Sequence record: OR699282.2
Reading direction: 5' to 3' (one strand)
Origin: Escherichia phage BAU.Micro_ELP-22
Length of the DNA stretch: 64,000 nucleotides
Positions within the stretch are counted from its first letter, which is position 1. Every line of letters starts with the position of its first letter. This document shows, piece after piece, positions 1 through 64,000 of this stretch. A program made the translations under genes and the position numbers. The notes below the pieces were generated by a model. That model did no database searches, had not been told where the DNA came from, and saw only the letters and a program-made list of their open reading frames with translations.

Positions 1-1
1 T

Positions 2-1792
2 GCAATTCTTACTGCTACACGTGAAATTATTGATAACAGCTTAGATGAATTTAAAAAAGCTGGAACCAAAGAACCTGTTTTGAAAGTTGATTTCAATGAA
101 GAAGAACTATCATTTGAAATTAGTGACAATGGACGTGGTATTCCAATTGATTATGTTCCAGAGTATCAGAAAAACTTGTGTACTATGGTAATGACTGAAA
201 CAAAAACAGGCCGTAACTTTGACGATTCAAAACGTGATGAAACGATTGGTCAGAATGGTTTAGGTGGTTCTGTTGCAATGATTGTCAGTTCTAAGGCAGA
301 GTTAGAAATTCATCGCCAAGGTCGTCCGTATAAAACACAAAGTAGTAATGATGGTTATGATGGGTTTTATAAGTTCAATCAGAAGTTTGAGGAAGGAACT
401 ATTATGTTCCCTGAGCTTCATGTACACGAACCTACTATTAGAAAGGTACAAACCGATAAAACTGGAACAACAATTCGTTTTACTTTGAGTAAAGAAGTTT
501 TTCCAAACAGAAAACTACCAACCGAATTACTTTATAGTATTCTTAAAGAAATGGCAGCAGCTAACCCAACTTATAAAATCTTTCTGAACGGGAAACGTAT
601 TGCTATTAAAGGAAACACTGAAAAAGCACTCTTCAATGCATCTAAATTAATGCAGTTGAATGTTAAAGATGATTCATTCAATTTTAACAGTACTTTTTAT
701 ATTGTTCCTAATGCAGTAGCTGGCATGAACACGAATTTCCATATGCATGGGTTGGTTAACAATGCTCCTGCATTTGATGGTGGTACACATCTTGATACAT
801 TCAAGAAATTCTTCTCACTCGGTGTAGGAACTGCACTAGAGAAAGAATCTAAGAAACGTAGGATGAAACCAAATCGTTCTGATATTGAAGAAGGTTTGTT
901 GATTTATAATGTCACAACTATGAAAGCACCTTCATTCAACTCACAGATTAAATCTAAACTAACTAATGAAAACGTAATCCGTCCAATTCAACAAGCTATG
1001 AGTACCGAATGGTTTGATGAATTAGTTAAGAAGAACAAAGAATGGGTTGATGAAATCTTCGAACGTTGTGCTGCCCGTACAAATAAGAAAGATGCAGAAG
1101 AAGATCGTCGCCTAGCAAAGAAACTTCTAAAAGGTAAAGTTGCAAAACTATTGGATAGTACTGGAACAGACCGTTCACAGTGTATTCTATTGATTGCAGA
1201 AGGTGACTCTGCAATTTCCAACATGGCTAGTGCTCGTATACCAAGTATTCATGGTATTCTACCATTGCGTGGGAAAATTATGAACGTCAGTGGTACTGAG
1301 AAAACCAAAGAATTAATGGATTCAATGGCTTTACATGATATAATGGCTAGTATCAACTTAGTTCCAGGTGTCAAAGCAGAACGTTCTGAACTAAACTATG
1401 GTAAGCTTTACATCTGTGCTGATGAAGATGAAGATGGGAAGAACATTGGTGCTCTAGTGTGTAACTTCTTATTTAAATTCTGGCCTGAATTGTTTCAAGA
1501 CCCAGAAAATCCATTTGTGTATGTATTCAAAACACCATTTATCATTCTTGAGAAAGGTAAAGAATCAAAATACTACTATGGTCATAATGTGCATGAATAT
1601 AACCCAGATGATTGGAAAGGCTGGAAAGCAACGCGTGCAAAAGGTTTAGGAACTTTAGAAAAAGCAAACTTCCGTGATGCATTCACTAATAGTGTTGCAG
1701 TAGCGATCACCGATGATGGCCGTCTTGGTGAAACTCTTGATTTGATTTTCAACAAGAAACGTGCAGATGATCGTAAGAACTGGATGGAATAA
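2..1792 (+). CDS. 39: DNA topoisomerase II large subunit, 5' partial (GyrB-like ATPase plus Toprim in one ORF)
   Basis: Frame open to window edge; GHKL N-box-like EIIDNSLDE at N-terminus, GQNGLGGS, Toprim ILLIAEGDSA and acidic ADEDEDG motif. Confidence 0.85.
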   Translation, partial: AILTATREIIDNSLDEFKKAGTKEPVLKVDFNEEELSFEISDNGRGIPIDYVPEYQKNLCTMVMTETKTGRNFDDSKRDETIGQNGLGGSVAMIVSSKAELEIHRQGRPYKTQSSNDGYDGFYKFNQKFEEGTIMFPELHVHEPTIRKVQTDKTGTTIRFTLSKEVFPNRKLPTELLYSILKEMAAANPTYKIFLNGKRIAIKGNTEKALFNASKLMQLNVKDDSFNFNSTFYIVPNAVAGMNTNFHMHGLVNNAPAFDGGTHLDTFKKFFSLGVGTALEKESKKRRMKPNRSDIEEGLLIYNVTTMKAPSFNSQIKSKLTNENVIRPIQQAMSTEWFDELVKKNKEWVDEIFERCAARTNKKDAEEDRRLAKKLLKGKVAKLLDSTGTDRSQCILLIAEGDSAISNMASARIPSIHGILPLRGKIMNVSGTEKTKELMDSMALHDIMASINLVPGVKAERSELNYGKLYICADEDEDGKNIGALVCNFLFKFWPELFQDPENPFVYVFKTPFIILEKGKESKYYYGHNVHEYNPDDWKGWKATRAKGLGTLEKANFRDAFTNSVAVAITDDGRLGETLDLIFNKKRADDRKNWME

Positions 1793-1842
1793 TATAGACT
1801 AATGGGGAACATGGTGTTCCCCTTTTACCAAGAGACAATGGA

Positions 1843-3255
1843 ATGGCTAAAAGTAAAAAAACAGAAAATCATAATATCGATAACCAAACACTAACTCTAC
1901 TAGATTATAACAGTTCTGATTATGTGAATACAACATCACTAGAATATTCGATGTATACACTAGACCGTGCTATTCCTGGAATTGATGGTCTAAAGAGTTC
2001 ACAACGTAAAGCAATCTTCACATTATCTAAAATTAGTGGGGAAATTAAAACAGTATCATGTGCTGGAAAAATGATTAGTGATGGTATCTATCTTCATGGG
2101 GACACGTCAGCATCAGGAACACTTCAAAATCTAGCATCTCCAGTAGCTAACAACTATCCTCTTATTGGAAAACGTGGTGGTTTTGGTACACAAGTAAACA
2201 GTACACCAGCATCTGCTCGTTACACTTATGTTAAAAAGAATAAGAGTACTGAGATGCTTGTTTTGCGTGATGCTGATATTATACCAATGAAAGAGAACTA
2301 TGACGGGACAACATATGAACCTGTTCATTTCTTGCCTATTATTCCATTATCATTGTTTGGTAATGATAGTATGTCAGTTGGTTATAAGAGTACAATTCTA
2401 CCACATAAAATTGAAGATATTATTGATAATTGTATTCGTGCTATTGATAAAAAACCACTAAAAGAAATGACCCCATATTATGTTTCATGTGGTGCAAGTG
2501 ATGTTGTGACTAAGCTTGATGAAAATAAGTATGAATTCTATGGTAAAGCTGAGGTTATTGATGCAAGCACTGTTAAAGTAACAGGCTTACCACCTAATTA
2601 CAGTATTGAGAAATTCATCGAAAAACTAATCAAAATGAGTGATGATGGTGAGATTCGTGATTATGACAATGATAGTACTGATGTAATTGATATTACCATT
2701 AAACTTCCACGTGGAACGTCAGCTAAATGGACAGAGATGGATGTTATTGAGTATTTTGGCATTAACAAAAAAATGACTCAACATTTAACTGTTCTAGGTG
2801 AAAATGGCAAAGTGAAAGTTTACGATACGACAATGGATTTGATTAAAGACTTCGTTGATTTCCGTTTCAAATATTACATCAAGCGTTATGAAAAGAAACT
2901 TGATGATTGTGCTGCTGAAGTTCGTTATAAAATTCTAATTAAAGAATGTTTCGATAATGATATGATTGCTAAGGTAAAAGGATTTGCAAACCGTGCTGAA
3001 ATGGTTGAATTCGTTAAATCGTTAAATACCGAAATTGAAGCAACGGAAGAGAATATTCAAAGCATTGTAAACTTCCCTTCATATCGCTGGACGCAAGATA
3101 ATTATCAATCAGTACTACAAGATATTCAAGATAATCTTGATTTGATGGATAAGTACAATGAACTGTTATCTAATCATGACTTAATTTGGGACATTTATAA
3201 ATCTGAACTAAAAGAACTAAGAAAGATTGACTTTACTCCTAAATCAGACAATTGA
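1843..3255 (+). CDS. 52: DNA topoisomerase II medium subunit (GyrA-like breakage-reunion domain)
   Basis: 470 aa; LDRAIPGIDGLKSSQRKAIF resembles GyrA/ParC N-terminal signature; immediately follows the large subunit. Confidence 0.8.
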   Translation: MAKSKKTENHNIDNQTLTLLDYNSSDYVNTTSLEYSMYTLDRAIPGIDGLKSSQRKAIFTLSKISGEIKTVSCAGKMISDGIYLHGDTSASGTLQNLASPVANNYPLIGKRGGFGTQVNSTPASARYTYVKKNKSTEMLVLRDADIIPMKENYDGTTYEPVHFLPIIPLSLFGNDSMSVGYKSTILPHKIEDIIDNCIRAIDKKPLKEMTPYYVSCGASDVVTKLDENKYEFYGKAEVIDASTVKVTGLPPNYSIEKFIEKLIKMSDDGEIRDYDNDSTDVIDITIKLPRGTSAKWTEMDVIEYFGINKKMTQHLTVLGENGKVKVYDTTMDLIKDFVDFRFKYYIKRYEKKLDDCAAEVRYKILIKECFDNDMIAKVKGFANRAEMVEFVKSLNTEIEATEENIQSIVNFPSYRWTQDNYQSVLQDIQDNLDLMDKYNELLSNHDLIWDIYKSELKELRKIDFTPKSDN

Positions 3256-3265
3256 TATATTTAAT

Positions 3266-3290
3266 GGAAGACCTTATGGGTCTTCCTTGT
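3266..3290 (+). terminator. Candidate hairpin terminator after topoisomerase genes
   Basis: ggaagacc-ttat-gggtcttcc stem-loop followed by T-rich tract. Confidence 0.45.
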
Positions 3291-3296
3291 CCTTTA

Positions 3297-3304
3297 TATA
3301 AATA
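3297..3304 (+). promoter_or_regulatory. T4-type late promoter box TATAAATA
   Basis: Exact TATAAATA about 40 nt upstream of the 3343 start. Confidence 0.5.
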
Positions 3305-3342
3305 ATCTATAGATAATGGCAGCTTGGCTATGGAGAATTATA

Positions 3343-5736
3343 ATGACAACTTTTACCCCACGATGGGATATAAAAGCCGATGCTCGATATATACAAGAAG
3401 GACAAGACATTCTTGTGCGTTTGAGTATCAATAAAGAAAGCACAACGGATGATAGCTATGTATTAAATGAAGATGAATACTTAGAAATGATTCTTAACAT
3501 ACAATGCTTGGATAGTTCAGGTGCTGTATTTGATCCAGAACCACATTATACTTTTTATGTTGGTAATGACGAAAATACTTTTGTTCCTATTTCAGATGGT
3601 ACAACTGGTAATAAATTAGTAAATGGTAAGCATAAGTGTAAAATCAGCAAAAATGAATTTAACTTATCTGCAAGTACTAATAGTGAAGATGTTTATTTTA
3701 TAAAAATTCATTGTAAAAATGATGGAACCTATAATAATACAGAAATTATAAATTTTTATTTACAAGCAGTAAATGTTATGTATTTTGGAAATATTTCACC
3801 AAGTGGTGTTCTAGGATTAACTGATACATCAATAACATATGATAGTCAAGAAGTTTGGGTTACACCCGGAGTTGAGATTGGTGATGACAAAAAGCTTTAT
3901 TGTATTGGTGATGTTGAGTATGGCTCCAACAGTACATTGTTCGTTCAAGGATTTGGAAGAAGACGACCTTTCATTTTGGGTACTGACATGACTACTGATA
4001 TTACACCTCGTGTCTTTTTTCCAGCATATCGTTTGATTGACATGGATATTTCTGAAGTTCCAGATAAACATATTACGAATGATTTCGCAGTATTCAAGCC
4101 AGCACAATCAACATGGCCTATTTCTGGTATAAACAAAGAAGTAAAAGTTAATATTCAAAATAGAAATGGTAATTTAATTGACACTGGAATGGTGTTCAAC
4201 CCAAATGGGCAATTATTGCAAACATTTTTATATGACTCAGATGCTTGTGATGCATATTTTAAAGTTGAGATTGTTGATATATTAAGTACATACACCGAAG
4301 AAAGTGAAAGGTTTGCTATCAATCAACGATATAAAGCATATCAAATGTGGGTTTGTCCTGAAGACATAGATACTATATATTCTATTTCAGAAAAACCACT
4401 ACCCAATCATTTATATCAATTAAAAGATAATGTTGTGTATCCATACGTAATTAGTGGTGAATACGATAATGGAACAATTAAGCCCGTTTATGATAGTAGT
4501 GATTGGATTGATTTAGGATATTATGACTCTACTCTTGGTGATAATATCATTGGTATGCAAAAAATGTTCAGGGTTTTGATAAACGCAGAAGAAGGTAATA
4601 ATATAAACTTTATTACTGATAGTGATTTAGGAACCATACATGTTGGTGAATATTTTGGAGACAGTATATATCCTAAAATTGAAACTGATAGCTCTAATCA
4701 AGTTTCGTATGTTTTAGATGGTGGTGATGACATTAGAAAGTATGGGATAGATTTGACACCAGATGGATATCTTGTAGGAACTGCATATGCCAAAAGTATT
4801 GATTTTAGTGAAAATGATGATATTAAATTATCGTTTTATGTTAAAGCATTTAGTACTGAAGGTGGTGAAGCAAGAAAAATATTTAACCTTAAGATTGTAA
4901 GAGGATTCGGACAGAATTATTTGAGTGCACATGTATTACCTTCGGTTGCATTTGAGAGAGAATGGTTTAAATGTATAAGTACTTCATCATTCACTAATCA
5001 ACTATTTTTCCGACAATCTGACAATAGATATGGTCTTCAGAAAATACCGAAGATGTTATTGAAAGAAAACTTCCTAAGTCAAACGTATCCATATACTAAC
5101 CTTTCTGATATCAAGAAAGTATTGAGAAATAGTATAATTAACCCAAATGGAACTACTATTCCAAATGGAAAATTTAAAATGGTAATGGGTAATTATAAAA
5201 TAATATCAGCACTTGACAATCAAGGTAACTTACAATATGATCTATTATATAGAGAGGTTTTACCTGAAGGTTCTTTAGTATCTGTATCCAAAAATCCACG
5301 TCAATATACTCAAATCGACAACGGTCAGCTTGGTGAATTATTTGGTTTACGACAAAATATTTTTCAGGCTATTGGTGAAGACACAACCAACTTAGTAAAA
5401 GACCCAACCGATTTACAAAATCGTGGTCTATACGTTGATGCGATACCAAGTATCAGTGATGAAATGCTTGATACGGTTCCAAGATTTATGAATCACCCAT
5501 ACATTGAAGATGGTATACAGAAAAAATTCATGCCTATCATTCCAGTTGCATATTGTCAACCAGGCAAAGGTGAAGCATTTTTCAACACTTTACTTCAGAA
5601 CAATGAACATGGTACAATGGTAGGTGTAGAGTTCGAAATCACATCGGTTGAATTCGGATACTTTTCGCATGAATCAGTGAATTATGTTTCAGATACATTT
5701 TTGATTACATTGCAAAACAATAACATAGGAGGTTAA
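3343..5736 (+). CDS. Large hypothetical protein (797 aa), possibly late/structural
   Basis: Long ORF; GGAG RBS before ATG 3343 (track start 3316 lacks RBS); late promoter box upstream; no motif recognised. Confidence 0.6.
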   Translation: MTTFTPRWDIKADARYIQEGQDILVRLSINKESTTDDSYVLNEDEYLEMILNIQCLDSSGAVFDPEPHYTFYVGNDENTFVPISDGTTGNKLVNGKHKCKISKNEFNLSASTNSEDVYFIKIHCKNDGTYNNTEIINFYLQAVNVMYFGNISPSGVLGLTDTSITYDSQEVWVTPGVEIGDDKKLYCIGDVEYGSNSTLFVQGFGRRRPFILGTDMTTDITPRVFFPAYRLIDMDISEVPDKHITNDFAVFKPAQSTWPISGINKEVKVNIQNRNGNLIDTGMVFNPNGQLLQTFLYDSDACDAYFKVEIVDILSTYTEESERFAINQRYKAYQMWVCPEDIDTIYSISEKPLPNHLYQLKDNVVYPYVISGEYDNGTIKPVYDSSDWIDLGYYDSTLGDNIIGMQKMFRVLINAEEGNNINFITDSDLGTIHVGEYFGDSIYPKIETDSSNQVSYVLDGGDDIRKYGIDLTPDGYLVGTAYAKSIDFSENDDIKLSFYVKAFSTEGGEARKIFNLKIVRGFGQNYLSAHVLPSVAFEREWFKCISTSSFTNQLFFRQSDNRYGLQKIPKMLLKENFLSQTYPYTNLSDIKKVLRNSIINPNGTTIPNGKFKMVMGNYKIISALDNQGNLQYDLLYREVLPEGSLVSVSKNPRQYTQIDNGQLGELFGLRQNIFQAIGEDTTNLVKDPTDLQNRGLYVDAIPSISDEMLDTVPRFMNHPYIEDGIQKKFMPIIPVAYCQPGKGEAFFNTLLQNNEHGTMVGVEFEITSVEFGYFSHESVNYVSDTFLITLQNNNIGG

Positions 5737-5737
5737 T

Positions 5738-6049
5738 ATGTTTAATCCGTTTTTTGACCCGTCTGGAATGACGGAAAAAGAACTACAGTTAAAAATTAAT
5801 GAACAGTCAATGCGTTTAACTTCTGCTCGTGCTGCTGGCCTAAGCGACATGATTATTGGTAATATGCAAACTGTCTTAAATCAATGTTATGCTGAACTAG
5901 AACTTCGCCAAGGACAAAAAGAAAAAACTGTTTATGACGAAGAAGACCCATGTATCTTCGATATGGATTCATATCTAACTGACAACGAAGAGGCCCAGAA
6001 GAAGAAAAATGAAAGTACAAGGAAACAGATTTATAAGTCCCAATGGTGA
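5738..6049 (+). CDS. Hypothetical protein
   Basis: 103 aa; GGAGG RBS directly upstream; start 1 nt after preceding stop. Confidence 0.6.
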   Translation: MFNPFFDPSGMTEKELQLKINEQSMRLTSARAAGLSDMIIGNMQTVLNQCYAELELRQGQKEKTVYDEEDPCIFDMDSYLTDNEEAQKKKNESTRKQIYKSQW

Positions 6050-6527
6050 TGTGAAATGTAATCTTAACGCAGTTGTTTATGCAATCAATTGCGGTGCAGA
6101 TATCCAGTACTTACAATTGCAGGAAATTGATGAACCTGAAAGGTTGAAATTCAATGATAACTGTAAAAAATTTGGCTTAGAACAACGTATGCTGGATTAT
6201 ACAATTGAGCATGATAAAAATCATGAACTGTGGCGATATGATCCAGTATACGACAATATAAATCTGCGTGACTTTTTCTTACAAAAATGCACATCCGATG
6301 AAGCACGAAAACGTGTTGAGTATGAACTTGATTTATATGAATATTATAATATGACAAAGCTACTAAGATGTATGATATGGCTTGTTGATTATATGGAAGA
6401 AAATGAGATCTTTTGGGGTCTAGGTCGTGGAAGCTCTGTTGCATCATACTGTTTGTTTTTGATTGGACTACATATGGTAGATTCATTGAAGTACGAACTT
6501 GATGTTAACGAATTTTTGAAATGGTAG
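6009..6527 (+). CDS. Hypothetical protein
   Basis: 172 aa ORF; overlaps previous gene by 41 nt; weak RBS. Confidence 0.45.
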   Translation: MKVQGNRFISPNGDVKCNLNAVVYAINCGADIQYLQLQEIDEPERLKFNDNCKKFGLEQRMLDYTIEHDKNHELWRYDPVYDNINLRDFFLQKCTSDEARKRVEYELDLYEYYNMTKLLRCMIWLVDYMEENEIFWGLGRGSSVASYCLFLIGLHMVDSLKYELDVNEFLKW

Positions 6528-6545
6528 AAAAACATGTGATATAAT
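6516..6545 (+). promoter_or_regulatory. Sigma70-type early promoter
   Basis: TTGAAA, 18 nt spacer, GATATAAT extended -10. Confidence 0.5.
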
Positions 6546-6590
6546 GTTTATTGTAGGCTTATATCACACATACAATAAAAGGATTTTGAT

Positions 6591-6935
6591 ATGTCTAAAC
6601 ATACAACTTATCGTGGTACAACAATTGACATGGATATGCTCAAGTACCAAAATCAACATCAGGTAGCATTAGGTAATGCTAATTTAAACGCACGTGGTGA
6701 TAAAATCGGTTCAGGTGGAACAATTATTAAAACTCGTGAAGAGTTGATTCAAGAAAAAGAACGAGAAATGCAAATTCCTGATTATATCCCTGAACATCAA
6801 CTTCATAGTACTGAACATGGTACGGATGAAGTATGGGATGATGAGAGTTTTGAAGTTAAGCCCGAAGAACAAGAAGCTGAGGTTTCTGAAGAGAAGAAAG
6901 CACCACGTCGAGCTAGAACCAAAGATCAGGAGTAA
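6591..6935 (+). CDS. Hypothetical acidic protein
   Basis: 114 aa; AAGGA RBS. Confidence 0.55.
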   Translation: MSKHTTYRGTTIDMDMLKYQNQHQVALGNANLNARGDKIGSGGTIIKTREELIQEKEREMQIPDYIPEHQLHSTEHGTDEVWDDESFEVKPEEQEAEVSEEKKAPRRARTKDQE

Positions 6936-6943
6936 TATATTAA

Positions 6944-7270
6944 ATGACTAATAAAGTAATGACTGCATGTAAAGGTAAAGTACTGGTAACTGAACTGGAA
7001 CATGGTGAACGCAAAACAGCAGGTGGTATCGTTTTAACAAACGATGACGGTAAAATTAGAGGTATTCGTTCTCGCTGGGCAAAAGTTTATTCTGTAGGCG
7101 AAGACATTACTGATATTAAAGAAGGTCAATGGATTTTAATTGATCATGGTCGATGGTCAAGAACTATTGAAGTTGATGGTATTGAATTAAACTTGGTTGA
7201 TTATCCAGCCGCAGTTAGTTTAGTTTCAGATGAAGATCCACGAACTAAAATGCTAACCTTTGGTCGTTAA
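6944..7270 (+). CDS. GroES-like cochaperonin (functional analogue of T4 gp31 / CocO-like)
   Basis: 108 aa; KTAGGIVLT matches GroES KSAGGIVLT; GGAG RBS. Confidence 0.55.
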   Translation: MTNKVMTACKGKVLVTELEHGERKTAGGIVLTNDDGKIRGIRSRWAKVYSVGEDITDIKEGQWILIDHGRWSRTIEVDGIELNLVDYPAAVSLVSDEDPRTKMLTFGR

Positions 7271-7323
7271 TAAAATATAATTAAAGCTCGGATGAATATC
7301 TGGGCTTTTTATTTGGACAGATT

Positions 7324-7596
7324 TTGATGATAACTGATGATGGAAAATTTAGTTTCAAGGATGTAACATTAGTATCTAAAAACGGAAGATTCATGTTTGA
7401 AGATAGAAAAAATACCAAATATGTATATGAAGTTTCACATGATATGTTTAAAGTTTTATTAGTTGCATCAGCCCAAGCTGAAAGTACTGGGATTAAAAAT
7501 AAGGCAAATTCTTTTAATTTTTTATTAAATCAATTGGAAATGACAGAAGAACTTTTCACGGCTTTATTATATAATTCAGCCGATTGGATTCTATAA
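7324..7596 (+). CDS. Hypothetical protein
   Basis: 90 aa ORF. Confidence 0.4.
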   Translation: MMITDDGKFSFKDVTLVSKNGRFMFEDRKNTKYVYEVSHDMFKVLLVASAQAESTGIKNKANSFNFLLNQLEMTEELFTALLYNSADWIL

Positions 7597-7619
7597 CACG
7601 TACACATAAGGAAATACAA

Positions 7620-8573
7620 ATGACCACACTATGGACTGAAAAATATCGCCCACAATCAATGGAAGATTATGTATCAAAAAACGATGCACTACGCCAGAAA
7701 ATGGAAGAATGGATTAAGACTGGTGACATTCCACATATTGGGTTTTTTGGCCCAGCAGGAACTGGTAAAACATCTGCGATCAAAGTACTAATTAATGGAC
7801 TAGTTCAAAATGGACACCTTGATCCAAGTGATGTGACCACGCTTAACATGTCCGATGAAGGCATTGATGCTGTTCGTGACAAAATCGATGCCGCAGCAAA
7901 GCTATCATGTTTTGGTAGATATCGTATTTTTGTTCTTGAAGAAATGGAGCAGATGAACCACAAAGCACAAGGTAGTTTGAAACGTGTAATGGAAGACTAT
8001 CATGAAAATGCTCGCTTTATTTTAACAAGTAACGAACCACATAAAATTCAAAAACCTATCATTTCTCGTGTTCAAGTTATTACAATCGAAAAGCATGATA
8101 TGGAACAATTCATGACTCGAATTTATAATATTCTTCTAGCAGAAGGTGTTGATTTGAGTAGTGATGATAGTGTTGAACAAGTTCAAAAGTACATCAATGC
8201 TTCCTATCCTGATTTCCGTAAAACACTAAACGTATTGCAAAGTTCAGTTGTTGATGGTAAGCTAGTAAAACTTGAAGATAGTATTGAAAATTCAGCAGGG
8301 TATCGTACTGCAATTGTTGAAGCATTAAAGGCAGGCAACATTCGCCAAATGCGTGAACAAATTGTACAAAATATCCCTGATGATGAGATGGATGCATTTT
8401 TCTCTTACTTGTACAGAAATGCTGAAATGTTCAGTACTGATGAAATCACACTGATGAAGATTAAAGTTAAAATTCGTGATGCAGTTGTTAAGCAAGCAAC
8501 CGTATCAGATCGTGAAATGAATCTTAGTGCTTTACTGTGTGAAATTGACCTAATTTGTTCGGGGAACATGTAA
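7620..8573 (+). CDS. 44: Clamp loader large subunit (RFC-like AAA+ ATPase)
   Basis: WTEKYRP motif, Walker A GPAGTGKTS, Walker B VLEEME; AGGA RBS at internal ATG 7620. Confidence 0.85.
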   Translation: MTTLWTEKYRPQSMEDYVSKNDALRQKMEEWIKTGDIPHIGFFGPAGTGKTSAIKVLINGLVQNGHLDPSDVTTLNMSDEGIDAVRDKIDAAAKLSCFGRYRIFVLEEMEQMNHKAQGSLKRVMEDYHENARFILTSNEPHKIQKPIISRVQVITIEKHDMEQFMTRIYNILLAEGVDLSSDDSVEQVQKYINASYPDFRKTLNVLQSSVVDGKLVKLEDSIENSAGYRTAIVEALKAGNIRQMREQIVQNIPDDEMDAFFSYLYRNAEMFSTDEITLMKIKVKIRDAVVKQATVSDREMNLSALLCEIDLICSGNM

Positions 8574-9199
8574 TGAAGCCACGTTGTATAGTTTTTGATT
8601 GTGATGAAGTTCTATTGGACCATATGGGTATGCTTTCTGAGTTTGTAAAACAAACTTATAATATCACACCATCAACACCATACCCATTAGAATATGATTT
8701 ATCAGACTGGTTGGGTGTTCCTCAACCTGAAGTTAAAAAGATTCTTGAACAGTTCAACCAACAATCATATTTGTTTGGGTTGTTAAAGCCAGTCGAACCA
8801 AATACAGTTGATATTGTACAAGAGCTACGTGATCGTTTTCATAAAGAAAAATTCGTAGTACTCACAAAATGTGGTAAAAAAGGCTATGGTGAAGTTTTAC
8901 GAAATGTAAATCTAATGCGTGAATTTGGTGAAAACTGCTTTGATGAGATTATTATCATAGAAATGAATGAATCAAAGAAAGAAGCATTAGAGGATTTACA
9001 AACACGATATGATGTAAAACTAATGATTGATGATTATATCAATAATATTGAAACTGCTATGGGTCTTGGTATTCCATCAGTTATGATGGGATGTTCTCAT
9101 AATACTATGTATAAGAATCATAGTGGTTTTGAATATATCGAAAACTGGACAGAACTTAGACTGAAAATTTATTCAGTACTAGGTAAATATTACAAATAA
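8573..9199 (+). CDS. Protein translationally coupled to clamp loader; HAD-like hydrolase motifs (or divergent clamp loader small subunit)
   Basis: TAATG overlap with gene 44; FDCDEVLLD resembles HAD motif I, KLMIDDY resembles motif IV. Confidence 0.5.
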   Translation: MKPRCIVFDCDEVLLDHMGMLSEFVKQTYNITPSTPYPLEYDLSDWLGVPQPEVKKILEQFNQQSYLFGLLKPVEPNTVDIVQELRDRFHKEKFVVLTKCGKKGYGEVLRNVNLMREFGENCFDEIIIIEMNESKKEALEDLQTRYDVKLMIDDYINNIETAMGLGIPSVMMGCSHNTMYKNHSGFEYIENWTELRLKIYSVLGKYYK

Positions 9200-9211
9200 A
9201 ACTTTTAAATT

Positions 9212-9238
9212 GGGGTTTGATTCAAACCCCTTTTGTTG
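9212..9238 (+). terminator. Rho-independent terminator
   Basis: ggggtttga/tcaaacccc hairpin followed by TTTT. Confidence 0.7.
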
Positions 9239-9295
9239 TATTTTAAAAGTAGTAAATAGTATTATATGTGCTAGTTTTTAAGGATAATATAAAAT

Positions 9296-9859
9296 ATGGA
9301 CGATTTAGATTATACAGATAATGCTATTCAGCAGTTGTATGATAACAGTGGTATGTTAGATATACTTCTTGCTGTAGAGAAATATTTCGATGATAATGAT
9401 TTATATGCGTATAAAGGAATTATTGAGGGTGAGTTGGTAGAGGGGCCAATTGTAAGTAAGTATTGGTGTACTGTTACATTTAAATACTATCGTGAAAATT
9501 TTCCCGATCCTACCGCATTCTCTATTTTAGAGAAACATGGAACTAAAGTATATGTTAAAGCTGATTATGAAATAACTCCTATTAAAGAACCAAATCGTCA
9601 AGCTGACATGAAAAGTGTAGCGACACAATCTGGCTCTGTACGTATACCAAAAAATGAAAGAATCCCAGTACTATTGGTTAGAGTGCAGATTCCACGAAAC
9701 TTGATTAATCCAGAAAGTTTTGATGAATATAAACTAATGGCAGCAGAATTCAATAGTAATCCAATGAATTCTCCTGAGAATATTGAAGAACCTGTAACTG
9801 GTGATGATGTGGATTTAGATGTAGAAGTAACGGATGAGACACAAGAAGGTGGAATGTAA
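9296..9859 (+). CDS. Hypothetical protein
   Basis: 187 aa ORF. Confidence 0.5.
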   Translation: MDDLDYTDNAIQQLYDNSGMLDILLAVEKYFDDNDLYAYKGIIEGELVEGPIVSKYWCTVTFKYYRENFPDPTAFSILEKHGTKVYVKADYEITPIKEPNRQADMKSVATQSGSVRIPKNERIPVLLVRVQIPRNLINPESFDEYKLMAAEFNSNPMNSPENIEEPVTGDDVDLDVEVTDETQEGGM

Positions 9860-10539
9860 TGAAAAAGAAATTAAATGAACAAGGCTTACGTCCGCAAGTT
9901 CTCAAAGATTTGATTCATCCTATCATTAGTGTTGATGAATATACTCCTAAAATTGAAGATAGTAATATTGTTATTATGTTTCAGGTACTTAACAATTTTG
10001 ATGCAGCATATGATTTATCTTCTTTTATTGAAAAATCACCTATTGATGTAGCTGATACAGAAGCAGCAGAAACACCAAATTTAGATGGTCGATATCAAGT
10101 TTATGTTGAAATGGAACGAAATGCTGAATTCCCTGAAAAACTTTTACGTTTAATTAAAACTATTGAAAATATTTGTCCAGACCCAGGTTGGAAAATACAA
10201 CTATATGGTGTTAATGACCCAATCGATGTTGATTTTGAAGAAATACAGCAGAGAATTGATTTGGGTATTCCTAGTTCAATTAGTGAGTTCCTTGATTATG
10301 CTGGTGTTTCAGTAATCAAAGAAGGAAACATGTTGACATTAAAAACAGCATATGGTAAATTACATTACAGTACTGGAAGCGGTTTTGTTTCAGAAACATA
10401 TGTGAAAAAGTTATTAAAGAATGATACACAATTAGACACTTCTCGTCTTAGTTCCATACTAGGGGAAAGCTATACAGTACTACGAAGTGGTGATCAATAT
10501 GTAATTGGAAGAAACGGGAAATATTTGGTGTTGCGATGA
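9859..10539 (+). CDS. Hypothetical protein
   Basis: 226 aa; TAATG start overlap. Confidence 0.55.
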   Translation: MKKKLNEQGLRPQVLKDLIHPIISVDEYTPKIEDSNIVIMFQVLNNFDAAYDLSSFIEKSPIDVADTEAAETPNLDGRYQVYVEMERNAEFPEKLLRLIKTIENICPDPGWKIQLYGVNDPIDVDFEEIQQRIDLGIPSSISEFLDYAGVSVIKEGNMLTLKTAYGKLHYSTGSGFVSETYVKKLLKNDTQLDTSRLSSILGESYTVLRSGDQYVIGRNGKYLVLR

Positions 10540-11354
10540 GAATTTTAAATATGCTTAAATCTCTTCACGAAACAACCAAATTACATCAGGATGAAAAGTA
10601 TCGTCGCAGCCTTACTAAAGATTTAGCATGTCGTATGTATATGCGTAGATTTGAAATTTCAAGAATTGGTAAAGGCTGGGATGATGTAAATCGTGAAGAC
10701 ATTGATCCAGATGCAATTTTTAAAGCATACATGGCTAGAAAAGTTTTCATAAATGAAAAAACTTTTTATATTGATAGTGATAGAGAATTAGAAAATAAAT
10801 TTACAAAAGGTTTATGGAAGATATGGTGTGTTGAAGTATTCGGTGAAGTATTACCTGAGCCACCTGTTCCAGAAACTTATAAAGATTTAAAAAGTATTTT
10901 TGATAATGAACATATACATTCAAATTTCTCATTATATGATACTGTGTCAGAAGCTGTATTTTATGGTGAGTTACATGGTCATAACAAATACTTTGATAGT
11001 ATGGTTAGTTTTGATTTGTTTTGTCACTTGCCTGGTGTATCAAGTTGGACATGTGATCAACACAGAGCAAGTAAGATTGATAAGCGAAAATTCTCGGCCC
11101 AAAGATTTATGCAAGTTGCTATGAGTATGTATAAACTTGATTATCTTGGTTGTCCAGAACCATATAAACATTTTTGGAAAGAAAGAGCACAAAAATGTTT
11201 AAACTATTGTATAATCCGTTTAATGGACACATACATTCTTAAGTTTAGAAATGCAACTGTATACGACATGCCTGAACCACCAAAGAATGAAAAATATCCA
11301 CCTGTCAAGACATTTGTATGGTACAAGGATAAAAGTAACAAAAGGATGCACTAA
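10536..11354 (+). CDS. Hypothetical protein
   Basis: 272 aa; ATGA overlap with upstream gene. Confidence 0.55.
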   Translation: MRILNMLKSLHETTKLHQDEKYRRSLTKDLACRMYMRRFEISRIGKGWDDVNREDIDPDAIFKAYMARKVFINEKTFYIDSDRELENKFTKGLWKIWCVEVFGEVLPEPPVPETYKDLKSIFDNEHIHSNFSLYDTVSEAVFYGELHGHNKYFDSMVSFDLFCHLPGVSSWTCDQHRASKIDKRKFSAQRFMQVAMSMYKLDYLGCPEPYKHFWKERAQKCLNYCIIRLMDTYILKFRNATVYDMPEPPKNEKYPPVKTFVWYKDKSNKRMH

Positions 11355-11370
11355 GGTGCGTCCTTTTTTC
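11343..11370 (+). terminator. Rho-independent terminator
   Basis: ggatgcac/gtgcgtcc hairpin plus TTTTTT, overlaps stop codon. Confidence 0.6.
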
Positions 11371-11379
11371 TTTTCAGGT

Positions 11380-11408
11380 GTTGACATGTGCAGTCGAAGT
11401 ATGTACAA
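11380..11408 (+). promoter_or_regulatory. Sigma70-type promoter
   Basis: TTGACA, 17 nt spacer, TACAAT. Confidence 0.55.
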
Positions 11409-11450
11409 TATCACCATCGCGTAAATTTTAATTGATTATGAGGTTTTATA

Positions 11451-12578
11451 ATGAAAGGTAAATATTTTTTCATTGAAAATGGCAAAGAAGTTGAGATTCA
11501 AGAATTTAACTATAATTATGTACTGAACTCTTTATTGAAACAATATGACCGTTCATCAAACAAAAAATACATTTATAATGTAATTGTTCGCCGCACCTAT
11601 GACTCATTGGGTAATCCGTTATTTGATGTAAAAACTCTGTCATTAGATGAAATCTATTTTGATAATAAACGTCTGAAAGTTCTTGATTTAATGAAGGATA
11701 AAATTCATTTTAGTAATATTAGAATTGATCCTAACATGCCAGTACCGCCATTAGAGTGTGAATATCGTGAATGGAAAGAAGGTCGTGCCAAACCACGTTT
11801 AGACTTGGTACAAACATCACCAGATGTACCTGCACCTATTGTTCTTAAGAAAAAACCTATCAACCCAGACGATAGCAGAATTGATGACATTGAAAGATGG
11901 GTTGAATTCCCTAGTACTATTGAAAAGAATTCAGTAAAAGTACTAGACTGGTTTGTAAACTTACCAGTTTGTGCACAAGAAATTGGAACTAAGATTCAAC
12001 AAATTTCAGAACGTCAATTGGATCTTAACTCAGCATTACAACAGCATAGTGATTATATTAGAATGCTTATGAATAACCTTACTGTTGCGTTGGAAACGTT
12101 GTTCCCATTGAAGCCGACCTTTACACAGAAATTGTTTGGTAAAACTGATATCAAAGTGCAACCATCAGATTTGCCAAAAGTGATGAAAGCACTAAATGAA
12201 GCAGTTAAGTATGACACTAATAAGTTTAGTGGTCTTAGTACGATGTTTTCAGAACTTAGAAACGAAGTTAATGAAATCAAAAATGAACTTGAATATGGTA
12301 AGTTGGGTTGTGAATACGCACTACGTTGTGTGGATGATGCGTTTGAATATGAATTAACATTAGAACGTATTATGAAAATGGGAATCACCACCTCCATGAC
12401 TGAAACGAGCATTATTGCAACAAGTAAGCAATATCAAGTTGATATGAATCGTATGGTAGATATTCAAACTATTACTATTCCTTTGATTATCAATCGTTTA
12501 CAATCACAGACAGGTAAAGCTGTGGATGAGAGTACTGTAGAAATTATTCGTAATCTGGCATATGGTAACAAAGAGTAA
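11451..12578 (+). CDS. Hypothetical protein
   Basis: 375 aa ORF. Confidence 0.55.
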   Translation: MKGKYFFIENGKEVEIQEFNYNYVLNSLLKQYDRSSNKKYIYNVIVRRTYDSLGNPLFDVKTLSLDEIYFDNKRLKVLDLMKDKIHFSNIRIDPNMPVPPLECEYREWKEGRAKPRLDLVQTSPDVPAPIVLKKKPINPDDSRIDDIERWVEFPSTIEKNSVKVLDWFVNLPVCAQEIGTKIQQISERQLDLNSALQQHSDYIRMLMNNLTVALETLFPLKPTFTQKLFGKTDIKVQPSDLPKVMKALNEAVKYDTNKFSGLSTMFSELRNEVNEIKNELEYGKLGCEYALRCVDDAFEYELTLERIMKMGITTSMTETSIIATSKQYQVDMNRMVDIQTITIPLIINRLQSQTGKAVDESTVEIIRNLAYGNKE

Positions 12579-12588
12579 AAAAAAATAC

Positions 12589-12617
12589 TTGACTATCATA
12601 CGTGCTGCCCGTATAAT
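12589..12617 (+). promoter_or_regulatory. Sigma70-type early promoter
   Basis: TTGACT, 17 nt spacer, TATAAT; inverted repeat gtgctgc/gcagcac flanks the -10. Confidence 0.65.
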
Positions 12618-12665
12618 GTTTATCACAGAGCAGCACATCATATTAAATTAAACGAGGAATACTAA

Positions 12666-13802
12666 ATGTCCGAGAAAGAAATCAATCCTAAAAAAGCATC
12701 CACCGCAGCTAAATCAGCAAAACGCACTACTAAAACTGCGTCTAAAGGTCATACAATTGATGCAAGTGATATTTTTAACCAAACTACAAAATCACTACCA
12801 GTACTGAAAGATGTTAAGGGAAATACTATGTCTCTAACAGTTCAAAACATCAATACTGTTGGTACAACTGCTGGTGCTGCTGTTGGGCGTTTGGCTGATG
12901 AAATTATGTCTAAAGTTAATGTAACGGATGACAATACCGAGTTTGGTAAATCAATCACCACAATTCTTACGTTGACTCGTGCAGTTGATATTGACAGTCT
13001 TCAAGAAGATAAATCAATTGTTGGTCGTATTAAGAAATTCTTTGTTAATGCTCAACAGAAAGTAGGTGATCAGTACAAAAACAGTAAAGAGCAAATTGAC
13101 GAAATTATGAAAACTCTTCAAACTGGTATTAATCGCCAGCACGGAGAATGTGAATGGCTTGATAAAGCATATAATGAAAACAAAGAATATTTGTTTGAAT
13201 TACGTGATACATTAGTTGGTTTAGAAGAAGTAACTAAAACACAAGATGCATTATTATTAGAAATGCAAGCAGACAAAAATGTAGACTCTTTTGCTATTCA
13301 AGAGCAAAAGATGATTTGTGAAGCACTTTCTAAACAAGAAGATAAGATTCGTCGTCTTATCATGATGTGCGAGCTAAGTGGTCCACGTTTGATGAGTATG
13401 AAAAAAGTAAACTTGAACACTGTTTCTAAGTTTGAAGATTTAAAATCTGTTGTTATTCCAGCATGGAAGTCTCAATTGGCTGAACAGTTAATTTCCGAGC
13501 GTCAACGTAAGGATAATGAACTAGGCAATCTAATTGATAATGAGACAAACCGTCTTTTGGAAACTAACTCTAAAATGGTTGCAGCAAATATGTTGGACGC
13601 AGCAAAGGCAAACAACCGTGGTATTGTGGATATTAAAACCTTGCGTAATGTACATAAAACGATGATTGACAGTATTGAAGCAGTTATTGAAGAAGAGAAA
13701 AAAGGTAAATTGGAACGTGAACGTGCTAAACAGGAAATTGCACAACTTTCCTATGAACTGGAAGACACTCTTCGTGAAATTGCCGAAAAAGCTAACAAGT
13801 AA
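12666..13802 (+). CDS. Hypothetical coiled-coil-rich protein (possibly TelA-like, unverified)
   Basis: 378 aa; lysine-rich N-terminus; family assignment is weak recall only. Confidence 0.55.
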   Translation: MSEKEINPKKASTAAKSAKRTTKTASKGHTIDASDIFNQTTKSLPVLKDVKGNTMSLTVQNINTVGTTAGAAVGRLADEIMSKVNVTDDNTEFGKSITTILTLTRAVDIDSLQEDKSIVGRIKKFFVNAQQKVGDQYKNSKEQIDEIMKTLQTGINRQHGECEWLDKAYNENKEYLFELRDTLVGLEEVTKTQDALLLEMQADKNVDSFAIQEQKMICEALSKQEDKIRRLIMMCELSGPRLMSMKKVNLNTVSKFEDLKSVVIPAWKSQLAEQLISERQRKDNELGNLIDNETNRLLETNSKMVAANMLDAAKANNRGIVDIKTLRNVHKTMIDSIEAVIEEEKKGKLERERAKQEIAQLSYELEDTLREIAEKANK

Positions 13803-13805
13803 TAG

Positions 13806-13834
13806 TTGACATATGAGTGCGTTTTTAATATAAT
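13806..13834 (+). promoter_or_regulatory. Sigma70-type early promoter
   Basis: TTGACA, 17 nt spacer, TATAAT. Confidence 0.6.
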
Positions 13835-13858
13835 CTTATTGAAAACGCACTCTTTTTA
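13815..13858 (+). terminator. Terminator hairpin whose loop contains the -10 of the next promoter
   Basis: gagtgcgtttt / aaaacgcactc 11-bp stem followed by TTTTT. Confidence 0.55.
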
Positions 13859-13881
13859 ATGTACAGATAAGGAACTAACTT

Positions 13882-14571
13882 ATGAAACGTCGTCATATTA
13901 GTGTTGATATTGAAGCTCTTGGAACACCTGAACTTTCCGGTTATGATATTATTATCCCAAATTACGCAGCAGTAGTAGTTCCAAGTAAACCTGAAAATGA
14001 CATTCGTCAGTTCTTATATATTAAATTACCATACCAGGATCAAGTTGCAACTGGTTTAAAATCAGACGCAGGTGCAATGGATTTTTGGATGAATACATGT
14101 CAGAAAGAATACCCTAATGCATATGCTGAAGTTGCCAGTACTATGAAACTCAAAGCACCTGAACTGTATGGACCTAATGGTCAATCACGACGTTTTTTTG
14201 CATACAGTAGTATTGTTGATTTCTGGAAAGAATTACGTTACAATGATTATGGTGAAGAAGTTCCTCATTCAGTCTGGGGCAACGGATGTAACTTCGATTG
14301 TAGTATTTTACAAGCAAACCATTTAAAACTAATGAACGCTGGTGAGTTGTGGAAGTATGATGCACCTGAAAATGCACGCACATTGAAACGTTTATTGAAT
14401 GAAGAAGCTCGTATTGAAATGGATGAAATCGTTTCGGTACAGTTGGATAAATTTATCAGATATGCAAATACGTGTGGGATTAATGGGTTGGAGTTACATC
14501 ACCCACTGTTTGATGCAGCACGTGAAGCAATCCAGATTTCATTCTGTCTAAACAAGCTTAAAATGGATTAA
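13882..14571 (+). CDS. dexA: DexA-like 3'-5' exonuclease (DEDDh family)
   Basis: 229 aa; Exo I motif SVDIEALG, Exo III-like HHPLFDAAREA; size and layout like T4 DexA. Confidence 0.65.
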   Translation: MKRRHISVDIEALGTPELSGYDIIIPNYAAVVVPSKPENDIRQFLYIKLPYQDQVATGLKSDAGAMDFWMNTCQKEYPNAYAEVASTMKLKAPELYGPNGQSRRFFAYSSIVDFWKELRYNDYGEEVPHSVWGNGCNFDCSILQANHLKLMNAGELWKYDAPENARTLKRLLNEEARIEMDEIVSVQLDKFIRYANTCGINGLELHHPLFDAAREAIQISFCLNKLKMD

Positions 14572-14574
14572 TAC

Positions 14575-15669
14575 ATGAATTTCATTATTCTGTTAATACC
14601 TGCTCTTATCGTTGTATTCGTTATGAAATACATGTACGATAAGCATATCAGTACTAAAGAACTATTGATTCATATTGGTTGTTGTCTGGTTGGTGCGGCT
14701 CTTGTTCTTGGTATTTCATACGCAATCAACTATAGCCAGCTTTATGATGTTGAGATTCTGAATGGTCAAGTAACTTCAAAATACAGCCACAAAGAATATT
14801 GCACACAATCTAGTTCATGTAAGCACTATACATGGCATGAGAAGTGCCATACGCGATATGATAGTAAAGGTAAATCACATCGTGAGTGTGAATCATATAA
14901 GGTTTTTGATTACTCATATGAAGTTGATTGGTATGTGAAAAGTACAGTAGGTGAGTTTGAGATTGAACGTGTGAACCGTCAAGGTACAATGACACCACCA
15001 CGTTGGCAGCAAGTTATGATTGGTGACTATGCCGCCGCAGAGAGTTCATATATCAACTATCTATTTGCTGATAAGAACTCATTGTTTAGTCCTGAAGAAC
15101 TACACAACATGTATGATGAAAAGTATCTTAGTACTATTCCAGAATACCCAAGTGTAGTTGATTATTACAAAATACATCACGTAATTAACACTACAAATTA
15201 CAACGTTGATGGTTACGATGAATACCTTCGTAATGAGCTAAAAACGATGGGTGCAAGAAAGCAGGTAAACATCCAAGTACTAGTTTATGATTACAAAGAT
15301 GTGGATTTTGTTGATGCTACCCTTGCATCGTGGCGTGGTGGTAAGAAGAATGATGTTATTATGTTCTTTGGTATTGACAATGATGGTAACGTTGTCAAAT
15401 TTTACAGTACATCATTTGCACAAGGAATGAAGAATGAAGAGTTACATGCAAAGATGCGTATTGATGCATTAAATGAAAAATTAACTCTTGACTTACTAGT
15501 TAAAGAAGTACATAATATTGACAAACATTTTGAGAGACTCTCTAATAAAGAGTTTGAGTACTTGTCAGTAAAAATGGAACCTAGAAAAGATGTTCTTATC
15601 GGTGCTTCCATTGTGTTGTTGATTCTGTCTATTTTCATTGGCCTTTATATGAGGGATAACGATTTATGA
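14575..15669 (+). CDS. Membrane protein, Cys/His-rich central region
   Basis: 364 aa; hydrophobic segments at both termini. Confidence 0.55.
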   Translation: MNFIILLIPALIVVFVMKYMYDKHISTKELLIHIGCCLVGAALVLGISYAINYSQLYDVEILNGQVTSKYSHKEYCTQSSSCKHYTWHEKCHTRYDSKGKSHRECESYKVFDYSYEVDWYVKSTVGEFEIERVNRQGTMTPPRWQQVMIGDYAAAESSYINYLFADKNSLFSPEELHNMYDEKYLSTIPEYPSVVDYYKIHHVINTTNYNVDGYDEYLRNELKTMGARKQVNIQVLVYDYKDVDFVDATLASWRGGKKNDVIMFFGIDNDGNVVKFYSTSFAQGMKNEELHAKMRIDALNEKLTLDLLVKEVHNIDKHFERLSNKEFEYLSVKMEPRKDVLIGASIVLLILSIFIGLYMRDNDL

Positions 15670-16220
15670 ATGGTAAACTCCTTGCGTTAATTGGTATTTT
15701 GGTAGTTATCGTACTAATGGTGTTTGGTTCTATTAGTATGTATGTTGGTGCACATGATCGTGCAGTTGAGTTTGAAGGAAACATTAAAAAGTACTATGAT
15801 GCATCAGAAAGTCAACTTAGCAATTATACTCTTACTATTCAAGATAAGGTTCAAGTAGCCGATAAGTATAAAGATGCGTTGAAAGAAACGATTGAATCAT
15901 ACTTTAAAGGGCGTGAAGGTGTTGACCAGAAGTTTGTAATGTCACAGATTCAACAACAGGTTCCAAATCTTGATCCTAAAATTTATCAGGAATTGATGGT
16001 GACAATTGAAACAGGACGTACAAAGTTCAACAATCTTCAGAAAATGAAAATTGACCAGTGTACTGATTATGCTAAGTTCCGCAAAGGCTTCTGGAATTCC
16101 AAAATTCTTGATTCGAATACGTTTCCAAGTGAAAATATTGAACACCTTTGTACAGTAGTATCTGATACGCGTACCAAGAAAGCAATGGATACTGGTATTC
16201 AAGAATCAATTAAACTATAA
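15666..16220 (+). CDS. Membrane-anchored hypothetical protein
   Basis: 184 aa; N-terminal TM helix; ATGA overlap. Confidence 0.55.
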   Translation: MNGKLLALIGILVVIVLMVFGSISMYVGAHDRAVEFEGNIKKYYDASESQLSNYTLTIQDKVQVADKYKDALKETIESYFKGREGVDQKFVMSQIQQQVPNLDPKIYQELMVTIETGRTKFNNLQKMKIDQCTDYAKFRKGFWNSKILDSNTFPSENIEHLCTVVSDTRTKKAMDTGIQESIKL

Positions 16221-16229
16221 TTAAATGTT

Positions 16230-16255
16230 GGGAGTACTTTGTACTCCCCTTTTCT
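16230..16255 (+). terminator. Rho-independent terminator
   Basis: gggagtac-ttt-gtactccc hairpin followed by CTTTTCT. Confidence 0.7.
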
Positions 16256-16267
16256 ATGGGGTGTACT

Positions 16268-16855
16268 ATGTTTTTAAAAAATACTTATGAATTAATTAAA
16301 ATGCTTCAAAATATGAATTCCGGTGGCTTGTTTCCCTATTACTCTGAGGATGAAACTCATCGTTTAGTCCTTAAATTGGATGAAACTGGACGTATTATAT
16401 CACTAAGAACAACAGTCCCCAGTGTAGAACCAGTAATTACCAAATCAACTCAAAATTCAGGAACTGCTGTTAAAACACCACAAACATACAACTCTAATTA
16501 CCAACAACCACAAATGTACACGATTAGCACTCCACCTATTAAACGAGTTGCTTGTATTGTGAATATAAAAGTATCTAAGGACTATCGCGACTTAATATCA
16601 GTTGAATGGTCAGAACTAACATCATCATTAGCAACAAATGGATTTGTAGTAACAAATACAGGTCTAGCACAAAATGTGAAAGAAGGACAACAGATCATGA
16701 GTGCATTGTATCTTAGTAATGGTTGTGTTATCATCAATGGTAAGTTGTATAGCGATGCCGACCCCACTGCATTCACTGAAGATTTGATTGGTGATAAAGA
16801 ATACAGCATTCTTGAAATTATGAATTTGAAAAAGGTATATGAAAACCATGACTAG
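16268..16855 (+). CDS. Hypothetical protein
   Basis: 195 aa from ATG 16268 with GGGGTG RBS. Confidence 0.5.
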   Translation: MFLKNTYELIKMLQNMNSGGLFPYYSEDETHRLVLKLDETGRIISLRTTVPSVEPVITKSTQNSGTAVKTPQTYNSNYQQPQMYTISTPPIKRVACIVNIKVSKDYRDLISVEWSELTSSLATNGFVVTNTGLAQNVKEGQQIMSALYLSNGCVIINGKLYSDADPTAFTEDLIGDKEYSILEIMNLKKVYENHD

Positions 16856-17420
16856 ATTTCATCAAGATGATTTGCCATTTATCCAAGAACTAGAAGAACT
16901 GGTGATAAGTATTATGGATGAAATTAGTACTTGGGATATAACAGTTTTTCGAAATGTATATGATAAAGTGGTGAATTTTAAAAATGTTAATATTGAAGTA
17001 AAACATAATAATTTTTACTTAACAAAACAATTCATTCTAACTCGACCAGGATCAAAGCCAGTTAAACGTAATTTATCATTCGGACACCTGATTGGTGCAG
17101 AAAATGTACATGATGAATGGGTTGATTCAATCTATTCGTATACAAAAGAACTTATTCCTGATATTGAGAAAAAATATTATCTTAGTATCACATTAGATGA
17201 AAACGGTAATCTTAATGCATATTCAATAAATTCTTCTTCAAATGTTCCATTACATTCACTGACGATTGGTGATAAAAAAATGCTAATAAATTCTGAAACA
17301 TGGTATAATAGAGAAAATTTCGCAGCAGAATCATTTCAGTACTCAGTATCTGAACCAAAGTCACCTTTTGATTTAGTGTTTGTTAATAATATTATTTTAC
17401 GTTTTGGTGTAGGAGTGTAA
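16839..17420 (+). CDS. Hypothetical protein
   Basis: 193 aa ORF. Confidence 0.5.
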   Translation: MKTMTRFHQDDLPFIQELEELVISIMDEISTWDITVFRNVYDKVVNFKNVNIEVKHNNFYLTKQFILTRPGSKPVKRNLSFGHLIGAENVHDEWVDSIYSYTKELIPDIEKKYYLSITLDENGNLNAYSINSSSNVPLHSLTIGDKKMLINSETWYNRENFAAESFQYSVSEPKSPFDLVFVNNIILRFGVGV

Positions 17421-17423
17421 TTT

Positions 17424-17777
17424 ATGCTAATTTATTTAAGTGTTATTGTAATTTCATTACTGGTATCATTCGCTGTTCTTAAAATTGTTGCTATTTGTAG
17501 AAGTAAGATTGATAGTTCTGAAACTAGTTCAGTACTTGACTTGATTATGGACCATCCTAAAATCTGTGGTATTATTGTATTATTCGTTGTACTGATTAAT
17601 ACATATATTGTCAGGGAACATTTATATAATATGTATGATTGTAGTGTTAGATCTATATCACAAGGTGTTGAAACAGACTATAGTTGGTACTATGAGAAAT
17701 GTCGATTTAAAAACCAGCATGGTATTTGGGTTGATTTTGATAAACTACGTGGAACACCTTCAGGAGAAGAAGAATAA
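17424..17777 (+). CDS. Small membrane protein
   Basis: 117 aa; two hydrophobic helices. Confidence 0.5.
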   Translation: MLIYLSVIVISLLVSFAVLKIVAICRSKIDSSETSSVLDLIMDHPKICGIIVLFVVLINTYIVREHLYNMYDCSVRSISQGVETDYSWYYEKCRFKNQHGIWVDFDKLRGTPSGEEE

Positions 17778-17779
17778 TT

Positions 17780-18271
17780 ATGTTTGAATTCCCAGAAGAG
17801 TCATTTAACTTCATTGACCCTACTGATGATGGATACCGACATATTAACATTTATAGTAAAGCCAGAACGAAGTTAGGTAGAGATCTATCTAACTTTTCTT
17901 CGCATAGCTTCACACTTGAACCATATGGTTGGTTCCCTTCAGTTGAAACATTTTACTTTTGGTTTTTAACTGGGCAAAAACATGATGACCTTAGAAAAGT
18001 ATCTGGTGCAGCAGCAAAAGCAGCCGCTAACAAATATATGCATGATCGAATTGAAATGACGGATGATTGTATTTCTATTATTCAAGATGCTATTTGTGCT
18101 AAGATAATTCAAAATCCAGAGTTAGCCGAAAGATTAAGAAAAAGCAAGTTGCCTTTTTACCATTACTATGTATATGGTGGTAAAGTTGTAGATGTATCCG
18201 ACGAACATGATTGGTTTGTTAAAACATTCGAATATATAAGAACGGTGTTAAAGGAAAACTATAATGGGTAA
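17780..18271 (+). CDS. YbiA/NADAR-like protein
   Basis: 163 aa; INIYS, LSNFS, FPSVETFYF and AKIIQNPELAERL segments parallel E. coli YbiA blocks as recalled. Confidence 0.5.
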   Translation: MFEFPEESFNFIDPTDDGYRHINIYSKARTKLGRDLSNFSSHSFTLEPYGWFPSVETFYFWFLTGQKHDDLRKVSGAAAKAAANKYMHDRIEMTDDCISIIQDAICAKIIQNPELAERLRKSKLPFYHYYVYGGKVVDVSDEHDWFVKTFEYIRTVLKENYNG

Positions 18272-18542
18272 ATGTTGGGTATGCTTCAAGGTGTTTGATG
18301 AAGAATATGAAATAATATTAGATGTATTGCCACAGCAGTACATGGTGTGTAATGAAAAATACAAATTGGACACCTACCCGACCCCCAAGTACATGGGAAT
18401 ATGTCCTTTGTGTGATGCAAATGGCGTGTCCAATAGTGAGATTTCATTCACTAACCAAGCCACAACTAACTGTGTATCTGGGTATATAAGAGAGAATCGA
18501 GAATATTTTATTAGGAGATTATATGAACGACAAAATCTTTGA
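18264..18542 (+). CDS. Zinc-ribbon protein
   Basis: 92 aa; CWVC and CPLC pairs. Confidence 0.45.
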   Translation: MGKCWVCFKVFDEEYEIILDVLPQQYMVCNEKYKLDTYPTPKYMGICPLCDANGVSNSEISFTNQATTNCVSGYIRENREYFIRRLYERQNL

Positions 18543-18753
18543 TACATATGACATCGATACTTTACTAACACCATCTGATAACAGTACTGTTAAAATGGAC
18601 ATGTACTGGATTGTCGTTGATAAAAAAGTATTTAGACATAAAATTACTAAAGTTTGGCAATGTAATAAAAACAAATCTATTGTTGAAGGATTGGCACAAT
18701 GCATTCCTAATGCAGAGGTTTTATTTTTACCATATGCATATACAAAGGAATAA
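18523..18753 (+). CDS. Hypothetical protein
   Basis: 76 aa ORF. Confidence 0.4.
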   Translation: MNDKIFDTYDIDTLLTPSDNSTVKMDMYWIVVDKKVFRHKITKVWQCNKNKSIVEGLAQCIPNAEVLFLPYAYTKE

Positions 18754-18754
18754 A

Positions 18755-18916
18755 ATGAAAAAAACTTGGAAAATATTCACAATACCTGCTATAATGTTGT
18801 TATTGGCACTTTTCACACCGCAGAGTCATGTATTGTCTCTTAATATTGTGGAAATAATTCTTCTTGTAATTCACTGTGTCGTGTGTTATAATTATGTAAA
18901 AGGTGATAAAGAATGA
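18755..18916 (+). CDS. Small membrane protein
   Basis: 53 aa from internal ATG with AAGGAA RBS; hydrophobic core. Confidence 0.4.
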   Translation: MKKTWKIFTIPAIMLLLALFTPQSHVLSLNIVEIILLVIHCVVCYNYVKGDKE

Positions 18917-19335
18917 AGTTCTTTAAAATTCGAATTGGTGTAAGTTCTGGTTTATCTCATTGGGTATTTTATGATTTACCTGATAGTTATACTATTGATG
19001 ATGTAATTGATTTATATACCGAAGATCAACAATGGGTGTTAGATACCGAAACACATAGAATTGATTGTCAAGAGATTAGTGAAGAAGATTACAAGCACGG
19101 AAAGCAAGCCATGAAGTATTTTGAAACAAATATCAAAATGCTGACTGAAAACGTATTTCCAGTAAAAGAATGGGCAATTTTACTTGCTAATCCTAAAAAA
19201 CCTGTTAGAATTGGTTATCCAAATTTTCATATGGTGTATCGTATGAATGATAAGCGAGAGCTTAACTATCAATACGATTACGATTCATCTAAGTTTGGAG
19301 TTCTTAAACAATTTTTAAAGGCTTATCCAGTATGA
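18913..19335 (+). CDS. Hypothetical protein
   Basis: 140 aa; ATGA overlap. Confidence 0.5.
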   Translation: MKFFKIRIGVSSGLSHWVFYDLPDSYTIDDVIDLYTEDQQWVLDTETHRIDCQEISEEDYKHGKQAMKYFETNIKMLTENVFPVKEWAILLANPKKPVRIGYPNFHMVYRMNDKRELNYQYDYDSSKFGVLKQFLKAYPV

Positions 19336-19667
19336 GTGAAGATAGTAAAGAGTATATTTTACGTTGTTCTTGTGGCGATAAAATGGAGCATTGCGTTCAC
19401 ATTGCACAATTTGACTTGACAGAGGAATATGGAGATGATAAACTTGGTCAATGTCTGATAAGTATGCGTTTAAATCCTTTTTTAAAATGGTATAACCGTG
19501 TATGGGTTGCAGTAAAGTATGTTTTTGGTGTAAACGACTATCAATATGTAGAAGCAACAATTGATGTTGACATTCTAAAAGAAGTTGTGTTACAATTAGA
19601 AGATACTAGAACTGATGAGGTTAAAAAAGAACAAAGAGAAAAACGTACTGATGTGAAGGTTTTATGA
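19332..19667 (+). CDS. Hypothetical protein
   Basis: 111 aa; ATGA overlap. Confidence 0.5.
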   Translation: MSEDSKEYILRCSCGDKMEHCVHIAQFDLTEEYGDDKLGQCLISMRLNPFLKWYNRVWVAVKYVFGVNDYQYVEATIDVDILKEVVLQLEDTRTDEVKKEQREKRTDVKVL

Positions 19668-19858
19668 GTACTGAACTTTATGAAAAAAAGTACTGTACAA
19701 ATTGCTCAACTGAGTATACAATACAAGGTATGTTGATTTGTACAATATGTCAGTCAAAGAAATCAGCAACTTTCATCGTTGATGATAGATTTGGTGATTT
19801 GAAACAGTTTAAAGCAAACCGCAATCTTCGTATTTTTAGCAATCTAAATAAGGAATAA
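19664..19858 (+). CDS. Zinc-ribbon protein
   Basis: 64 aa; CTNC and CTIC pairs. Confidence 0.45.
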   Translation: MSTELYEKKYCTNCSTEYTIQGMLICTICQSKKSATFIVDDRFGDLKQFKANRNLRIFSNLNKE

Positions 19859-19861
19859 TAT

Positions 19862-20290
19862 ATGAATATCGAACAAACTATCCGTGAACATTCTTTCTTC
19901 GCTCCAGAAACTGGTCGTGTTATTGAGAGCGTCAAAATTGAAGAACTAATGGTCAATGTTAAATACAAAGAACCAAATGATGAGATTAGCAGTACTTTTT
20001 GTGCTCTACGTGCACCATTCCGTAATGAAAAAGCTAAGAAACCAGCATATGTTCTTGCCATTGCACTGGGTTGTGTTGTAAAACTTGCAGTTGATGAAAA
20101 TCTTCTGAATATTAAAGTTGCACCAAGCAATGACGATGAAAACATTGATTTGAACTTTGATGGTTCTCTTGATGAAGATGTATTTTTCCAACAGTCACTT
20201 GTTTACGACTTCCGTACAGTGACACATTCTCACATCAAGTTCATTAATGAAATGGTTGGGATTGTTGCTGAATACGAAGAATCTCTCTAA
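19862..20290 (+). CDS. C-terminal FFQ-x-S motif family member
   Basis: 142 aa; C-terminal DEDVFFQQSLVYD. Confidence 0.55.
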   Translation: MNIEQTIREHSFFAPETGRVIESVKIEELMVNVKYKEPNDEISSTFCALRAPFRNEKAKKPAYVLAIALGCVVKLAVDENLLNIKVAPSNDDENIDLNFDGSLDEDVFFQQSLVYDFRTVTHSHIKFINEMVGIVAEYEESL

Positions 20291-20301
20291 GTAAATACAA
20301 A

Positions 20302-20324
20302 AGCCTCCATTATGGAGGCTTTTA
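20302..20324 (+). terminator. Rho-independent terminator
   Basis: agcctcca/tggaggct hairpin followed by TTTT. Confidence 0.7.
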
Positions 20325-20343
20325 TCACATAAGGAAATGAAAT

Positions 20344-20895
20344 ATGATAGACCAAATTAAAATCCTTACAAAGCAAATCACTGATTTTCTTTCTGATAAA
20401 GATGGATTTAATACAGAAGTAAAAATGCACGGTGTTAGTGTTGATGTAATTGCACCAAATGGTAATGTAACAAGTTACGACATGTATGAATTACTTCTTT
20501 ATACTCTAGCAGTACGTAAACTAGGTAGTGATATTGAACTCAATATCAATACTGATGAAAGTGGGAATAAAATTTTTGCAATCAACACCAGTGCTAAATT
20601 CGATATCAGTACTGAAATTAAAAAAATAAATGAAAGTTTTATTGGCTTTAAGCATGAATCAATTCAAAGTGTTTTTATTGGAAAGCAAACTTCTAATAGT
20701 GAATGCCCATATTGTGTAATGACTTTATATAAAGATGGAAACTGGATGCGTCAAGATTTAGTATTTGCTGAACTTCTGTATGCATTTACACATGAACTTA
20801 AAATCGAATTGGACGATAGTGTTTATTGCTTTAAGAAAATTCGAAATATAACTAAAGATATACAAACCCAACTTAAAGAATTAAATGATAAATAA
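20344..20895 (+). CDS. Hypothetical protein
   Basis: 183 aa; AGGAAA RBS. Confidence 0.55.
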   Translation: MIDQIKILTKQITDFLSDKDGFNTEVKMHGVSVDVIAPNGNVTSYDMYELLLYTLAVRKLGSDIELNINTDESGNKIFAINTSAKFDISTEIKKINESFIGFKHESIQSVFIGKQTSNSECPYCVMTLYKDGNWMRQDLVFAELLYAFTHELKIELDDSVYCFKKIRNITKDIQTQLKELNDK

Positions 20896-21010
20896 ATATA
20901 CCAGAAATGGTTAACATATCATGTTACTTTCCTCCCTTACATAATAATGATGCGTTATTATATTTTCATTTTGTTCTTATTCCCCTTTTGGTACAAAATC
21001 ATTTTAGTAC

Positions 21011-21036
21011 TGCCCCGATCTTCGGGGCATTTTTCT
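21011..21036 (+). terminator. Rho-independent terminator
   Basis: tgccccg-atctt-cggggca hairpin followed by TTTTT. Confidence 0.7.
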
Positions 21037-21055
21037 TATCTAAAATTGAGGATAT

Positions 21056-21451
21056 ATGAAGAACAATATTGGAACTTCAATAATTAAACCACTTTCTTAT
21101 TACCTTGAAAAATTTAGAAGCACAAATGGTAATAAATTTAATAATATATTTCAGTTCTCTCATAAAGAATATATTACAATTGATCATTTTTCAAAGAAAC
21201 TAATGTATGTAAATGATAATAGTCATATTATTAAATTATCATTCGATATTGAGTTAGATAAATTAACATTTACGGAATACATTAATCAAAAAACTTCTTT
21301 TTTATGTCAATACAATAGGAAAGTATATAGTAATATTTCTATGTATCTAAATGATGAATATCACTTTCAACAATCTACAATAGAAGAAGTATTGTTCAGT
21401 ACTGAAGAATTAAAAGAACTATATTACTGGTATAATTATTTCACATCTTGA
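21056..21451 (+). CDS. C-terminal FFQ-x-S motif family member
   Basis: 131 aa; NDEYHFQQSTIEE; GAGGA RBS. Confidence 0.55.
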   Translation: MKNNIGTSIIKPLSYYLEKFRSTNGNKFNNIFQFSHKEYITIDHFSKKLMYVNDNSHIIKLSFDIELDKLTFTEYINQKTSFLCQYNRKVYSNISMYLNDEYHFQQSTIEEVLFSTEELKELYYWYNYFTS

Positions 21452-21506
21452 CATTATTGTGGGTTTATCCTACAATACATGATGATGCTGCATTGAGGAT
21501 AAATTT

Positions 21507-21917
21507 ATGAGTTTAGATTTACACAATGAACTAAAATATTTTTTAGATTTGGACATATCAGAATTGAACCACCACGTCAATCATATGACTAGTACTGTAT
21601 GGTGGTCTAATGATCAAGACGACCCAATTATCCAACTAAGTGATGAATCGTCAATTATGCGATTTTATAAGATTAATTATAAAACGAACATCAAGATCAC
21701 ATATGTACCATACAAAAACATACTACTAGTCGAAACACTTAATCCAAGTTCTTTATTAAAAATCACCGATTTAGATACATTACAAACAAGTGAATCTTTA
21801 TTCCAACGTTCATTAGTTGATGATCTTGGTGGTATTACTTTTGAAGATATATTACAATTGAAGAATATGTATAGTGAATTGTTGGAGATTAAAAACACTT
21901 TAGTAATGGGGAATTGA
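21507..21917 (+). CDS. C-terminal FFQ-x-S motif family member
   Basis: 136 aa; TSESLFQRSLVDD. Confidence 0.55.
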   Translation: MSLDLHNELKYFLDLDISELNHHVNHMTSTVWWSNDQDDPIIQLSDESSIMRFYKINYKTNIKITYVPYKNILLVETLNPSSLLKITDLDTLQTSESLFQRSLVDDLGGITFEDILQLKNMYSELLEIKNTLVMGN

Positions 21918-21918
21918 T

Positions 21919-22323
21919 ATGGTAAGTTTACTAGATATTGATAATACCAGTTTAGTGCTGGTGAAAAAAGGTTTAATTCCAAATTCTAAAAAAATTGATT
22001 ATGCTGTTATTGAAACAAATATTGGAAATATCTGGTACGACTCTGAAAGGGATATTGTGTTTAGCTGTGTAGACAGTGATCGTTCTGAATGTTGTAGAGT
22101 CGGTCATGACGGACAATTTGTTTTTGAATTTCGTTATTGGAAGGACGCAAAATTTCACCAAGAACTGGTTGCTTTGTCAAATGAACTATATACAGAAGAA
22201 TCGTTCTTCATGGCTAGTACTATTAATGATTTTGGTTCAGTTACATTTGAGTACTATAAAAAAATATACGCACTATCCAGAGAAGTTATGAAAATTATCA
22301 GAACTGCTGAAGGTAAAGAATAA
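21919..22323 (+). CDS. C-terminal FFQ-x-S motif family member
   Basis: 134 aa; TEESFFMASTIND. Confidence 0.55.
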   Translation: MVSLLDIDNTSLVLVKKGLIPNSKKIDYAVIETNIGNIWYDSERDIVFSCVDSDRSECCRVGHDGQFVFEFRYWKDAKFHQELVALSNELYTEESFFMASTINDFGSVTFEYYKKIYALSREVMKIIRTAEGKE

Positions 22324-22324
22324 C

Positions 22325-22702
22325 ATGACTACTATATATGATATTTTGGGTGTTCTGAGTAGAAATATAGATGATGATTTTGTTATTGTTCAAGATACTA
22401 GAAATACATTTCAACTACCAATAGGTTCACCAGATAGGTTAATTTTTAATAGATACTCAAATGAACTAACTTACATCCATGATGGGATTGCAATTGTATC
22501 AGTTTCTATAAACGACTATACAATACGATATGTATATGACTTCAACGATTATTGTACAAGAATCCACAGTATTGATATTTCCGAAGAGGAACTATTCCAA
22601 TTGTCATTGATTGAGAAAAATGTAATAGGAATTACAGAAATTGGTATTATTAAAAAAGCATTAAACTATACAAATATAAGAATTAATGGTGGGTGCGGAT
22701 GA
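22325..22702 (+). CDS. C-terminal FFQ-x-S motif family member
   Basis: 125 aa; SEEELFQLSLIEK. Confidence 0.55.
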   Translation: MTTIYDILGVLSRNIDDDFVIVQDTRNTFQLPIGSPDRLIFNRYSNELTYIHDGIAIVSVSINDYTIRYVYDFNDYCTRIHSIDISEEELFQLSLIEKNVIGITEIGIIKKALNYTNIRINGGCG

Positions 22703-23154
22703 ATGTTGACGAAATAAAAAATCATTTTGAAATTGCAATGTCATGTGAATTTGACACACAACGTGTTCATGACCCGAAAGAACATATACGAATTTGTTGT
22801 GAATTGTCAGATGATTGTAATATTTTTATTGGAAAAACCTATGACATGATCGATCTTTCATGTATAGATCCATTGGAAAGAAAAACAAAATATTTATATC
22901 TGTACAACACAACATCAGATACGATTGCAATACAACTAATATCAACCACAACATCCCAAAGTTATTATAACATAACTGAGGTTAGTAGTTTAACGTTAAC
23001 CGAAGAAGGATTCTTTCAACAATCGCTTATTCGTGAAATTGGTGTTAGTTATGATGAGTTAAATGTATTAGTAGATTGTTTCGAAAAATTAAGTACTTTT
23101 GTATTATCCCTTTTTAATATACAGTCGCAAAATCCAATGGTGGTGAAATGCTAA
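22693..23154 (+). CDS. C-terminal FFQ-x-S motif family member
   Basis: 153 aa; TEEGFFQQSLIRE. Confidence 0.55.
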   Translation: MRMNVDEIKNHFEIAMSCEFDTQRVHDPKEHIRICCELSDDCNIFIGKTYDMIDLSCIDPLERKTKYLYLYNTTSDTIAIQLISTTTSQSYYNITEVSSLTLTEEGFFQQSLIREIGVSYDELNVLVDCFEKLSTFVLSLFNIQSQNPMVVKC

Positions 23155-23588
23155 ATCCAAGTAAATTTCTCCACTTACTTTCGATAACATCAATACCGGA
23201 TCTTACCAGTGAAACTAATGAATATCGTGAAGCTGGGGTGGTGTCTATGGAACTCGATACATTTGACCACAAATGCTATGTGACATATGACCCACCGCGT
23301 TATGGTAAAGAACATTCTTCTTTTATTTTTGTATTCGTATACACTGTATATGATAATACAACACTTGATGATGTTTGTATTGACACTTACGAAATTTGTG
23401 ATAATATCATAACTGATGACAACAATAACTCATTTGATATGTCACTATATAACACAGAAGAATCGTTGTTTCAACTTAGTACTGTTATTGATGCACCATC
23501 ATTAGAAGATATAAAACAATTTCAAGAACATCTTGACGCAGTTCGTGAGATGTTCTATAATCATTATCCAGAAGTAGAGTTCAATTAA
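23148..23588 (+). CDS. C-terminal FFQ-x-S motif family member
   Basis: 146 aa; TEESLFQLSTVID. Confidence 0.55.
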   Translation: MLNPSKFLHLLSITSIPDLTSETNEYREAGVVSMELDTFDHKCYVTYDPPRYGKEHSSFIFVFVYTVYDNTTLDDVCIDTYEICDNIITDDNNNSFDMSLYNTEESLFQLSTVIDAPSLEDIKQFQEHLDAVREMFYNHYPEVEFN

Positions 23589-23602
23589 CTAAAGGTAATA
23601 AG

Positions 23603-23863
23603 ATGACTAAAGTAGTTCGTAAACGCCACATGATGAACATGGATGAATTTCGCACATTTGACAAATATCGTACTATGTTTCGTATGCTTTCACAGGGCCG
23701 TCCAATCGTCATTGTAACAGAGAATTACATGTCACCTGAGATTATGTTTGGTAATTATGAAAAGGTCTTCATGTTGTACGTGAAGCGTGGATTACTTACA
23801 ATCAAGACATTAGCTGAAGCAACTGATGAAGATATGGATGGTGATAATACCTTTACCATGTGA
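23603..23863 (+). CDS. Hypothetical protein
   Basis: 86 aa; AAGG RBS. Confidence 0.5.
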   Translation: MTKVVRKRHMMNMDEFRTFDKYRTMFRMLSQGRPIVIVTENYMSPEIMFGNYEKVFMLYVKRGLLTIKTLAEATDEDMDGDNTFTM

Positions 23864-23938
23864 GGAAATATATGTCTGAAAAGCCAAAAGAACCATTAGA
23901 TCGTGATGATGATTTTTATGACGAACGATATGGAGATG

Positions 23939-24193
23939 ATGATGAGTGAACATAGTGCTGTGCTTAAAAAGATTTTAAAGGAACTTGATGGTGAATTTAA
24001 TGTCACAGAAGAAGAATATCAGCATTGGAAGAAAGGTTTTGAACAACTAACCGAGTATGATAAAGTGTTCAATATGATTGGCGTAATTAGCCAGTATTTA
24101 CTCGGTGGAGGACGTGCAAGTGCTTCAATTCTGGCATCTGCAATCATCTGTACATCACGATGGTGTGATGAAAAAAGTTTGGAAGATTTCTAA
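23939..24193 (+). CDS. Hypothetical protein
   Basis: about 84 aa; start ambiguous among a run of ATGs 23930-23942 after GGAG. Confidence 0.45.
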   Translation: MMSEHSAVLKKILKELDGEFNVTEEEYQHWKKGFEQLTEYDKVFNMIGVISQYLLGGGRASASILASAIICTSRWCDEKSLEDF

Positions 24194-24245
24194 ATAAGAT
24201 GCTATAATATATTATAGTACCTTAACAATATAAAAAGGATTTTAT

Positions 24246-25106
24246 ATGAAACCTATCCGAATACTTTCTCTTTTTAATGGAATGAGTGTGGGATATATGG
24301 CATTGCAAGATGCGGGTATCCCAGTTGAAAAATATTATTCATCCGAAATTGATAAGTACGCAATAGCTGAATCTCAATCTAACTTTCCTGATATTATCCA
24401 ATTGGGTGATATAACTAAGTGGAGAGAATGGGATATTGAGTGGGACAAAATAGATTTATTAATGGGTGGTTTCCCATGCCAAGCCTGGTCAGTTGCAGGT
24501 AAACAGGGTGGTTTAAATGATATACGTGGGCAGTTATTTTTAGTAATGGTTGAAATTTTTGATCATATCAAAAGTCTCAATCCTAACTTGAAATTTCTGT
24601 TTGAAAATGTTAAAATGAAGGAAGATTTCAAAGAATACATTAATAGTATTTTAGGAATCACGCCAGTACTGATAAACTCCCAGCATTATACGCCTCACTT
24701 CAGGCAGAGATATTACTGGTACAGTACTGATAAGCTTTTTATACCACCTGCATTATCCAATGCACCTAAACTTCAAGATATTATTGAAGATGGTTGGTAC
24801 ACTGACAGAACCGCTTCGTACTGTATAGATGCTAACTATTTTAAAGGTGGTGATTGTAACCAGTACTTTAATAAATCCAGACGACAATTGGTGTTTCGTG
24901 ACCCAGTGATCAGTCGTCAATATCTATTAGAGAATGGCAAAAGAAATATTGACTATAGACACTTAAGTGTAGTAGAATGTTGTAAATTACAGGGTGTTCC
25001 TGAAGATTTCTTTAAAGTGTCTAGTAAGACACAAGCATACAAAATGCTTGGGAATGGATGGACTATGCCAGTTATATCACATTTACTAAGAGAGATATTC
25101 TTTTGA
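24246..25106 (+). CDS. DNA cytosine-5 methyltransferase
   Basis: 286 aa; motif I LSLFNGMSVG, motif IV GFPCQAWS, motif VI LFENV, C-terminal LGNGWTMPV. Confidence 0.8.
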   Translation: MKPIRILSLFNGMSVGYMALQDAGIPVEKYYSSEIDKYAIAESQSNFPDIIQLGDITKWREWDIEWDKIDLLMGGFPCQAWSVAGKQGGLNDIRGQLFLVMVEIFDHIKSLNPNLKFLFENVKMKEDFKEYINSILGITPVLINSQHYTPHFRQRYYWYSTDKLFIPPALSNAPKLQDIIEDGWYTDRTASYCIDANYFKGGDCNQYFNKSRRQLVFRDPVISRQYLLENGKRNIDYRHLSVVECCKLQGVPEDFFKVSSKTQAYKMLGNGWTMPVISHLLREIFF

Positions 25107-25588
25107 ACATAAACAAATACCAAACTTATATAAAACGTACAGAAAGTTTCAAACGGCTGGCTGTAAAATCTGAATTAGAATTTAATTTGTATTATCCTAA
25201 TATTGGTGATGAGGTATTTTATTGCTCTCATTCAAAGAATGGAACTTTACTTAAATCGGGTAAAGGAACTATTGTTGATATGACCGCAAATTTCAGAGGT
25301 AAACTTAATGTAATGTACAAAGTACAAGATTCAAGTACTGAGTGTATTCATGAAGTGATGCATAACATACCTGCATATCCAAAAGATTTTGTTCAGCTAA
25401 TATCTCGAAGGGAGAAACCTATGTTTTATTGTGGTTACGACAAATTAACCAAACAAATTATTCCTAATACTATGGGAAAATTTAAAAGTGATGTGAAATC
25501 TGAACTTGAAAAGAAATTTGGCACGTCATGGGAAACTGAAAACGAGTTTATCGAAATTCGTTTAATTGAAATTACTATACTTGAATAA
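25058..25588 (+). CDS. Hypothetical protein
   Basis: 176 aa; overlaps MTase 3' end by 49 nt, start uncertain. Confidence 0.45.
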   Translation: MDYASYITFTKRDILLNINKYQTYIKRTESFKRLAVKSELEFNLYYPNIGDEVFYCSHSKNGTLLKSGKGTIVDMTANFRGKLNVMYKVQDSSTECIHEVMHNIPAYPKDFVQLISRREKPMFYCGYDKLTKQIIPNTMGKFKSDVKSELEKKFGTSWETENEFIEIRLIEITILE

Positions 25589-25593
25589 TTACA

Positions 25594-25618
25594 AATCCAC
25601 GCATTGCGTGGATTTTTC
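25594..25618 (+). terminator. Rho-independent terminator
   Basis: atccacgc/gcgtggat hairpin followed by TTTT. Confidence 0.65.
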
Positions 25619-25630
25619 ATAGGTGCATAT

Positions 25631-26146
25631 ATGCCAATTCCTTATGTTAAAATTATTAATAATATTCTCGATTCATGGGAAGATGTTATTACTGGTAAAA
25701 AGCAACCATCACCAGTACATGCTTTATCTGGGAAACTTCAATTCAGAATGTCAAACCAAACTGAAACATTTAATAATCATGATATTTGCATTACATTAAA
25801 AACACCTATTAGTATTGTAATTAAAAAAAATAAAGATGATGAATTGACATTATCTATTGGTCGTGATAAAATCATTTTAAGTAATTTGTCTGAAGAAGAA
25901 TTCTTTCAAAGAAGTACTATTATCGATATGAAAGATTTCACATATGAATCATTGGTTGAACTCAATACACGTTTTAACGATATTCAGGAACGATTGCGAC
26001 CAATTCTTCGTATCGAAGAAGAAGCCTGGATTGAAAGTATTAGGAAGATGCAAGAAATGTTGAAAGAAAATATTAACAATCTGGGTAAAGCTACAATGGA
26101 ATTTGGTAAAACTTTTAAACTGAACTTTTCAAAGGATCGTAAATGA
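25631..26146 (+). CDS. C-terminal FFQ-x-S motif family member
   Basis: 171 aa from ATG 25631 (track start 25604 lies in the terminator); SEEEFFQRSTIID. Confidence 0.55.
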   Translation: MPIPYVKIINNILDSWEDVITGKKQPSPVHALSGKLQFRMSNQTETFNNHDICITLKTPISIVIKKNKDDELTLSIGRDKIILSNLSEEEFFQRSTIIDMKDFTYESLVELNTRFNDIQERLRPILRIEEEAWIESIRKMQEMLKENINNLGKATMEFGKTFKLNFSKDRK

Positions 26147-26598
26147 AAATTGATAATTTGATTCATGTTTTAGGATCTTTACATAAAATATTATCACATC
26201 TACATGAGATAAAGAAACTGGGATTTAACATCTCAAATTCAATTGAAACTACATTTAAATATCAATCAATTACTGGTGATGGTTATTACATAATCGAATA
26301 TACTTATGAAACCGATCCAGACTTCTATCCTCTTACGTTGAGAATTTATCCAACAAATCCGAGAGGAATTCACGACATATCATCAATTTCACTTGATCCA
26401 GATGGTGAAACGAGTATTGAATACAATAATGATTCAAAACCAGAATTTTACATTGATGATATTAAAATGATGTTCAACGATGAATATGTGTTCCAGCAAA
26501 GTACAGTGCATGATGTTGGAAGTACTAATGGACAATTTTGGAATACATGTTATTATCATATGATTGAAATTTGTAAATTACTAAAAGGTGATGATTAA
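26143..26598 (+). CDS. C-terminal FFQ-x-S motif family member
   Basis: 151 aa; NDEYVFQQSTVHD; ATGA overlap. Confidence 0.55.
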   Translation: MKIDNLIHVLGSLHKILSHLHEIKKLGFNISNSIETTFKYQSITGDGYYIIEYTYETDPDFYPLTLRIYPTNPRGIHDISSISLDPDGETSIEYNNDSKPEFYIDDIKMMFNDEYVFQQSTVHDVGSTNGQFWNTCYYHMIEICKLLKGDD

Positions 26599-26981
26599 TG
26601 AAATACAGCATTGAAGTACATTACACTACAGGGGACACTGAAACTGAAGATTCAGTTACCAATACATTGGATGTTCAATGGGAATCAAAGGATGAGGCAG
26701 TTGTAGCATTACAGTCTTTGAAAGAGCATTGGGTATTCTTTAAGAAACTCGATGATGCATATAGTAACGAACGTGCGACAATAATCGATGAAGCCAAACA
26801 TAAAGAATGGTTTGATCCAATGTCATGTGAATTCTCTTTCTTTGTAAAAATTGGAGATAAAAAAATTCCAGTACGAACACCGTGGAACGGCTACTTTGAA
26901 ACTCTTCATAATGCACGAGTTGTCGCTGTTGATAATCCTGAGCAAATCGATTTCGATTCATTGGACTGGAAAAAACTATGA
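26598..26981 (+). CDS. Hypothetical protein
   Basis: 127 aa; TAATG overlap. Confidence 0.5.
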   Translation: MKYSIEVHYTTGDTETEDSVTNTLDVQWESKDEAVVALQSLKEHWVFFKKLDDAYSNERATIIDEAKHKEWFDPMSCEFSFFVKIGDKKIPVRTPWNGYFETLHNARVVAVDNPEQIDFDSLDWKKL

Positions 26982-27421
26982 CAGTACTGCACCAATTGAA
27001 GAAGGTTAAGCATCCAGTTGTATACGAGGATTGGAAACGACAGAAGTTGATGGGTGATTTTTATTTCCCAAAATCTAAAGTTCTTGCGAATTCAAGATGT
27101 ACATATTTCAAACATAATGATAAAGATACAGTATTTGTTGAAATGGGTTTCAATCCATCAAATACAATGTTCAGTACTAACCAAACATTTTACAAATTTC
27201 ATATCCAAAAAGATTCATTTTCTATCATGATTTTAAAACTTTTCGTTGAAGATCTGCTATACCGTGGTGAAAGTGTTCCTTTATCATTAGTGGATATTCC
27301 TTATAATAATTTAGAGGAAATGTACTTCCAACAGTTGACAGTGCAAGAAAACTTCGGTATGATAGGACTTCAAGAGTTAGAGATGATTAAACAAATTCGT
27401 GATATCTACTTTAAGGAGTAA
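26978..27421 (+). CDS. C-terminal FFQ-x-S motif family member
   Basis: 147 aa; NLEEMYFQQLTVQE. Confidence 0.55.
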   Translation: MTVLHQLKKVKHPVVYEDWKRQKLMGDFYFPKSKVLANSRCTYFKHNDKDTVFVEMGFNPSNTMFSTNQTFYKFHIQKDSFSIMILKLFVEDLLYRGESVPLSLVDIPYNNLEEMYFQQLTVQENFGMIGLQELEMIKQIRDIYFKE

Positions 27422-27423
27422 CT

Positions 27424-27567
27424 ATGCCAGTACGTAACAGTACTTCACGCTTTACGCTTCAACAGAAAGCAGATCTTTTGAATATGGCAAACAAAGATTC
27501 TAATTTTCACTATCTAGTGCTCGGTGGGTCAGTAGAAAAGATTGACCTACGTGAGTGTATGAAATAA
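27424..27567 (+). CDS. Small hypothetical protein
   Basis: 47 aa; GGAG RBS; below ORF-track threshold. Confidence 0.35.
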   Translation: MPVRNSTSRFTLQQKADLLNMANKDSNFHYLVLGGSVEKIDLRECMK

Positions 27568-27581
27568 CAAAAGGGGCTAAA

Positions 27582-27752
27582 ATGAGTTTACGTGAATCAT
27601 GGGAACAATTTAAAGAAGAGATTGGTTATCGTGGTGTTAAGATTGAACCAATCAATCGTACTGAAAGCATCAAAGCTAGTACTAATGGTACTACCTATGA
27701 TCGTTATGATGAAAAGTATGGTTTACATTCTAAACCAAAGGATACTGAGTAA
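27582..27752 (+). CDS. Small hypothetical protein
   Basis: 56 aa from ATG with AAGGGG RBS (track start 27555 is GTG). Confidence 0.4.
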   Translation: MSLRESWEQFKEEIGYRGVKIEPINRTESIKASTNGTTYDRYDEKYGLHSKPKDTE

Positions 27753-27895
27753 TGGTGTATACTAATATTTTTACTGGTATTATGCGTAAATTTATTAATG
27801 GTACTGGATACGTATCTAATGACAACGGTAGTACATGGGTAAAAAATAATACGTCTGAATCTTTAGTAAAAAGTCTTCCGTATTATAAAGCTTGA
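27752..27895 (+). CDS. Small hypothetical protein
   Basis: 47 aa; TAATG coupling; below ORF-track threshold. Confidence 0.3.
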   Translation: MVYTNIFTGIMRKFINGTGYVSNDNGSTWVKNNTSESLVKSLPYYKA

Positions 27896-27920
27896 CACAT
27901 GAAAATGGAGTATGTATAAT
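27892..27920 (+). promoter_or_regulatory. Sigma70-type early promoter
   Basis: TTGACA, 17 nt spacer, TATAAT. Confidence 0.65.
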
Positions 27921-27952
27921 ACTCCTATATTAATTAAACGAGGATATACGAA

Positions 27953-28525
27953 ATGGCTGGTGTTGATAAAATTTGTGAATTCAGTTCAGATTATGAAGGT
28001 TACGAAATGTACAAGTCCAAGCGTAATCACATCCAAGTACTGTCAAAGTACCGTAAAGAATTCAGAGGCCACAAAGCAACATTGTATGTTTTTGAGAATG
28101 GATATTCTGAAGTTTTCACAAGTGGTGGGTACAGTACAGCTAACATGGCACATATCAACCCAAACCCAACTGAAGATGATTGGAATAGTGGTAACGCTTT
28201 TCGTATTTCAATTTTGAATAAAATGAATCGTTACGACCGTTATTGTACATTCTTTGAAAATATTTCAGAATACAAGCAAGCATTAAAGAAATATAATCAA
28301 CGCTTACTAATGAATTATGATTACATTCTTCATGTGCCAACTGTTCCAGGTCAGGTTAATGGTCTGTATACGAATAGTACACATGATTTAACTGCGGTGA
28401 AGCGTCGCCTCAAACGTATGTTGGGTTGTCGTAATTTAACAATCAAGGTTGTGCGTAATGAATCAATGTATAACTTTTTAGATGTACTACACTACACATT
28501 GAAGGATAATAATGGAAACGATTAA
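27953..28525 (+). CDS. Hypothetical protein
   Basis: 190 aa; GAGGA RBS. Confidence 0.55.
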   Translation: MAGVDKICEFSSDYEGYEMYKSKRNHIQVLSKYRKEFRGHKATLYVFENGYSEVFTSGGYSTANMAHINPNPTEDDWNSGNAFRISILNKMNRYDRYCTFFENISEYKQALKKYNQRLLMNYDYILHVPTVPGQVNGLYTNSTHDLTAVKRRLKRMLGCRNLTIKVVRNESMYNFLDVLHYTLKDNNGND

Positions 28526-28709
28526 GTTTATGTTTGAGGTGTTTGTTGCATTCATCTTATGTGCTGTGTCTATTACTATTGCTTTAATCCCAGTAATCGT
28601 TTACCAAGTTAATGGTGGGACAGATCCAACAATTGATATTTTACTTCGTTGTTTCGGGTTTTTTATATGGTTGGCGATGTTTATGTACTACATGCATCTT
28701 GAGGATTGA
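28512..28709 (+). CDS. Small membrane protein
   Basis: 65 aa; two hydrophobic helices. Confidence 0.45.
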   Translation: METIKFMFEVFVAFILCAVSITIALIPVIVYQVNGGTDPTIDILLRCFGFFIWLAMFMYYMHLED

Positions 28710-29542
28710 TTATGTCATTAGAAAAAATAATCATTTCTGAATTCCGAAAGTATATCATGGATTGTGATAGAGATGTACAGCGTAAGTTCAATGAGTACCT
28801 TGACAAATATCCGTATTTGATGTTTAATCCGTTTGAAACTGATGATGATTTATATCTTGGTTTTTACATAGGATTTACTCAACGAATTCTTCATAAAGAT
28901 GAAATGAAACAATCTGAGATTTGGGTAGAAACTGACTCATCAGAGTCTAATGTTTTTTATCTTTATACATATTATGCCGAAATTGTTAGAGATACGACAC
29001 CTGATGGTTGTCTATTTGTACAATCTTCTGATATTGAAAGAATATATATCGAACCTGTATCTTTGGATATGGTGGCACAGCTTCCAACTATCCAAGAACT
29101 AGGTGCAGACGAATTAACTTATTCTGTATTTGAATATCTAAATAGAGATGATTTGACTCAAGAAATTGATAAAATGGTTTCTAGATATACTTCATCACTT
29201 ATTTCGAATGGTAAACTTAAATTAGAATTAATTTTTGAAGATACTAGTATTAATCCAGTAAGAGGGGTTACAATTGGAAAAGTTACCATACGTGTTGTTT
29301 ACGATAATGAAGTACTAGGATATATTTCAAAACGTGGACATGATTTATGTATAATTAGTACATTCGTTATTTCTCGTAAAAAATGGAATGATTTAATGCA
29401 AAAAATCGTGGACGGCAGTAAAATTCGTGATATAATATGTAATGACATGGTAATTATGAATCCTGATGTTGACTGTGATGTATATTTTCCAGTTCCTGGA
29501 TTTACACGAGAAAACTTTAGTAAATTGAAGGATACGAAATGA
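28706..29542 (+). CDS. Hypothetical protein
   Basis: 278 aa; ATGA overlap. Confidence 0.55.
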   Translation: MIMSLEKIIISEFRKYIMDCDRDVQRKFNEYLDKYPYLMFNPFETDDDLYLGFYIGFTQRILHKDEMKQSEIWVETDSSESNVFYLYTYYAEIVRDTTPDGCLFVQSSDIERIYIEPVSLDMVAQLPTIQELGADELTYSVFEYLNRDDLTQEIDKMVSRYTSSLISNGKLKLELIFEDTSINPVRGVTIGKVTIRVVYDNEVLGYISKRGHDLCIISTFVISRKKWNDLMQKIVDGSKIRDIICNDMVIMNPDVDCDVYFPVPGFTRENFSKLKDTK

Positions 29543-29829
29543 AAATTTTAGAAGTCTTGCTAGAAAAAGATGCATCTGGTACTCTTTATGTTGGTAATGA
29601 GTTTAGTCCAGATCCAATTGATATGTTACAGAGAATTCAAACACTGACTCAAAACATCTCGGTTAAAAAACCGTTTCAGAAAGAATTGGAAATCTTTTGT
29701 GATAAAGATATTGAACAGCATGATAATGTGATTTCAGATATTAAAAGTCTATTGACAAAAAATGGTTATGTAGAGTATAATCCTCCTATCGTAATCGTTA
29801 TTCCAGACTTCATGAAAGGAACAATCTAA
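29539..29829 (+). CDS. Hypothetical protein
   Basis: 96 aa; ATGA overlap. Confidence 0.5.
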   Translation: MKILEVLLEKDASGTLYVGNEFSPDPIDMLQRIQTLTQNISVKKPFQKELEIFCDKDIEQHDNVISDIKSLLTKNGYVEYNPPIVIVIPDFMKGTI

Positions 29830-30098
29830 TGACTAAAGACGAAATGAAATCTCGCTTAAGCGAACTGAAGAAAGAACGTAAACTAGTACGTTTAGACTGG
29901 GATATCCTTAACAGGAAAGATGAGCAATCATATGCTAACTGGAGTTCTGATAAAGTACGAAATGACCGTTCTAAAGAAGATGCAAAGCAATTCATGGCAT
30001 TATCGAAGCGACTATCATCTTTGAACAGTGAAATTACTGGCCTTCAGAAAGAGATCATTTCCATTCTTAAAGCGGAGATTGAATCACTCTATGAATAA
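29829..30098 (+). CDS. Hypothetical protein
   Basis: 89 aa; TAATG overlap. Confidence 0.5.
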   Translation: MTKDEMKSRLSELKKERKLVRLDWDILNRKDEQSYANWSSDKVRNDRSKEDAKQFMALSKRLSSLNSEITGLQKEIISILKAEIESLYE

Positions 30099-30387
30099 AC
30101 ATGAAGTAATTCATTTTGATGATAAGATCTATATTCCAAATATTGATAGTACTGAAACATATTACCTAATCAATAAGATTATGGCTGAAACAAATACGTG
30201 TTGTCGTCAACAGCCAGGAAAATATGAGTTCAGTCAGACTATTGGTTATTACCGATATGATATGTTAGAATCATTTACAATTGATAAGTCTAAAGTTATT
30301 GACATTCTTGTACAGAATGGATATAATGAACAACGTGTAAATGATACAGATTTACCAGTTTCAAAAATTGTTCTTTCTAATAATTAA
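30091..30387 (+). CDS. Hypothetical protein
   Basis: 98 aa from ATG 30091 (track start 30028 overlaps upstream gene by 70 nt). Confidence 0.45.
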   Translation: MNKHEVIHFDDKIYIPNIDSTETYYLINKIMAETNTCCRQQPGKYEFSQTIGYYRYDMLESFTIDKSKVIDILVQNGYNEQRVNDTDLPVSKIVLSNN

Positions 30388-30390
30388 AAA

Positions 30391-30419
30391 TTGGACAAGA
30401 ACAGATATTGTGATATAAT
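30391..30419 (+). promoter_or_regulatory. Sigma70-type early promoter
   Basis: TTGGAC, 17 nt spacer, GATATAAT. Confidence 0.55.
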
Positions 30420-30502
30420 GTTTGTTATCGGCAGATATTAAAATGCAAACCATTCCTCAATGATGAGGGTTTTTCATAAAAAAGAAATAAAAGGGTATTA
30501 AA

Positions 30503-30712
30503 ATGGCTAAAGAAACTAACGCACAAGTACTAGATATCACCGACTTCGACCGCACTGTGAACTACATTCAATTCCAGATTCATCAAGCAGAAGAAGCTCT
30601 AGCAGTATTCCACGGTACTGGTGCAAGGCCAATCCGTTTTGCTCACTTGATTGCATGGAAGAAAAGTCTTCAAGAAGAACTATCTGAACTGCGTAAAGCA
30701 AATCGTAAGTAA
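30503..30712 (+). CDS. Hypothetical protein
   Basis: 69 aa; AAGGG RBS. Confidence 0.5.
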   Translation: MAKETNAQVLDITDFDRTVNYIQFQIHQAEEALAVFHGTGARPIRFAHLIAWKKSLQEELSELRKANRK

Positions 30713-30723
30713 TTTATCTTACC

Positions 30724-30751
30724 GCCTCATCATTTTTGATGGGGCATTTTA
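30724..30751 (+). terminator. Rho-independent terminator
   Basis: gcctcatca/tgatggggc hairpin with one G-U pair, followed by TTTT. Confidence 0.55.
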
Positions 30752-30777
30752 ATCATATAAAGTAAGAGGATTTATAA

Positions 30778-31284
30778 ATGAGTGTTGAATATTGGTTTTT
30801 GTTTGTGTGTATTGGTACACTTGCATTAATCACCATTGGATTGATTTTCAATACCATGATTAGTGGAAGTAAGTACTTTAAGACATTCCAACTTTTAATG
30901 TCTGCTATGCCATATAGTGCTGATGCCGAAAAAACAATTTCTCTAATTTTAGATAAGTTCGATGCAAATCTTTTGGTGGCTAAAATTTCAGCATGTGATA
31001 CAAATATTTCATTCTACTCGGTTGACACGGATCTAGATGGAATTGATACACAATACTCAAATCCAGTAGTTGCTGAAATTTTCATTGGTTCAAAATATTA
31101 TGCCTATGGATATGTAAGAAAATATTATTCAGAAGCAAAAGCTGAGTTGACGAAGAAGCGACCATCAATAAAAACTTTAAAACGCATCATTGCGTTGGAA
31201 AAATCACTTCGTGGTCAAACAAGCGTTAATGAGCCACCATCAGTGATTAAATCCAAAAAAAGTAATGTTGTGGAGTTGGAGTAA
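30778..31284 (+). CDS. Membrane-anchored protein
   Basis: 168 aa; N-terminal TM helix; AGAGGA RBS. Confidence 0.55.
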   Translation: MSVEYWFLFVCIGTLALITIGLIFNTMISGSKYFKTFQLLMSAMPYSADAEKTISLILDKFDANLLVAKISACDTNISFYSVDTDLDGIDTQYSNPVVAEIFIGSKYYAYGYVRKYYSEAKAELTKKRPSIKTLKRIIALEKSLRGQTSVNEPPSVIKSKKSNVVELE

Positions 31285-31574
31285 TGGAACCAGAAAAATC
31301 AAGAAAAATTCTTATTGATGTCCAAACTAAATTACTAGATATTATGGAAATCATCAATGAGTTACCACAGGGTTATCAGTACAAAGTTCGTGAAATGTTA
31401 TCTTGTGCCGAAACCGTTGTTTCTATGTACGATGATATTCAACATGGTATTATCCCTGATATTCTCAAAGATGACGTAAATATTAACACTGAGGTAAAAG
31501 AAACTAAATTAGAATCAGAAACAGTATCTAATAAAAAAGTTCTAGACCTTAGTGGTATAAAAATTAATATCTAA
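31284..31574 (+). CDS. Hypothetical protein
   Basis: 96 aa; TAATG overlap. Confidence 0.5.
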   Translation: MEPEKSRKILIDVQTKLLDIMEIINELPQGYQYKVREMLSCAETVVSMYDDIQHGIIPDILKDDVNINTEVKETKLESETVSNKKVLDLSGIKINI

Positions 31575-31596
31575 AAAACATCCAATAGGAGAAGTA

Positions 31597-31746
31597 ATGA
31601 GTAATCAAAAAATCGACTTAGTAGTAAAACTTCAAGAGATTCAAGCACTAGCTAAAGACCTTGATAACACACGTGCATCAGTAGTTGATTCACTATGTGC
31701 AACAATCCTGACTGTTTTTACAGATTACGAAAAGAAATCTGATTAA
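31597..31746 (+). CDS. Small hypothetical protein
   Basis: 49 aa; strong AGGAGAAG RBS; below ORF-track threshold. Confidence 0.45.
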   Translation: MSNQKIDLVVKLQEIQALAKDLDNTRASVVDSLCATILTVFTDYEKKSD

Positions 31747-31761
31747 ACGTTACTTTGTAAA

Positions 31762-31789
31762 TACCCAGTACTTGACTGGGTATTTTTTT
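31762..31789 (+). terminator. Rho-independent terminator
   Basis: taccca/tgggta stem, 9-nt loop containing TTGAC, followed by TTTTTTT. Confidence 0.65.
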
Positions 31790-31800
31790 AAGGAAATAAA

Positions 31801-32193
31801 ATGACTGAATCAGAACTACACGAAATGATAGATTTCATTTATGAAATGGTACAAGATAAAAATAACATCAATACAATTGCATCAGGCCCAAGACAAATTG
31901 GTAACCAAATAACATATTCTTTGTCCTTATGGTTACACCCGTGCATTAAGGTTGATTGTTTGTATTTCCGTCCTGATATTGATGCTTATTATTTTGTCAA
32001 TCATGATGCATTAATGAAACCACATAATCGTCCATTTGATGATACCTTTGTGACACACCCATTTTACCTGGCTGATTCCGAAGAAGATGAGTTTCAAAAG
32101 AACACAACGTTAAGCCCAGGTGAAATTTGCATCCCTTACGTACTTAAAGATAAAATGAATCACATCACAGAAGTTATGAAAACATGCTGGTAG
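31801..32193 (+). CDS. Hypothetical protein, divergent FFQ-family-like C-terminus
   Basis: 130 aa; SEEDEFQKNTTL. Confidence 0.5.
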   Translation: MTESELHEMIDFIYEMVQDKNNINTIASGPRQIGNQITYSLSLWLHPCIKVDCLYFRPDIDAYYFVNHDALMKPHNRPFDDTFVTHPFYLADSEEDEFQKNTTLSPGEICIPYVLKDKMNHITEVMKTCW

Positions 32194-32241
32194 ATGCAAT
32201 GAAACTTTGATATAATACAAATAATGATAATAGGAGGATAT

Positions 32242-32460
32242 ATGAAATTTATTGATTTTGATATTTCTAAGGCCAAAGAATTATTTGTAAGAAATGAAGT
32301 TTATGATATCATGTTACATAACGGCACTGTACAAGAAGATGTTGTGTTGTTTTCGTTTGATGGTGAAAATCTCGAAACTATATATAAATTCAGCAACTTA
32401 GATGGTGACTTTTGGGAAACCAGTGCTGTTAAAATGTATAGAATTAAAAAGGAGCATTAA
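32242..32460 (+). CDS. Hypothetical protein
   Basis: 72 aa from ATG with AGGAGG RBS. Confidence 0.5.
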   Translation: MKFIDFDISKAKELFVRNEVYDIMLHNGTVQEDVVLFSFDGENLETIYKFSNLDGDFWETSAVKMYRIKKEH

Positions 32461-32461
32461 C

Positions 32462-32950
32462 ATGCCAATTCGTGGTGTACCAGAACCATTAATGGAAGTT
32501 ATTAAGCATGTTCGCATTGGAGATCGAGAAGTTAATCTTCGCCGTAATAACATTTATTACTTTAAAACTTCAGAAATGAGTTCTGTACAGATTGTCATTG
32601 GTACATCTATTAAGATCACTCGCGTACTTGATGGTAGTACTGACTTCGTTGAATATAATGTACTTACTAATAAAGTAACGCATATATATAAATGGAGTGG
32701 GTATAAAACTATTAAGTATGAATTTGACTTAGCTAGAACTGAAGAAGAACGATTTATGCTGAGTACTATCAATCCAGCAAACTATCCCGATCTTGATGCA
32801 TTTTTGCTAATTTTAAAATTGTATAATGAAGCAAATCAGAAAGCTAAAGAGTATGATAGAATCATGTATGAACGCCGAAAAGAACGTGCACAAAAAAGTT
32901 ATGATCTGTATGATAGCCCATACGTAAAATATAGTAAGGGATCGAAATGA
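32462..32950 (+). CDS. C-terminal FFQ-x-S motif family member (variant FM-x-S)
   Basis: 162 aa from ATG 32462 with AGGAG RBS; TEEERFMLSTINP. Confidence 0.5.
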   Translation: MPIRGVPEPLMEVIKHVRIGDREVNLRRNNIYYFKTSEMSSVQIVIGTSIKITRVLDGSTDFVEYNVLTNKVTHIYKWSGYKTIKYEFDLARTEEERFMLSTINPANYPDLDAFLLILKLYNEANQKAKEYDRIMYERRKERAQKSYDLYDSPYVKYSKGSK

Positions 32951-33351
32951 ATAAAGAAGTTCAAATTATCATAACTCCACCTATACAAAGTCTGGATGTA
33001 TCCATTAGTGATTTTTTGGAAAAATACTATGAATGGTTTAATGAAGATTCAGTAATTTATAACCATTCATTGCCTGATGGTTTCGTTGAGCTTATTGAAT
33101 TAAATGCCAAATCACTATACTTCTGTGTTGAATACAATGATTATATGACAGATGAAGCATATCGTTTTCGTTGTACATTGTATCCTAACCATTTTTCCAT
33201 TGGTTATAAAGATTACCAGTACTGTACCACTAACTATAGTGTTGAGGAAGAATTTCAGTACAATTTACTTTATCCTGATTTAGATTATACGATTGCAGTA
33301 CTGTTGACTAAAATCATGGATTTTTATAAAGATAAATATAATGCAGCCTAA
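32947..33351 (+). CDS. Hypothetical protein, divergent family-like C-terminus
   Basis: 134 aa; VEEEFQYNLLYPD. Confidence 0.45.
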   Translation: MNKEVQIIITPPIQSLDVSISDFLEKYYEWFNEDSVIYNHSLPDGFVELIELNAKSLYFCVEYNDYMTDEAYRFRCTLYPNHFSIGYKDYQYCTTNYSVEEEFQYNLLYPDLDYTIAVLLTKIMDFYKDKYNAA

Positions 33352-33526
33352 GACATTTGATGAGTGGTTTAATCTACACTATAATATAAATGCAGCAGAT
33401 ATATACTATTTTAAGCTTGAATTGTATATATCATTGCGTAACCCAATTGAGTACTATAACAACATTATCAATTGTGATGATTTTGGTACATATTTTAGTA
33501 TAGCCGTTATGGATATTAAGAGATGA
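33341..33526 (+). CDS. Hypothetical protein
   Basis: 61 aa ORF. Confidence 0.35.
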   Translation: MQPKTFDEWFNLHYNINAADIYYFKLELYISLRNPIEYYNNIINCDDFGTYFSIAVMDIKR

Positions 33527-33702
33527 CACATGAAGAATGGATGACAATGATGAAAAAACGTTATGACCAGTTTGGAAATGGATTTATTGATGGTCATTTC
33601 GATATTTTACGAGACAAATATAAGTTCGAATCATATGTACTAGATGAGAATGGAAATCGTTGGTTCATCTATGAGCTTGCGGTTAGAGACAAAAAAATAT
33701 AA
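33523..33702 (+). CDS. MTHEEW mini-protein family member 1
   Basis: 59 aa; MTHEEWM N-terminus, WFIYELAVRDKK C-terminus; ATGA overlap. Confidence 0.5.
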   Translation: MTHEEWMTMMKKRYDQFGNGFIDGHFDILRDKYKFESYVLDENGNRWFIYELAVRDKKI

Positions 33703-33755
33703 TAATCTTTTCCATTGTCCATTGCAATGCTTTCTTTACAGAAGAATAAATGAAA

Positions 33756-33800
33756 CACTTAATTGAACTGGATACATAAAATGACACATGAAGAATGGAT
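33756..33800 (+). repeat. 45-bp direct repeat, copy 1 (junction preceding an MTHEEW gene)
   Basis: cacttaattgaactggatacataaaatgacacatgaagaatggat; copy 2 at 34276-34319 with 2 mismatches; partial third copy near 35418. Confidence 0.7.
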
Positions 33801-33957
33801 AGAGTCACTAAAATATAAACATGATCATTTTGGATTTGGTATACGCCAAGGCCATTATGATGTTTTGAACGATAAAAAAACGTTCGAATCATTGGTTTTG
33901 AACGAAGATTCCAACCACTGGTTCATCTACGAGCTTGCTATTAGAGATAAAAAATAG
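33781..33957 (+). CDS. MTHEEW mini-protein family member 2
   Basis: 58 aa; MTHEEWI...WFIYELAIRDKK. Confidence 0.5.
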   Translation: MTHEEWIESLKYKHDHFGFGIRQGHYDVLNDKKTFESLVLNEDSNHWFIYELAIRDKK

Positions 33958-33962
33958 TAAGA

Positions 33963-34298
<336 letters not shown>

Positions 34299-34299
34299 A

Positions 34300-34482
34300 A
34301 TGACACACGAAGAATGGATGTCCAAACAGCATAAAGAACATGACTGCTTTGGGAATGGCATTCGTCAGGTACATTATGATATATTAAGAGATGAAAATCT
34401 TTTCAGGTCATATGTTTTGGATACCAGAAAACCCTGGTTTATATGCGAACTGGCATTTAGAAAGTCAAATAATCAAAACTAA
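34300..34482 (+). CDS. MTHEEW mini-protein family member 3
   Basis: 60 aa; MTHEEWM...WFICELAFRK. Confidence 0.5.
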   Translation: MTHEEWMSKQHKEHDCFGNGIRQVHYDILRDENLFRSYVLDTRKPWFICELAFRKSNNQN

Positions 34483-34498
34483 ACAAGGAATACAAAAA

Positions 34499-34717
34499 AT
34501 GGAAACAACTTTATTAGAAGTTATTCAATCATTAAAACCTGAAGATGAGGTTCAAGTACTACTACATGGTTATCGTGTAAAAGGTACTGTGGTTTTAGTC
34601 AATGATACAACATTGGTTATTACAGAAACAAACCCATATGATAGTAATCAACTTGCCAATATCCATATCGATATCACTGGAATTATTGGTGTCGGTGTAT
34701 CTAAAACACTTGCATAA
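34499..34717 (+). CDS. Hypothetical protein
   Basis: 72 aa from ATG with AGGAA RBS. Confidence 0.45.
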   Translation: METTLLEVIQSLKPEDEVQVLLHGYRVKGTVVLVNDTTLVITETNPYDSNQLANIHIDITGIIGVGVSKTLA

Positions 34718-34770
34718 ATCATTAATTCATTATATAATGATTATCACTGGTTCTAGATGAGGATAATATT

Positions 34771-35043
34771 ATGCATTTTGAAAAATTCAACGTAAATCGT
34801 AACACACGCATTGAAGTTCTTTATGAAACTCAAGACACCATTAGTATTCGTACAAGTAGTGGGGATGTATATCATGACTGTACGATTGGCTGGGAACAGG
34901 GAAGAACGCGTAGTGCAGTATTTGATAATTATCGCTTTTATCAAGGAGACACTACGATTTGGCCTGAATACGTAGAAGATATTGCGTTTGAAGATGAACA
35001 TAAAGATGAATTTATCAAATTTAATCCTCAAACTGAATCATAA
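34771..35043 (+). CDS. Hypothetical protein
   Basis: 90 aa; GAGGA RBS. Confidence 0.5.
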   Translation: MHFEKFNVNRNTRIEVLYETQDTISIRTSSGDVYHDCTIGWEQGRTRSAVFDNYRFYQGDTTIWPEYVEDIAFEDEHKDEFIKFNPQTES

Positions 35044-35048
35044 ATAAT

Positions 35049-35176
<128 letters not shown>

Positions 35177-35180
35177 AAAT

Positions 35181-35282
<102 letters not shown>

Positions 35283-35287
35283 AAACC

Positions 35288-35448
35288 ATGACGCATGAAG
35301 AATGGATGAATGACATTAATTTTAGATATTCGGGTATCGGTAAATGGCTAAAGTATCATTGGGAATTCATTTCAGAGCCACATATGTATGATAAACTTAT
35401 CAACGATCCAGCATATGAAATGTACTTAATTGAACTACTGGTACGAAT

Positions 35449-35452
<4 letters not shown>
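35288..35452 (+). CDS. MTHEEW mini-protein family member 4
   Basis: 54 aa; MTHEEWMNDINF...; below ORF-track threshold. Confidence 0.4.
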
Positions 35453-35614
<162 letters not shown>

Positions 35615-35624
35615 AAAAAAAAGA

Positions 35625-36033
<409 letters not shown>

Positions 36034-36037
<4 letters not shown>

Positions 36038-36061
36038 CTAAATAATTCAGTACTGTATAAT
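36034..36061 (+). promoter_or_regulatory. Early promoter, conserved-spacer family
   Basis: TTGACT-aaataattcagtactg-TATAAT; drives tRNA-Gly. Confidence 0.7.
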
Positions 36062-36063
36062 GC

Positions 36064-36147
<84 letters not shown>

Positions 36148-36167
36148 TTAATAATTCAAAGGTGAAT

Positions 36168-36344
36168 ATGATGCTATCACACAAAACAGCAACTGTTGAA
36201 AATATTGAATCATTATCTGCACAAGAATTGGTTGACAAAATTAAAGAAGTATGTGATAATAATGGCATTGATATGAATGATACATTTATTAGTGTAGGTT
36301 ATGGTGATTTAGAAATTCAATCTAAAACACTATATTATACTTGA
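36168..36344 (+). CDS. Small hypothetical protein
   Basis: 58 aa from ATG with AAGGTGA RBS. Confidence 0.45.
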   Translation: MMLSHKTATVENIESLSAQELVDKIKEVCDNNGIDMNDTFISVGYGDLEIQSKTLYYT

Positions 36345-36362
36345 CTAAATAGTTCAGTACCG
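36341..36362 (+). repeat. Degenerate copy of conserved-spacer promoter (has -35 and spacer, lacks -10)
   Basis: TTGACTaaatagttcagtacc followed by GAAGGAG rather than TATAAT. Confidence 0.5.
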
Positions 36363-36400
36363 AAGGAGATTAATATGTTTAAAGATGAACGTCCAGATTT

Positions 36401-36441
<41 letters not shown>

Positions 36442-36448
36442 GAATTCC

Positions 36449-36788
36449 ACAATCAGACGTATATGGTGTAAGTTACGTCGATGCAATCCAGAACAAGATC
36501 TCTGGTACTCTAGGAAGTGGTGAATGTTAACCTAGACGGGTTTGATAATTGGACGATAGGCAATTATTACTTGACTAGCAGGTTGAAACTAGAGGTGACA
36601 GTCCTTCACCAAACTGGAAAACCGGATGGACTTTTATTTAAAAGGGTAAGGCGTGGAAATATGTTTACAGAAGTTGCTTTTAGTAGCCTGTACGCCCCAC
36701 GTCAAGGTAGCCGAAAGGCAAGTTAAAACGGATGGTTATAAAGCTGAATTAACAGCGGCGTTTAAAAGCGTCACCATCCATTTTTTTT
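36449..36788 (+). ncRNA. Candidate structured non-coding RNA (about 340 nt) within the tRNA island
   Basis: Starts at predicted TSS of promoter 36413; GC-enriched versus flanks; ends in ggatggt...caccatcc stem plus T8; only internal ORF has GTG start. Confidence 0.35.
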
Positions 36789-36804
36789 AATTAAAGTTGG
36801 TGAT

Positions 36805-37194
<390 letters not shown>

Positions 37195-37210
37195 TATTAA
37201 GTATTGATAT

Positions 37211-37456
<246 letters not shown>

Positions 37457-37461
37457 CTAAA

Positions 37462-37626
<165 letters not shown>

Positions 37627-37650
37627 ACGAAATTACAATAGGAAATTAAA

Positions 37651-37836
37651 ATGCAACTTTTAATTCTTTCAATATTGTATATTATTATAATGGTTCCGAT
37701 ATCAATACGTTTAATTACAGTTGAACGATTTTTATCGAAACATGGAAATAGATCTATGATCTTTGTACCAATCGGGTTGATATTGTTTGGTATATTTTCA
37801 TTTATAATGGGAATTAACGCTACATTCATTTCATAG
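37651..37836 (+). CDS. Small membrane protein
   Basis: 61 aa; two hydrophobic helices; AGGAAA RBS. Confidence 0.45.
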   Translation: MQLLILSILYIIIMVPISIRLITVERFLSKHGNRSMIFVPIGLILFGIFSFIMGINATFIS

Positions 37837-37845
37837 GAAACAAAT

Positions 37846-38103
<258 letters not shown>

Positions 38104-38111
38104 GAATTTAA

Positions 38112-38513
38112 ATGAAAAAGAATGACTTGATCAAAATGCTTCAAGAGATTGACGGCAATCCAGAGATTGTTATTTGGAATGGATATGTCGATGATTATAT
38201 GAACATCGAAAAAGGCTTGACTAAAATCACTCTAGTCAAAGAAACTGAACAGTTCCTTCTGGAAGCATTAGTGCACGAATGGTGCAAACGTAACAATACA
38301 TTCGACATTCCAGAAGATCAACGAACTAAGATTGCAGAACGTGCTAAAGAACTGCATAAGAAACGCGAATACGATTTCCAGAACCCACATGTTACTGAAG
38401 ACGAATTCAATCACTGGTACGGTAAAAAGAAATTGACAAAGTATGTCCTTTCACCTAAACTACGTGGTAAGACTTCACTTGGTGTATTCAACGCCGCAGA
38501 CTTAAACTACTAG
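38112..38513 (+). CDS. Hypothetical protein (paralogue of next gene)
   Basis: 133 aa; N-terminus MKKNDLIKMLQEIDGNPEIV parallels next ORF. Confidence 0.55.
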   Translation: MKKNDLIKMLQEIDGNPEIVIWNGYVDDYMNIEKGLTKITLVKETEQFLLEALVHEWCKRNNTFDIPEDQRTKIAERAKELHKKREYDFQNPHVTEDEFNHWYGKKKLTKYVLSPKLRGKTSLGVFNAADLNY

Positions 38514-38522
38514 CGGGTATTA

Positions 38523-39071
<549 letters not shown>

Positions 39072-39073
39072 TA

Positions 39074-39130
<57 letters not shown>

Positions 39131-39143
39131 AGTAAGAGTAAAA

Positions 39144-39316
<173 letters not shown>

Positions 39317-39328
39317 TATCTTACTTCT

Positions 39329-39407
<79 letters not shown>

Positions 39408-39424
39408 CAAAATAAAGGTACACT

Positions 39425-39850
39425 ATGAAATACAACATTGTTAAAATGGTGAACTATGTATTAAAAAACAACGCATGGTCACTGCATGATGTACATATAG
39501 AAGATATTGGTGAAGTTAGAGTATTTTGCTATGATCCAGATTTGAATCAAACCACAGATTTGAGTAAATGTTTTAATATTTTTCTTGGTTATGAATTCAA
39601 TAATCATTTTTATTCATTTGATGTGTATTTTGAAAAAGTTATATTCAGAAGTTATGAATGTGATAATGAAGATTATGATTATGATGATGAATCAATTGAA
39701 TTGAATGTTAACGATATTGATACTGAAGAAAAATTCTTCCAGTACTGCCTCGTTAACAACACATTAGGATTAACATTTGATGACATTAGTGCTATCCTTA
39801 AAGTTCAAAAATTGATTCCAGAAGAGGTATTAAATCCGTTAAATGACTAG
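39425..39850 (+). CDS. C-terminal FFQ-x-S motif family member
   Basis: 141 aa; TEEKFFQYCLVNN. Confidence 0.55.
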   Translation: MKYNIVKMVNYVLKNNAWSLHDVHIEDIGEVRVFCYDPDLNQTTDLSKCFNIFLGYEFNNHFYSFDVYFEKVIFRSYECDNEDYDYDDESIELNVNDIDTEEKFFQYCLVNNTLGLTFDDISAILKVQKLIPEEVLNPLND

Positions 39851-40058
39851 AACAGTTTACAAGCACAATGGTGTGGTGTATCTAGCAGATAATACTGGAA
39901 CTTGGATTGTTAATCAAGGTAATCCACCAAATCCATATTCAGTTGGAAGTGAGTTTTCACTTAAAAGAACATGGCTATCAACTGATAATATGTGTAAGTA
40001 TGGGGATTTTGATACATATGAAGATGCTATGAATCGTGTTCGTTCTATAATTGATTAA
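39843..40058 (+). CDS. Hypothetical protein
   Basis: 71 aa ORF. Confidence 0.45.
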   Translation: MTRTVYKHNGVVYLADNTGTWIVNQGNPPNPYSVGSEFSLKRTWLSTDNMCKYGDFDTYEDAMNRVRSIID

Positions 40059-40428
40059 AAGGTACTTGATGGATAGTCTAATAGTACGTATAATGCAAGA
40101 TGTTCGTAAGAATCTTTATACTGGTAATTTTGATGATCATAACATAAAAATATTATGTTATGATGGTTTCACACTGACACATCCATCAGAATCTAATAAT
40201 ATATACATAGCATATACTTCTCCTAATATTTTGTATCAATTTGATTTATATAGTACAATGGCTAAGATAACCTTAGATGTTTCTAATGAGCCGATTTTTA
40301 TAGCAGTACGTGATGTTGAGTACACAGAAGAGTCATTATTCCAGTACTCAATGATAAATGACATTGGTGACTTGACATTAGAAGAAATAAATGTTATAGT
40401 TGGTATGTGTCGTTTGATTAATCCATAA
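40051..40428 (+). CDS. C-terminal FFQ-x-S motif family member
   Basis: 125 aa; TEESLFQYSMIND. Confidence 0.55.
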   Translation: MIKRYLMDSLIVRIMQDVRKNLYTGNFDDHNIKILCYDGFTLTHPSESNNIYIAYTSPNILYQFDLYSTMAKITLDVSNEPIFIAVRDVEYTEESLFQYSMINDIGDLTLEEINVIVGMCRLINP

Positions 40429-40441
40429 CTCGGAGCTTAAT

Positions 40442-40633
40442 ATGTTTTGGAATTTGTTATGCTTATTTGGTCGTACATTGGTTCTTGCTATTATTCATAC
40501 ACCTGGTATTCGTAATTATGTTTCTTATGAATTTAAGAAAAATTATCATAACAATACTGAAGTTCGTACAACTAAGATGTGCAAAGACTTCAAGGTAGAT
40601 GTTCCACCATTCAAGAAGTACGAGGATGAATAA
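40442..40633 (+). CDS. Small membrane protein
   Basis: 63 aa; hydrophobic N-terminus. Confidence 0.45.
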   Translation: MFWNLLCLFGRTLVLAIIHTPGIRNYVSYEFKKNYHNNTEVRTTKMCKDFKVDVPPFKKYEDE

Positions 40634-40917
40634 TGGAATTCATTGTTGCACCTGATGAACTTAAAACATTTACGTTCAGAGATAATAACAATTATCCTTA
40701 TACAAATCATTCATTGAATTCATTGCATGTTATTTCAATCATTGCATCTGAATACAGAGATAATCCATGTATTGATTTTAAAACCACTGATGGTGAATAT
40801 ACATGGGTGTTCCCAAAAGATAAATATAGTTATCAAGGGGCAGTAGAAATTCGTGACTCGATTCTAAAACAAATCGAAGATGGAAATACTCATCCTAAAC
40901 TAAACACTCAGTACTGA
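40633..40917 (+). CDS. Hypothetical protein
   Basis: 94 aa; TAATG overlap. Confidence 0.5.
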   Translation: MEFIVAPDELKTFTFRDNNNYPYTNHSLNSLHVISIIASEYRDNPCIDFKTTDGEYTWVFPKDKYSYQGAVEIRDSILKQIEDGNTHPKLNTQY

Positions 40918-40931
40918 AATCGTTTAACCCG

Positions 40932-41135
40932 ATAGCTTCTAGTCAGTACTGATTCCTCCTTATGTATAGAAGCTATCACTTTTTTACGTATAATGATATT
41001 ACCCTCAAATTCATTATATTCGTTACCCTCTAACAGTATCTTTTTATTCCTCTTGGATGCTGTAATTTAGAAGTTGACTTTTTAACTTCTACTGTGTTAT
41101 ACTTAAGGCTGATTCGATGAATCGGCCTTTTTTCT
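40932..41135 (+). terminator. Cluster of three hairpins, the last a probable terminator
   Basis: gatagcttcta...tagaagctatc (11-bp stem) plus T6; tagaagtt/aacttcta; ggctgattc/gaatcggcc plus T6. Confidence 0.5.
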
Positions 41136-41151
41136 TATATAGGTGAATGCA

Positions 41152-41571
41152 ATGAGTTATTTGTTTACTTTAATTGATAAGTATGTTGACATTGTATACC
41201 GTCAAGTTTGTAGTGATACGTTTGAAACAAAAAACCCAATTAGAGATGGCATTTTTGATGTTGTCGTTGGATCATTTTTGAATGGATACACCGAGACATT
41301 ATACAACAGTAATAATATTTTTATTTCAGTTCAATCCAGACATACATCAGACTATGCTGTTAGCATTGATATTTGGGAAAATAATATAGAAATAGATATA
41401 ACGGAACATACTAACATTCATGTTGATGATACATTTAATCAATTAACTGAAGAAATGTACTTGCAGTTGAATTTTGTACATGATCTTACAAATATCAGTT
41501 ATGATACATTAAGGAAAATATGTTTTCTTAGTGGGGTGATCCGTAGTAATATGAGTAAGGATGGGAAGTGA
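41152..41571 (+). CDS. C-terminal FFQ-x-S motif family member (variant)
   Basis: 139 aa from ATG with GGTGA RBS; TEEMYLQLNFVHD. Confidence 0.5.
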   Translation: MSYLFTLIDKYVDIVYRQVCSDTFETKNPIRDGIFDVVVGSFLNGYTETLYNSNNIFISVQSRHTSDYAVSIDIWENNIEIDITEHTNIHVDDTFNQLTEEMYLQLNFVHDLTNISYDTLRKICFLSGVIRSNMSKDGK

Positions 41572-41572
41572 A

Positions 41573-41989
41573 ATGTTAAAAATTCCACCTAAGTCGTTAA
41601 CACATCTTATTGAATGTGGTGTAATATTTTCCGAAGGTGATACCTCATCATACACATCGGTCGATGAACCTTATAATTTTTCATACCAATCTTATAAAAA
41701 TAATTCTAAAATTTCTTGTAGATATGCTGAAAACATATTAATAGATGTTTCGTTACATAATGTTCCGAAATTTTACATTGATATCTTTGGTGATTCTTTG
41801 ACAATTCGAACATATGATTATTTTATTAATAACGACCTCTTGAGTCTTCCAATTGAACATGATACTATAGATTCAGAGATGTTCTTTCAACTATCAACAG
41901 TTTACGATTTACAGGGTTTAACTGTTGAGCAGTTGAATGGAATATTTGAGATTTCACGAAACATACGAAGCAGGAATAAAAATGTCTAA
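41573..41989 (+). CDS. C-terminal FFQ-x-S motif family member
   Basis: 138 aa; DSEMFFQLSTVYD. Confidence 0.55.
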   Translation: MLKIPPKSLTHLIECGVIFSEGDTSSYTSVDEPYNFSYQSYKNNSKISCRYAENILIDVSLHNVPKFYIDIFGDSLTIRTYDYFINNDLLSLPIEHDTIDSEMFFQLSTVYDLQGLTVEQLNGIFEISRNIRSRNKNV

Positions 41990-42392
41990 TATTTTAAATG
42001 AAAAAACAGTTGATGTTGTTATTGGTGTTCTTAACACCGCAACTTCATTTCAGAAGAAACACAGTGTTGTATACTTCGGTGAAGATTGTTGGCTGAACTA
42101 TACTAATAATTCGTTTATAATTCGTGTAGAGGCTGATGATATTGGATTAACCGTTCAGGTAGGATGTGCCAAAACTGACAAACAAATCACTGTCATTGTT
42201 GATAAACTTACGTCTTCTTTTTATGATAGTATAGATGATTGTGAACACTATAGTTCAACATTTTATGATACAGAAGAAGAACATTTTATGGAAAGTACTG
42301 TTCAAGAGTTAGCTATTCCATATAAGCTAATGAAAGCAGTGAGTGATTTAATTTTAAAATATAAAAAAATAGGAGTTACTAATGCAATTTAA
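41982..42392 (+). CDS. C-terminal FFQ-x-S motif family member (variant FM-x-S)
   Basis: 136 aa from ATG with AGGAA RBS; TEEEHFMESTVQE. Confidence 0.5.
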   Translation: MSNILNEKTVDVVIGVLNTATSFQKKHSVVYFGEDCWLNYTNNSFIIRVEADDIGLTVQVGCAKTDKQITVIVDKLTSSFYDSIDDCEHYSSTFYDTEEEHFMESTVQELAIPYKLMKAVSDLILKYKKIGVTNAI

Positions 42393-42828
42393 TGGTAAAG
42401 TTTCCAAAGTAGGTTTGGTTTTTGAAAACTGTGAATTTGTTGATATTGATGTAAAGAATGTTTTATGGATGCATATTGCTGATGAGAAGACTCTTTGTAG
42501 CCGTTTTTCAAACGGACTGACAATTAGTACTGTTATCGGTGAGTTCGGTATTGCATTACGCAGCAATACACCATCGGATTTCATGGACAACTCTACACTG
42601 TTAGACCGTTTAAAAATGCGTGACGTTACACACGTTTATCTATATGATACTAACGGTGTTGAACAGCGTTATGTAGTTGAATGGGCTAATTATAACCTTA
42701 GTGATCAATATTCAGTAAACCAGCGTGTTCAAATCACCCCTGGTGGTAATATTGTGTTTGTTAGTTCAACTGGTAAATTAATCAGTGTAGATGATAAAAA
42801 CATTGACCTATTCACAGCATATAACTAA
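42382..42828 (+). CDS. Hypothetical protein
   Basis: 148 aa ORF. Confidence 0.5.
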   Translation: MQFNGKVSKVGLVFENCEFVDIDVKNVLWMHIADEKTLCSRFSNGLTISTVIGEFGIALRSNTPSDFMDNSTLLDRLKMRDVTHVYLYDTNGVEQRYVVEWANYNLSDQYSVNQRVQITPGGNIVFVSSTGKLISVDDKNIDLFTAYN

Positions 42829-42839
42829 TACGAGCTTCC

Positions 42840-43259
42840 ATGAAAACAATCAAAATTCATTTCAAAGACACTTGGACAGAAGTAAGTACTGGTAATATTC
42901 AGGATATTTTATATAGTACTGAAACTATTCATGTTTATGATGAAGAGACTGCTTCCGAGCAGTTAAAAGTTTTGCATCGTAGTGTTGGTGTGCACACTGA
43001 ATATGGCATTAAACATACTCGTGAATTACTTAATACTAATCACATTGAAACCCGTAAAGCAAACTTATCAAAAGAAGAAATGTTCGATTTCATCCTGAAC
43101 CATAAAGTTCATATTGAGCCTGATGGGTCTATATGGGAGAACACTGCTGGACAAAAAGTGCTGAAAAAATATCATGTTTCAATTGATAATGTAAAAATGT
43201 CAGGGTATGATTTGGAAGATGCAATTAATGAATATGTATCTAGGCAGAGGGCAAATTGA
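42840..43259 (+). CDS. Hypothetical protein
   Basis: 139 aa ORF. Confidence 0.5.
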   Translation: MKTIKIHFKDTWTEVSTGNIQDILYSTETIHVYDEETASEQLKVLHRSVGVHTEYGIKHTRELLNTNHIETRKANLSKEEMFDFILNHKVHIEPDGSIWENTAGQKVLKKYHVSIDNVKMSGYDLEDAINEYVSRQRAN

Positions 43260-43630
43260 TGAGCTTGATAACATTTACAATTATTTGTTGCATTACTATT
43301 GTACTTTGTCGCCTGATTCATGTATACTCATATCATAAAGCGTTGCGAATCGAACAAGAGATTTACAACGAAAACCGAGAACCAGAACCAGTCAAGAAGC
43401 CACCATCACCTTATGGGTTGAAACGTGAGATGCATTCTCAAAGTAAAAAGTGGGGTTATGCAATTACTAAAAATGGCTACATCTATACTGCAAGTAATGG
43501 TTATTTTCAAATTCACCACGAATTAGAAGTGGCAGTTCAAATTTTGTGGGAGATGGAGGACATTGGTGGTTATGAGCGTACTAAGTTTGAATTCATATCA
43601 AATGATCCAGGAACTTCACGAGAAACATGA
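43256..43630 (+). CDS. Membrane-anchored protein
   Basis: 124 aa; N-terminal TM; ATGA overlap. Confidence 0.5.
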   Translation: MMSLITFTIICCITIVLCRLIHVYSYHKALRIEQEIYNENREPEPVKKPPSPYGLKREMHSQSKKWGYAITKNGYIYTASNGYFQIHHELEVAVQILWEMEDIGGYERTKFEFISNDPGTSRET

Positions 43631-43775
43631 TATAATTGTTGATGTGGAGAAGAAGGAAGTCGTTATGAAAAAGCAAGCATATAGAATTTTAGAAGACTTC
43701 CATCTAAAAGCATTTATAATGAAGTTCTGTACAGATGAACATCTTACCGGACGAGTAATACGTAAGGAGTTGTAA
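43602..43775 (+). CDS. Small hypothetical protein
   Basis: 57 aa; start uncertain (alternatives 43563 or 43665). Confidence 0.3.
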   Translation: MIQELHEKHDIIVDVEKKEVVMKKQAYRILEDFHLKAFIMKFCTDEHLTGRVIRKEL

Positions 43776-44117
43776 ATGAACTTAAGTTCAACAATTCAGT
43801 ACTTGAGCAGTAACTTCGAGAAAATTATTTCTCGCGGTGGGATGATTGTACACCCAGAAACAGAGGAAATGTACATCATTGGATTTGATAAAAATTCTTA
43901 TGATCAAGTACTTGTAATTTCCAAGTTAGAAAGTTATAATGAAGTTGTTCAGTTTTGCTGTACCGAATTTGGTATCTATATTAAAGACGCTGAAACTAAT
44001 ACAATTTCGCATTATTTTTACCACACACTGATGGGTACTAAAGACTTCGGCTTGAAGTTCGATGATTTAGTACAATGTCACTATATGTTTAAAACCTTCC
44101 CAGCTAGTGGGCATTAA
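43776..44117 (+). CDS. Hypothetical protein
   Basis: 113 aa ORF. Confidence 0.5.
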   Translation: MNLSSTIQYLSSNFEKIISRGGMIVHPETEEMYIIGFDKNSYDQVLVISKLESYNEVVQFCCTEFGIYIKDAETNTISHYFYHTLMGTKDFGLKFDDLVQCHYMFKTFPASGH

Positions 44118-44130
44118 GGAGTATATCAAT

Positions 44131-44919
44131 ATGAGCAACATTTTCTTCAAAACTATTTCTTTCAAAAAAGCATCTTACTCCTACGCCTACGTTGATGGTA
44201 AAGTGCTTAATATTGTACTGGATGGTGTTGACGTACCAGTTGAATTTAAAACACATGAAGAAGCAGTTGAAGGTGCTAAAGAATTGAATTCAATTCTTAA
44301 TGGTGAAGTAAGTCAAAAACAACATGTAAAATCTGATTTAGATGTACTTTTGGAAAAAATCAAAACTGGTGAAGTATTAGAAATTTTAGACAACTGTAAT
44401 GAAAAACTTCGTAATGTAGTTAATAATGTTCGTGACCAGATTCAAGAAAAAGCACTAGAGCAAGCATTCAAACATGTATCCAAGAATGCTGAATCTCGTA
44501 TTGACGGTATGGTTAAAAATCTTGATGATGTACTATCCCATCTCTTTACTAAAGAATACGAACAAGAAGTTGAAGAAGAACCAGTAAAAGAAACTAAAAA
44601 AGAAAAACGTAGCTTTGGCTCAGGTGATGATGTGTTTGGTTTTACGAATGTCAGAACAAGTGCAGATGAACCAAAAGAAATTAGTGAGATGCTCATTGGT
44701 GACATGACAACTAAGCAGCTTCGTAATGAAATTGACAAGTTTGTAACTAGTTGTATCAAATCAGAACGTGCACAAAGTATGTTTAAAAGCATTAGTGAGA
44801 ACTTTGGTCCAGAAGCAACTGAGCAGGCACTAACTGCATTTAAAGAATTGATTTATAATGTAGCCATTAGCAATCCAGATAAAACACTTGAAGAAGTTCT
44901 ACGTGACAATTTCAAATAA
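44131..44919 (+). CDS. Hypothetical acidic protein
   Basis: 262 aa from ATG with GGAG RBS. Confidence 0.55.
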   Translation: MSNIFFKTISFKKASYSYAYVDGKVLNIVLDGVDVPVEFKTHEEAVEGAKELNSILNGEVSQKQHVKSDLDVLLEKIKTGEVLEILDNCNEKLRNVVNNVRDQIQEKALEQAFKHVSKNAESRIDGMVKNLDDVLSHLFTKEYEQEVEEEPVKETKKEKRSFGSGDDVFGFTNVRTSADEPKEISEMLIGDMTTKQLRNEIDKFVTSCIKSERAQSMFKSISENFGPEATEQALTAFKELIYNVAISNPDKTLEEVLRDNFK

Positions 44920-44931
44920 TTAGATAAAATT

Positions 44932-44961
44932 AAAGCCACTACAATGTAGTGGCTTTTTTTA
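44932..44961. terminator. Bidirectional terminator between convergent genes
   Basis: agccactac/gtagtggct hairpin flanked by A-run upstream and T7 downstream. Confidence 0.7.
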
Positions 44962-46116
44962 TTATGCGTTGTAACCAACTATTACGACTGAGCAGTCAAG
45001 CGGTTCTACTACTTTAAGAATTACATTATCATCTTCATCCACTTGTATTTCACTATGAACTACATGATTGTCTGAAGAATATAATTGAACTTGTGGTAGT
45101 GCTTTACCATGTTCAGTTACTGGAACTGAGATAGAGTACATAGAGTCTTCACCGAGAACCCACTCACTTAAAGTATATTCTTTATGGAAAGGAGTAGTAT
45201 GCAGTGTTTTTCCGATTATACTCAAAGAAACAGGTAAATTATCAGTTTGATACACAGTAATATTACCTTCTGCGTCTACAGAAAGATCTACACCAACTTG
45301 ATATAAGTCACCACTGTATGCTTGAAGTGCTAAGTACTGTCCACGATCATGAACATCAAATGGAACAACCGCAGAAAATACACCTTCCGAAACAGGTTCA
45401 AATTGGGATAGAAGAACTGATGTAACAAAATCAATATCCTCACCACTTTCAAGAACATCAAATTCCACCACTTTAGTGTTATAATATGGAGAAGTGAGTG
45501 TAGCAGTACCTTTCCCTGATTGTGTGATAACATCAACTGGAATTGTAAATGCATCATTAACAAATTGGGTAGTAAAGTATTCTGTCCCGTCTGGTAATAC
45601 GATTGTTATTACCATACCGTTAGTATCAATTTCTGAACCAGTGTTGAATAATTTACCACTAATTGAGTCATTACCAACAAATACTGGTGAAATGAGAATA
45701 TTATCTATATCACGATCTATAATACCACATTCAGGTGTATACATATGATACAAGGTTTGTGAACTACCTAAAATTGTTTTATGTAGCATGAATTTATATA
45801 CAAATCCAGTATCAGTTTCTTGTGGCTCTTCAGAATATCCACGAACAAAGAAACAATTTTTATTAATTTCACTTAATAGTTGGTCATTAGTTTTATTGTA
45901 ATTTAATAGATAACCTTTATTATCTTTAGTTGTTATTTGTACTTTACGATATATTATATTAGTTCTTGGATCAACTAAATCATATAATCTATGGCTTCTT
46001 TGGCGATAGATTCTAATATTTTTTAGTCTAGTTCCATCATTGAGGATTGCACCATCAACAACATAACCACATTCACCAAACTTATAGCGTCCAGCCGCAG
46101 CAATTGACCTTGACAT
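44962..46116 (-). CDS. Hypothetical protein (only minus-strand gene in window)
   Basis: 384 aa; GGAGGG RBS on minus strand upstream of start; no motif recognised. Confidence 0.6.
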   Translation of the reverse strand: MSRSIAAAGRYKFGECGYVVDGAILNDGTRLKNIRIYRQRSHRLYDLVDPRTNIIYRKVQITTKDNKGYLLNYNKTNDQLLSEINKNCFFVRGYSEEPQETDTGFVYKFMLHKTILGSSQTLYHMYTPECGIIDRDIDNILISPVFVGNDSISGKLFNTGSEIDTNGMVITIVLPDGTEYFTTQFVNDAFTIPVDVITQSGKGTATLTSPYYNTKVVEFDVLESGEDIDFVTSVLLSQFEPVSEGVFSAVVPFDVHDRGQYLALQAYSGDLYQVGVDLSVDAEGNITVYQTDNLPVSLSIIGKTLHTTPFHKEYTLSEWVLGEDSMYSISVPVTEHGKALPQVQLYSSDNHVVHSEIQVDEDDNVILKVVEPLDCSVVIVGYNA

Positions 46117-46232
46117 TTATCCCTCCATTGGTATAATTATTATAACGTATTTATTATGCATATCCAAAAAATGAGCTTGACTGGTGTATGATTTGGTGTT
46201 ATCATGTAGTGAATGAATAATGAGGTGTTTTT

Positions 46233-46817
46233 ATGAATGTTATTGATAATAGATTAGTACTGAAAAATGGAAAAATGACTGTTAAGTTATATAAAGATGA
46301 AGCTGATTCCTTTATGGCAAAAGCGATTGAAAAATCAGAAAGATATAAACTTTTGGCTCCAGCAAGTAAATCGCCATATGGTTTTAATCATGCACATAGT
46401 CATTTTGTTGGTATGGTGTGTGAGCACGCATCTTTAGTACTTTTTAATGAAATTGAAAACAATACTGGTATTAAACTTAATATCGATCCAGCATTCCAAA
46501 ATGAAGCACGTGACGGTGAATGTGATATTAAGGTAAACAACCTTCGTATTGAAGTAAAAGGTATCAAGTATAAATCATGGACTGACTTTGGACCATGTGT
46601 TAGTACTCGACAGTTAAAAAATATCCAGAAAAAAGCTGACGTAATACTATGGGTATTGTATAATGAGAAAAAACAAGAGTTCACGTTTGAGGGATTCAAC
46701 TATGTAAAAGATATTAGTTCTATCCCAGTTGTCCTCACTGGTGTACCAGGGCGACCAATGATTGAAAATCACCCAGTACTCGGTATTATGAAACCACTAC
46801 AGGAGTTACCATTGTGA
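46233..46817 (+). CDS. Hypothetical protein; weak PD-(D/E)xK-like D...EVK motif
   Basis: 194 aa; GAGG RBS; RDGECDIKVNNLRIEVKG segment. Confidence 0.5.
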   Translation: MNVIDNRLVLKNGKMTVKLYKDEADSFMAKAIEKSERYKLLAPASKSPYGFNHAHSHFVGMVCEHASLVLFNEIENNTGIKLNIDPAFQNEARDGECDIKVNNLRIEVKGIKYKSWTDFGPCVSTRQLKNIQKKADVILWVLYNEKKQEFTFEGFNYVKDISSIPVVLTGVPGRPMIENHPVLGIMKPLQELPL

Positions 46818-47041
46818 TTACTGCAACTGTATATCAAGATATCAATGAAGAATTTCATTCTAAAATTGCGTTCTTATCATTTCCTGTACTCCCAGTAGTT
46901 GGGTCAACGTTGAATCTTACCATTTGTGGGTTTGAGAAATATTATAAAGTTCTAGATATTGAGTACTGTGCTGATGTGTATTCATGTAATAGTGAAATTG
47001 CAATTCCAGTATCAATCGATATTATTGTAAAAGAGGTTTGA
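46814..47041 (+). CDS. Hypothetical protein
   Basis: 75 aa; overlap coupling. Confidence 0.45.
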   Translation: MITATVYQDINEEFHSKIAFLSFPVLPVVGSTLNLTICGFEKYYKVLDIEYCADVYSCNSEIAIPVSIDIIVKEV

Positions 47042-47499
47042 TTATGTTTAAGAATTTTATGGTTATCGTAGCAGTACTGTTTGGCACATCATGTTTTATT
47101 TCCCCAGTACACGCAGAAGAACAACGTCAAACTATTAAAACTATTGGGACTGGTAAAACTCCCCCTAAACGTACTGCTGACGAATACATGCCTGAAATGC
47201 GTGAACGTTATCGTCAGACATACAGGGAAAAACATGCTAATGATAAACCCATCAAGAAGCATAAATGGGAAGTTGTTAAATCTCCTTCATTTTGTGCTGG
47301 ATATGCTAAAGTAAAGATTGAGCAGCACAAAAACCAGTACTATAAAGATATGTATTCCTTCTATGACTCCAGAATTTCTGACACAGATATGATGGCAGGG
47401 AAGGTTGATAAAGAAGAATTTCTACAAGGCTATGATATGATGGACGATGACAAAATCATGGAATGCGTTGAAGTGTATGAAAAATACAGAGGCTTCTGA
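47038..47499 (+). CDS. Secreted protein
   Basis: 153 aa; N-terminal signal peptide ending VHA-EE. Confidence 0.55.
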   Translation: MIMFKNFMVIVAVLFGTSCFISPVHAEEQRQTIKTIGTGKTPPKRTADEYMPEMRERYRQTYREKHANDKPIKKHKWEVVKSPSFCAGYAKVKIEQHKNQYYKDMYSFYDSRISDTDMMAGKVDKEEFLQGYDMMDDDKIMECVEVYEKYRGF

Positions 47500-47975
47500 T
47501 GTTAACAATAGTGTTGTTGGTAAGTCCATTTGTGTATTTTGTGCTGTATAATATTTTTAGTAATGCTAATCATTTTAAATATGCACAAACAATTGCAAAA
47601 CATGAAGGATTTTGGAATTTTTTCCCAGCGTTACTATGCTCATATCTATACCATGAACGCTATTTCATTTTTCCTGAATATAAAAATTATGGTTATGATT
47701 CTAAAGTAAATGGTATAATTGAGTACTGTATAAGAAATTATCTTAATAATAATGATAACGTCCAAGTAAGAATAGGAAATGGTAATATATCAAGAATAGT
47801 TTTCATACCTGATATACAAGACCCAATATACTTATATCCATATGATTATAGTATTAGTGTAGGTTGTTCGATACATGGTAGTAAATCTATGTACGATTAC
47901 TTTATCTTACCACCAACACAAATTAAATTAATAGAAAAATATTTGAGGGAAAAGTTTGACAACAAAGATTCTTAG
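47499..47975 (+). CDS. Membrane-anchored protein
   Basis: 158 aa; N-terminal TM. Confidence 0.5.
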   Translation: MLTIVLLVSPFVYFVLYNIFSNANHFKYAQTIAKHEGFWNFFPALLCSYLYHERYFIFPEYKNYGYDSKVNGIIEYCIRNYLNNNDNVQVRIGNGNISRIVFIPDIQDPIYLYPYDYSISVGCSIHGSKSMYDYFILPPTQIKLIEKYLREKFDNKDS

Positions 47976-48016
47976 TATTATAATTAACACACCAAGTAAC
48001 CCAAGGGGGATGGAAA

Positions 48017-48475
48017 ATGGATGTATTAGCTACAAATTTCAAACGTAATGTTGAAGAGCGTGAAGGTTATTTTAGTATTAGTGAAGTTGTCGATGACAAT
48101 TTTAAACAATACATTTTTAATAGTGCAATTAAATTAAAATGCACAAAAGATTCACCTGATCGTAGCTTTACTAAATGGATTGCGTATTGGGAAGATTCAC
48201 CAGTTGCAATTGAAATGACTGTGATTACAACAGTACTTGAAACTGGTTACATCAAAGCCATTATAGTTGATAAGAAAGTCCGTACTCTTGATGAAATTAA
48301 TCCATATCCAGCCCGAAATTCTAAAGTTTTTGGTGTGTTGGTTGATGGTAAATTTATGATAGAAAAAGATGCAAAGGAATATGTAATTAATAAACTTCAA
48401 ACTACATCAGAAAAAAAGGAAGTAGTGGACCAAAACTCTGTTGATGCAATCAAAAAAGCATGGGGACTAAAGTAA
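48017..48475 (+). CDS. Hypothetical protein
   Basis: 152 aa; AAGGGGGA RBS. Confidence 0.55.
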   Translation: MDVLATNFKRNVEEREGYFSISEVVDDNFKQYIFNSAIKLKCTKDSPDRSFTKWIAYWEDSPVAIEMTVITTVLETGYIKAIIVDKKVRTLDEINPYPARNSKVFGVLVDGKFMIEKDAKEYVINKLQTTSEKKEVVDQNSVDAIKKAWGLK

Positions 48476-48476
48476 T

Positions 48477-48899
48477 ATGTTCACACTAAGTAATGCAAAA
48501 TATCTTTTTCTTATTAGTATTATTGGTTGGGTTATGGCTCCAGTGCTAAATGCACTGGGGTTTTCCGATGAACATAAACTTTTAAATGTTTCAGGTTTAA
48601 TTCAGGGTATTTCATGGTATACATTAATTACATTTTCAGTGTGCATCAATACATTTGCCCGTGATTATCGACGTTTGTTATATCTGAAAGTATTTGGAAC
48701 TACACGATATAGTTTTGTTTACACTTTCATTTTAGTACCGTGTATGTTATATGCATTTGTATTTGATTACTATACATATCTATGGGTATGTGGAACTATG
48801 TTTGTTATGTTGGAATACATCAGAACTGTTCAAAACTCATATGCCGATGAGTTTCATGATCTAGAAGTTAAACGAAAATTAACGGAGCTAAACAAATGA
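48477..48899 (+). CDS. Polytopic membrane protein
   Basis: 140 aa; about 4 hydrophobic helices. Confidence 0.5.
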   Translation: MFTLSNAKYLFLISIIGWVMAPVLNALGFSDEHKLLNVSGLIQGISWYTLITFSVCINTFARDYRRLLYLKVFGTTRYSFVYTFILVPCMLYAFVFDYYTYLWVCGTMFVMLEYIRTVQNSYADEFHDLEVKRKLTELNK

Positions 48900-49321
48900 G
48901 AGGCTATAATAAGATTTGTATTTTTGTATTTTTAGTTTGTGCATTCAATTCGTTTGGTTACTACTGTACAGAAAATAATATTTCATATGGTTTAAATCCT
49001 TTGTGGTTTACAATTTCCAATGTAGCACAAATTGGTATTGCTCTTATGTCTGCACTTATGTTCTGTCCAATTGTCACTATGGATACTGATCATGAAAGGC
49101 TTGGATTTCTCCGTGATACTGGAGACGAACCTTACAGTAGATTGATTGTGTTGTATCCATTTATTGTTATTTTAGGTACTAACATCCAACTTGGGTCATT
49201 ATCTAATAGTGTTACATCAGCAGCTATTGCTATATTTGCATTCACATTTTTTATGGTACACAAATCAGTACTTAATTGGTATATCACAAAAATGGCAGAA
49301 GAAGGTACTAAAAATACTTGA
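48896..49321 (+). CDS. Polytopic membrane protein
   Basis: 141 aa; several hydrophobic helices; ATGA overlap. Confidence 0.5.
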   Translation: MRGYNKICIFVFLVCAFNSFGYYCTENNISYGLNPLWFTISNVAQIGIALMSALMFCPIVTMDTDHERLGFLRDTGDEPYSRLIVLYPFIVILGTNIQLGSLSNSVTSAAIAIFAFTFFMVHKSVLNWYITKMAEEGTKNT

Positions 49322-49346
49322 CATAATTTAGTATGTTATATATAAT
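49318..49346 (+). promoter_or_regulatory. Sigma70-type early promoter
   Basis: TTGACA, 17 nt spacer, TATAAT. Confidence 0.6.
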
Positions 49347-49380
49347 TATTTTGTTAAAAACAAATTAGAGTAAGGAACTT

Positions 49381-49632
49381 ATGAACATCGATAAGGTCAA
49401 AGAACTTAGTGCTGCACTAATTAAGAATGAAGAAGTTTGTGAAGAACTTCGCAGTACTATCAAAGTTGAGTACGCACGACTCCAAGGTATGCTTCAAGAA
49501 TCAGAATGGGTAGTAACTAAATCTATCGAAGCAATCTATAAGGATATCGAATCCCTTTTCAACAAGAAAAGTAAGATTGAATCTGATTCATATAACAAAC
49601 GTAAAGAGTTATCTACTGCACTTGGTATCTAA
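49381..49632 (+). CDS. Hypothetical protein
   Basis: 83 aa; AAGGAA RBS. Confidence 0.5.
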   Translation: MNIDKVKELSAALIKNEEVCEELRSTIKVEYARLQGMLQESEWVVTKSIEAIYKDIESLFNKKSKIESDSYNKRKELSTALGI

Positions 49633-49706
49633 AAGTATTTGAGATAACAAATAATATGGAGTACAATGTGCTCCTAATTTAATTATCAGCTAAAAAGGAA
49701 AACATT

Positions 49707-49967
49707 ATGAAATCTATTCTCGTTGCAGTTAACCTGGTTGCTTCCCCATCTTTCAACTTCAAACAAGTTGTTGCTGATAATCTGAAGAAGATCTGTCCAA
49801 ACGCTGAATTAACTTTCTGTGTGTTTGATTCAGAAAAAGTAACTAAAGTTGATCTAAACTATCTTTTGAACGAAGTAAAAAGCGTTTCTGGTGAAAGTAA
49901 CTTAAAAGTTCTTCATGATATTGCAGAAGATTATGATGACACTCTAGTAATTTCGGAGAAATTCTAA
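49707..49967 (+). CDS. Hypothetical protein
   Basis: 86 aa; AAGGAAA RBS. Confidence 0.5.
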   Translation: MKSILVAVNLVASPSFNFKQVVADNLKKICPNAELTFCVFDSEKVTKVDLNYLLNEVKSVSGESNLKVLHDIAEDYDDTLVISEKF

Positions 49968-49972
49968 ATCAA

Positions 49973-50392
49973 ATGATTACATTCATTCAGTACTTAATCA
50001 TTAAATTTTTTGGCTATCATACGATTGAAGGCAAAGCTACACTCGCACATAAAATCTTTGTAGCATTATGTACGGGTGATTATGACGTATTGAATAAGTA
50101 CTGTAAATCTAAAGCATGTATTGATATAATGGCACTTCGTATCTATGAGTGCCGTTCCAATAGATACAATTTTTACCAATACAGATTTGATGAAAAAGAA
50201 TTTGATAGCATCAAAATGCTTAAGAATTTATGTAACAATAAAAAGAATATGCATATATCAGAATTTGTTGCTTTGTATTTTTATTTAAAAAGTTCATTGT
50301 ATATGAACACAATGCAAAGATTCGATACTAGAATTAATGTATTCACCGATAAAGAATTTTATATATACGATAAATTCTTAGATAAGGTTTAA
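49973..50392 (+). CDS. Hypothetical protein
   Basis: 139 aa ORF. Confidence 0.5.
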   Translation: MITFIQYLIIKFFGYHTIEGKATLAHKIFVALCTGDYDVLNKYCKSKACIDIMALRIYECRSNRYNFYQYRFDEKEFDSIKMLKNLCNNKKNMHISEFVALYFYLKSSLYMNTMQRFDTRINVFTDKEFYIYDKFLDKV

Positions 50393-50393
50393 T

Positions 50394-50891
50394 ATGACAA
50401 CTGTTTATATTGATAAACGATTAAATTTATTGATTACCGATTCTAGAGTTACGTCAACTATACCACGAAACTTATTTGGTTTTTTCCCACTAAGACCAAA
50501 ATATCAATATGGAGTTGTTAATCAAAAAACTTTATATGTACATGACCGTTTATTCAGTGCTAGTGGGGTAGTAAGTGAAATTGATAAAGTACTGGATTGG
50601 TTAATTAATAAAGTACCAGTTATACCTGACAGAAAGTTAAGTTGCCATTGTGTGCTTCTTTCTAAAGATTATGTTATTCATATGATTTTAACTAAAGGAA
50701 AGTTTATTAAAAAACTTGAATATCTACATGAAGACTACACTTTCTTTATGGGAAGTGGTGGAGAATACATGCTAGATGCTGCTATTCATGAAGAACATAC
50801 AACTTTATATGATAAAGTGTTTAGTACTTTCATGGATGTGCACAACCATGATTGTTTCACAGATGATAATATTAATGTATATCGATTTTGA
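50394..50891 (+). CDS. HslV-like N-terminal-nucleophile peptidase (proteasome beta-type)
   Basis: 165 aa; starts MTT (Thr nucleophile position as in HslV MTTIVSV); FMGSGGEYMLDAA parallels HslV IGSGGPYAQAA. Confidence 0.55.
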   Translation: MTTVYIDKRLNLLITDSRVTSTIPRNLFGFFPLRPKYQYGVVNQKTLYVHDRLFSASGVVSEIDKVLDWLINKVPVIPDRKLSCHCVLLSKDYVIHMILTKGKFIKKLEYLHEDYTFFMGSGGEYMLDAAIHEEHTTLYDKVFSTFMDVHNHDCFTDDNINVYRF

Positions 50892-50912
50892 TTTCGTCAT
50901 TAGGAGATGTAA

Positions 50913-51878
50913 GTGAAAAAGCTTGATTTAAATACAATTGCCGAAGAAGTTCTGGATGAATGTTTTGCTAATGAAGAAGTCAACACACTAGAAGCCTTAG
51001 ATTTCGTTGAAGATAAAGATGAAAATGAAGGTAAAGTACAAAGCAGTTTCAAATATAATATTACACTTAAGCGACCACCAAATGTTTCCAATGAAGATCT
51101 AATTCGTGATATTCAAGCTGGTATCAATGTAAAGAAAAACACTGAACTGTTAGTTCGTTACAATTATGGACTGATTATTGATGTAGCAAGTAAATGTACT
51201 TGTTATATCCCATTTGAAGATAAGATTTCATATGGTGTTGAGGGGTTCATGAGAGCACTAAAAACCTTTGATCTTAATAAGAATGTTAAGTTCATTACCT
51301 ATGCTTCTTCTAGTATTTACATGACAGTCTATAACGAAAGTTCTGACGCTAACTATATGGTACACTTCCCACGTTATATGAGTGTTCATAAGATCAAAGT
51401 AAAAAGATTCTGTCAGGAATATATGCGTAAACATGGTGTTCGCCCAACTCCTGAAATAATCTCAGAGGGTACTGGGATTGAGATTCAGCATGTTAATAAT
51501 TGTTTGTTATTTCAAAGCGAATACACTTCGCTGGATGCACCATTAGACGGTGTTACAGATGGTACATTAGGTGACATTATTCATTCACCTGCTTCTGATT
51601 TTAACCTCAATGTTGATAGTATCCGTGCACCTTTACGTTATGCTATCAATGAACTGACTAACGAATTGAGTACTAAAGAACGTGAGATTATCCAGCGTGT
51701 TCATGGTCTAGGTGAATATGAACCTGAAACGCTTCGTGAGATTGCTGATAATGGTTTTGTTGATGATAATGGAAAATATGTTAAATCCCGTTCATCAATA
51801 CACCGAAAGTACAGTGAAGCTATGCAAAAGCTTAAGAAGTTAGTACTTGCAAAAGGGTACGAATACGAAGATTTCTAA
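50913..51878 (+). CDS. Sigma-70 family RNA polymerase sigma factor
   Basis: 321 aa, GTG start after AGGAG; region 2-like GVEGFMRALKTFDLNKNVKFITYASSSI and HFPRYM; region 4-like TLREIAD... Confidence 0.65.
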   Translation: MKKLDLNTIAEEVLDECFANEEVNTLEALDFVEDKDENEGKVQSSFKYNITLKRPPNVSNEDLIRDIQAGINVKKNTELLVRYNYGLIIDVASKCTCYIPFEDKISYGVEGFMRALKTFDLNKNVKFITYASSSIYMTVYNESSDANYMVHFPRYMSVHKIKVKRFCQEYMRKHGVRPTPEIISEGTGIEIQHVNNCLLFQSEYTSLDAPLDGVTDGTLGDIIHSPASDFNLNVDSIRAPLRYAINELTNELSTKEREIIQRVHGLGEYEPETLREIADNGFVDDNGKYVKSRSSIHRKYSEAMQKLKKLVLAKGYEYEDF

Positions 51879-51885
51879 AGAACAA

Positions 51886-51911
51886 GGGTTGGCTTATGCC
51901 AACCTTTTTTT
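51886..51911 (+). terminator. Rho-independent terminator
   Basis: ggttggc-ttat-gccaacc hairpin followed by T7. Confidence 0.75.
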
Positions 51912-51914
51912 ATG

Positions 51915-51941
51915 GGATGAAGTAAAAGTTTGTGATATAAT
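51915..51941 (+). promoter_or_regulatory. Probable early promoter (strong extended -10, weak -35)
   Basis: TGTGATATAAT. Confidence 0.4.
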
Positions 51942-51944
51942 TAT

Positions 51945-52430
51945 CTTGTACAATTCTGTTGGCATGATATTCATGTACCTGATCCACTCGAAAACGTAGA
52001 GGGCAGTTGAGCAGTCCGACAGTGCGAACAGCAAAAGAAACCCGTTAGATGTGGGCATAGTTTGAACCCCTCACGGCAATGCGGCTGTATAAAGAACCAC
52101 GTTAGGATAGCTGGTGGTTCCTTGATAGACATATAAGGATAACACCTTACGAATTATCTAAGGGAGAGTTATCGAATTTTGTACAGGAAAGTTGCGTCCA
52201 AAATTTGAGTACTCACATTAAGTATTTGATTGCATAGATACTTAATGAAGATACACTATGTTTAAAAGTGTAGACCGTCATATGAAACTGAAGTAGAGAG
52301 AAACAGGATGACCCGCTTTCGCACTCGTTATGAGTAATCTTCAATGCAATAGCTCTGATACCATCAGCGTCAAATTTCCCTCCTTGTGGGGGGAAGAAAA
52401 ATCCCTTCCTCAAATCCCGTCAATATTAAA
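51945..52430 (+). ncRNA. ORF-free, partly GC-enriched block; candidate structured RNA
   Basis: No + strand ORF of 60 aa or more; first ~150 nt markedly more GC-rich than genome; ends with 8-bp hairpin ttccctcc/ggggggaa. Confidence 0.3.
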
Positions 52431-52435
52431 AGTCC

Positions 52436-52464
52436 TTGACAGTTATTAATCATTCGCGTAGAAT
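52436..52464 (+). promoter_or_regulatory. Sigma70-type promoter
   Basis: TTGACA, 17 nt spacer, TAGAAT. Confidence 0.55.
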
Positions 52465-52528
52465 ACGTAGTATTAGAAGCGAACAGACATCTCGAAGAGA
52501 TGGATGATTAACCATTAAGGAATATCCA

Positions 52529-52738
52529 ATGAATTCAGTAATCTTTTTAGTAGTCGCTTTTTCTGTTAATTCCGGTGTACAAATAACCCCAATGAATTCC
52601 ATGAATCAATGTATAGCAGTACGTGATAGTACATACGAACAAGTAAACAAAGATATTTGGATTACAGTTAATAAAGAACAAATGTGGTGTTACAATAGTA
52701 ATACTAACACAAAGCTTATTGTAGGACAAACTCAATGA
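52529..52738 (+). CDS. Small secreted protein
   Basis: 69 aa; hydrophobic N-terminus; AAGGAA RBS. Confidence 0.5.
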   Translation: MNSVIFLVVAFSVNSGVQITPMNSMNQCIAVRDSTYEQVNKDIWITVNKEQMWCYNSNTNTKLIVGQTQ

Positions 52739-52965
52739 GTTATGGTGTTCGTTTTGAGATTCGTTCTATTGTCATCGATGCAGAGAAACAAGTATCGTTA
52801 GATGGTGATATACGTGAAATTTATCTATCATGTATACGTGCGAAATCTGAAGCAGATGCCTTAGTACAAATGTATAGTTTTAACTTTTCAAATGGATTCT
52901 ATTTGGTACGAGTTATTGAAGTGAAAAAAGTACTTATTGGTTGTAGCATAGAAGGATTAATGTAA
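52735..52965 (+). CDS. Hypothetical protein
   Basis: 76 aa; ATGA overlap. Confidence 0.45.
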   Translation: MSYGVRFEIRSIVIDAEKQVSLDGDIREIYLSCIRAKSEADALVQMYSFNFSNGFYLVRVIEVKKVLIGCSIEGLM

Positions 52966-52966
52966 A

Positions 52967-53755
52967 ATGAGCACTATAGATGAACTGATTCGACGGAATT
53001 CAAAATATTACCAACCATCAGAAATTGTAGGTAACATTACCAAATCAGAGTTTGGTCCAAATACTCGAAAACTCATTCATGTAATGTCACGTGATGGCTT
53101 TAAATGTGATTGTTGTGGTGAATCAAATGTAGTATTCACTTTACACAAGCACAGTACTAAAGAACGTTATAAATTCAGACCTTATGTACTTAAAGGGAAA
53201 CGCCTTGTACGCATGACGTTAGACCATAATGTACTGGACTGTCTTCAGGGCGGTAATGATAAAGAGAACATGACTGCACTGTGTGAAGATTGTAACGCAT
53301 TACGCCAGCATAAGTTTGCTGAATACAGTGAGTTTAAACACTGGTATCATAACGCGGATCGTTCAATCGAGCCTGACGTTAACTACTGCTTCATTGAGTA
53401 CATTAAGAATGCCAAAGATACATACATTCTTAAATCAATGTCACCTATTACCGTGTTTCCTGAGAACCTATTCACTACATTAAAGAATAGTTTTATTGTA
53501 GGTGATATTGATGCATTCAAGTATTTTGACAAAGGTGCAAAACATTTTGAAATTCAATGTCTTAGTACTGCACTATGTGAACTCATTAAAATTTACATAA
53601 AAGAGTATTTGGGTATTGACAATGTACGTGTACCAGAGTATACTTTTTCTATTGAATTCGATTGTGAATCAATCAAAGAGTTTGGAATTCTTTTCAATAA
53701 ACAAATAGAACTTGCAATTCAAAACGAAATCAAGTACTATACTACTAACATTTAA
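52967..53755 (+). CDS. HNH endonuclease (probable free-standing homing endonuclease)
   Basis: 262 aa; Cys cluster FKCDCCGE; HNH core TLDHNVLDCLQGGNDKENMTALCEDCNALRQH. Confidence 0.7.
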   Translation: MSTIDELIRRNSKYYQPSEIVGNITKSEFGPNTRKLIHVMSRDGFKCDCCGESNVVFTLHKHSTKERYKFRPYVLKGKRLVRMTLDHNVLDCLQGGNDKENMTALCEDCNALRQHKFAEYSEFKHWYHNADRSIEPDVNYCFIEYIKNAKDTYILKSMSPITVFPENLFTTLKNSFIVGDIDAFKYFDKGAKHFEIQCLSTALCELIKIYIKEYLGIDNVRVPEYTFSIEFDCESIKEFGILFNKQIELAIQNEIKYYTTNI

Positions 53756-53770
53756 TCAGAGGAAATTATC

Positions 53771-53953
53771 ATGCAAATTATCATTCTTATCGTTGGCATC
53801 ATGCTGGGTGTTTACGGTCACTCCTGGATGAACGAGAAGTTTCCTAATACGCGTCCTGAGTATTGCAGTACTAATGTATTCCAGAATGGTGAGAAACCAA
53901 AGGAAAGCATTGGTAAAAAGCTGGATAAAGTACTTGATGTGATCAATGAATAA
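53771..53953 (+). CDS. Small membrane protein
   Basis: 60 aa; hydrophobic N-terminus; GAGGAAA RBS. Confidence 0.45.
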   Translation: MQIIILIVGIMLGVYGHSWMNEKFPNTRPEYCSTNVFQNGEKPKESIGKKLDKVLDVINE

Positions 53954-53963
53954 GGGCCATAAA

Positions 53964-54164
53964 ATGTTTAAACCGAATTCCAATGTTGGTAAGAAAGTTC
54001 AATTACTTGAAGATGTATCCACCATGAGTGGAATTTTCCCAAGAGGTCACATCATGACTATTATTGCCGAAACATCCCGTGGGTGGGATTTGGAAGATGC
54101 TGATGGTAATCGCATCCTTGAGGCTGGATTCTATGGTCATCGTGAATATAAAATCATTGATTAA
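53964..54164 (+). CDS. Hypothetical protein
   Basis: 66 aa from ATG with AAGGG RBS. Confidence 0.45.
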   Translation: MFKPNSNVGKKVQLLEDVSTMSGIFPRGHIMTIIAETSRGWDLEDADGNRILEAGFYGHREYKIID

Positions 54165-54173
54165 GGATACAAC

Positions 54174-54257
54174 ATGACTTTAGAGATTGTCTTTGGTATT
54201 GTTAGCTTAGTCGTCTGTGTGGGTTGGTTTGGGTATCTGATGATTTTTGGTGATTAA
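54174..54257 (+). CDS. Possible hydrophobic micro-protein
   Basis: 27 aa; AAGGA RBS; almost entirely hydrophobic. Confidence 0.25.
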   Translation: MTLEIVFGIVSLVVCVGWFGYLMIFGD

Positions 54258-54260
54258 TAC

Positions 54261-54288
54261 TTGACATAAGATATCAGTACTGTATAAT
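54261..54288 (+). promoter_or_regulatory. Early promoter, conserved-spacer family
   Basis: TTGACA-taagatatcagtactg-TATAAT. Confidence 0.7.
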
Positions 54289-54301
54289 GTTTATATCAAA
54301 G

Positions 54302-54351
54302 GGAATGCAGTGAAAGGAAAGACAGCATAATCGTACTCGTCACTGCGTTCC
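54302..54351 (+). promoter_or_regulatory. 5' leader hairpin, possible regulatory structure
   Basis: gggaatgcagtga ... tcactgcgttccc 13-bp stem (one G-U), 24-nt loop, 30 nt upstream of the 54382 start. Confidence 0.45.
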
Positions 54352-54381
54352 CGCCCTTTTAAATTAAATGAGGAATTAACT

Positions 54382-54690
54382 ATGTTTCAAACTAACACTC
54401 AAGGTTTTGTAATCATCGATTTGAATCAAAACAGCGGTTATTGGATGAAACCTACTGACGCATGTATGCAGTTTGATTTTTTAGGTTACAGGATTAGTGT
54501 AAGTACTGGTGCTTCTGTACTGCGTGGTGGTTGTATCGTTGAACATCTGGTAACTGATCCAGAAGGTCGTGAGTATGAAATCGCAGGTTCGGTACAAGAT
54601 GCCATTATGTTTGTATGTCAGCGTGAAATGAATAGTTCGAATTCAAATGCACTGACTCATGCTCTTTCTCAAGAAGTGGAGGTTCGTTAA
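54382..54690 (+). CDS. Hypothetical protein
   Basis: 102 aa; GAGGAA RBS. Confidence 0.55.
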   Translation: MFQTNTQGFVIIDLNQNSGYWMKPTDACMQFDFLGYRISVSTGASVLRGGCIVEHLVTDPEGREYEIAGSVQDAIMFVCQREMNSSNSNALTHALSQEVEVR

Positions 54691-54941
54691 TGAAATATAT
54701 CGTAGCAGTACTCGTTGCATTTTTACTCACTGCATGTGACGCTTCAACAAAAGAACGCACAAGTGATTTTATTCTCCCTATTGAATTACAAGAAGCAGGA
54801 TGTAAGATTTATCGTATGCAAAAGGACGGTGCTGGCGTAACCTTGTATACAGTTTATTGCCCTAATGCAAATACCAGTACTGGATACAGCAGCGGTAAAA
54901 CACGAATCAATACTTCAGTGATTAATGGAGTACAACAATGA
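54690..54941 (+). CDS. Small lipoprotein
   Basis: 83 aa; signal peptide with lipobox LTAC. Confidence 0.55.
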   Translation: MKYIVAVLVAFLLTACDASTKERTSDFILPIELQEAGCKIYRMQKDGAGVTLYTVYCPNANTSTGYSSGKTRINTSVINGVQQ

Positions 54942-55306
54942 GCCTTGATACAACCCGTGCAACAGATTTATTAACTCGTATGAATAATGAAGAATTTCTT
55001 GCTGAAATAAAGTACAAGCTTGAAAAACTGGCACGAAGTGCTGAAGTAATTGAAGTTGAAGGTCACTTACCAATGGACCAATTCAATACGTTCAACGAAG
55101 ATATGGTTTATTATCCAAATGAAATTTGGATTGAGTGGGAGTCATGGACTAACAAAACTCTACGCATTGAAGGTTATTGTGTGAATTATGAATCTGAACC
55201 TGGTGATGTTACAAAAACTCTCTCCATTTGGTGTACAAAAACACATGAACTCGTTGAGGTGAATTTGAATTATATGAAAGGTTTCCGTTGGGGTGATGTT
55301 CAATGA
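54938..55306 (+). CDS. Hypothetical protein
   Basis: 122 aa; ATGA overlap. Confidence 0.5.
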   Translation: MSLDTTRATDLLTRMNNEEFLAEIKYKLEKLARSAEVIEVEGHLPMDQFNTFNEDMVYYPNEIWIEWESWTNKTLRIEGYCVNYESEPGDVTKTLSIWCTKTHELVEVNLNYMKGFRWGDVQ

Positions 55307-55578
55307 TTAAAAAACTATTGACAGTTGTCTTTGTATTCTGTACAATGTTTCTTACAGCATGTAATGATGACGGCAGGTTTAGTGCAAAAGACTTAGTTCG
55401 TCAGGATTGTACATTCACAGGTAAGTCTTTTATTAACGAGTATGAGGTATGTACACAATCAGGCCGTATCTGTGGTGGTTGGGAAAAACGACAGGAGCGA
55501 TTGTATGTATATGAATGCCCTGGACATCACAACAAAGTACTAAGCACACACAAACTTGTTTATGATAAGGTTGAATAA
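55303..55578 (+). CDS. Small lipoprotein
   Basis: 91 aa; signal peptide with lipobox LTAC; 4 further Cys. Confidence 0.55.
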   Translation: MIKKLLTVVFVFCTMFLTACNDDGRFSAKDLVRQDCTFTGKSFINEYEVCTQSGRICGGWEKRQERLYVYECPGHHNKVLSTHKLVYDKVE

Positions 55579-55793
55579 TGACTACCAATGAAATGATGCA
55601 GGTTATTTGGGATAAAGGTTGTGATATTAAAATCACTAGTACTGATGTTCGTGTATTCAAAACTGAATATATGGAGTACTTGGACCTTGATACTTATAAT
55701 AATATTGTATCAATTGAACACAAAGGTGCAGTACTGGAAACCATTGACGTAGTACTCAAGAAAGCTACCGACCTATTAGGAGTGGCAGTGTGA
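55578..55793 (+). CDS. Hypothetical protein
   Basis: 71 aa; TAATG overlap. Confidence 0.5.
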   Translation: MTTNEMMQVIWDKGCDIKITSTDVRVFKTEYMEYLDLDTYNNIVSIEHKGAVLETIDVVLKKATDLLGVAV

Positions 55794-55936
55794 ATAACAA
55801 AGAGTGGGAAGATTACCGCAAGAAGTGCAGGGAGTTTGATAAAGAACTTACTGGTACAGTGAATGCAGTAATGTGGGTATCTGTAATTATTGCAGTTCTT
55901 GCGTTGGGTGCTATTATTATTAATAAATTATTCTAA
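55790..55936 (+). CDS. Small C-terminally anchored membrane protein
   Basis: 48 aa, GTG start overlapping upstream stop, AGGAG RBS. Confidence 0.35.
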   Translation: MNNKEWEDYRKKCREFDKELTGTVNAVMWVSVIIAVLALGAIIINKLF

Positions 55937-55944
55937 GGACTAAT

Positions 55945-56145
55945 ATGTTTACTTTATATCTTGCAGTAGTACTAACTAATGGTGAAATCACTCGCACCGT
56001 TGGTGAAGGTGTATATAAAACACCTGATCAGTGTTACTCTGCAACTCATTGGCCTCGTGATGCTGGTGATGAATCTCGCACTGAATACAAATGTATGAAG
56101 GTTAAAGGTGACTTTGTAAATCTAAAGGTTATTGAGACTAAGTAA
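55945..56145 (+). CDS. Small secreted or membrane protein
   Basis: 66 aa; hydrophobic N-terminus. Confidence 0.45.
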   Translation: MFTLYLAVVLTNGEITRTVGEGVYKTPDQCYSATHWPRDAGDESRTEYKCMKVKGDFVNLKVIETK

Positions 56146-56663
56146 TGGATATTAATGAGTTGTTGAAATTAGTGTTTAATCGTGAACGCCGCGATACAAG
56201 ACCAATTGAATATCAAGATGTGATACGCATTGAAACTGATTTCTGTTATGGTAAAACAACTCATGACCTTTTGAATCTCTCTGGAAAACGCTATGCTGAT
56301 GTTTGTTTTTCAGAGAGAAGTGATGGTTCAGAAATAACGAGTACTGATATTGTTTGTTACGCACGCAGTGCTGATAAATCTTATGAAATAGAACTTATAT
56401 ATTCCCCTAGTTCTAAAACAAATCATCACCGCCATATTTTATATGATGTTTACACACCACCTGGTATTGCTGAATATTTTGTTATTGATTATAGTACTGA
56501 AGAAAATGTGTTTCAACAAAGTTTGATTCATAACTTTGAGGTTAATGATCCATTAGTGCCAAAGTTATTCAAACTACTTGACACCATCGATGTTGATTTT
56601 GAATTTGTTATGTGTATTAGAACTTCTTTATTCAATGAATTCATGGAACTTTTTAATATATGA
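56145..56663 (+). CDS. C-terminal FFQ-x-S motif family member
   Basis: 172 aa; TEENVFQQSLIHN. Confidence 0.55.
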   Translation: MDINELLKLVFNRERRDTRPIEYQDVIRIETDFCYGKTTHDLLNLSGKRYADVCFSERSDGSEITSTDIVCYARSADKSYEIELIYSPSSKTNHHRHILYDVYTPPGIAEYFVIDYSTEENVFQQSLIHNFEVNDPLVPKLFKLLDTIDVDFEFVMCIRTSLFNEFMELFNI

Positions 56664-56881
56664 ATAGATACTATGTTGTGTATGAACACGTCTCTGAATT
56701 TAATAACATACGAGGTTATTCCAGAGTTGTCACAAAGATGGATGTATTCATTCGTGCTCTTAGTGAAGTGGATGCACTGTTTAAATTGTTTGATGAAATT
56801 ACAAAGTATAACACACCCAAAACACACCGCTATGTGGAAACTGTACATAGCATTATACTAACTGAAAGTGATGAGGAATGA
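56660..56881 (+). CDS. Hypothetical protein
   Basis: 73 aa; ATGA overlap. Confidence 0.45.
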   Translation: MNRYYVVYEHVSEFNNIRGYSRVVTKMDVFIRALSEVDALFKLFDEITKYNTPKTHRYVETVHSIILTESDEE

Positions 56882-56884
56882 TAA

Positions 56885-57103
56885 ATGAATTTATATCTAG
56901 TTGAAGGTTTAGTACAAGTCTATAAACCAGAAGGTGAAGGTCAACGTTTTTCACACGTAGAAGAATTTAAGTACGTTGTACAGGCTGATGGTCAGTACGA
57001 TGCGGAAATTCAAGTAGATGAATCATTCCGTAAGAAAAATGAAATTGGTAAATTTCAATACCAGAACTTACAATATAAAGTATGGCCTAGTATAAATGAC
57101 TAA
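56885..57103 (+). CDS. Hypothetical protein
   Basis: 72 aa ORF. Confidence 0.45.
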   Translation: MNLYLVEGLVQVYKPEGEGQRFSHVEEFKYVVQADGQYDAEIQVDESFRKKNEIGKFQYQNLQYKVWPSIND

Positions 57104-57311
57104 GATGTGGTGGTGTCATGGTGTATATAACGTGTATGTAAATGGTAGATATAAAATGTCTAGTACCTATGCAAGACGTGTTAATGCGAACAACCAAGTT
57201 GATGCTGCTTGTGAGATCATTGAGTGGTATGCTGAGTTCAATGCACCTGACTATATGTACGAAATAGTTACAATAAATGTTGTACAAATCGATACATCTT
57301 TGATACAATAA
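57096..57311 (+). CDS. Hypothetical protein
   Basis: 71 aa ORF. Confidence 0.45.
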   Translation: MTKMWWCHGVYNVYVNGRYKMSSTYARRVNANNQVDAACEIIEWYAEFNAPDYMYEIVTINVVQIDTSLIQ

Positions 57312-57343
57312 CCACATCAAAAAAATTGCATCTGAGGATACTT

Positions 57344-58006
57344 ATGTTAGTTAATCTTAATTTCATCACTTCACCTGACTGGGCATTACGTGGAGTTTCT
57401 TTAAACTTCAAGGAAACTATGTTTGACTACATTGGTGAGTGTACATTGGTAAATGCAACTTTTGATCCAAATCATCCGTTTTGGGCTGAAATTCATGATC
57501 CAAATGTAAACAACAATACATCTGTTATGACTATTGTCCAGACTAAACATGCAGGTATCCTTGCAGGTTATCGACCTGCACATGCAATTGAACACTTCAC
57601 TGATTACGATGTCGTGGATGAATACCCAATGATCCATGAAGATGGAAGTCTATACACATCTGAAGACTTCCGTGCTATCTTTAATAGTACTGATGATATT
57701 CTACCAAGTGGACGTCCACGTCCTGAGTCTTATCTTATGCATCCATCTTATGGTGTAGCAGATACGCTTGAACAGATTATGAATAAGTACAAGAACCTAA
57801 TTGAAGGTCCAGAAGAAATTGTCCTGTGCTATCACCCAGTACTGAAGTCTGAACAACCAAAGGATGGTGGATGGCGTTGGCATAAGAATGGTGAGTATAT
57901 CGGTACTAAACGAAGTAAAGAACGTTTTGAGTACTTGTATGATGAGCCAGATGTTGATGTGGTTTTGTGTTATAATTTTATTAAGGTGAAAAAGAAATGT
58001 ATCTAG
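57344..58006 (+). CDS. Hypothetical protein
   Basis: 220 aa from ATG with GAGGA RBS (track start 57326 is TTG). Confidence 0.55.
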   Translation: MLVNLNFITSPDWALRGVSLNFKETMFDYIGECTLVNATFDPNHPFWAEIHDPNVNNNTSVMTIVQTKHAGILAGYRPAHAIEHFTDYDVVDEYPMIHEDGSLYTSEDFRAIFNSTDDILPSGRPRPESYLMHPSYGVADTLEQIMNKYKNLIEGPEEIVLCYHPVLKSEQPKDGGWRWHKNGEYIGTKRSKERFEYLYDEPDVDVVLCYNFIKVKKKCI

Positions 58007-58239
58007 TACTAAGTTTTGTTGTTGCACTATTGTTTATGTTCTATCCTACACTAGTGGCATTAGCCACTAGGCGAACGATGGTAGATCTCACTACTGTATT
58101 CTTGCTAAACGTGGCATTAGTACTGGTGTCTATTATCATTCCAGTGAGCTTTACAGTTATTGATATTATTTCGGTATTACTCTTCGTGTTAAGTTATCTT
58201 ATGCTTATTGAAGAAACAAATGTTGACAAACGTTCGTAG
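57997..58239 (+). CDS. Small membrane protein
   Basis: 80 aa; two or three hydrophobic helices. Confidence 0.5.
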   Translation: MYLVLSFVVALLFMFYPTLVALATRRTMVDLTTVFLLNVALVLVSIIIPVSFTVIDIISVLLFVLSYLMLIEETNVDKRS

Positions 58240-58250
58240 TACTGTATAAT
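58223..58250 (+). promoter_or_regulatory. Early promoter, conserved-spacer family
   Basis: TTGACA-aacgttcgtagtactg-TATAAT, overlaps 3' end of previous gene. Confidence 0.65.
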
Positions 58251-58297
58251 GGTTCCTGTAGTCTGAAACTTAACACTTAAACTTGAGGTAAAAAAAT

Positions 58298-58624
58298 ATG
58301 CTATCAGTACTAATTTCAATTCCGTCTTTAATTCTGATTTGGCTTCTGGTTTACGAATGCTTTATTACTGATGATAATGATAAAAAAGAGTTCTCTGAGT
58401 TGTTTATGCTTGATTCACCGATTGTGCGTATTTTCTATACAGTCGTTGTGGTTTCAGTAATTGTATGGATTTTGAGTTTTATCTTCCCACTCGGTGCAGT
58501 AGTTAAAACTTTGGATTTAGTTGAGAACTTTGTTGCAATTATGTGGCTAATCAAAGCACTATTTGCAGGAAATGTTAAAATTTGGATTGATATTATCAAA
58601 TTCAAGTTCACGAATAAGATGTAA
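58298..58624 (+). CDS. Polytopic membrane protein
   Basis: 108 aa; three hydrophobic helices. Confidence 0.5.
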   Translation: MLSVLISIPSLILIWLLVYECFITDDNDKKEFSELFMLDSPIVRIFYTVVVVSVIVWILSFIFPLGAVVKTLDLVENFVAIMWLIKALFAGNVKIWIDIIKFKFTNKM

Positions 58625-58650
58625 CAGTGAAAATATCTCTATAGTATTAA

Positions 58651-58683
58651 ATACTTCTGTACATATATATAGTACAGAAGTAT
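58651..58683 (+). terminator. Long perfect hairpin, probable terminator
   Basis: atacttctgtac - atatatata - gtacagaagtat (12-bp stem) followed by TTCT. Confidence 0.5.
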
Positions 58684-58702
58684 TTCTCGTTAGAGGTTTG
58701 TT

Positions 58703-59062
58703 ATGAAGAGTTATATAAAATTAATAGCACTTGTGTGTGCATTATTTTCATGTTTTAGTTATGGTGCAGCAGCAGAAACATATTGTCGTAGTACTAAGGG
58801 AACGTGGCATGTATTGACTAACGACCCTAGAAATGGTAAAAATATAGTTGTTGATGGTGTGATTTATCGTTTTAAAGTAGAAAGTATTATCGGTAATAAA
58901 AAAATCTCGACTTATAGAGATGATTCTGGTACATTAGCAAACGTAATATTAATTGTAGACCCAAGAACTGGTAATGGTGATATCTATATAGTAATTTACT
59001 TGGACTCATCGGTACGCCGTGACCTAGATATAGATAAATTGAACTTACACTGTGAAATATAG
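58703..59062 (+). CDS. Secreted protein (paralogue of 59453 gene)
   Basis: 119 aa; signal peptide; shares C..G..H, IVVDGVIYRF pattern with 59453 ORF. Confidence 0.55.
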   Translation: MKSYIKLIALVCALFSCFSYGAAAETYCRSTKGTWHVLTNDPRNGKNIVVDGVIYRFKVESIIGNKKISTYRDDSGTLANVILIVDPRTGNGDIYIVIYLDSSVRRDLDIDKLNLHCEI

Positions 59063-59072
59063 GACTTAAAAA

Positions 59073-59450
59073 ATGGTAAACACTATTTTACTTTTGTTGT
59101 TGAATATTCCAATTATTCTGTCTTTTTTAATTTCTATTTTTATGGCAGGATATTGTTTAGTTGCAGTAATTCATTTCATTTTAACAAACAAATATGTCCT
59201 AATTTCTAAGCTTGATTCTATTTTTGCTTGCGATTCGATTGCTTATAACTTGTGGTTAATTTGTTCTTGCATTATGGGAGTAACTTTCCTTCTGTATGTA
59301 TTTGATGTCCTTGACCAAAAGTTCGTATACATCAGTACTGGATTGGCTCTTTATCCTGCTACGTGGTACTTGATTTACGTTGGTGATATATGGTATAGTA
59401 CTTATAAAGAATATCAGTACAAGAAATCACTTAACGTTGGAGGAAAATAA
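59073..59450 (+). CDS. Polytopic membrane protein
   Basis: 125 aa; about 4 hydrophobic helices. Confidence 0.5.
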   Translation: MVNTILLLLLNIPIILSFLISIFMAGYCLVAVIHFILTNKYVLISKLDSIFACDSIAYNLWLICSCIMGVTFLLYVFDVLDQKFVYISTGLALYPATWYLIYVGDIWYSTYKEYQYKKSLNVGGK

Positions 59451-59452
59451 TC

Positions 59453-59803
59453 ATGAAAATTATTTTATTTTTTGTATGTATGTTAATGTGTGGATTGTCA
59501 TATGCTGAACCATTGGAAGGTTTAGTTTGTACAGATGGTAATATTAAACATATCTATCAAGGTGATAGTGACAATCGAGATATTGTATATATTGATGGAC
59601 AATCATATACGTTTGTTAAAGAGCATACAGTAGGCGACATTAGCTTCACTGAGTTTTCTAACGACACAGACCCTAACTTCTTAGCGTTTATTGAAGTAGA
59701 TGTATATGAAGATAGTAATGGCACACAATATGCTAAATTAGTTATGATGCGTCGTGGTGCTAAAGAAACTAGTTTTGGTGGCTTGTGTAAATATAAGGAT
59801 TGA
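59453..59803 (+). CDS. Secreted protein (paralogue of 58703 gene)
   Basis: 116 aa; signal peptide SYA-EP; IVYIDGQSYTF. Confidence 0.55.
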   Translation: MKIILFFVCMLMCGLSYAEPLEGLVCTDGNIKHIYQGDSDNRDIVYIDGQSYTFVKEHTVGDISFTEFSNDTDPNFLAFIEVDVYEDSNGTQYAKLVMMRRGAKETSFGGLCKYKD

Positions 59804-59807
59804 TATT

Positions 59808-59999
59808 ATGTTGATTTATCAAAGTGATAATATTCGTGTTATGCAGCATCCCTACTTACAAATCTTTGATGTGCAGCAGTATATGGAAGGTGATGACCCA
59901 AGAACCTATGGTCGTAAGTATGATTACTTCACTGTAAAGCAGTGTAAAAATATTAACGAAGTACGACAATTAGTTCAAGAACTTCAAAACAAAGGTTGA
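59808..59999 (+). CDS. Hypothetical protein
   Basis: 63 aa from ATG with AAGGA RBS. Confidence 0.45.
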   Translation: MLIYQSDNIRVMQHPYLQIFDVQQYMEGDDPRTYGRKYDYFTVKQCKNINEVRQLVQELQNKG

Positions 60000-60025
60000 C
60001 TTCGGTCAGCCTTTTTTGTTATAAT
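59994..60025 (+). terminator. Composite terminator-promoter element, copy 1
   Basis: ggttgac-ttcg-gtcagcc hairpin plus T6; the hairpin contains TTGACT and is followed 18 nt later by TATAAT. Confidence 0.65.
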
Positions 60026-60053
60026 TCTCTTAATAAATTAGAGGATTTTAATT

Positions 60054-60494
60054 ATGTATGTATATCGTTTTGAACTTAAATTTAGTTACATTGAACCTAA
60101 CTTAGATCCTGCACGAACTGTAGGTCCGTTTGCACGGTATTCAACTAGATACAGTACTAAAAATGGATTTGACCGTTTGTGCATGACCACACCTTCGCAA
60201 TTCCAACCAGAACCAACTGAAGATGGAATCTATTCAATCAAACGTGGCTGGGTATTTGGCTGTCAAAGTTTGAAAGATTTGTTCAGATTCTTCACTATGG
60301 ACTTGGGTAAATTGCATCGTGCTGGGTTTGCTATATCTGTATATGAAGTTCCAGACCACCATGTAGACATTGGTCGTAATCAGGTTCAGTACTATTGCGG
60401 TAGTGCTAAATTAGTTCGTATCATGTCAGTTAAGGAAGCAAAGGATGAGTTCCGACAAAGTAAAAGAGAAACACATGAGGTAATATATGGATAA
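60054..60494 (+). CDS. Hypothetical protein
   Basis: 146 aa; GAGGA RBS. Confidence 0.55.
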   Translation: MYVYRFELKFSYIEPNLDPARTVGPFARYSTRYSTKNGFDRLCMTTPSQFQPEPTEDGIYSIKRGWVFGCQSLKDLFRFFTMDLGKLHRAGFAISVYEVPDHHVDIGRNQVQYYCGSAKLVRIMSVKEAKDEFRQSKRETHEVIYG

Positions 60495-60831
60495 AACTCA
60501 AATAGAATTAAAGAAATTTGTTTCATTCTATTTTCCTGATGACCCACGTAATTCACAAAAAGATATTGAATATTATAATATCCTATCTAAACAGTTAATG
60601 AGAAAGTTTCAACAGTGTTTAACTATATTCAATACAGATGGAAGACGTAGATACCGAATCGTTTCAATGAATGATGAAAACGCAAATTTCTTTGATTACG
60701 ATGTAGTTTTTAGAGCATATAATGATGATCGTATAAAATTAAATTATGATCAAATTATACTTGACCTGAATGTTATATGTGTTATAATCACTCACGTAGC
60801 CGAACTTAATGGTTTTAAAGAATGGTATTGA
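60487..60831 (+). CDS. Hypothetical protein
   Basis: 114 aa; overlap coupling. Confidence 0.5.
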   Translation: MDKTQIELKKFVSFYFPDDPRNSQKDIEYYNILSKQLMRKFQQCLTIFNTDGRRRYRIVSMNDENANFFDYDVVFRAYNDDRIKLNYDQIILDLNVICVIITHVAELNGFKEWY

Positions 60832-60845
60832 ATAGAGGATAACAT

Positions 60846-61112
60846 ATGAAGCTTAAATTACAATATAATGGATTTACTTTACGTAATGATACTGAATTTA
60901 TTAATCGTTCTCCTGGTGCTGAACTGTTTTTACGAGAGATGAACATTCCTTTCATCATTACTACAGTGGGCGACCGTGAAGTTCTACAATATGCAGAGCA
61001 TCCGATTATTGATGTTCCTTGGTACTCTGAGCATATGTACATGGATATGGCACGTCGCTACAACTGTAAGTTCGTAGTTGAAGGTGATAAAATTACAGTC
61101 GAATTTAAATAA
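60846..61112 (+). CDS. Hypothetical protein
   Basis: 88 aa; GAGGA RBS. Confidence 0.5.
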   Translation: MKLKLQYNGFTLRNDTEFINRSPGAELFLREMNIPFIITTVGDREVLQYAEHPIIDVPWYSEHMYMDMARRYNCKFVVEGDKITVEFK

Positions 61113-61124
61113 GGTAAATTAAAA

Positions 61125-61418
61125 ATGATCAGTACTTCAGTTAATGAAAGCATCGTCGCTGACGTAGAAATGGTTAAAGAATGTGCAGATGAAACTCTTC
61201 GTGATATGTACATTAATGATTTAATTACTGAATACGGTAGTCGTGGTGTACACGAATTTATTCGTTTAAGTGGAGAGTTGATGAAAAATCGAATTCGTAT
61301 GAAGCTTAACGTACATCCAAAAGCATGGGCATTTACATTAAAATACGCAGAAGATATTGTGAATTTGCGTCGAACTGAAGTATATGAACGTTTGCACAAT
61401 GGTATGTTAGATAAATGA
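61125..61418 (+). CDS. Hypothetical protein
   Basis: 97 aa ORF. Confidence 0.5.
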   Translation: MISTSVNESIVADVEMVKECADETLRDMYINDLITEYGSRGVHEFIRLSGELMKNRIRMKLNVHPKAWAFTLKYAEDIVNLRRTEVYERLHNGMLDK

Positions 61419-61427
61419 TTGTAAAAA

Positions 61428-61457
61428 AGGAATTCTTAAATGAATTCCTTTTTGTTT
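61428..61457 (+). terminator. Rho-independent terminator
   Basis: aggaattc/gaattcct hairpin followed by TTTTT. Confidence 0.7.
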
Positions 61458-61470
61458 ATAAGGTATAGTA

Positions 61471-61692
61471 ATGAAATATATAGTACTTGTACTGATATTA
61501 TTCAGTACTGTTGTAAGTGCTAAACAAAAAGAATATGTTAAATGTATAAATTATGAAGAGAAATATGTTGAAACATATAAAAAAAGTATAATTAAAAACG
61601 TTTCGATTACTAACAGAGCAACAATCATTGTACTTAAAAATGGGTTAATTATGCTATATAAACCACACGTTAAATGTGAAATTATTAATTGA
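61471..61692 (+). CDS. Small secreted protein
   Basis: 73 aa; signal peptide ending VVSA-KQ. Confidence 0.5.
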   Translation: MKYIVLVLILFSTVVSAKQKEYVKCINYEEKYVETYKKSIIKNVSITNRATIIVLKNGLIMLYKPHVKCEIIN

Positions 61693-61699
61693 GGAAATT

Positions 61700-62272
61700 A
61701 TGAATCGTAAAGGTCGTTTTAAAGTATCAAAAAAGAACAAAAGTTCTAGGTTTAAACCTATTGTTTTAACAGTTAAATCTAACAAAGATTTAACTGCACT
61801 TAGTAAAAAGATAATTTCATCTAAGATTGAAGTATCATACGTAAATTCATTAAAATATATGAATGTCAAACCACTGGACCAACTCATTTCACTTATATTT
61901 GAACGTAATGATTTTGAGATATCAGTAGATGATTATAGAGCCTATAATGCTGGTTTCATTAATGTTACTTGTAATAAAAAACTAACTGAGTTGGAAAATT
62001 TGTCATGTATAATAAATCTAGATAAAGGTGTTGTGAAGTACCATTTTGTACATTTCACTAATATCAATAATGGAATGGGTGTACAATCCAGACCTATAGT
62101 GCCTACGTGTGATGTTACTAAATTAGCAAAGCTCAATGATGAAGAATATTTTCAAGAAAGCATTGTAACTGAGCATTTAGATGATATAATAGCTACTTAC
62201 AAAGAATGCATATGGGTGTTGAATGCTATAAAACCTAAATTGTGTTTAATGAATATTGTTCGTGATTTATGA
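61700..62272 (+). CDS. C-terminal FFQ-x-S motif family member (variant)
   Basis: 190 aa from ATG with GAGGAAA RBS; DEEYFQESIVTEH. Confidence 0.5.
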   Translation: MNRKGRFKVSKKNKSSRFKPIVLTVKSNKDLTALSKKIISSKIEVSYVNSLKYMNVKPLDQLISLIFERNDFEISVDDYRAYNAGFINVTCNKKLTELENLSCIINLDKGVVKYHFVHFTNINNGMGVQSRPIVPTCDVTKLAKLNDEEYFQESIVTEHLDDIIATYKECIWVLNAIKPKLCLMNIVRDL

Positions 62273-62285
62273 ATGGGGAATCGTA

Positions 62286-62729
62286 ATGAGTTGGGTAAAT
62301 GTTAATAGTATTGAACTTAACGAACAAGATATTTTTGCATTTGTAAATTTAACTAATAACACAGTACTAAAAGGGCGTTTGTTCAGTGCTAGTGATGGGT
62401 ACAAATGGATCTCTTTGATGGATGATAGTGGTGTGATTTATAATGTAATGCAATTACCCCAATGGGTATATAGTAACACTGCTGACGATGTTCTTACCGC
62501 AGTTATGCGTGAGTTTGAAAAACTCCCAGGTGGTGATATCAAAAACAAAGTTTTTAATGCAGAACGTAAAAATTATACAGCACAGCAATTGGAATCCCTT
62601 GCCATTGCTGCTTATCAAGCTGCTATTAAGAAGCCAGAGTGCGTTATTCTTAAGTATGTACCAGACTTAAAACTTACGTTGGAAGACATGGATGCATTCA
62701 TTTTTACATCTGAACTTGATCAGTACTAA
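62286..62729 (+). CDS. Hypothetical protein
   Basis: 147 aa from ATG with GGGGAA RBS. Confidence 0.5.
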   Translation: MSWVNVNSIELNEQDIFAFVNLTNNTVLKGRLFSASDGYKWISLMDDSGVIYNVMQLPQWVYSNTADDVLTAVMREFEKLPGGDIKNKVFNAERKNYTAQQLESLAIAAYQAAIKKPECVILKYVPDLKLTLEDMDAFIFTSELDQY

Positions 62730-62738
62730 TTTAACTTT

Positions 62739-62766
62739 GGGACAACCATTCTTATTATGATATAAT
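62739..62766 (+). promoter_or_regulatory. Early-type promoter
   Basis: GGGACA -35-like, 16 nt spacer, GATATAAT. Confidence 0.5.
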
Positions 62767-62800
62767 GTTTTATGTCATTCGATATAAATGACAACGGAAC

Positions 62801-62808
62801 TATAAATA
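62801..62808 (+). promoter_or_regulatory. T4-type late promoter box TATAAATA
   Basis: Exact TATAAATA 37 nt upstream of the 62845 start. Confidence 0.5.
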
Positions 62809-62844
62809 TTATAGTAAAATTTATCTCTTATAGGAGTTATAAAA

Positions 62845-63228
62845 ATGGTTGATAAATGGAATAAGAAAGATCCATCACATGATGTTGATATTTCTGGTCT
62901 AGACAATGCACATAAGCACAAGTATCTAGATTCACTAGGTCTTCTAAAACCAGACCAAAGTCTTGCACATGATCGTCCATCCCGTGAAAAAGCATTTAGC
63001 CTAGAATCACTAGGTCATGAGCTTAATCGTGTGTTTGAGGATCACCCAATCTATGTACGTGATATTATCGAGAAACTTAAAGTAACTCCTAAAGAGCACT
63101 TTAAAGCAACTGTACACTCTGCATTCCGTGCATTACATGAATCTCTAAAGAAAACTCACAATCTTCGTAAAATTCATGATGAAATCGTGAATGCTATCGA
63201 AAGTGAAAAACATAAGTTCAAGAAGTAA
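62845..63228 (+). CDS. Hypothetical protein, probably late-expressed
   Basis: 127 aa; TAGGAG RBS; contains KYLDSLGLLKPDQ motif shared with the 63475 ORF. Confidence 0.55.
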   Translation: MVDKWNKKDPSHDVDISGLDNAHKHKYLDSLGLLKPDQSLAHDRPSREKAFSLESLGHELNRVFEDHPIYVRDIIEKLKVTPKEHFKATVHSAFRALHESLKKTHNLRKIHDEIVNAIESEKHKFKK

Positions 63229-63234
63229 TAAAAA

Positions 63235-63260
63235 GGGTTGACTAAGGTCAGCCCTTTGTT
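63235..63260 (+). terminator. Composite terminator-promoter element, copy 2
   Basis: gggttgac-taag-gtcagccc hairpin plus T-rich tail; contains TTGACT. Confidence 0.6.
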
Positions 63261-63296
63261 GTATCATAACTTCTCAATATAACTGAGGTATCATAT

Positions 63297-63410
63297 ATGC
63301 AAGGTTTAAAATTTGTAGTTGCTGCACTCATCGCCGCAGTACTGGTTGGTGGTGTATTCTATGTAGTGGATCAAAAAGTAAATCCACCTGCACAAGAACA
63401 ATCTACGTAA
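63297..63410 (+). CDS. Small membrane peptide
   Basis: 37 aa; GAGG RBS; hydrophobic core VVAALIAAVLVGGVFYVV. Confidence 0.4.
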   Translation: MQGLKFVVAALIAAVLVGGVFYVVDQKVNPPAQEQST

Positions 63411-63418
63411 CAAAATAA

Positions 63419-63440
63419 GGTTGACTTCGGTCAGCCTTTT
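63419..63440 (+). terminator. Composite terminator-promoter element, copy 3
   Basis: ggttgac-ttcg-gtcagcc hairpin plus TTTT; near-identical to copy 1. Confidence 0.65.
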
Positions 63441-63448
63441 CTTTATAC

Positions 63449-63456
63449 TATAAATA
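63449..63456 (+). promoter_or_regulatory. T4-type late promoter box TATAAATA
   Basis: Exact TATAAATA 19 nt upstream of the 63475 start. Confidence 0.5.
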
Positions 63457-63474
63457 TAGACATAGAGAAAAAAA

Positions 63475-64000
63475 ATGAAATCTATGGAGAGAAATCAAAT
63501 GCCAAGTAATTTTACTGATAAAAATGGTGGTAACATGGCTGGTCACTCTGATAAATGGAGTGAACGCAACCGCCGTCCAAATAGTTATCAAGCAGGTCAA
63601 GGTTCACGTGGGTCACGTAATCAAGGAACTGGTCTAGCTGGTAAAGCAAACGCAGAAGCAGGTGAAGTTAAGAGTACTGAGAACATGACTGAGCTAGAAA
63701 AGCTACGTTATGTTAATTCATTGGGACTTCTTAATGCTACACAAAAACAACGTCTAGCTGATATGGAACGTGAAGAAAAAGAAAAATCTGCTCCTGCTAA
63801 AGAAGAACCAAAACAAGAAGCACCAAAGGCGGTTAACCCTGTCAAAGAACTGTCGGATAAGTTAGGTAAGATTTTTGCTAATAAACCACAACTTATCCAA
63901 GGTATTGTGAAAGAATTGCAATCTGTACCTAAAGAAGAATTAAAAGTCAAAGCACAAGCTGTACTTGATGCAATGAGTGGAAATACCAGTACTGAACCAA
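63475..64000 (+). CDS. Hypothetical protein, 3' partial, probably late-expressed
   Basis: Open frame from ATG 63475 to window end (175+ codons, no stop); absent from ORF track because no stop in window; RYVNSLGLLNATQ motif. Confidence 0.55.
   Translation, partial: MKSMERNQMPSNFTDKNGGNMAGHSDKWSERNRRPNSYQAGQGSRGSRNQGTGLAGKANAEAGEVKSTENMTELEKLRYVNSLGLLNATQKQRLADMEREEKEKSAPAKEEPKQEAPKAVNPVKELSDKLGKIFANKPQLIQGIVKELQSVPKEELKVKAQAVLDAMSGNTSTEP

What the first reader, a model, noticed from the sequence alone, without database searches (positions are those of the whole stretch)
24246..25106. Orphan DNA cytosine-5 methyltransferase with no adjacent restriction gene
Motifs I, IV (PCQ), VI (ENV) and the C-terminal GNGW block are present. 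No endonuclease is adjacent, so it is probably a protective anti-restriction methylase. It would be unusual if the phage also replaced cytosine with a modified base, as T4 does; hydroxymethylase genes are not in this window.
Basis: partly seen in the sequence, partly recalled or inferred. Interest (0 to 1): 0.5.

Follow-up and report, generated by a model that had tools for sequence, protein, structure and literature searches.

The report
Solitary phage DNA cytosine-5 methyltransferase gene
This is an intact, stand-alone DNA cytosine methylase gene of a giant E. coli phage; it is already annotated in more than 30 near-identical phage genomes, so the finding is correct but ordinary, and its target sequence is still unknown.

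Summary
The ORF at 24246-25106 (+, 286 aa) is a complete DNA cytosine-5 methyltransferase. Pfam PF00145 gives E=2.9e-38, and motifs I, IV (P77-C78-Q79), VI (E120-N121-V122), VIII, IX and X are all present. It is under purifying selection (dN/dS about 0.15).

The window comes from an Asteriusvirus-type jumbo coliphage, 99.6% identical to vB_EcoM_E9.1 and phAPEC6. The same gene is annotated there, and two papers already read it as "protective methylation".

No flanking ORF matches a nuclease in Pfam, PHROGs or PADLOC. Three distant homologues also sit alone in phage-like contigs. So "orphan" holds as far as sequence can show.

The target is unknown. Published digests of a relative's virion DNA argue against CpG, Dcm-type or AGCT methylation and against wholesale cytosine replacement.

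Two things seen in passing are more interesting than the gene:
- The lineage has no GCGC site at all in 352 kb and lacks nearly all GC-rich palindromic hexamers.
- The palindrome (C)AGTACT(G) is over-represented 9- to 46-fold.

One orthologue (UE-S1) carries an intein exactly at the catalytic cysteine.

Verdict: already known, low interest.

The parts
24246..25106 (+). CDS of the 286-aa DNA cytosine-5 methyltransferase (stop codon included)
24264..24293 (+). Motif I, SAM-binding loop LSLFNGMSVG (residues 7-16; F10 and G12 invariant)
   Evidence: Sequence; alignment A1; aligned to DNMT3 LSLFDGIATG.
24465..24491 (+). Motif IV GGFPCQAWS; the catalytic nucleophile Cys78 is codon 24477-24479
   Evidence: Sequence. 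P77 and C78 invariant in 38 homologues. Aligned with DNMT3 GGSPCNDLS. In the UE-S1 orthologue an intein sits exactly between P77 and C78.
24603..24611 (+). Motif VI E120-N121-V122
   Evidence: Sequence; invariant in A1.
24702..24710 (+). Motif VIII R153-Q154-R155
   Evidence: Sequence; R153 and R155 invariant in A1.
24723..24956 (+). Short target-recognition region (residues about 160-237). It has a conserved core DR.(K/A)SYCIDANY.KGG...KSRRQ (187-214) followed by a hypervariable segment (215-237).
   Evidence: Alignment A1. No significant match of this region to the recognition region of any solved methylase. HMMER aligns residues 186-216 with the DNMT3 TRD loop, with K200 opposite the TTKSNS lysine.
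24957..25013 (+). Motif IX RHLSVVECCKLQGVPEDFF
   Evidence: Sequence; R238, L240 and E244 invariant; matches HaeIII motif IX.
25050..25061 (+). Motif X G269-N270-G271-W272
   Evidence: Sequence; G269 and N270 invariant.
24179..24208 (+). Sigma-70-like promoter candidate TTGGAA-18 nt-TATAAT with a TG extended -10. It overlaps the last codons and stop of the upstream ORF and runs into the 52-bp gap before the gene. Unverified.
   Evidence: Consensus scan (the number of such sites in the region is not above chance). The stretch is identical in phAPEC6 and in UE-S1, which is 89% identical overall, but is not conserved in Mimasvirus.
24235..24239 (+). Ribosome-binding site AAGGA, 6 nt before the ATG
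   Evidence: Sequence. The A-rich/GGA block before the start codon is conserved in all six phages aligned.
25058..25588 (+). Downstream ORF of unknown function, not shown to belong to the methylase. It is 176 aa from the ATG at 25058. More likely it is 161 aa from the TTG at 25103, which overlaps the methylase stop as TTGA.
   Evidence: ORF list. Only four homologues were found, and the most distant starts at the position of residue 16. No Pfam or PADLOC hit. AF2 pLDDT 48.6, so the fold is undetermined.

Best explanation
The ORF encodes an active, solitary (orphan) SAM-dependent DNA cytosine-5 methyltransferase. It belongs to a very large, mostly phage-borne family with a compact, DNMT3-like build.

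Mechanism (inferred from the conserved motifs and the established chemistry of the family):
- The target cytosine is flipped out of the helix.
- Cys78 of the P-C-Q motif attacks C6, and Glu120 of E-N-V protonates N3.
- The methyl group of SAM, held by motifs I-III and X, goes to C5.
- R153 and R155 hold the flipped base, and the short region 160-237 reads a short DNA motif.

Biological role (inferred, not shown): the gene lies in a long run of small co-oriented accessory genes. Made during infection, the enzyme methylates replicating phage DNA at a short, still unknown motif, so that progeny DNA resists a subset of host type II restriction enzymes. This would complement the lineage's main anti-restriction strategy, which is the near-total removal of restriction sites from the genome.
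For: Identity:
- Pfam, NCBIfam and PHROG scores.
- All motifs present and invariant.

Maintained by selection:
- dN/dS 0.15 against the UE-S1 exteins and about 0.09 against Mimasvirus.
- Orthologues of 64-77% identity in three genera of Rak2-like jumbo phages, in partly syntenic positions.
- An intein at the catalytic Cys in UE-S1. Inteins typically sit in conserved active sites of proteins that matter (my background knowledge).

Orphan status:
- No nuclease family among ten neighbours in three libraries.
- Homologues in other phage-like contigs are also alone.

Context of heavy restriction pressure, counted in a relative's 352-kb genome:
- GCGC: 0 sites, against 161-297 expected.
- Sixteen GC-rich palindromic hexamers have 0 sites.
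- The Eco31I site GGTCTC has 0 sites.
- GGYRCC has about 0 sites.

The same reading has been published for phAPEC6 and CBB.
Against: - No experiment shows m5C in the virion DNA of any of these phages.
- Ten enzymes cut fEgEco12 DNA as predicted. From my knowledge of enzyme sensitivities, that rules out CpG, CCWGG and AGCT/GpC methylation and leaves the target open.
- Relatives with a 99% identical gene (slurp01, Sharanji) were isolated on E. coli K-12 MG1655, which carries McrA, McrBC and Mrr (my knowledge). Dense methylation in a purine-mC context should therefore be restricted there.
- The BASEL study found no simple link between phage methylase genes and restriction resistance (PMC8594841).
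- A genome that has already purged nearly all GC-rich palindromes has less obvious need of a methylase.
Confidence: 0.6

Rival explanations
1. The methylase writes a functional mark on the phage's own highly iterated palindrome (C)AGTACT(G) or its GTAC core. The role would be epigenetic or self-marking (replication, packaging, transcription or repair bias) rather than, or in addition to, anti-restriction. The analogy is the orphan methylases tied to the cyanobacterial HIP1 palindrome.
For: - AGTACT occurs 919 times in 352 kb (9x the dinucleotide expectation) and CAGTACTG 204 times (46x). It is the top 8-mer family, Poisson-spaced, and found in all codon phases and in non-coding DNA.
- The enrichment is present in all three genera whose methylase is at least 64% identical: Asteriusvirus, Mimasvirus and Alcyoneusvirus.
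- It is absent from phages with homologues of 51% identity or less (muut, L015, L017, L019), and from PA5oct, a relative whose methylase content was not checked.
- None of the ten enzymes used on fEgEco12 DNA tests GTAC or AGTACT.
- Precedent: HIP1 and orphan methylases (PMC4390886).
Against: - The co-occurrence is fully confounded with phylogeny: the same three genera share everything else too.
- The deamination neighbours AGTATT/AATACT are not depleted (1.22x), so there is no very-short-patch-repair signature.
- The phage also has adenine methylases that could equally target the motif.
- GGTACC and CGTACG are still completely avoided.
Confidence: 0.1
2. It is half of a phage-borne restriction-modification pair whose endonuclease is too divergent to recognise. 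The candidate is the overlapping downstream ORF at 25058/25103-25588. The pair would degrade host DNA or exclude other phages.
For: - Restriction endonucleases are notoriously hard to detect by sequence (my knowledge).
- The downstream ORF overlaps the methylase stop (TTGA) and has no known family.
- Its fold could not be determined (pLDDT 48.6).
- The phage genome has no GCGC at all, as expected if it carried a GCGC-cutting nuclease.
Against: - The downstream ORF is confined to close relatives (4 homologues). It has only weak partial similarity (30% over 84 aa) to the gene downstream in XbC2, while the methylase is conserved across genera.
- Its only moderately confident segment (residues 47-101; pLDDT about 55-73 in a model with mean pLDDT 48.6) forms a run of beta-strands, which hints at a small beta domain rather than a nuclease core.
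- Overlapping starts and stops are the rule throughout this gene array.
- A methylase for a site the genome lacks would not be needed.
- Homologues elsewhere are solitary.
Confidence: 0.04
3. It methylates RNA (for example phage or host tRNA), as DNMT2 does, rather than DNA.
For: - The phage carries many tRNA genes, seven of them in this window.
- One GenBank record labels the orthologue 'DNMT2'.
Against: - Sequence matches to DNMT2 are weak and N-terminal only (E 1e-7 to 1e-10), against full-length 1e-22 for DNMT3.
- The DNMT2-specific CFT motif is absent from the sequence (the motif is described in PMC3227630).
- The family is annotated and modelled as DNA methylase in all libraries.
Confidence: 0.03
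4. It is the first step of a post-replicative cytosine hypermodification (5mC, then 5hmC, then a further adduct), like the phage C5-methylase/TET pairs.
For: Phage C5-methylases coupled to TET dioxygenases exist and form phage-specific clades (PMC8256090).
Against: - No dioxygenase or glycosyltransferase among the neighbours or in the annotated window.
- No TET/JBP in 224 jumbo phages surveyed.
- HindIII and the other enzymes cut fEgEco12 DNA normally.
Confidence: 0.02

Closest known systems
Annotated orthologues in Asteriusvirus genomes: phAPEC6 gp123c (QDF13752.1), 121Q gene 91, the PBECO4 methyltransferase, E9.1 CDS0488 (XDC03709.1)
   Same: 99-99.3% identical protein, with the same length, position and neighbours. 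Already called DNA (cytosine) methyltransferase and read as protective methylation.
   Different: Nothing of substance. The window gene is simply another copy. Automated labels such as 'HaeIII' or 'DNMT2' in some records are best-hit names, not established specificities.
Orthologues in Mimasvirus (GAP32_390, CBB FDG95_gp580, XbC2_400) and Alcyoneusvirus (Muenster_435)
   Same: 64-77% identity over the full length, the same compact architecture, and partly conserved gene order. Their genomes show the same lack of GCGC and excess of AGTACT.
   Different: Different upstream region (the promoter-like element is not conserved). The flanking paralogous small genes are specific to Asteriusvirus.
Catalytic domain of animal DNMT3A/3B/3C
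   Different: No PWWP or ADD regulatory domains. No evidence of CpG specificity; digests of fEgEco12 DNA argue against it. The oligomeric state is unknown. It works like a minimal DNMT3 catalytic domain but is not a member of that family.
Classical type II m5C methylases M.HhaI (GCGC) and M.HaeIII (GGCC)
   Different: They have larger recognition domains with no detectable similarity to this one, and each has a cognate endonuclease. GCGC cannot be a self-protective target here because the genome has none.
Chlorella-virus M.CviAIV, noted as a DNMT3-like viral methylase without an N-terminal domain (PMC3227630)
   Same: A virus-encoded, compact methylase that groups with DNMT3 in phylogenies.
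   Different: Its host and virus type are unrelated.
Phage C5-methylase/TET pairs that methylate GpC (PMC8256090)
   Same: Phage-borne C5-methylases without an endonuclease, with short recognition motifs.
   Different: No TET partner here. GpC methylation is unlikely, because HindIII cuts a relative's DNA (the sensitivity is from my knowledge).

Membership tests
DNA (cytosine-5) methyltransferase, PF00145 / TIGR00675 | Score above the curated family thresholds | tested here: met
   PF00145: 132.5 bits against a cut-off of 22. TIGR00675: 120.1 against 100.65.
DNA (cytosine-5) methyltransferase, PF00145 / TIGR00675 | Motif IV Pro-Cys with the catalytic cysteine | tested here: met
   GGFPCQAWS. 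P77 and C78 are invariant in 38 homologues and align to the DNMT3 PC motif.
DNA (cytosine-5) methyltransferase, PF00145 / TIGR00675 | SAM-binding motif I (F-x-G-x-G type) plus the acidic residues of motifs II and III | tested here: met
   LFNGMSVG with F10 and G12 invariant; E34 and D55 invariant. This is the F-x-G-x-(S/A)-x-G form also seen in DNMT3.
DNA (cytosine-5) methyltransferase, PF00145 / TIGR00675 | Motifs VI (ENV), VIII (R-x-R), IX and X (GN..) in the canonical, non-permuted order | tested here: met
   E120-N121-V122, R153/R155, R238-L240-E244 and G269-N270 are all invariant and in order.
DNA (cytosine-5) methyltransferase, PF00145 / TIGR00675 | Transfer of a methyl group to C5 of cytosine in DNA | not testable with these tools
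   This needs expression of the ORF and methylation sequencing or mass spectrometry.
Orphan (solitary) methyltransferase | No cognate restriction endonuclease gene next to it | tested here: met
   Ten flanking ORFs have no nuclease family hit in Pfam, PHROGs or PADLOC. One neighbour (25058-25588) could not be modelled, so a very divergent nuclease is not strictly excluded.
Orphan (solitary) methyltransferase | Conserved without a partner in related and unrelated genomes | tested here: met
   The neighbours differ between Asteriusvirus and Mimasvirus while the methylase is kept. Three other contigs with homologues are phage-like and show no recognisable endonuclease.
Animal DNMT3 family | Catalytic domain of DNMT3 type (short recognition loop, best mutual similarity) | tested here: met
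Animal DNMT3 family | N-terminal chromatin-reading domains (PWWP, ADD) | tested here: not met
   The protein is 286 aa and the catalytic domain starts at residue 2.
Animal DNMT3 family | CpG target preference | tested here: inconclusive
   Not testable directly. Literature: fEgEco12 DNA is cut normally by SmaI, ClaI and NruI, which are CpG-methylation-sensitive (my knowledge). That argues against CpG methylation of virion DNA.
E. coli Dcm subfamily (NF007772, CCWGG) | Score above the subfamily cut-off | tested here: not met
   21.3 bits against a cut-off of 710. In addition SexAI, which Dcm methylation blocks (my knowledge), cuts fEgEco12 DNA.
Phage C5-methylase/TET hypermodification module | A TET/JBP-type dioxygenase gene beside the methylase | tested here: not met
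   No such family among the neighbours. None is annotated across the window, and none was found in the jumbo phages surveyed.
DNMT2 tRNA methyltransferases | [quoted passage not shown] | tested here: not met
   There is no CFT in the sequence. DNMT2 hits are only E 1e-7 to 1e-10 and N-terminal.

The most novel reading that the evidence does not exclude
The methylase is the writer for the lineage's highly iterated palindrome (C)AGTACT(G), which occurs about once per 380 bp and is 9- to 46-fold over-represented. That would give Rak2-like jumbo phages a HIP1-like 'self' epigenetic mark made by a minimal, DNMT3-like enzyme. It would also make this huge phage family a candidate sister group of the DNMT3 catalytic domain.
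Probability: 0.1. Interest if true: 0.6.

Novelty: already known. Interest (0 to 1): 0.2.

Why it matters
As it stands the finding matters little. It re-discovers a gene that is already annotated and already interpreted in the same way in the literature on phAPEC6, CBB and their relatives.

What would give it value is the missing piece, the target sequence. These phages have stripped their 350-kb genomes of GCGC and of almost every GC-rich palindrome, yet they keep a cytosine methylase under purifying selection. Knowing which motif it covers would show how site avoidance and methylation divide the work of evading restriction.

The enzyme is also a natural minimal version of the DNMT3 catalytic domain, from a family with thousands of phage members. 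That may be of use for questions about the origin of eukaryotic de novo methylases, or as a compact methylation tool.

Tried and rejected
1. **Specificity from solved structures.** A search with the recognition region alone found only the motif IX match to HaeIII (E 0.3). No inference is possible.

2. **Specificity from names.** The 120 best homologues carry only generic names. REBASE is not available.

3. **Specificity from R-M partners of homologues.** Three contexts were inspected; all were phage-like and without an endonuclease.

4. **Comparison with the characterised GpC-specific phage methylases.** The supplement with their sequences is not held.

5. **Structure of the downstream ORF, to test for a nuclease fold.** The alignment had only 5 sequences and the model had pLDDT 48.6. 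It is unusable, so no fold search was run on it.

6. **'GGCC is the protected site'.** This was considered because GGCC is not avoided as a 4-mer (O/E 0.80) while GCGC is at 0. It was rejected as unsupported for three reasons:
   - All four palindromic NGGCCN hexamers are absent, which by itself explains the 0.80.
   - GG(m5C)C would be a McrBC substrate in the K-12 hosts on which relatives were isolated (my knowledge).
   - The recognition region is unlike that of HaeIII.

7. **'GCGC was lost by methylation-driven deamination to GTAC'.** Rejected. The GTAC excess (about 700-1300 sites) far exceeds the missing GCGC sites (160-300), and a strict GCGC enzyme would not act on the intermediate GTGC.

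8. **A very-short-patch-repair signature around AGTACT.** The deamination neighbours are not depleted.

9. **AGTACT as a promoter or terminator element.** There is no positional preference relative to ORF starts.

10. **Literature searches.** Searches for restriction-site avoidance in jumbo phages and for CAGTACTG found nothing relevant.
Full report
**The observation.** It scores far above threshold as a DNA cytosine-5 methyltransferase:
- Pfam PF00145: E=2.9e-38, 132.5 bits against a cut-off of 22.
- NCBIfam TIGR00675: 120 bits against 100.65.
- phrog_116: E=5e-60.

- Motif I: LSLFNGMSVG.
- Motif IV: GGFPCQAWS, with Cys78 at 24477-24479.
- Motif VI: FENV.
- Motif X: GNGW.

Motif VIII (R153-Q-R155), motif IX and the acidic residues E34 and D55 are also there. 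I aligned the protein with 37 homologues of 49-86% identity. F10, G12, E34, D55, P77, C78, E120, N121, V122, R153, R155, G269 and N270 are invariant. Cys78 pairs with the catalytic Cys of DNMT3 in HMMER's alignment.

**Where the window comes from, and whether the gene is known.** The surrounding 4 kb is 99.6% identical to Escherichia phages vB_EcoM_E9.1 and phAPEC6. It is 97-99.5% identical to PBECO4, 121Q, SP27, slurp01, Sharanji and others. These are the Asteriusvirus jumbo coliphages of about 350 kb. The protein is 99-99.3% identical to genes already annotated there as DNA (cytosine) methyltransferase.

[quoted passage not shown] The CBB paper says the same for the Mimasvirus orthologue, and adds that no genes for glucosylated hydroxymethylcytosine were found (PMC5259590). 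The Sharanji paper repeats an automated 'HaeIII' label. So both the observation and the interpretation are already in the public record.

**Is it really alone?** The gene sits in a long array of small + strand genes, all 'hypothetical' in the phAPEC6 and E9.1 records. The ten nearest ORFs (21919-26981) have no nuclease hit in any library:
- Pfam gave only sub-threshold noise.
- PHROGs gave only families of unknown function.
- PADLOC, which includes restriction-enzyme models, gave none.

Two nuclease-labelled genes lie in the window but are not adjacent. One is an 'exonuclease' (E9.1) or 'putative metallopeptidase' (phAPEC6) ORF about 10 kb upstream. The other is an HNH ORF at 52967-53755, 28 kb downstream.

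The orthologues in GAP32, CBB and XbC2 (74-77% identity) keep one upstream neighbour (the 23603-23863 ORF is 46-49% identical there) but otherwise have different flanks. Three unrelated contigs with 44-51% homologues are phage-like (RecA, ligase, portal, Sir2) and show no endonuclease.

The one weak point is the ORF that overlaps the 3' end (25058-25588). It has only four homologues and no family. Its AlphaFold model is unusable (pLDDT 48.6), so I cannot exclude a very divergent nuclease. Two things argue against a partner role: its narrow distribution, and the beta-strand stretch that is the only moderately confident part of that model. The most distant homologue starts at the equivalent of residue 16. 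In the window that position is a TTG at 25103, overlapping the methylase stop as TTGA. This is probably the true start. Such overlaps are the norm in this gene array.

**What kind of methylase it is.** At 286 aa it is among the shortest of its class, because the recognition region between motifs VIII and IX is only about 75 residues. The best matches among solved structures are the catalytic domains of DNMT3A, 3B and 3C:
- By sequence, they match over the full length at E about 1e-22. HhaI and HaeIII reach about 4e-18; HhaI matches over motifs I-VI only, and HaeIII over residues 5-204 plus a second stretch.
- A model built on the 38-sequence alignment is confident (pLDDT 92.6, pTM 0.90).
- Its 50 best Foldseek hits in the PDB are all DNMT3 chains (TM 0.80, 24-28% identity).

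HMMER aligns the conserved core of the recognition region (DR.(K/A)SYCIDANY.KGG...KSRRQ, residues 187-214) with the DNMT3 TRD loop. The recognition region searched alone matches no solved methylase.

It is therefore a minimal DNMT3-like catalytic domain without the PWWP and ADD domains. It resembles DNMT3 but is not a member of that family. A DNMT3-like virus enzyme without an N-terminal domain (chlorella-virus M.CviAIV) has been noted before (PMC3227630).

The family is very large. Of the 8000 candidates that were scored, 7948 had E<=1e-10, and 808 phage records hold a match. These include 146-kb coliphages at about 50% identity and T4-like Klebsiella and Enterobacter phages at about 30%.

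**Is it functional?** The gene is under purifying selection: dN/dS is 0.15 against the UE-S1 orthologue and about 0.09 against Mimasvirus, where dS is near saturation. Its GC content matches the surroundings.

In UE-S1 the orthologous CDS is 626 aa. A 340-aa element with Hint and LAGLIDADG domains is inserted exactly between P77 and the catalytic C78...GGFP|CFPAGT...VVHN|CQAWS.... Removing it restores a 286-aa methylase. An intein at the active-site cysteine is typical of conserved, functionally important sites (my background knowledge).

A sigma-70-like element (TTGGAA-18-TATAAT with TG, 24179-24208) reaches from the end of the upstream ORF into the 52-bp gap before the gene. It is identical in phAPEC6 and in the 89%-identical UE-S1, but not in Mimasvirus. 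Such matches are not more frequent than chance in this AT-rich region, so I list it only as a candidate.

**What it most likely does.** The chemistry follows from the motifs and the established mechanism of the family: base flipping, attack of Cys78 on C6, methyl transfer from SAM, and help from Glu120 and Arg153/155.

The biological role is inferred. It would methylate replicating phage DNA at a short motif, to blunt some host restriction enzymes.

The target is unknown, but some limits can be set. [quoted passage not shown] From my knowledge of enzyme sensitivities, this has four consequences:
- It argues against CpG methylation (SmaI, ClaI and NruI are sensitive).
- It argues against Dcm-type CCWGG methylation (SexAI is sensitive).
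- It argues against AGCT or GpC methylation (HindIII is sensitive).
- It argues against any wholesale replacement of cytosine.

GCGC cannot be a self-protective target, because the genome has none (see below). Relatives with a 99% identical gene were isolated on K-12 MG1655, which has McrA, McrBC and Mrr (my knowledge). Dense purine-m5C methylation therefore seems unlikely unless the phage also inhibits those systems.

**Genome context seen in passing.** I concatenated the complete, unannotated genome of a relative that is 97.4% identical in the 4-kb test region (OR844650.1, 351,992 bp). The counts are striking:

| Site | Observed | Expected |
|---|---|---|
| GCGC | 0 | 161 (Markov), 297 (base composition) |
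| CTGCAG | 0 | 54 |
| CCATGG | 0 | 38 |
| GGTACC | 0 | 32 |
| GGATCC | 0 | 32 |
| TCCGGA | 0 | 24 |
| GCATGC | 0 | 19 |
| CAGCTG | 1 | 34 |

- Also at zero: GCTAGC, CGTACG, AGGCCT, CTCGAG, GTCGAC, TGGCCA, GAGCTC, CCGCGG, CGGCCG and GGGCCC.
- Non-palindromic sites are missing too: GGTCTC (Eco31I) 0, CTCCTC 0, CAGCTC 0, and GGCACC 1, so GGYRCC is in effect absent.
- GATC has O/E 0.50 and CATG 0.67.
- The window alone shows the same pattern: 0 GCGC against 19-49 expected.

This is restriction-site avoidance on an unusual scale, and it is probably the lineage's main defence.

In contrast, AGTACT occurs 919 times, 9x the dinucleotide expectation. CAGTACTG occurs 204 times (46x) and heads the list of over-represented 8-mers. 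The sites are Poisson-spaced, occur in all three codon phases and in non-coding DNA, and show no preference relative to ORF starts.

Both features (no GCGC, AGTACT excess) recur in Mimasvirus loci and in Klebsiella phage Muenster. They are absent from phage muut, from three metagenomic phage contigs with 44-51% methylase homologues, and from PA5oct.

The pattern thus tracks the Rak2-like lineage, which is also the clade whose methylase is at least 64% identical. That is compatible with a link between the methylase and the iterated palindrome, as for cyanobacterial HIP1 and its orphan methylases (PMC4390886). But the link is completely confounded with phylogeny, and there is no very-short-patch-repair signature. 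I give it about 10%.

**Comparison and verdict.** The gene is a bona fide member of the C5-methyltransferase family and an orphan by every test I could run. It is not a Dcm (21 bits against a cut-off of 710), not a DNMT2 (weak N-terminal matches only, no CFT motif), and not part of a TET module.

Novelty: already known. Interest: 0.2. The points worth someone's time are the unknown target of a DNMT3-like minimal enzyme, the complete absence of GCGC, and the (C)AGTACT(G) palindrome in these genomes.

Noticed in passing
whole window 1-64000; loci L007-L014 (OR844650.1, complete 352-kb relative); L003-L005; L021: GCGC is completely absent: 0 sites in the 64-kb window against 19-49 expected, and 0 in the 352-kb relative against 161-297 expected. 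Almost every GC-rich palindromic hexamer is absent as well, as are GGTCTC (Eco31I), CTCCTC, CAGCTC and GGYRCC. GATC has O/E 0.50 and CATG 0.67. GCGC is also at zero in the sampled Mimasvirus and Alcyoneusvirus loci, but not in muut or PA5oct. Whether this reflects host restriction pressure alone or a phage-encoded GCGC-specific activity is open.
   Followed up: partly
whole window (152 sites, e.g. 24665, 24723 and 24862 inside the methylase gene); L007-L014; L003-L005; L021: (C)AGTACT(G) is a highly iterated palindrome. AGTACT occurs 919 times in 352 kb (9x the dinucleotide expectation) and CAGTACTG 204 times (46x, the top 8-mer). The sites are Poisson-spaced, occur in all codon phases and in non-coding DNA, and have no preference relative to ORF starts. 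The motif is shared by Asteriusvirus, Mimasvirus and Alcyoneusvirus. It is absent from muut, PA5oct and the other contigs with methylase homologues. Its function is unknown, and I found no paper describing it.
   Followed up: partly
L020:1119-2999 (Escherichia phage UE-S1, ON568341.1): The orthologous methylase gene is 626 aa because a 340-aa intein (Hint plus LAGLIDADG homing-endonuclease domains) is inserted exactly between P77 and the catalytic C78 of the PCQ motif. Removing it restores a 286-aa methylase. TH47 (MT446416.1) matches in two places and may carry an insertion too.
   Followed up: partly
window 21056-23588 and 25631-27421: The methylase is embedded in a set of about 8 paralogous small ORFs (125-180 aa). 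They share a motif of the form EE.(F/L)FQ(Q/L)S(T)(V/I) near the C-terminal third, with weak pairwise BLAST similarity and cross-hits between PHROGs of unknown function. They are absent from the Mimasvirus loci.
   Followed up: partly
window 25058-25588: The start of the ORF downstream of the methylase is annotated inconsistently: 176 aa in E9.1, only 55 aa in phAPEC6. A 161-aa homologue suggests a TTG start at 25103, overlapping the methylase stop codon as TTGA.
   Followed up: partly
whole window; L007-L014: CpG is depleted (O/E 0.74-0.76) and TpG/CpA is in excess (1.23-1.25). This is the pattern that methylation-driven deamination would give, but it is also common in AT-rich genomes, and digests of a relative's virion DNA argue against CpG methylation.
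   Followed up: no
window 33985-39408: A cluster of seven tRNA genes (Gly x2, Ser x2, Met, Asn, Thr) lies downstream of the accessory-gene array. An HNH endonuclease ORF lies at 52967-53755, and the E9.1 annotation places a phage sigma-factor gene about 2 kb upstream of it.
   Followed up: no

What the first reader, a model, noticed from the sequence alone, without database searches (positions are those of the whole stretch)
36449..36788. Promoter-to-terminator unit of ~340 nt without a convincing ORF: candidate ncRNA
A strong conserved-spacer promoter (36413-36441) is followed by a GC-enriched segment ending in a long-range stem (ggatggt...caccatcc) plus T8. The only internal ORF (36517-36726) starts at GTG and has atypical composition. 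Position in the tRNA island suggests a stable RNA analogous to T4 species 1 and 2 RNAs.
Basis: partly seen in the sequence, partly recalled or inferred. Interest (0 to 1): 0.55.

Follow-up and report, generated by a model that had tools for sequence, protein, structure and literature searches.

The report
New structured RNA in phage tRNA-islands
This stretch of a jumbo coliphage encodes no protein but a promoter-to-terminator unit whose first ~190 bases are a previously unnamed, pseudoknotted RNA that unrelated phages (T4-like, T5-like, phi92-like, RaK2-like) all carry among their tRNA genes; its function is unknown.

Summary
A TTGACT-17-TATAAT promoter (36413-36441), a GC-enriched body (41% against 28-30% in the flanks) and a GGATGGT/ACCATCC stem followed by T8 (36730-36788) are all present.

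The unit is composite.
- **Module A (36443-36631)** belongs to an RNA family with no Rfam match. I found 20 distinct copies in six phage lineages and four metagenome contigs, always on the tRNA strand inside tRNA clusters.
- Ten helices, two of them pseudoknots, are 96% paired. Compensatory changes occur in 28 of 49 pairs.
- **Module B (36645-36724) plus the terminator** is a second RNA gene. It has its own promoter in RaK2 and in a metagenomic relative.

The 69-codon ORF is broken by in-frame stops in most of the homologues checked; its GTG is one strand of pseudoknot P1.

Module A is 93% identical to the copy in Proteus phage PM2, while the adjacent tRNA-Gly genes are only 64% identical. The RNA gene therefore moves between phages on its own. 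Some Asteriusviruses have deleted it.

The best inference is a trans-acting accessory RNA aimed at a host component.

The parts
36413..36441 (+). Sigma-70-type promoter TTGACT-17-TATAAT with an extended -10 TG. Predicted start is about 36447-36449.
   Evidence: 11/12 match. The core is repeated four times in the island. Equivalent promoters precede module A in RaK2 and in metagenome contig L021.
36443..36631 (+). Module A: a ~190-nt structured RNA, member of an unnamed family found in phage tRNA clusters.
   Evidence: Covariance models R1 and R2 give full-length hits in 20 distinct sequences. Covariation is shown. No Rfam hit.
36447..36520 (+). P1 pseudoknot helix: CCAC (36447-36450) pairs with GTGG (36517-36520). 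The 3' arm lies in the loop of H3 and is also the GTG 'start' of the spurious ORF.
   Evidence: 100% paired in 20/20 sequences on the structure-blind MAFFT alignment, with two compensatory pairs (CG:14/GC:6 and AU:18/UA:2). Also.
36452..36482 (+). H1 hairpin: ATC-A-GACGTA / TACGTC-GAT, with a 12-nt loop holding the conserved motif A-Y-G-R-Y-G-U-A.
   Evidence: Seven of nine pairs show compensatory changes. Sequences.
36488..36505 (+). H2 hairpin: CCAG / CTGG, with a loop of variable length and sequence.
   Evidence: Three of four pairs are compensatory. The stem is replaced by CCG/CGG, CCCAC/GTGGG and CCTT/AAGG in other lineages.
36509..36536 (+). H3: TCTAGG / CCTAGA, enclosing the 3' arm of P1.
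   Evidence: All six pairs are compensatory; 99% of cells are paired.
36544..36568 (+). H4: GATAATTG / CAATTATT. The loop GACGATAGG holds a GACGAT core that is conserved across the family.
   Evidence: Helices 5 and 6: six of eight pairs compensatory, 92-100% paired.
36569..36592 (+). Compact H-type pseudoknot: S1 ACTTG/CAGGT (36569-36573 / 36579-36583), S2 CTAG/CTAG (36575-36578 / 36589-36592), with A-rich loop 3 TGAAA.
   Evidence: Both stems are 100% paired in 20 sequences, each with two compensatory pairs.
36594..36610 (+). H6: GGTGA / TCACC with a 7-nt loop CAGTCCT. The loop's C and CCT are invariant.
   Evidence: 100% paired; one pair compensatory with three pair types (GC:13, AU:5, UA:2).
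36614..36629 (+). Possible H7 (CTGG-AAAA-CCGG) and the conserved 3' motif GATGG (G, T, G, G invariant).
   Evidence: H7 pairs in the window-like lineages but shows no compensatory change and is weak in the Aeromonas copies. Alignment.
36631..36644 (+). A/U-rich linker hairpin CTTTTATTTAAAAG between modules A and B. This is where other phages carry a promoter or whole extra units.
   Evidence: RaK2 has a 42-nt insert here containing TTGAAC-17-TATAAT. L021 has about 380 nt here holding two more promoter-driven units (an extra hairpin RNA and tRNA-Arg) and module B's own promoter.
36645..36724 (+). Module B: a second conserved RNA element. It is a long imperfect hairpin (GGCGTGG 36650-36656 pairs with CCACGTC 36697-36703) followed by a GCC-GAAA-GGC hairpin (36710-36719).
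   Evidence: Fold (z = -2.8). 86% identical in RaK2-like phages, and a 54-nt core is 83% identical in kuraviruses. The basal stem changes compensatorily in kuravirus XT32. It has its own promoter in RaK2 and L021.
36730..36788 (+). Branched intrinsic terminator: 7-bp closing stem GGATGGT/ACCATCC, two inner hairpins, then A and T8.
   Evidence: Related Y-shaped hairpins recur in RaK2 (L002 2443-2470 and 4093-4143).
36517..36726 (+). The 69-codon GTG ORF, annotated 'hypothetical protein' in 121Q and some other records. Judged not to be a gene.
   Evidence: In-frame stops occur in RaK2, K64-1, PM2, SdyM006, L021, L022, L023a/b, Mm5 and the Aeromonas copies; in Proteus phage 2 and KP13-16 the frame stays open across module A. 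No Pfam or PHROG hit, whereas the neighbouring 129-aa ORF hits a PHROG.

Best explanation
The region is a non-coding RNA transcription unit: sigma-70 promoter, module A, module B, intrinsic terminator.

Module A (~190 nt) is a member of a previously undescribed family of highly structured phage RNAs. It has about eight helices, including two pseudoknots, and many invariant loop and junction bases. The family resides in tRNA gene clusters.

The RNA is produced in two ways. In jumbo phages it comes from its own promoter. In T4-like, T5-like, Aeromonas and phi92-like phages it is excised from polycistronic tRNA precursors. In those copies its 5' end abuts the CCA of the upstream tRNA, and its 3' end lies 7-16 nt before the next tRNA. 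I infer cleavage by RNase E in the A/U-rich AAUU after CCA, RNase P cleavage at the downstream tRNA, and then exonucleolytic trimming back to the structured core.

I infer that it acts in trans as a stable, self-sufficient RNA that binds a conserved host macromolecule or ligand through its invariant single-stranded bases. On this view it is an accessory host-takeover or counter-defence function, not an essential one.

Shown: the RNA gene, the fold, the family, the tRNA-island context, horizontal mobility and dispensability.
Inferred: stability, the processing route, trans action and the host target.
For: Promoter and terminator.

Not coding: stop codons in most homologues and no protein-family hit.

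Family: blastn finds the 5' half at 85-92% identity in Bragavirus (T4-like) and Novosibvirus (T5-like) phages. A core at 70-85% identity occurs in Aeromonas Emmerichvirinae and in Klebsiella phage KP13-16 (Stephanstirmvirinae). Four metagenome contigs also carry it. Covariance model hits are full length, at 68-243 bits.

Context: every copy lies on the strand of neighbouring tRNAs, mostly in an unannotated gap directly between two tRNAs. Six chance matches to a relaxed pattern have no tRNAs nearby and no model hit.

Structure: 96.4% of cells are paired, 28 of 49 pairs are compensatory, and the covariation score is 0.44 against 0.155 for shuffles and about 0.06 for slid controls. The result is the same on a structure-blind MAFFT alignment (93.9% paired, score 0.43). 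Conserved G-U pairs (for example GU:15, UG:19) fix the transcribed strand as +.

Stand-alone gene: it has its own promoter in the window, RaK2 and L021. No neighbouring protein is shared across lineages.

Mobile: module A is 93% identical between the window and PM2, while the adjacent tRNA-Gly is 64% identical.

Accessory: phAPEC6-type Asteriusviruses keep the promoter and about 36 nt, then run straight into the downstream ORF.
Against: There are no expression, end-mapping or stability data for any member; everything about maturation and trans action is inferred.

No binding partner, ligand or target is indicated by any computation here. A scan for extra tertiary pairs was swamped by phylogenetic signal.

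The predicted transcription start (36447-36449) would clip the first bases of P1.

H7 lacks covariation.

Diversity is modest: 20 sequences in about seven clades. The covariation counts were not tested with a phylogeny-aware method.

The high identity between phage families could reflect recent transfer rather than functional constraint on every base.
Confidence: 0.6

Rival explanations
1. It is a cis-acting element of tRNA-island transcripts: a processing scaffold or spacer, an RNase entry or blocking site, an attenuator, or a riboswitch controlling downstream RNA. It has no function once released.
For: It is always embedded in or next to tRNA transcription units, with cleavage-prone A/U-rich borders. 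In the window it sits upstream of module B and a terminator. Its ornate conserved junctions would suit a ligand-binding aptamer.
Against: What lies downstream differs in every lineage: tRNA-Asp, Glu, Leu, Thr or Arg, a promoter, module B, or a tRNA fragment. No conserved expression platform follows the GATGG end. In RaK2 and L021 it is followed at once by a new promoter, so it controls nothing downstream.
Confidence: 0.13
2. It is a catalytic or mobile-element RNA, for example a self-cleaving or group-I-like ribozyme or the RNA of a small mobile cassette. That would explain both the invariant core and its spread between unrelated phages.
For: It has two pseudoknots and about 50 invariant positions, many of them unpaired. 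It has moved horizontally independently of its flanking tRNAs. L023 holds two divergent copies 317 nt apart, on either side of a tRNA-Arg. In KP13-16 and L024 the RNA is followed by a 3' fragment of a tRNA-Leu, as if an insertion had truncated a tRNA gene.
Against: No Rfam ribozyme or intron family matches any of seven tested copies, even at E up to 10. The flanking tRNAs are intact, so it is not an intron. There are no terminal repeats, target duplications or associated recombinase, endonuclease or RT genes.
Confidence: 0.1
3. It is a small protein gene: the 69-aa GTG ORF annotated as a hypothetical protein in 121Q and some relatives.
For: The ORF is open in the window and is annotated in several Asteriusvirus records.
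Against: In-frame stops occur in most other lineages, while the nucleotide sequence stays 76-94% identical in the window-like lineages. Substitutions follow base pairing, not codons. The start codon is buried in helix P1. There is no Pfam or PHROG match. The tRNA-flanked copies leave no room for the ORF's 3' half.
Confidence: 0.02
4. It is a degenerate or rearranged tRNA or tmRNA relic, or a DNA-level signal such as a recombination or homing site, with no RNA function of its own.
For: It lies in tRNA clusters where seg-type homing endonucleases occur. A tRNA fragment lies next to it in KP13-16 and L024.
Against: ARAGORN finds no tRNA or tmRNA in it on the sense strand, even at relaxed thresholds. 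Neither does Rfam. A decaying relic would not keep 96% pairing with compensatory changes across six lineages. The G-U pairs are strand-specific, pointing to RNA rather than duplex DNA.
Confidence: 0.04

Closest known systems
Bacteriophage T4 RNAC and RNAD (species 1 and 2 RNAs; rnaC, rnaD)
   Same: Both are small stable RNAs encoded in the phage tRNA cluster, on the tRNA strand and directly adjacent to a tRNA. Their function is still unknown (PMC3014915; PMC9697503). This is the same genomic niche and presumably the same tRNA-type maturation.
   Different: There is no sequence or structural homology. blastn finds nothing and models R1 and R2 give no hit in the T4 tRNA region. The T4 RNAs are shorter, at 139 and 119 nt. 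RNAC ends in a tRNA-like T-arm and acceptor sequence (read directly from the sequence), which module A lacks. Module A is shared across phage families and in jumbo phages has its own promoter.
GOLLD and ROOL RNAs (Rfam families; large ornate phage and prophage RNAs)
   Same: Both are elaborately structured, pseudoknotted RNAs of unknown function, encoded by phages or prophages, often near tRNA islands and possibly co-transcribed with tRNAs (PMC5737381; PMC12286853).
   Different: They have no Rfam match here. They are roughly three to four times longer than module A's ~190 nt (many GOLLD members exceed 800 nt; PMC12286853). As I recall, they occur mainly in Firmicutes, Actinobacteria and environmental phages, whereas this family is in virulent phages of Enterobacterales and Aeromonas. 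Homo-oligomeric cage formation is unknown here; the only palindromic loop (AGATCT in H2) is not conserved.
Functional RNAs released from tRNA precursors, e.g. the E. coli 3'ETS-leuZ sRNA sponge (from my own knowledge; not tested here)
   Same: This is a precedent that a segment excised from a polycistronic tRNA transcript by RNase E and RNase P can act in trans.
   Different: 3'ETS-leuZ is a short, weakly structured spacer that acts by base pairing with sRNAs. Module A is a long, pseudoknotted, independently mobile gene with no identified complementary target.
ncRNA001 and ncRNA002 of the related jumbo phage PA5oct
   Same: These are abundant RNA-seq-defined non-coding transcripts (2-5% of phage reads) in a phage of the RaK2/121Q-related group, also of unknown function (PMC7318152).
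   Different: They are not homologous; R2 with filters off gives no hit over the PA5oct region holding both. They are not reported to lie in a tRNA cluster.

Membership tests
Structured non-coding RNA gene (generic) | Conserved base-paired helices maintained by compensatory substitutions | tested here: met
   96.4% of cells paired, 28 of 49 pairs compensatory, covariation 0.44 against 0.155 shuffled and about 0.06 slid. Confirmed on a structure-blind alignment.
Structured non-coding RNA gene (generic) | Absence of a conserved reading frame | tested here: met
   In-frame stops in most homologues. No Pfam or PHROG match.
Structured non-coding RNA gene (generic) | Transcription and accumulation as a discrete RNA | not testable with these tools
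   Only promoter and terminator consensus matches and co-orientation with tRNAs are available. There are no RNA-seq or Northern data.
Any Rfam 15 family (4227 models) | Covariance-model score at or near the family's gathering threshold | tested here: not met
   There is no hit on module A or B in the window at gathering threshold or at E up to 10. The same holds for six homologous copies on five loci at E up to 10 and for the kuravirus locus at E up to 1.
T4 rnaC / rnaD | Sequence or structure homology to T4 species 1 or 2 RNA | tested here: not met
   blastn with word size 7 gives only chance matches of at most 15 nt. R1 and R2 give no hit on the T4 tRNA region.
T4 rnaC / rnaD | Location in the phage tRNA cluster, same strand, adjacent to tRNAs | tested here: met
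tRNA / tmRNA / tRNA-like | Cloverleaf or tmRNA tRNA-like domain detectable by ARAGORN or the Rfam tRNA clan | tested here: not met
   No sense-strand prediction inside module A, even at relaxed thresholds. No Rfam tRNA, tmRNA or YrlA hit on it.
Group I intron / self-cleaving ribozymes | Match to the conserved catalytic core; interruption of a host gene (for introns) | tested here: not met
   No Rfam intron or ribozyme hit at E up to 10 in seven copies. The flanking tRNAs are complete. Catalysis itself cannot be tested here.
GOLLD / ROOL-type ornate phage RNAs | Rfam model match and large size (several hundred nt; many GOLLD members exceed 800 nt) | tested here: not met
   No Rfam hit. Module A is about 190 nt.
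GOLLD / ROOL-type ornate phage RNAs | Phage-encoded, multi-pseudoknot, near tRNA islands, no associated protein | tested here: met
   This is resemblance in kind only.
Rho-independent terminator | G+C-containing stem immediately followed by a U-tract | tested here: met
   A 7-bp closing stem followed by A and U8. It is atypical because the loop is branched, so the simple scan did not list it.
Riboswitch / cis-regulatory leader | Constant association with a downstream gene class and an expression platform | tested here: not met
   The downstream neighbour differs in every lineage, and in RaK2 and L021 a new promoter follows.

The most novel reading that the evidence does not exclude
Module A is an RNA-only, self-contained anti-defence or host-takeover effector. 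It would be a folded decoy or aptamer that, without any phage protein partner, neutralises a conserved host factor. Candidates are a tRNA-targeting or RNA-sensing immune nuclease, an RNA-processing enzyme, or an immune signalling nucleotide. It would spread as a ~190-bp cassette between unrelated virulent phages by lodging in their tRNA arrays, where host tRNA-processing enzymes mature it for free.
Probability: 0.15. Interest if true: 0.9.

Novelty: new variant of a known kind. Interest (0 to 1): 0.62.

Why it matters
Stable RNAs of unknown function have sat in phage tRNA clusters since the T4 species 1 and 2 RNAs were found, and GOLLD and ROOL show the niche is general.

This family adds a compact, easily handled example in culturable coliphages and in Proteus, Klebsiella and Aeromonas phages. 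The available material is unusual:
- a well-defined fold with two pseudoknots;
- natural deletion variants (phAPEC6-type);
- copies with and without their own promoter;
- clear evidence that the RNA gene moves on its own between phage families.

That makes the question of what tRNA-island RNAs do directly testable by genetics in E. coli.

It also corrects the annotation of several public phage records that call this locus a hypothetical protein; the remaining records found here leave it blank.

Tried and rejected
**Known families and relatives**
- Rfam at gathering and permissive thresholds, on the window and on homologues: nothing.
- Homology to T4 rnaC and rnaD: none.
- Homology to the PA5oct ncRNAs and to the kuravirus intergenic region for module A: none.
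- tRNA, tmRNA or intron-containing tRNA by relaxed ARAGORN: only inconsistent, mostly antisense artefacts.

**Wider distribution**
- A host counterpart in 5,426 E. coli genomes: no match.
- Copies in 185,579 species-representative bacterial and archaeal genomes by pattern scan: none.
- A relaxed pattern in viral contigs gave six extra loci. All were chance matches with no model hit and no tRNAs, so they serve as a negative control.
- A module B pattern scan found only 121Q.

**Partners and extra structure**
- A conserved neighbouring protein: none across lineages.
- Extra tertiary pairs by column-pair counting: dominated by clade structure, uninformative.

**Ideas dropped after reading the alignments**
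- T-box-like UGGN:NCCA pairing. The Aeromonas copies have AGCAC/GUGCU instead.
- H6 as a Shine-Dalgarno/anti-Shine-Dalgarno mimic. Aeromonas has GGUUA/UAACC.
- A CsrA-type GGA sponge. The GGA motifs are not the conserved bases.
- A kissing dimer through the AGATCT loop of H2. That loop is not conserved.
- A GGUUUG/CAAACU long-range helix. Its variation is not compensated.

**Literature**
Searches found no description of this RNA. One 2026 preprint on ncRNA mining could not be opened.

Full report
**Where the window comes from.** The region is 97-99% identical to Asteriusvirus jumbo coliphages such as 121Q, PBECO4 and SP27. It lies in a tRNA island with seven to eight + strand tRNA genes between 33985 and 39408.

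**Checking the observation.**
- The promoter is TTGACT-17-TATAAT with an upstream TG (36413-36441, 11/12 match). Its 20-nt core recurs four times on the + strand of the island, against 0.04 expected by chance.
- The body is 41% GC, against 28-30% for the flanking ORFs.
- GGATGGT (36730-36736) pairs with ACCATCC (36773-36779) around two small hairpins and is followed by A and T8 (36781-36788).
- The whole unit folds better than shuffled sequence (z = -2.8).
- The only sizeable ORF is 36517-36726 (GTG start, 69 aa).

**Not a protein gene.** In the homologous frame the ORF is interrupted by stop codons in RaK2, K64-1, PM2, SdyM006, Mm5, the Aeromonas phages and metagenomic copies. In PM2 and SdyM006 the stop is the third codon. 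In Proteus phage 2 and KP13-16 the frame stays open across module A. Meanwhile the DNA remains 76-94% identical in the window-like lineages. The ORF has no Pfam or PHROG match, whereas the neighbouring 129-aa ORF hits a PHROG at 3e-57. Its GTG is the 3' strand of a conserved helix (P1).

**The unit is composite.** Alignment with RaK2 shows a 42-nt insertion between window positions 36644 and 36645 that contains TTGAAC-17-TATAAT. The metagenome contig L021, a relative of 121Q, carries about 380 nt at the same junction. That stretch holds, in order:
- a promoter-driven hairpin RNA;
- a promoter-driven tRNA-Arg;
- a further promoter directly upstream of the module B homologue.

Module A (36443-36631) and module B plus terminator (36645-36788) are therefore separate genes. 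In the window's phage they are fused into one promoter-to-terminator unit, and no promoter-like site lies between 36441 and 37185 on the + strand.

**Module A is a family.** blastn found it in six phage lineages:

| Lineage | Example | Identity / extent |
|---|---|---|
| Asteriusvirus | 121Q, PBECO4, SP27 | full length, 97-99% |
| Alcyoneusvirus | RaK2, K64-1 | 94% over module A |
| Bragavirus (T4-like Straboviridae) | PM2, Pm5461, SdyM006, Mm5 | 85-92% over 187 nt |
| Novosibvirus (T5-like Demerecviridae) | Proteus phages 1 and 2 | 85-92% over 187 nt |
| Emmerichvirinae | Aeromonas phages 65, avDM6, AP1, CC2, P19 and others | core 70-85% |
| Stephanstirmvirinae | Klebsiella phage KP13-16 | core 70-85% |

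A pattern scan of metagenomes added four contigs, one holding two divergent copies. Viral contigs returned only the same isolate genomes. Species-representative bacterial and archaeal genomes had none, and neither did E. coli genomes. A covariance model built from 12 sequences recovered all 20 distinct copies end to end at 68-243 bits.

**Context.** In every case the element is on the strand of neighbouring tRNAs, and in most cases it fills an unannotated gap between two of them:
- PM2 and SdyM006: tRNA-Gly | A | tRNA-Asp.
- Proteus phage 2: tRNA-Leu | A | tRNA-Leu.
- Aeromonas phages: tRNA-Pro | A plus an ~80-nt extension | tRNA-Thr.
- KP13-16: tRNA-Leu | A | tRNA fragment | tRNA-Ser.
- L024: tRNA-Leu | A | tRNA fragment | tRNA-Met.
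- L023: A | tRNA-Arg | A.

The 5' end of the homology (AAUUCCAC) begins 0-1 nt after the CCA of the upstream tRNA (0-2 nt by ARAGORN's own tRNA ends for the Aeromonas copies) or about 2-8 nt after a -10 box. The 3' motif GAUGG lies 7-16 nt before the next tRNA. Six chance hits to a relaxed pattern had no tRNAs and no model match, so the association is not an artefact of the search.

**Structure.** The table gives the helices in window coordinates.

| Helix | 5' arm | 3' arm | Note |
|---|---|---|---|
| P1 | 36447-50 | 36517-20 | pseudoknot; 3' arm lies in the H3 loop |
| H1 | 36452-61 | 36474-82 | loop motif AYGRYGUA |
| H2 | 36488-91 | 36502-05 | variable loop |
| H3 | 36509-14 | 36531-36 | encloses the P1 3' arm |
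| H4 | 36544-51 | 36561-68 | loop core GACGAT |
| S1 | 36569-73 | 36579-83 | H-type pseudoknot with S2 |
| S2 | 36575-78 | 36589-92 | A-rich loop 3 |
| H6 | 36594-98 | 36606-10 | 7-nt loop |
| H7 | 36614-17 | 36622-25 | doubtful |

- On the model-guided alignment of 20 sequences, 96.4% of 944 cells form standard pairs and 28 of 49 pairs show compensatory changes. The covariation score is 0.44, against 0.155 for shuffles (0 of 500 reach the observed value) and 0.05-0.08 when partners are slid by one to three columns.
- The result is the same on a structure-blind MAFFT alignment: 93.9% paired, score 0.43, and P1 100% paired with two compensatory pairs.
- H7 shows no covariation.
- About 50 positions are invariant, many in loops and junctions.
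- Conserved G-U pairs fix the + strand as the folded strand.

**What it is not.**
- No Rfam family matches any copy, even at E up to 10.
- T4 rnaC and rnaD, the PA5oct ncRNAs and the kuravirus region are not hit by the models.
- ARAGORN at relaxed settings sees no tRNA or tmRNA in it.
- No protein gene is shared by the neighbourhoods of different lineages.

**Mobility and dispensability.** Module A is 93% identical between the window and PM2, and 85% identical to the T5-like copy. The tRNA-Gly(UCC) genes beside it in the window and PM2 are only 64% identical. The RNA gene has therefore been exchanged between phage families on its own.

Five Asteriusvirus records, phAPEC6 among them, match only the first 39 nt of the unit. 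In phAPEC6, the one examined, the promoter and about 36 nt of module A are kept and the sequence then runs directly into the homologue of the downstream ORF. The unit is thus accessory.

**Module B and the terminator.** Module B folds as a long imperfect hairpin followed by a GAAA-capped hairpin. It is 86% identical in RaK2-like phages. A 54-nt core is 83% identical in kuraviruses, where the basal stem changes compensatorily from GGCGUGG/CCACGUC to GCUGUGG/CC(C)UCAGC. With only a few lineages the support is limited. With its U8-tailed terminator it resembles an independent sRNA gene.

**Mechanism (inferred).** The evidence is:
- a stand-alone promoter in jumbo phages, but excision from tRNA precursors elsewhere;
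- no constant downstream partner;
- no associated protein;
- invariant unpaired bases;
- horizontal spread among phages of Enterobacterales and Aeromonas;
- natural loss in some isolates.

Together these favour a stable, trans-acting RNA that recognises a conserved host component, an accessory function of the host-takeover or counter-defence type.

Maturation in the tRNA-embedded copies would use RNase E in the AAUU just after CCA, and RNase P at the next tRNA. This rests on established tRNA-processing knowledge and was not tested here.

Cis-acting, catalytic or mobile-element, coding and relic explanations are weighed in the rival list. None fits the varying downstream context together with the strong covariation as well.

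**Comparison and novelty.** The closest known things are the T4 RNAC and RNAD RNAs, which occupy the same niche and whose function is unknown (PMC3014915, PMC9697503). Next are the large GOLLD and ROOL RNAs, which are phage-encoded, pseudoknotted and near tRNA islands (PMC5737381, PMC12286853). Membership in any of these is excluded by the tests above.

I found no description of this RNA in the searchable literature. Public records either leave it blank or call it a hypothetical protein.

I rate it a new family within a known kind of system. It is robustly real, moderately to highly interesting, and its function is open.

Noticed in passing
window 36339-36431: The 23-nt promoter core (ACTTGACTAAATAGTTCAGTAC) is directly duplicated 70 nt apart. 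The first copy lacks a -10 box. The duplication brackets a Shine-Dalgarno sequence (AAGGAGA) and a 9-codon mini-ORF (36375-36404, MFKDERPDL). Several Asteriusvirus records match only from about base 64-81 of the query, so they may lack this duplication.
   Followed up: partly
window 35181-35259: Rfam calls an extra tRNA (29.3 bits, just at threshold) immediately after tRNA-Ser(UGA). ARAGORN did not report it. It may be a divergent or decaying tRNA.
   Followed up: no
window 33523, 33781, 34300, 35288, 35449: Five copies of ATGACACATGAAGAATGGATGA start small paralogous ORFs (MTHEEWM...) interspersed among the tRNA genes. Two larger 91-nt repeats (33710 and 34229) belong to the same family.
   Followed up: no
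L026 (phAPEC6, MK817115.1) 1476-1560: A natural deletion. The promoter and the first ~36 nt of module A are retained and fused directly to the homologue of the window's 36805 ORF. Four other Asteriusvirus records also match only the first 39 nt and probably carry the same deletion.
   Followed up: yes
L021 (JACCDR011713278.1) 424-800, minus strand: Between modules A and B this metagenomic relative carries another promoter-driven unit. It is a ~190-nt RNA closed by a long perfect stem (ATCAACGGTGAGTAACATTG ... CAATGTTACTCACCATTGAT) and has no match in the window. A promoter-driven tRNA-Arg follows. These phages appear to keep a battery of small promoter-driven RNA genes.
   Followed up: partly
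L007 (KP13-16) 2132-2180; L024 about 159-279, minus strand: Module A is followed by the 3' portion (T-arm, acceptor strand, CCA) of a tRNA-Leu that is 85-92% identical to FelixO1-like tRNA-Leu genes. No 5' half is present. In L024 the acceptor 3' strand (CUGAAGC) is complementary to the 3' arm of H3 in module A.
   Followed up: partly
L023 (ERZ808232 contig) 2097-2284 and 2414-2608: Two divergent copies of module A lie on either side of a single tRNA-Arg(ACG) on one 3.2-kb metagenome contig.
   Followed up: partly
L006 (kuravirus XT32) 1230-1880: A ~650-bp intergenic region contains the module B-like hairpin. It is annotated only with a reverse-strand hypothetical protein, has no Rfam hit, and may hold further structured RNA.
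   Followed up: partly
L004, L013-L016 (Aeromonas phages): about 80 nt after the GATGG of module A: The Aeromonas copies carry a conserved 3' extension with two hairpins (GGTTGA...TCAACC and AGGATATAATCA...TGATTATATTCC) before tRNA-Thr.
   Followed up: no
L002 (RaK2) 2443-2470 and 4093-4143; window 36730-36780: The branched, Y-shaped terminator hairpin recurs at several places in the tRNA island of RaK2-like phages. In RaK2 one copy overlaps a promoter-like site (2464-2492).
   Followed up: partly

What the first reader, a model, noticed from the sequence alone, without database searches (positions are those of the whole stretch)
44932..46232. Single minus-strand gene bounded by a bidirectional terminator and a divergent promoter region
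The 384-aa ORF at 44962-46116 is the only convincing minus-strand gene. It converges on a + gene at a shared hairpin (44932-44961) and diverges from the next + gene across a 116-bp region with promoter-like hexamers on both strands. Opposite orientation in a unidirectional block often marks a moron or differently timed gene.
Basis: partly seen in the sequence, partly recalled or inferred. Interest (0 to 1): 0.5.

Follow-up and report, generated by a model that had tools for sequence, protein, structure and literature searches.

The report
Late virion Ig-protein gene, inverted
The lone backward-facing gene in this jumbo coliphage early region is real and encodes a proteomics-confirmed virion protein (a novel anchor domain plus three Ig-like domains), with its own T4-type late promoter motif and a two-way terminator, so it is probably just a late gene insulated from early transcription.

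Summary
The window is an Asteriusvirus jumbo coliphage (121Q/PBECO4/phAPEC6, 99% identical). ORF 44962-46116 (-) is 121Q gp155 = phAPEC6 gp077. It is the only minus-strand gene among about 150 annotated genes. It is under purifying selection (dN/dS 0.10-0.16), and mass spectrometry found it in phAPEC6 and CBB virions.

The hairpin at 44932-44956 is invariant in diverged relatives and folds well on both strands.

The 116-bp divergent region holds:
- two rightward sigma70 promoters; the first is a perfect consensus whose -35 overlaps the minus ATG;
- on the minus strand, ATAAATA 31 nt before the ATG. This is the T4-like late motif that precedes 121Q head and tail genes. It is strongly depleted elsewhere in the window.

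The same layout (late motif, inverted gene, two-way hairpin, divergent sigma70 promoters) recurs in eight lineages from three named genera and two metagenomic contigs.

The protein has a basic ~125-aa N-terminal domain with no solved structural relative. More than 100 protein clusters share this domain, including the abundant 14-kDa virion protein phAPEC6 gp347. Three acidic Ig-like domains follow.

Best reading: a late, Hoc-like accessory surface protein. "Differently timed" is supported by inference; "moron" is not. Where it sits on the virion is untested.

The parts
44131..44919 (+). Convergent upstream gene (121Q gp154 / phAPEC6 gp078c), acidic virion-associated protein. The ORF listing extends it to a GTG at 44107; the annotated start is the ATG at 44131, preceded by AAGGAG.
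   Evidence: PHROG 14991; phAPEC6 gp078c 4 peptides and CBB_494 1 peptide in virion MS
44926..44960 (.). Two-way intrinsic-terminator-like element: A-rich tract, 11-bp stem with 3-nt loop (44932-44956; GC core GCCACTAC/GTAGTGGC), then a T-run. It fills almost all of the 42-bp convergent spacer.
   Evidence: dG -18.2/-16.6, z -5.4/-4.7; invariant in UE-S1 and vB_Ec-M-J; analogous A-tract/hairpin/T-tract directly after the ortholog's stop codon in all 8 lineages (raw sequence for CBB); also after the second-locus gene RaK2_00496. Termination itself is not tested.
44962..46116 (-). CDS, 384 aa, 42.88 kDa, pI 4.6: virion structural protein (121Q gp155 = phAPEC6 gp077 = CBB_496 = GAP32_475 = fHe-Yen9-04 g482c), PHROG 10468.
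   Evidence: MS: 10 unique peptides, 37.8% coverage and 4 peptides, 17.5%; dN/dS 0.10-0.16; mass equals the published 42.88 kDa
45742..46116 (-). N-terminal domain (aa 1-~125), basic (pI 9.5), beta-rich. A conserved module always at the N-terminus of proteins with varied C-termini. Inferred to be the virion-anchoring domain.
44965..45714 (-). Three tandem Ig-like beta-sandwich domains (aa ~135-225, 226-305, 306-384), each acidic (pI 4.05-4.5). Inferred to be the outward-projecting arm.
   Evidence: model pLDDT about 85-96 over aa 141-384; Foldseek matches to tandem Ig/FN3 adhesins, filamin and S-layer domains; aa 140-215 match repeat units of giant multi-Ig proteins; PF13620 on two orthologs; pI
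46121..46126 (-). Shine-Dalgarno GGAGGG of the minus gene, 4 nt before the ATG.
   Evidence: read from the sequence; GGAGG core kept in relatives, with one change in UE-S1
46148..46155 (-). AATAAATA: T4-type late-promoter-like motif (7 of 8 of TATAAATA; the ATAAATA core is exact), ending 31 nt before the ATG.
   Evidence: the motif is described for the relatives CBB and GAP32 in PMC5259590; 121Q encodes a late sigma factor, gene 591. Function is inferred.
46110..46137 (+). P1: perfect sigma70 consensus TTGACA-16-TATAAT with extended -10 TG. Its -35 hexamer overlaps the minus gene's start codon (CAT at 46114-46116). It points to the + gene at 46233.
   Evidence: conserved in UE-S1 and vB_Ec-M-J; one of 10 perfect matches in the window, all on +. 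Activity is not tested.
46177..46205 (+). P2: TTGACT-17-TATCAT (10/12, TG), a second rightward sigma70-like promoter.
   Evidence: -35 conserved in the three Asteriusvirus lineages; two rightward sigma70-like promoters (at least 10/12) also in fHe-Yen9-04 and CBB, one in GAP32
46233..46817 (+). Divergent downstream gene (121Q gp156, 194 aa, PHROG 16175, function unknown). First gene of the resumed rightward block.
   Evidence: weak NOV_C hit, E 0.037

Best explanation
The inverted gene is a late-expressed accessory virion protein sitting inside an early-gene block of a 121Q-like jumbo coliphage.

Transcription (inferred from sequence and conservation):
1. Early rightward transcription comes from the many host-sigma70 promoters upstream. 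It stops at the hairpin at 44932-44956 and restarts at P1/P2 (46110-46205).
2. The gene in between is therefore not read in either sense early in infection.
3. Late in infection the phage's gp55-like sigma factor uses the AATAAATA element at 46155-46148 to transcribe the gene leftward. The same hairpin ends that transcript.
4. Using T4 spacing, the P1 and late start sites would lie within a few bases of each other, so RNA polymerase probably cannot occupy both promoters at once.

Protein:
- Presence in the particle is shown by published proteomics.
- The domain roles are inferred: a basic ~125-aa N-terminal domain docks the protein on the virion, and three acidic Ig-like domains project about 10-12 nm outward. 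This is the architecture and likely role of T4 Hoc, Bas63 Hex-Dec or T5 pb10, namely weak adherence to surfaces or glycans, non-essential.
- The same anchor domain exists alone as the abundant 14-kDa virion protein phAPEC6 gp347 / 121Q gp471. It is fused to other Ig arrays in relatives. This suggests one docking site that serves a family of interchangeable surface proteins.
For: Identity and virion presence; MS in phAPEC6 and CBB; predicted mass equals the published 42.88 kDa.

Coding.

Early context: 34 near-consensus sigma70 promoters on +, 2 on -, 2.9 expected per strand. PMC5259590 reads the equivalent CBB region as the early region.

Late motif:
- ATAAATA lies about 20-64 nt (mostly 32-45) upstream of the 121Q major capsid, scaffold, protease, baseplate hub, tail and tail-fibre genes.
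- The window has only 12 copies against 43.4 +/- 6.3 expected, and only 2 on the minus strand.
- Four of the 12 sit 31-41 nt before start codons of annotated virion structural genes, including this one.
- The motif is kept at -31 to -40 in 7 of 8 ortholog lineages.
- A late sigma factor gene is present in 121Q.

Terminator.

Conserved inverted layout. It also holds at the paralog locus.

A co-oriented late gene in the window has terminator hairpins directly before its TATAAATA (63417-63438, then 63449-63456). This fits an insulation logic.

Protein architecture; charge split. The paralog gp347 has 75.2% MS coverage, the highest in the phAPEC6 table.

A natural 58-bp frameshifting deletion inside Ig1 in the viable isolate SD-6_S16 suggests the Ig arm is dispensable.
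Against: There are no transcript data for any Asteriusvirus, so timing, start sites and termination are all inferred.

The motif here is AATAAATA, not the full TATAAATA. A sigma70-like -10 (TATAAT, 46144-46139) lies just downstream, so some host-polymerase expression cannot be excluded.

CBB's authors found no gp33 or gp45 homologs, so the late mechanism may differ from T4's.

The anchoring role of the N-domain is inferred from its position, conservation and the stand-alone paralog. No structure or binding data exist, and no fold match links it to any known capsid- or tail-binding domain.

Other virion-annotated genes in the block (gp62, 63, 69, 78, 154) lack the motif and are not inverted. 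Virion presence therefore does not by itself require this layout.

The SD-6_S16 genome is a shorter assembly (319 kb), so its deletion could be an assembly error.
Confidence: 0.68

Rival explanations
1. The transcription signals and the virion protein are as described, but the opposite orientation has no regulatory purpose. It is a frozen relic of an ancient inversion or insertion, kept only because nothing selects against it.
For: Late structural genes with TATAAATA sit in the same window in the + orientation: genes at 3344, 62845 and 63498. T4 soc, an isolated decoration-protein gene in an early region, is co-oriented with its neighbours. Inversion is therefore not needed for late expression.
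Against: The inverted layout, with its terminator and divergent promoters, persists in eight lineages with protein identity down to 38% and synonymous sites near saturation. It recurs independently at the second locus that carries the paralogous N-domain genes.
Confidence: 0.2
2. It is a tail component rather than a capsid decoration. For example, it could be the base or a subunit of the hair-like fibres seen on the sheath of phAPEC6, 121Q and CBB, or a sheath or neck decoration.
For: Fibres on both capsid and tail are reported and none is assigned to a gene. Ig-like domains are common on tail proteins: PHROG tail families match the Ig parts of relatives, and one relative's N-domain weakly matches part of PHROG 3575 'major tail protein'.
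Against: Three Ig domains span roughly 12 nm (general knowledge of Ig domain size), far short of the 119-nm CBB hairs. GAP32 has the ortholog but hairs have not been described on it, and CBB's authors expected hair genes to be absent from GAP32. The 'tail' labels in PHROG and RefSeq derive from the Ig domains and are not evidence of location.
Confidence: 0.3
3. It is a moron-like or host-interaction gene expressed from its own sigma70-type promoter (TGGATA-16-TATAAT, 46166-46139) independently of the phage programme. Its detection in virions would then be incidental.
For: It has its own promoter-like hexamers and its own terminator.
Against: The -35 hexamer is not conserved even within the genus, while ATAAATA is kept across genera. 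GC content is the same as the genome's. The gene is conserved and syntenic in strictly lytic jumbo phages. It was found in virions in two independent proteomes with 10 and 4 peptides, and its paralog is among the best-covered virion proteins.
Confidence: 0.04
4. The minus-strand ORF is not a gene but a chance open frame opposite an untranslated stretch.
For: None beyond its odd orientation.
Against: P(open) is about 2e-12 and codon usage is frame-specific. dN/dS is 0.10-0.16. There are 15 homolog clusters. Peptides were detected.
Confidence: 0.005

Closest known systems
T4 Hoc (highly immunogenic outer capsid protein)
   Same: Similar size (376 aa, from memory, against 384 aa). Three tandem Ig-like domains plus one non-Ig virion-binding domain. 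Acidic Ig array. Non-essential accessory in T4; here a natural truncation exists. The hosts are distant T4 relatives with gp23-, gp20- and gp55-like genes.
   Different: The polarity is reversed: the anchor is N-terminal here and C-terminal in Hoc. There is no sequence similarity (no Pfam hit; no PDB sequence hit) and no fold match of the anchor domain. Binding at hexamer centres is not shown here.
Bas63 Hex-Dec / Sf14 gp20 (Felixounavirus hexamer decoration protein; PMC12609058)
   Same: An N-terminal binding domain followed by a variable number of Ig-like repeats. One Bas63 decoration protein is encoded more than 10 kb outside the structural module; the passage does not say which. Negatively charged Ig arm, proposed Hoc-like role.
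   Different: The anchor domain of the present protein gave no match in PDB fold searches through April 2026, so it is not demonstrably the same fold. Hex-Dec is not reported as an inverted gene island.
phAPEC6 gp347 / 121Q gp471 / RaK2_00496 (PHROG 33171 and relatives)
   Same: A homologous N-domain (33% identity, E 1e-15). Virion protein. Also encoded as a lone inverted gene followed by an A-tract/hairpin/T-tract.
   Different: It is the stand-alone domain (125 aa), or the domain plus one Big_2 domain in RaK2. It lies at a different locus, next to dCMP deaminase. In phAPEC6 its ATAAATA lies about 190 nt upstream rather than about 31 nt.
T4-type late promoter (TATAAATA, gp55-dependent) as proposed for Rak2-like phages (PMC5259590)
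   Same: A-rich -10-type element without a -35, found upstream of structural genes. A gp55-like sigma factor is encoded.
   Different: It matches 7 of 8 of the T4 consensus. No gp33 or gp45 homologs were found in CBB. No experimental mapping exists in this phage group.
Bidirectional intrinsic terminators between convergent genes
   Same: A GC-rich hairpin flanked by an A-tract on one side and a T-tract on the other, filling a short convergent spacer.
   Different: The minus-direction U-tract is interrupted (UUUAAUUUUAU). Efficiency in either direction is untested.

Membership tests
PHROG 10468 / Rak2-like phage 'virion structural protein, Ig-domain' (121Q gp155 orthologs) | Full-length sequence match to the family profile | tested here: met
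   E 7.6e-184 over 1-383 of 384; 100% identical cluster and orthologs at 38-80% identity
PHROG 10468 / Rak2-like phage 'virion structural protein, Ig-domain' (121Q gp155 orthologs) | Product present in purified virions | not testable with these tools
   Taken from the literature for orthologs: phAPEC6 gp077 and CBB_496. Not measured for this exact isolate.
T4 Hoc family | Sequence homology to Hoc | tested here: not met
   No Pfam hit above threshold; no PDB sequence match
T4 Hoc family | Tandem Ig-like domains plus one capsid-binding domain | tested here: inconclusive
   Three Ig-like domains plus one non-Ig domain are present, but in the opposite order, and capsid binding is not shown
T4 Hoc family | Binds the centre of major-capsid-protein hexamers | not testable with these tools
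   Unassigned density exists at hexamer centres of 121Q and phAPEC6. Nothing links it to this protein.
Bas63 Hex-Dec-like decoration proteins | N-terminal capsid-binding domain of the Hex-Dec fold | tested here: not met
Bas63 Hex-Dec-like decoration proteins | Ig-like repeats C-terminal to the binding domain, in variable number among relatives | tested here: met
   relatives carry the same N-domain with 0 to more than 7 Ig-type domains
T4-type late promoter | TATAAATA-like element about 30-45 nt upstream of the start codon and no -35 | tested here: met
   AATAAATA ends 31 nt before the ATG; the upstream -35-like hexamer is not conserved
T4-type late promoter | Motif associated with structural genes and avoided elsewhere | tested here: met
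T4-type late promoter | gp55-type sigma factor with gp33 and sliding-clamp co-activation; late-only transcripts | not testable with these tools
   A late sigma gene is annotated in 121Q. gp33 and gp45 homologs were not found in CBB. No RNA data.
Moron | Autonomous promoter and terminator flanking a single gene | tested here: met
Moron | Atypical composition or patchy presence indicating recent insertion | tested here: not met
   GC 33.5% against 33.2%, 56th percentile; conserved synteny over three named genera and metagenomic relatives
Moron | Product serves the host or lysogen rather than the virion | tested here: not met
   Virion protein by MS in two phages
Bidirectional intrinsic terminator | Stable GC-rich hairpin followed by a U-tract on both strands | tested here: met
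   the minus-direction tract is weaker
Bidirectional intrinsic terminator | Actual 3' ends of both convergent transcripts at the hairpin | not testable with these tools
   Needs term-seq or 3' RACE

The most novel reading that the evidence does not exclude
The ~125-aa N-domain is a previously unrecognised, structurally novel virion-docking module of Rak2-like jumbo phages. In this reading the stand-alone form (phAPEC6 gp347 / 121Q gp471) is one of the unassigned capsid decoration proteins. The gp155-type fusion (anchor plus three Ig domains) is the unassigned two-armed density at the centre of each hexamer in the 121Q and phAPEC6 capsids. The family then acts as a cassette system: one docking site, with interchangeable Ig or other arms encoded in inverted late-gene islands at two conserved loci. 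That would allow fast diversification of the particle surface.
Probability: 0.25. Interest if true: 0.6.

Novelty: new variant of a known kind. Interest (0 to 1): 0.38.

Why it matters
It turns an oddly oriented "hypothetical/structural" gene into a testable assignment. It gives a named candidate, and a paralog, for surface densities that two cryo-EM studies of 121Q and phAPEC6 could not assign. It defines an anchor domain with no solved relative, present in more than 100 protein clusters. It gives clean sequence-level support for a T4-like late promoter in Asteriusvirus: the motif is depleted genome-wide except in front of structural genes. Practically, a dispensable, surface-exposed Ig arm on a conserved anchor would be a natural display site on a therapeutic jumbo coliphage. 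The transcriptional layout itself is ordinary phage logic.

Tried and rejected
- Pfam gave nothing above threshold for the protein or its two neighbours.
- PDB sequence searches found nothing, with the protein or with a 47-sequence N-domain profile.
- Fold search of the whole model returned only generic tandem-Ig matches with poor TM scores.
- I looked for a paralog inside the window by tblastn and found none. It lies elsewhere in the genome.
- I recalled T4 soc as an inverted late gene in an early region. The T4 record shows it is co-oriented with its neighbours, so I dropped that analogy.
- I looked for transcriptome data on Asteriusvirus or Rak2-like phages and found none.
- The phiKp24 jumbo-phage capsid paper turned out not to be informative for this protein. 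One call failed on syntax.
- The RaK2 relative found with the N-domain is the ortholog of the second locus, not of this gene. RaK2 is therefore not counted as having the gp155 arrangement.
Full report
**What the window is.** Megablast of 43500-47500 finds 20 phage records at 99.2-99.8% identity. All are Asteriusvirus jumbo myophages of E. coli or Salmonella: 121Q, PBECO4, SP27, phAPEC6, G17 and others. More distant members are at 87% (UE-S1) and 79% (vB_Ec-M-J group). The minus ORF is 121Q gene 155, annotated "virion structural protein; structural protein, Ig-domain". It is also phAPEC6 gp077.

**Checking the observation.** The ORF is at 44962-46116 on the minus strand, 384 aa with an ATG start.
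- In the 121Q RefSeq annotation for the stretch equivalent to the whole window (genes 52 to 201, plus tRNAs), gene 155 is the only minus-strand feature.
- The next longest minus-strand open frame is 150 codons. The chance of 384 open codons at this base composition is about 2e-12.
- Against the diverged orthologs, dN/dS is 0.16, 0.10 and 0.14, and changes concentrate at third codon positions.
- Codon usage resembles the + genes only in the annotated frame (cosine 0.92 against 0.53-0.71).

**The hairpin.** The 42-bp convergent spacer is almost filled by an A-rich tract, an 11-bp stem with a 3-nt loop (44932-44956) and a T-run.
- It scores as terminator-like on both strands.
- It folds at -18.2 and -16.6 kcal/mol, z -5.4 and -4.7, and none of 200 shuffles folds as well.
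- It is identical in UE-S1 and vB_Ec-M-J, although the flanks differ.

**The divergent spacer and the early context.** The spacer 46117-46232 is 116 bp.
- On the + strand it has a perfect TTGACA-16-TATAAT with an extended -10 at 46110-46137, and TTGACT-17-TATCAT at 46177-46205.
- The local scan of all weak matches is not enriched over shuffles.
- The near-consensus class (at least 11 of 12) is very asymmetric window-wide: 34 on +, 2 on -, 2.9 expected per strand.
- The block is therefore a host-sigma70-driven early region. The authors of phage CBB proposed the same for its equivalent region (PMC5259590).

**The minus-strand promoter.** The CBB paper reports that structural genes of CBB and GAP32 are preceded by ATAAATA, resembling the T4 late promoter TATAAATA. 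I tested this in 121Q.
- The motif lies about 20-64 nt (mostly 32-45) before the start codons of the major capsid protein, scaffold, protease, baseplate hub, tail and tail-fibre genes, among others.
- In the window the 7-mer is strongly depleted: 12 copies against 43.4 +/- 6.3 expected, and only two on the minus strand.
- Four of the 12 lie 31-41 nt before start codons of genes annotated as virion structural proteins. These are the genes at 3344, 62845 and 63498 on the + strand, and this gene on the minus strand.
- Here the element reads AATAAATA (46155 to 46148) and ends 31 nt before the ATG, with GGAGGG as the ribosome-binding site.
- The sigma70-like hexamers that the scan reports on the minus strand (TGGATA-16-TATAAT) have a -35 that changes even within the genus.
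- 121Q encodes a "sigma factor for late transcription" (gene 591).

**Geometry of the two promoters.** The -35 hexamer of P1 (46110-46115) overlaps the minus gene's start codon (CAT at 46114-46116). Its -10 lies in the minus gene's leader. The late element lies just beyond P1's expected start site. Taking the usual spacing from the -10 to the start site (general knowledge of sigma70 and T4 late promoters), the two start sites would be within a few bases of each other, around 46141-46144. Polymerase occupancy of the two promoters should then be mutually exclusive. This step is inference.

**Conservation of the layout.** The ortholog is the lone inverted gene in a one-directional block in all of these:
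- UE-S1 and vB_Ec-M-J;
- Mimasvirus CBB and GAP32;
- Eneladusvirus fHe-Yen9-04;
- two metagenomic contigs whose proteins are 38-42% identical.

In all eight lineages an A-tract/hairpin/T-tract follows the stop codon. In seven, ATAAATA starts 31-40 nt before the ATG; the eighth has GTAAATA. At least one sigma70-like promoter (at least 10/12) points the other way in seven. UE-S1 had none within the stretch scanned, although its copy of P1 is intact. GC content equals the genome's, and the GC skew flips sign as expected for an old resident encoded on the other strand. This rules out a recent moron-type insertion.

**Insulation of a co-oriented late gene.** Gene 201, a co-oriented late gene at the right end of the window, has terminator hairpins immediately before its TATAAATA. 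This fits the idea that late genes placed in the early block are insulated from early read-through. For gene 155 the insulation is achieved by inversion plus one shared terminator.

**The protein in the particle.**
- phAPEC6 gp077 (42.88 kDa, the mass I compute for this ORF) was found in purified virions with 10 unique peptides and 37.8% coverage (PMC7247149).
- CBB_496 was found with 4 peptides and 17.5% coverage.
- The convergent neighbour (gp078c / CBB_494) is also virion-associated.

**Protein architecture.** There is no Pfam match and no PDB sequence match.
- A 14-sequence alignment gave an AlphaFold model with three confident beta-sandwich domains over aa ~135-384. Their best structural matches are tandem Ig/FN3 arrays of adhesins, filamin and S-layer proteins.
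- An exhaustive profile search found 160 proteins. Two match patterns stand out. Residues 140-215 match repeat units of giant multi-Ig proteins. Residues 1-~122 match the extreme N-terminus of about 100 proteins of 124 to 1859 aa.
- The remainders of those proteins are Big_2, Big_1, Invasin_D3 or unassigned domains.
- The N-domain is basic (pI 9.5) and each Ig domain is acidic (pI 4.05-4.5).

**The paralog.** tblastn with the N-domain showed a second copy in most Rak2-like genomes.
- It is a stand-alone 125-aa protein: SP27 EO157G_4430, 121Q gene 471, phAPEC6 gp347. It is 33% identical to residues 3-124 of the present protein.
- gp347 (14.10 kDa) has 8 unique peptides and 75.2% coverage, the highest coverage in the phAPEC6 virion table.
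- It too is a lone inverted gene followed by an A-tract/hairpin/T-tract, next to dCMP deaminase. RaK2_00496 is its ortholog, with one added Big_2 domain.
- In relatives the same island carries a 641-aa or a 653-aa N-domain protein.
- The N-domain genes therefore form a diversifying family encoded in inverted islands at two conserved loci.

**Interpretation.** The architecture is a conserved terminal domain plus a variable, acidic Ig array. A stand-alone version is abundant in the virion. A natural 58-bp frameshifting deletion within Ig1 occurs in the viable isolate SD-6_S16. These are the hallmarks of accessory decoration proteins such as T4 Hoc, T5 pb10 and Bas63 Hex-Dec. Hex-Dec has the same N-to-C order, and one Bas63 decoration protein is encoded far from the structural module, though the passage does not say which (PMC12609058).

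Low-resolution maps of 121Q and phAPEC6 show an unassigned decoration protein along the capsomer ridges. They also show an unassigned two-armed fibrous density at the centre of every hexamer, besides long fibres on head and tail. The present protein and gp347 are reasonable candidates for the first two, but nothing here tests that.

The 119-nm tail hairs of CBB are too long for three Ig domains. GAP32, on which hairs have not been described, has the ortholog.

**Verdict.** The gene is already annotated and proteomically known as a virion protein. The additions here are:
- the late-promoter assignment;
- the deep conservation of the inverted, terminator-bounded layout at two loci;
- the recognition of a widespread N-terminal module without a solved relative, shared with an abundant small virion protein.

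Interest is moderate. The mechanism is ordinary phage gene-timing logic, and the protein is a new variant of the Hoc-like class whose position on the particle remains to be shown.

Noticed in passing
window, whole (matches at 3298, 20888, 20892, 22891, 33332, 33962, 35040, 39257, 40820, 46148, 62802, 63450): The 7-mer ATAAATA is about 3.6-fold depleted (12 copies against 43.4 +/- 6.3 expected). A third of the survivors sit 31-41 nt before start codons of virion structural genes. This looks like genome-wide avoidance of a late-promoter word.
   Followed up: partly
window, whole: 34 near-consensus sigma70 promoters (at least 11 of 12) on the + strand, 2 on the minus strand, about 2.9 expected per strand. 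Ten are perfect 12/12 and all are rightward. This is an unusually dense early-promoter array.
   Followed up: partly
window 59991-60014, 63232-63257, 63417-63438: A recurrent terminator hairpin (AAGGTTGACTTCGGTCAGCCTT and close variants). Its left arm contains a TTGACT -35-like hexamer. At 59996 it pairs with a TATAAT 18 nt downstream, so terminator and next promoter appear fused into one compact unit.
   Followed up: no
window 13806-13852: A perfect TTGACA-17-TATAAT promoter overlaps a 16-bp-stem hairpin whose left arm and loop contain the TATAAT. This could be a promoter occluded or regulated by DNA or RNA structure.
   Followed up: no
window 40051-42392: Four consecutive small ORFs (125, 142, 142 and 151 aa) share a C-terminal motif (roughly F-Q-L/Y-S-x-V/I-x-D-L-x-x-L-T-x-E-x-L...). 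They look like tandem paralogs in the early block.
   Followed up: no
window 46233-46817: The first gene after the inverted gene (121Q gp156, 194 aa) has a weak NOV_C (restriction-endonuclease-like) hit, E 0.037, and a D...E-V-K stretch compatible with a PD-(D/E)XK nuclease motif.
   Followed up: no
L019 (Salmonella phage SD-6_S16) 1463-2559; also SD-1_S14: A 58-bp deletion (nt 476-533 of the CDS, aa 159-178) frameshifts the gene into two ORFs (242 and 97 aa) in otherwise 99.7-99.8% identical phages. It is either a natural knockout of the Ig arm or an assembly error.
   Followed up: partly
L013 3498-3875 (SP27), L014 1399-1776 (phAPEC6 gp347), L009 3001-3639 (RaK2_00496), L020 6001-8320, L021 6001-7962 and 9332-11074: A second conserved locus next to dCMP deaminase holds one or more inverted genes. 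They encode the same N-domain alone or fused to other C-termini (641 aa with no Pfam hit; 653 aa with five Big_2 domains). This is a variable island of surface-protein genes.
   Followed up: partly
window 33985-39408: Seven tRNA genes, all on the + strand: Gly-tcc twice, Ser-tga, Ser-gct, Met, Asn and Thr. They are interspersed with tiny ORFs and near-consensus promoters. The tRNA set differs slightly from the 121Q annotation of the same region.
   Followed up: no
L018 (T4 NC_000866) 3332-3574: T4 soc, an isolated decoration-protein gene in an early region, is co-oriented with its early neighbours. Inversion is therefore not a general feature of such genes in T4.
   Followed up: yes
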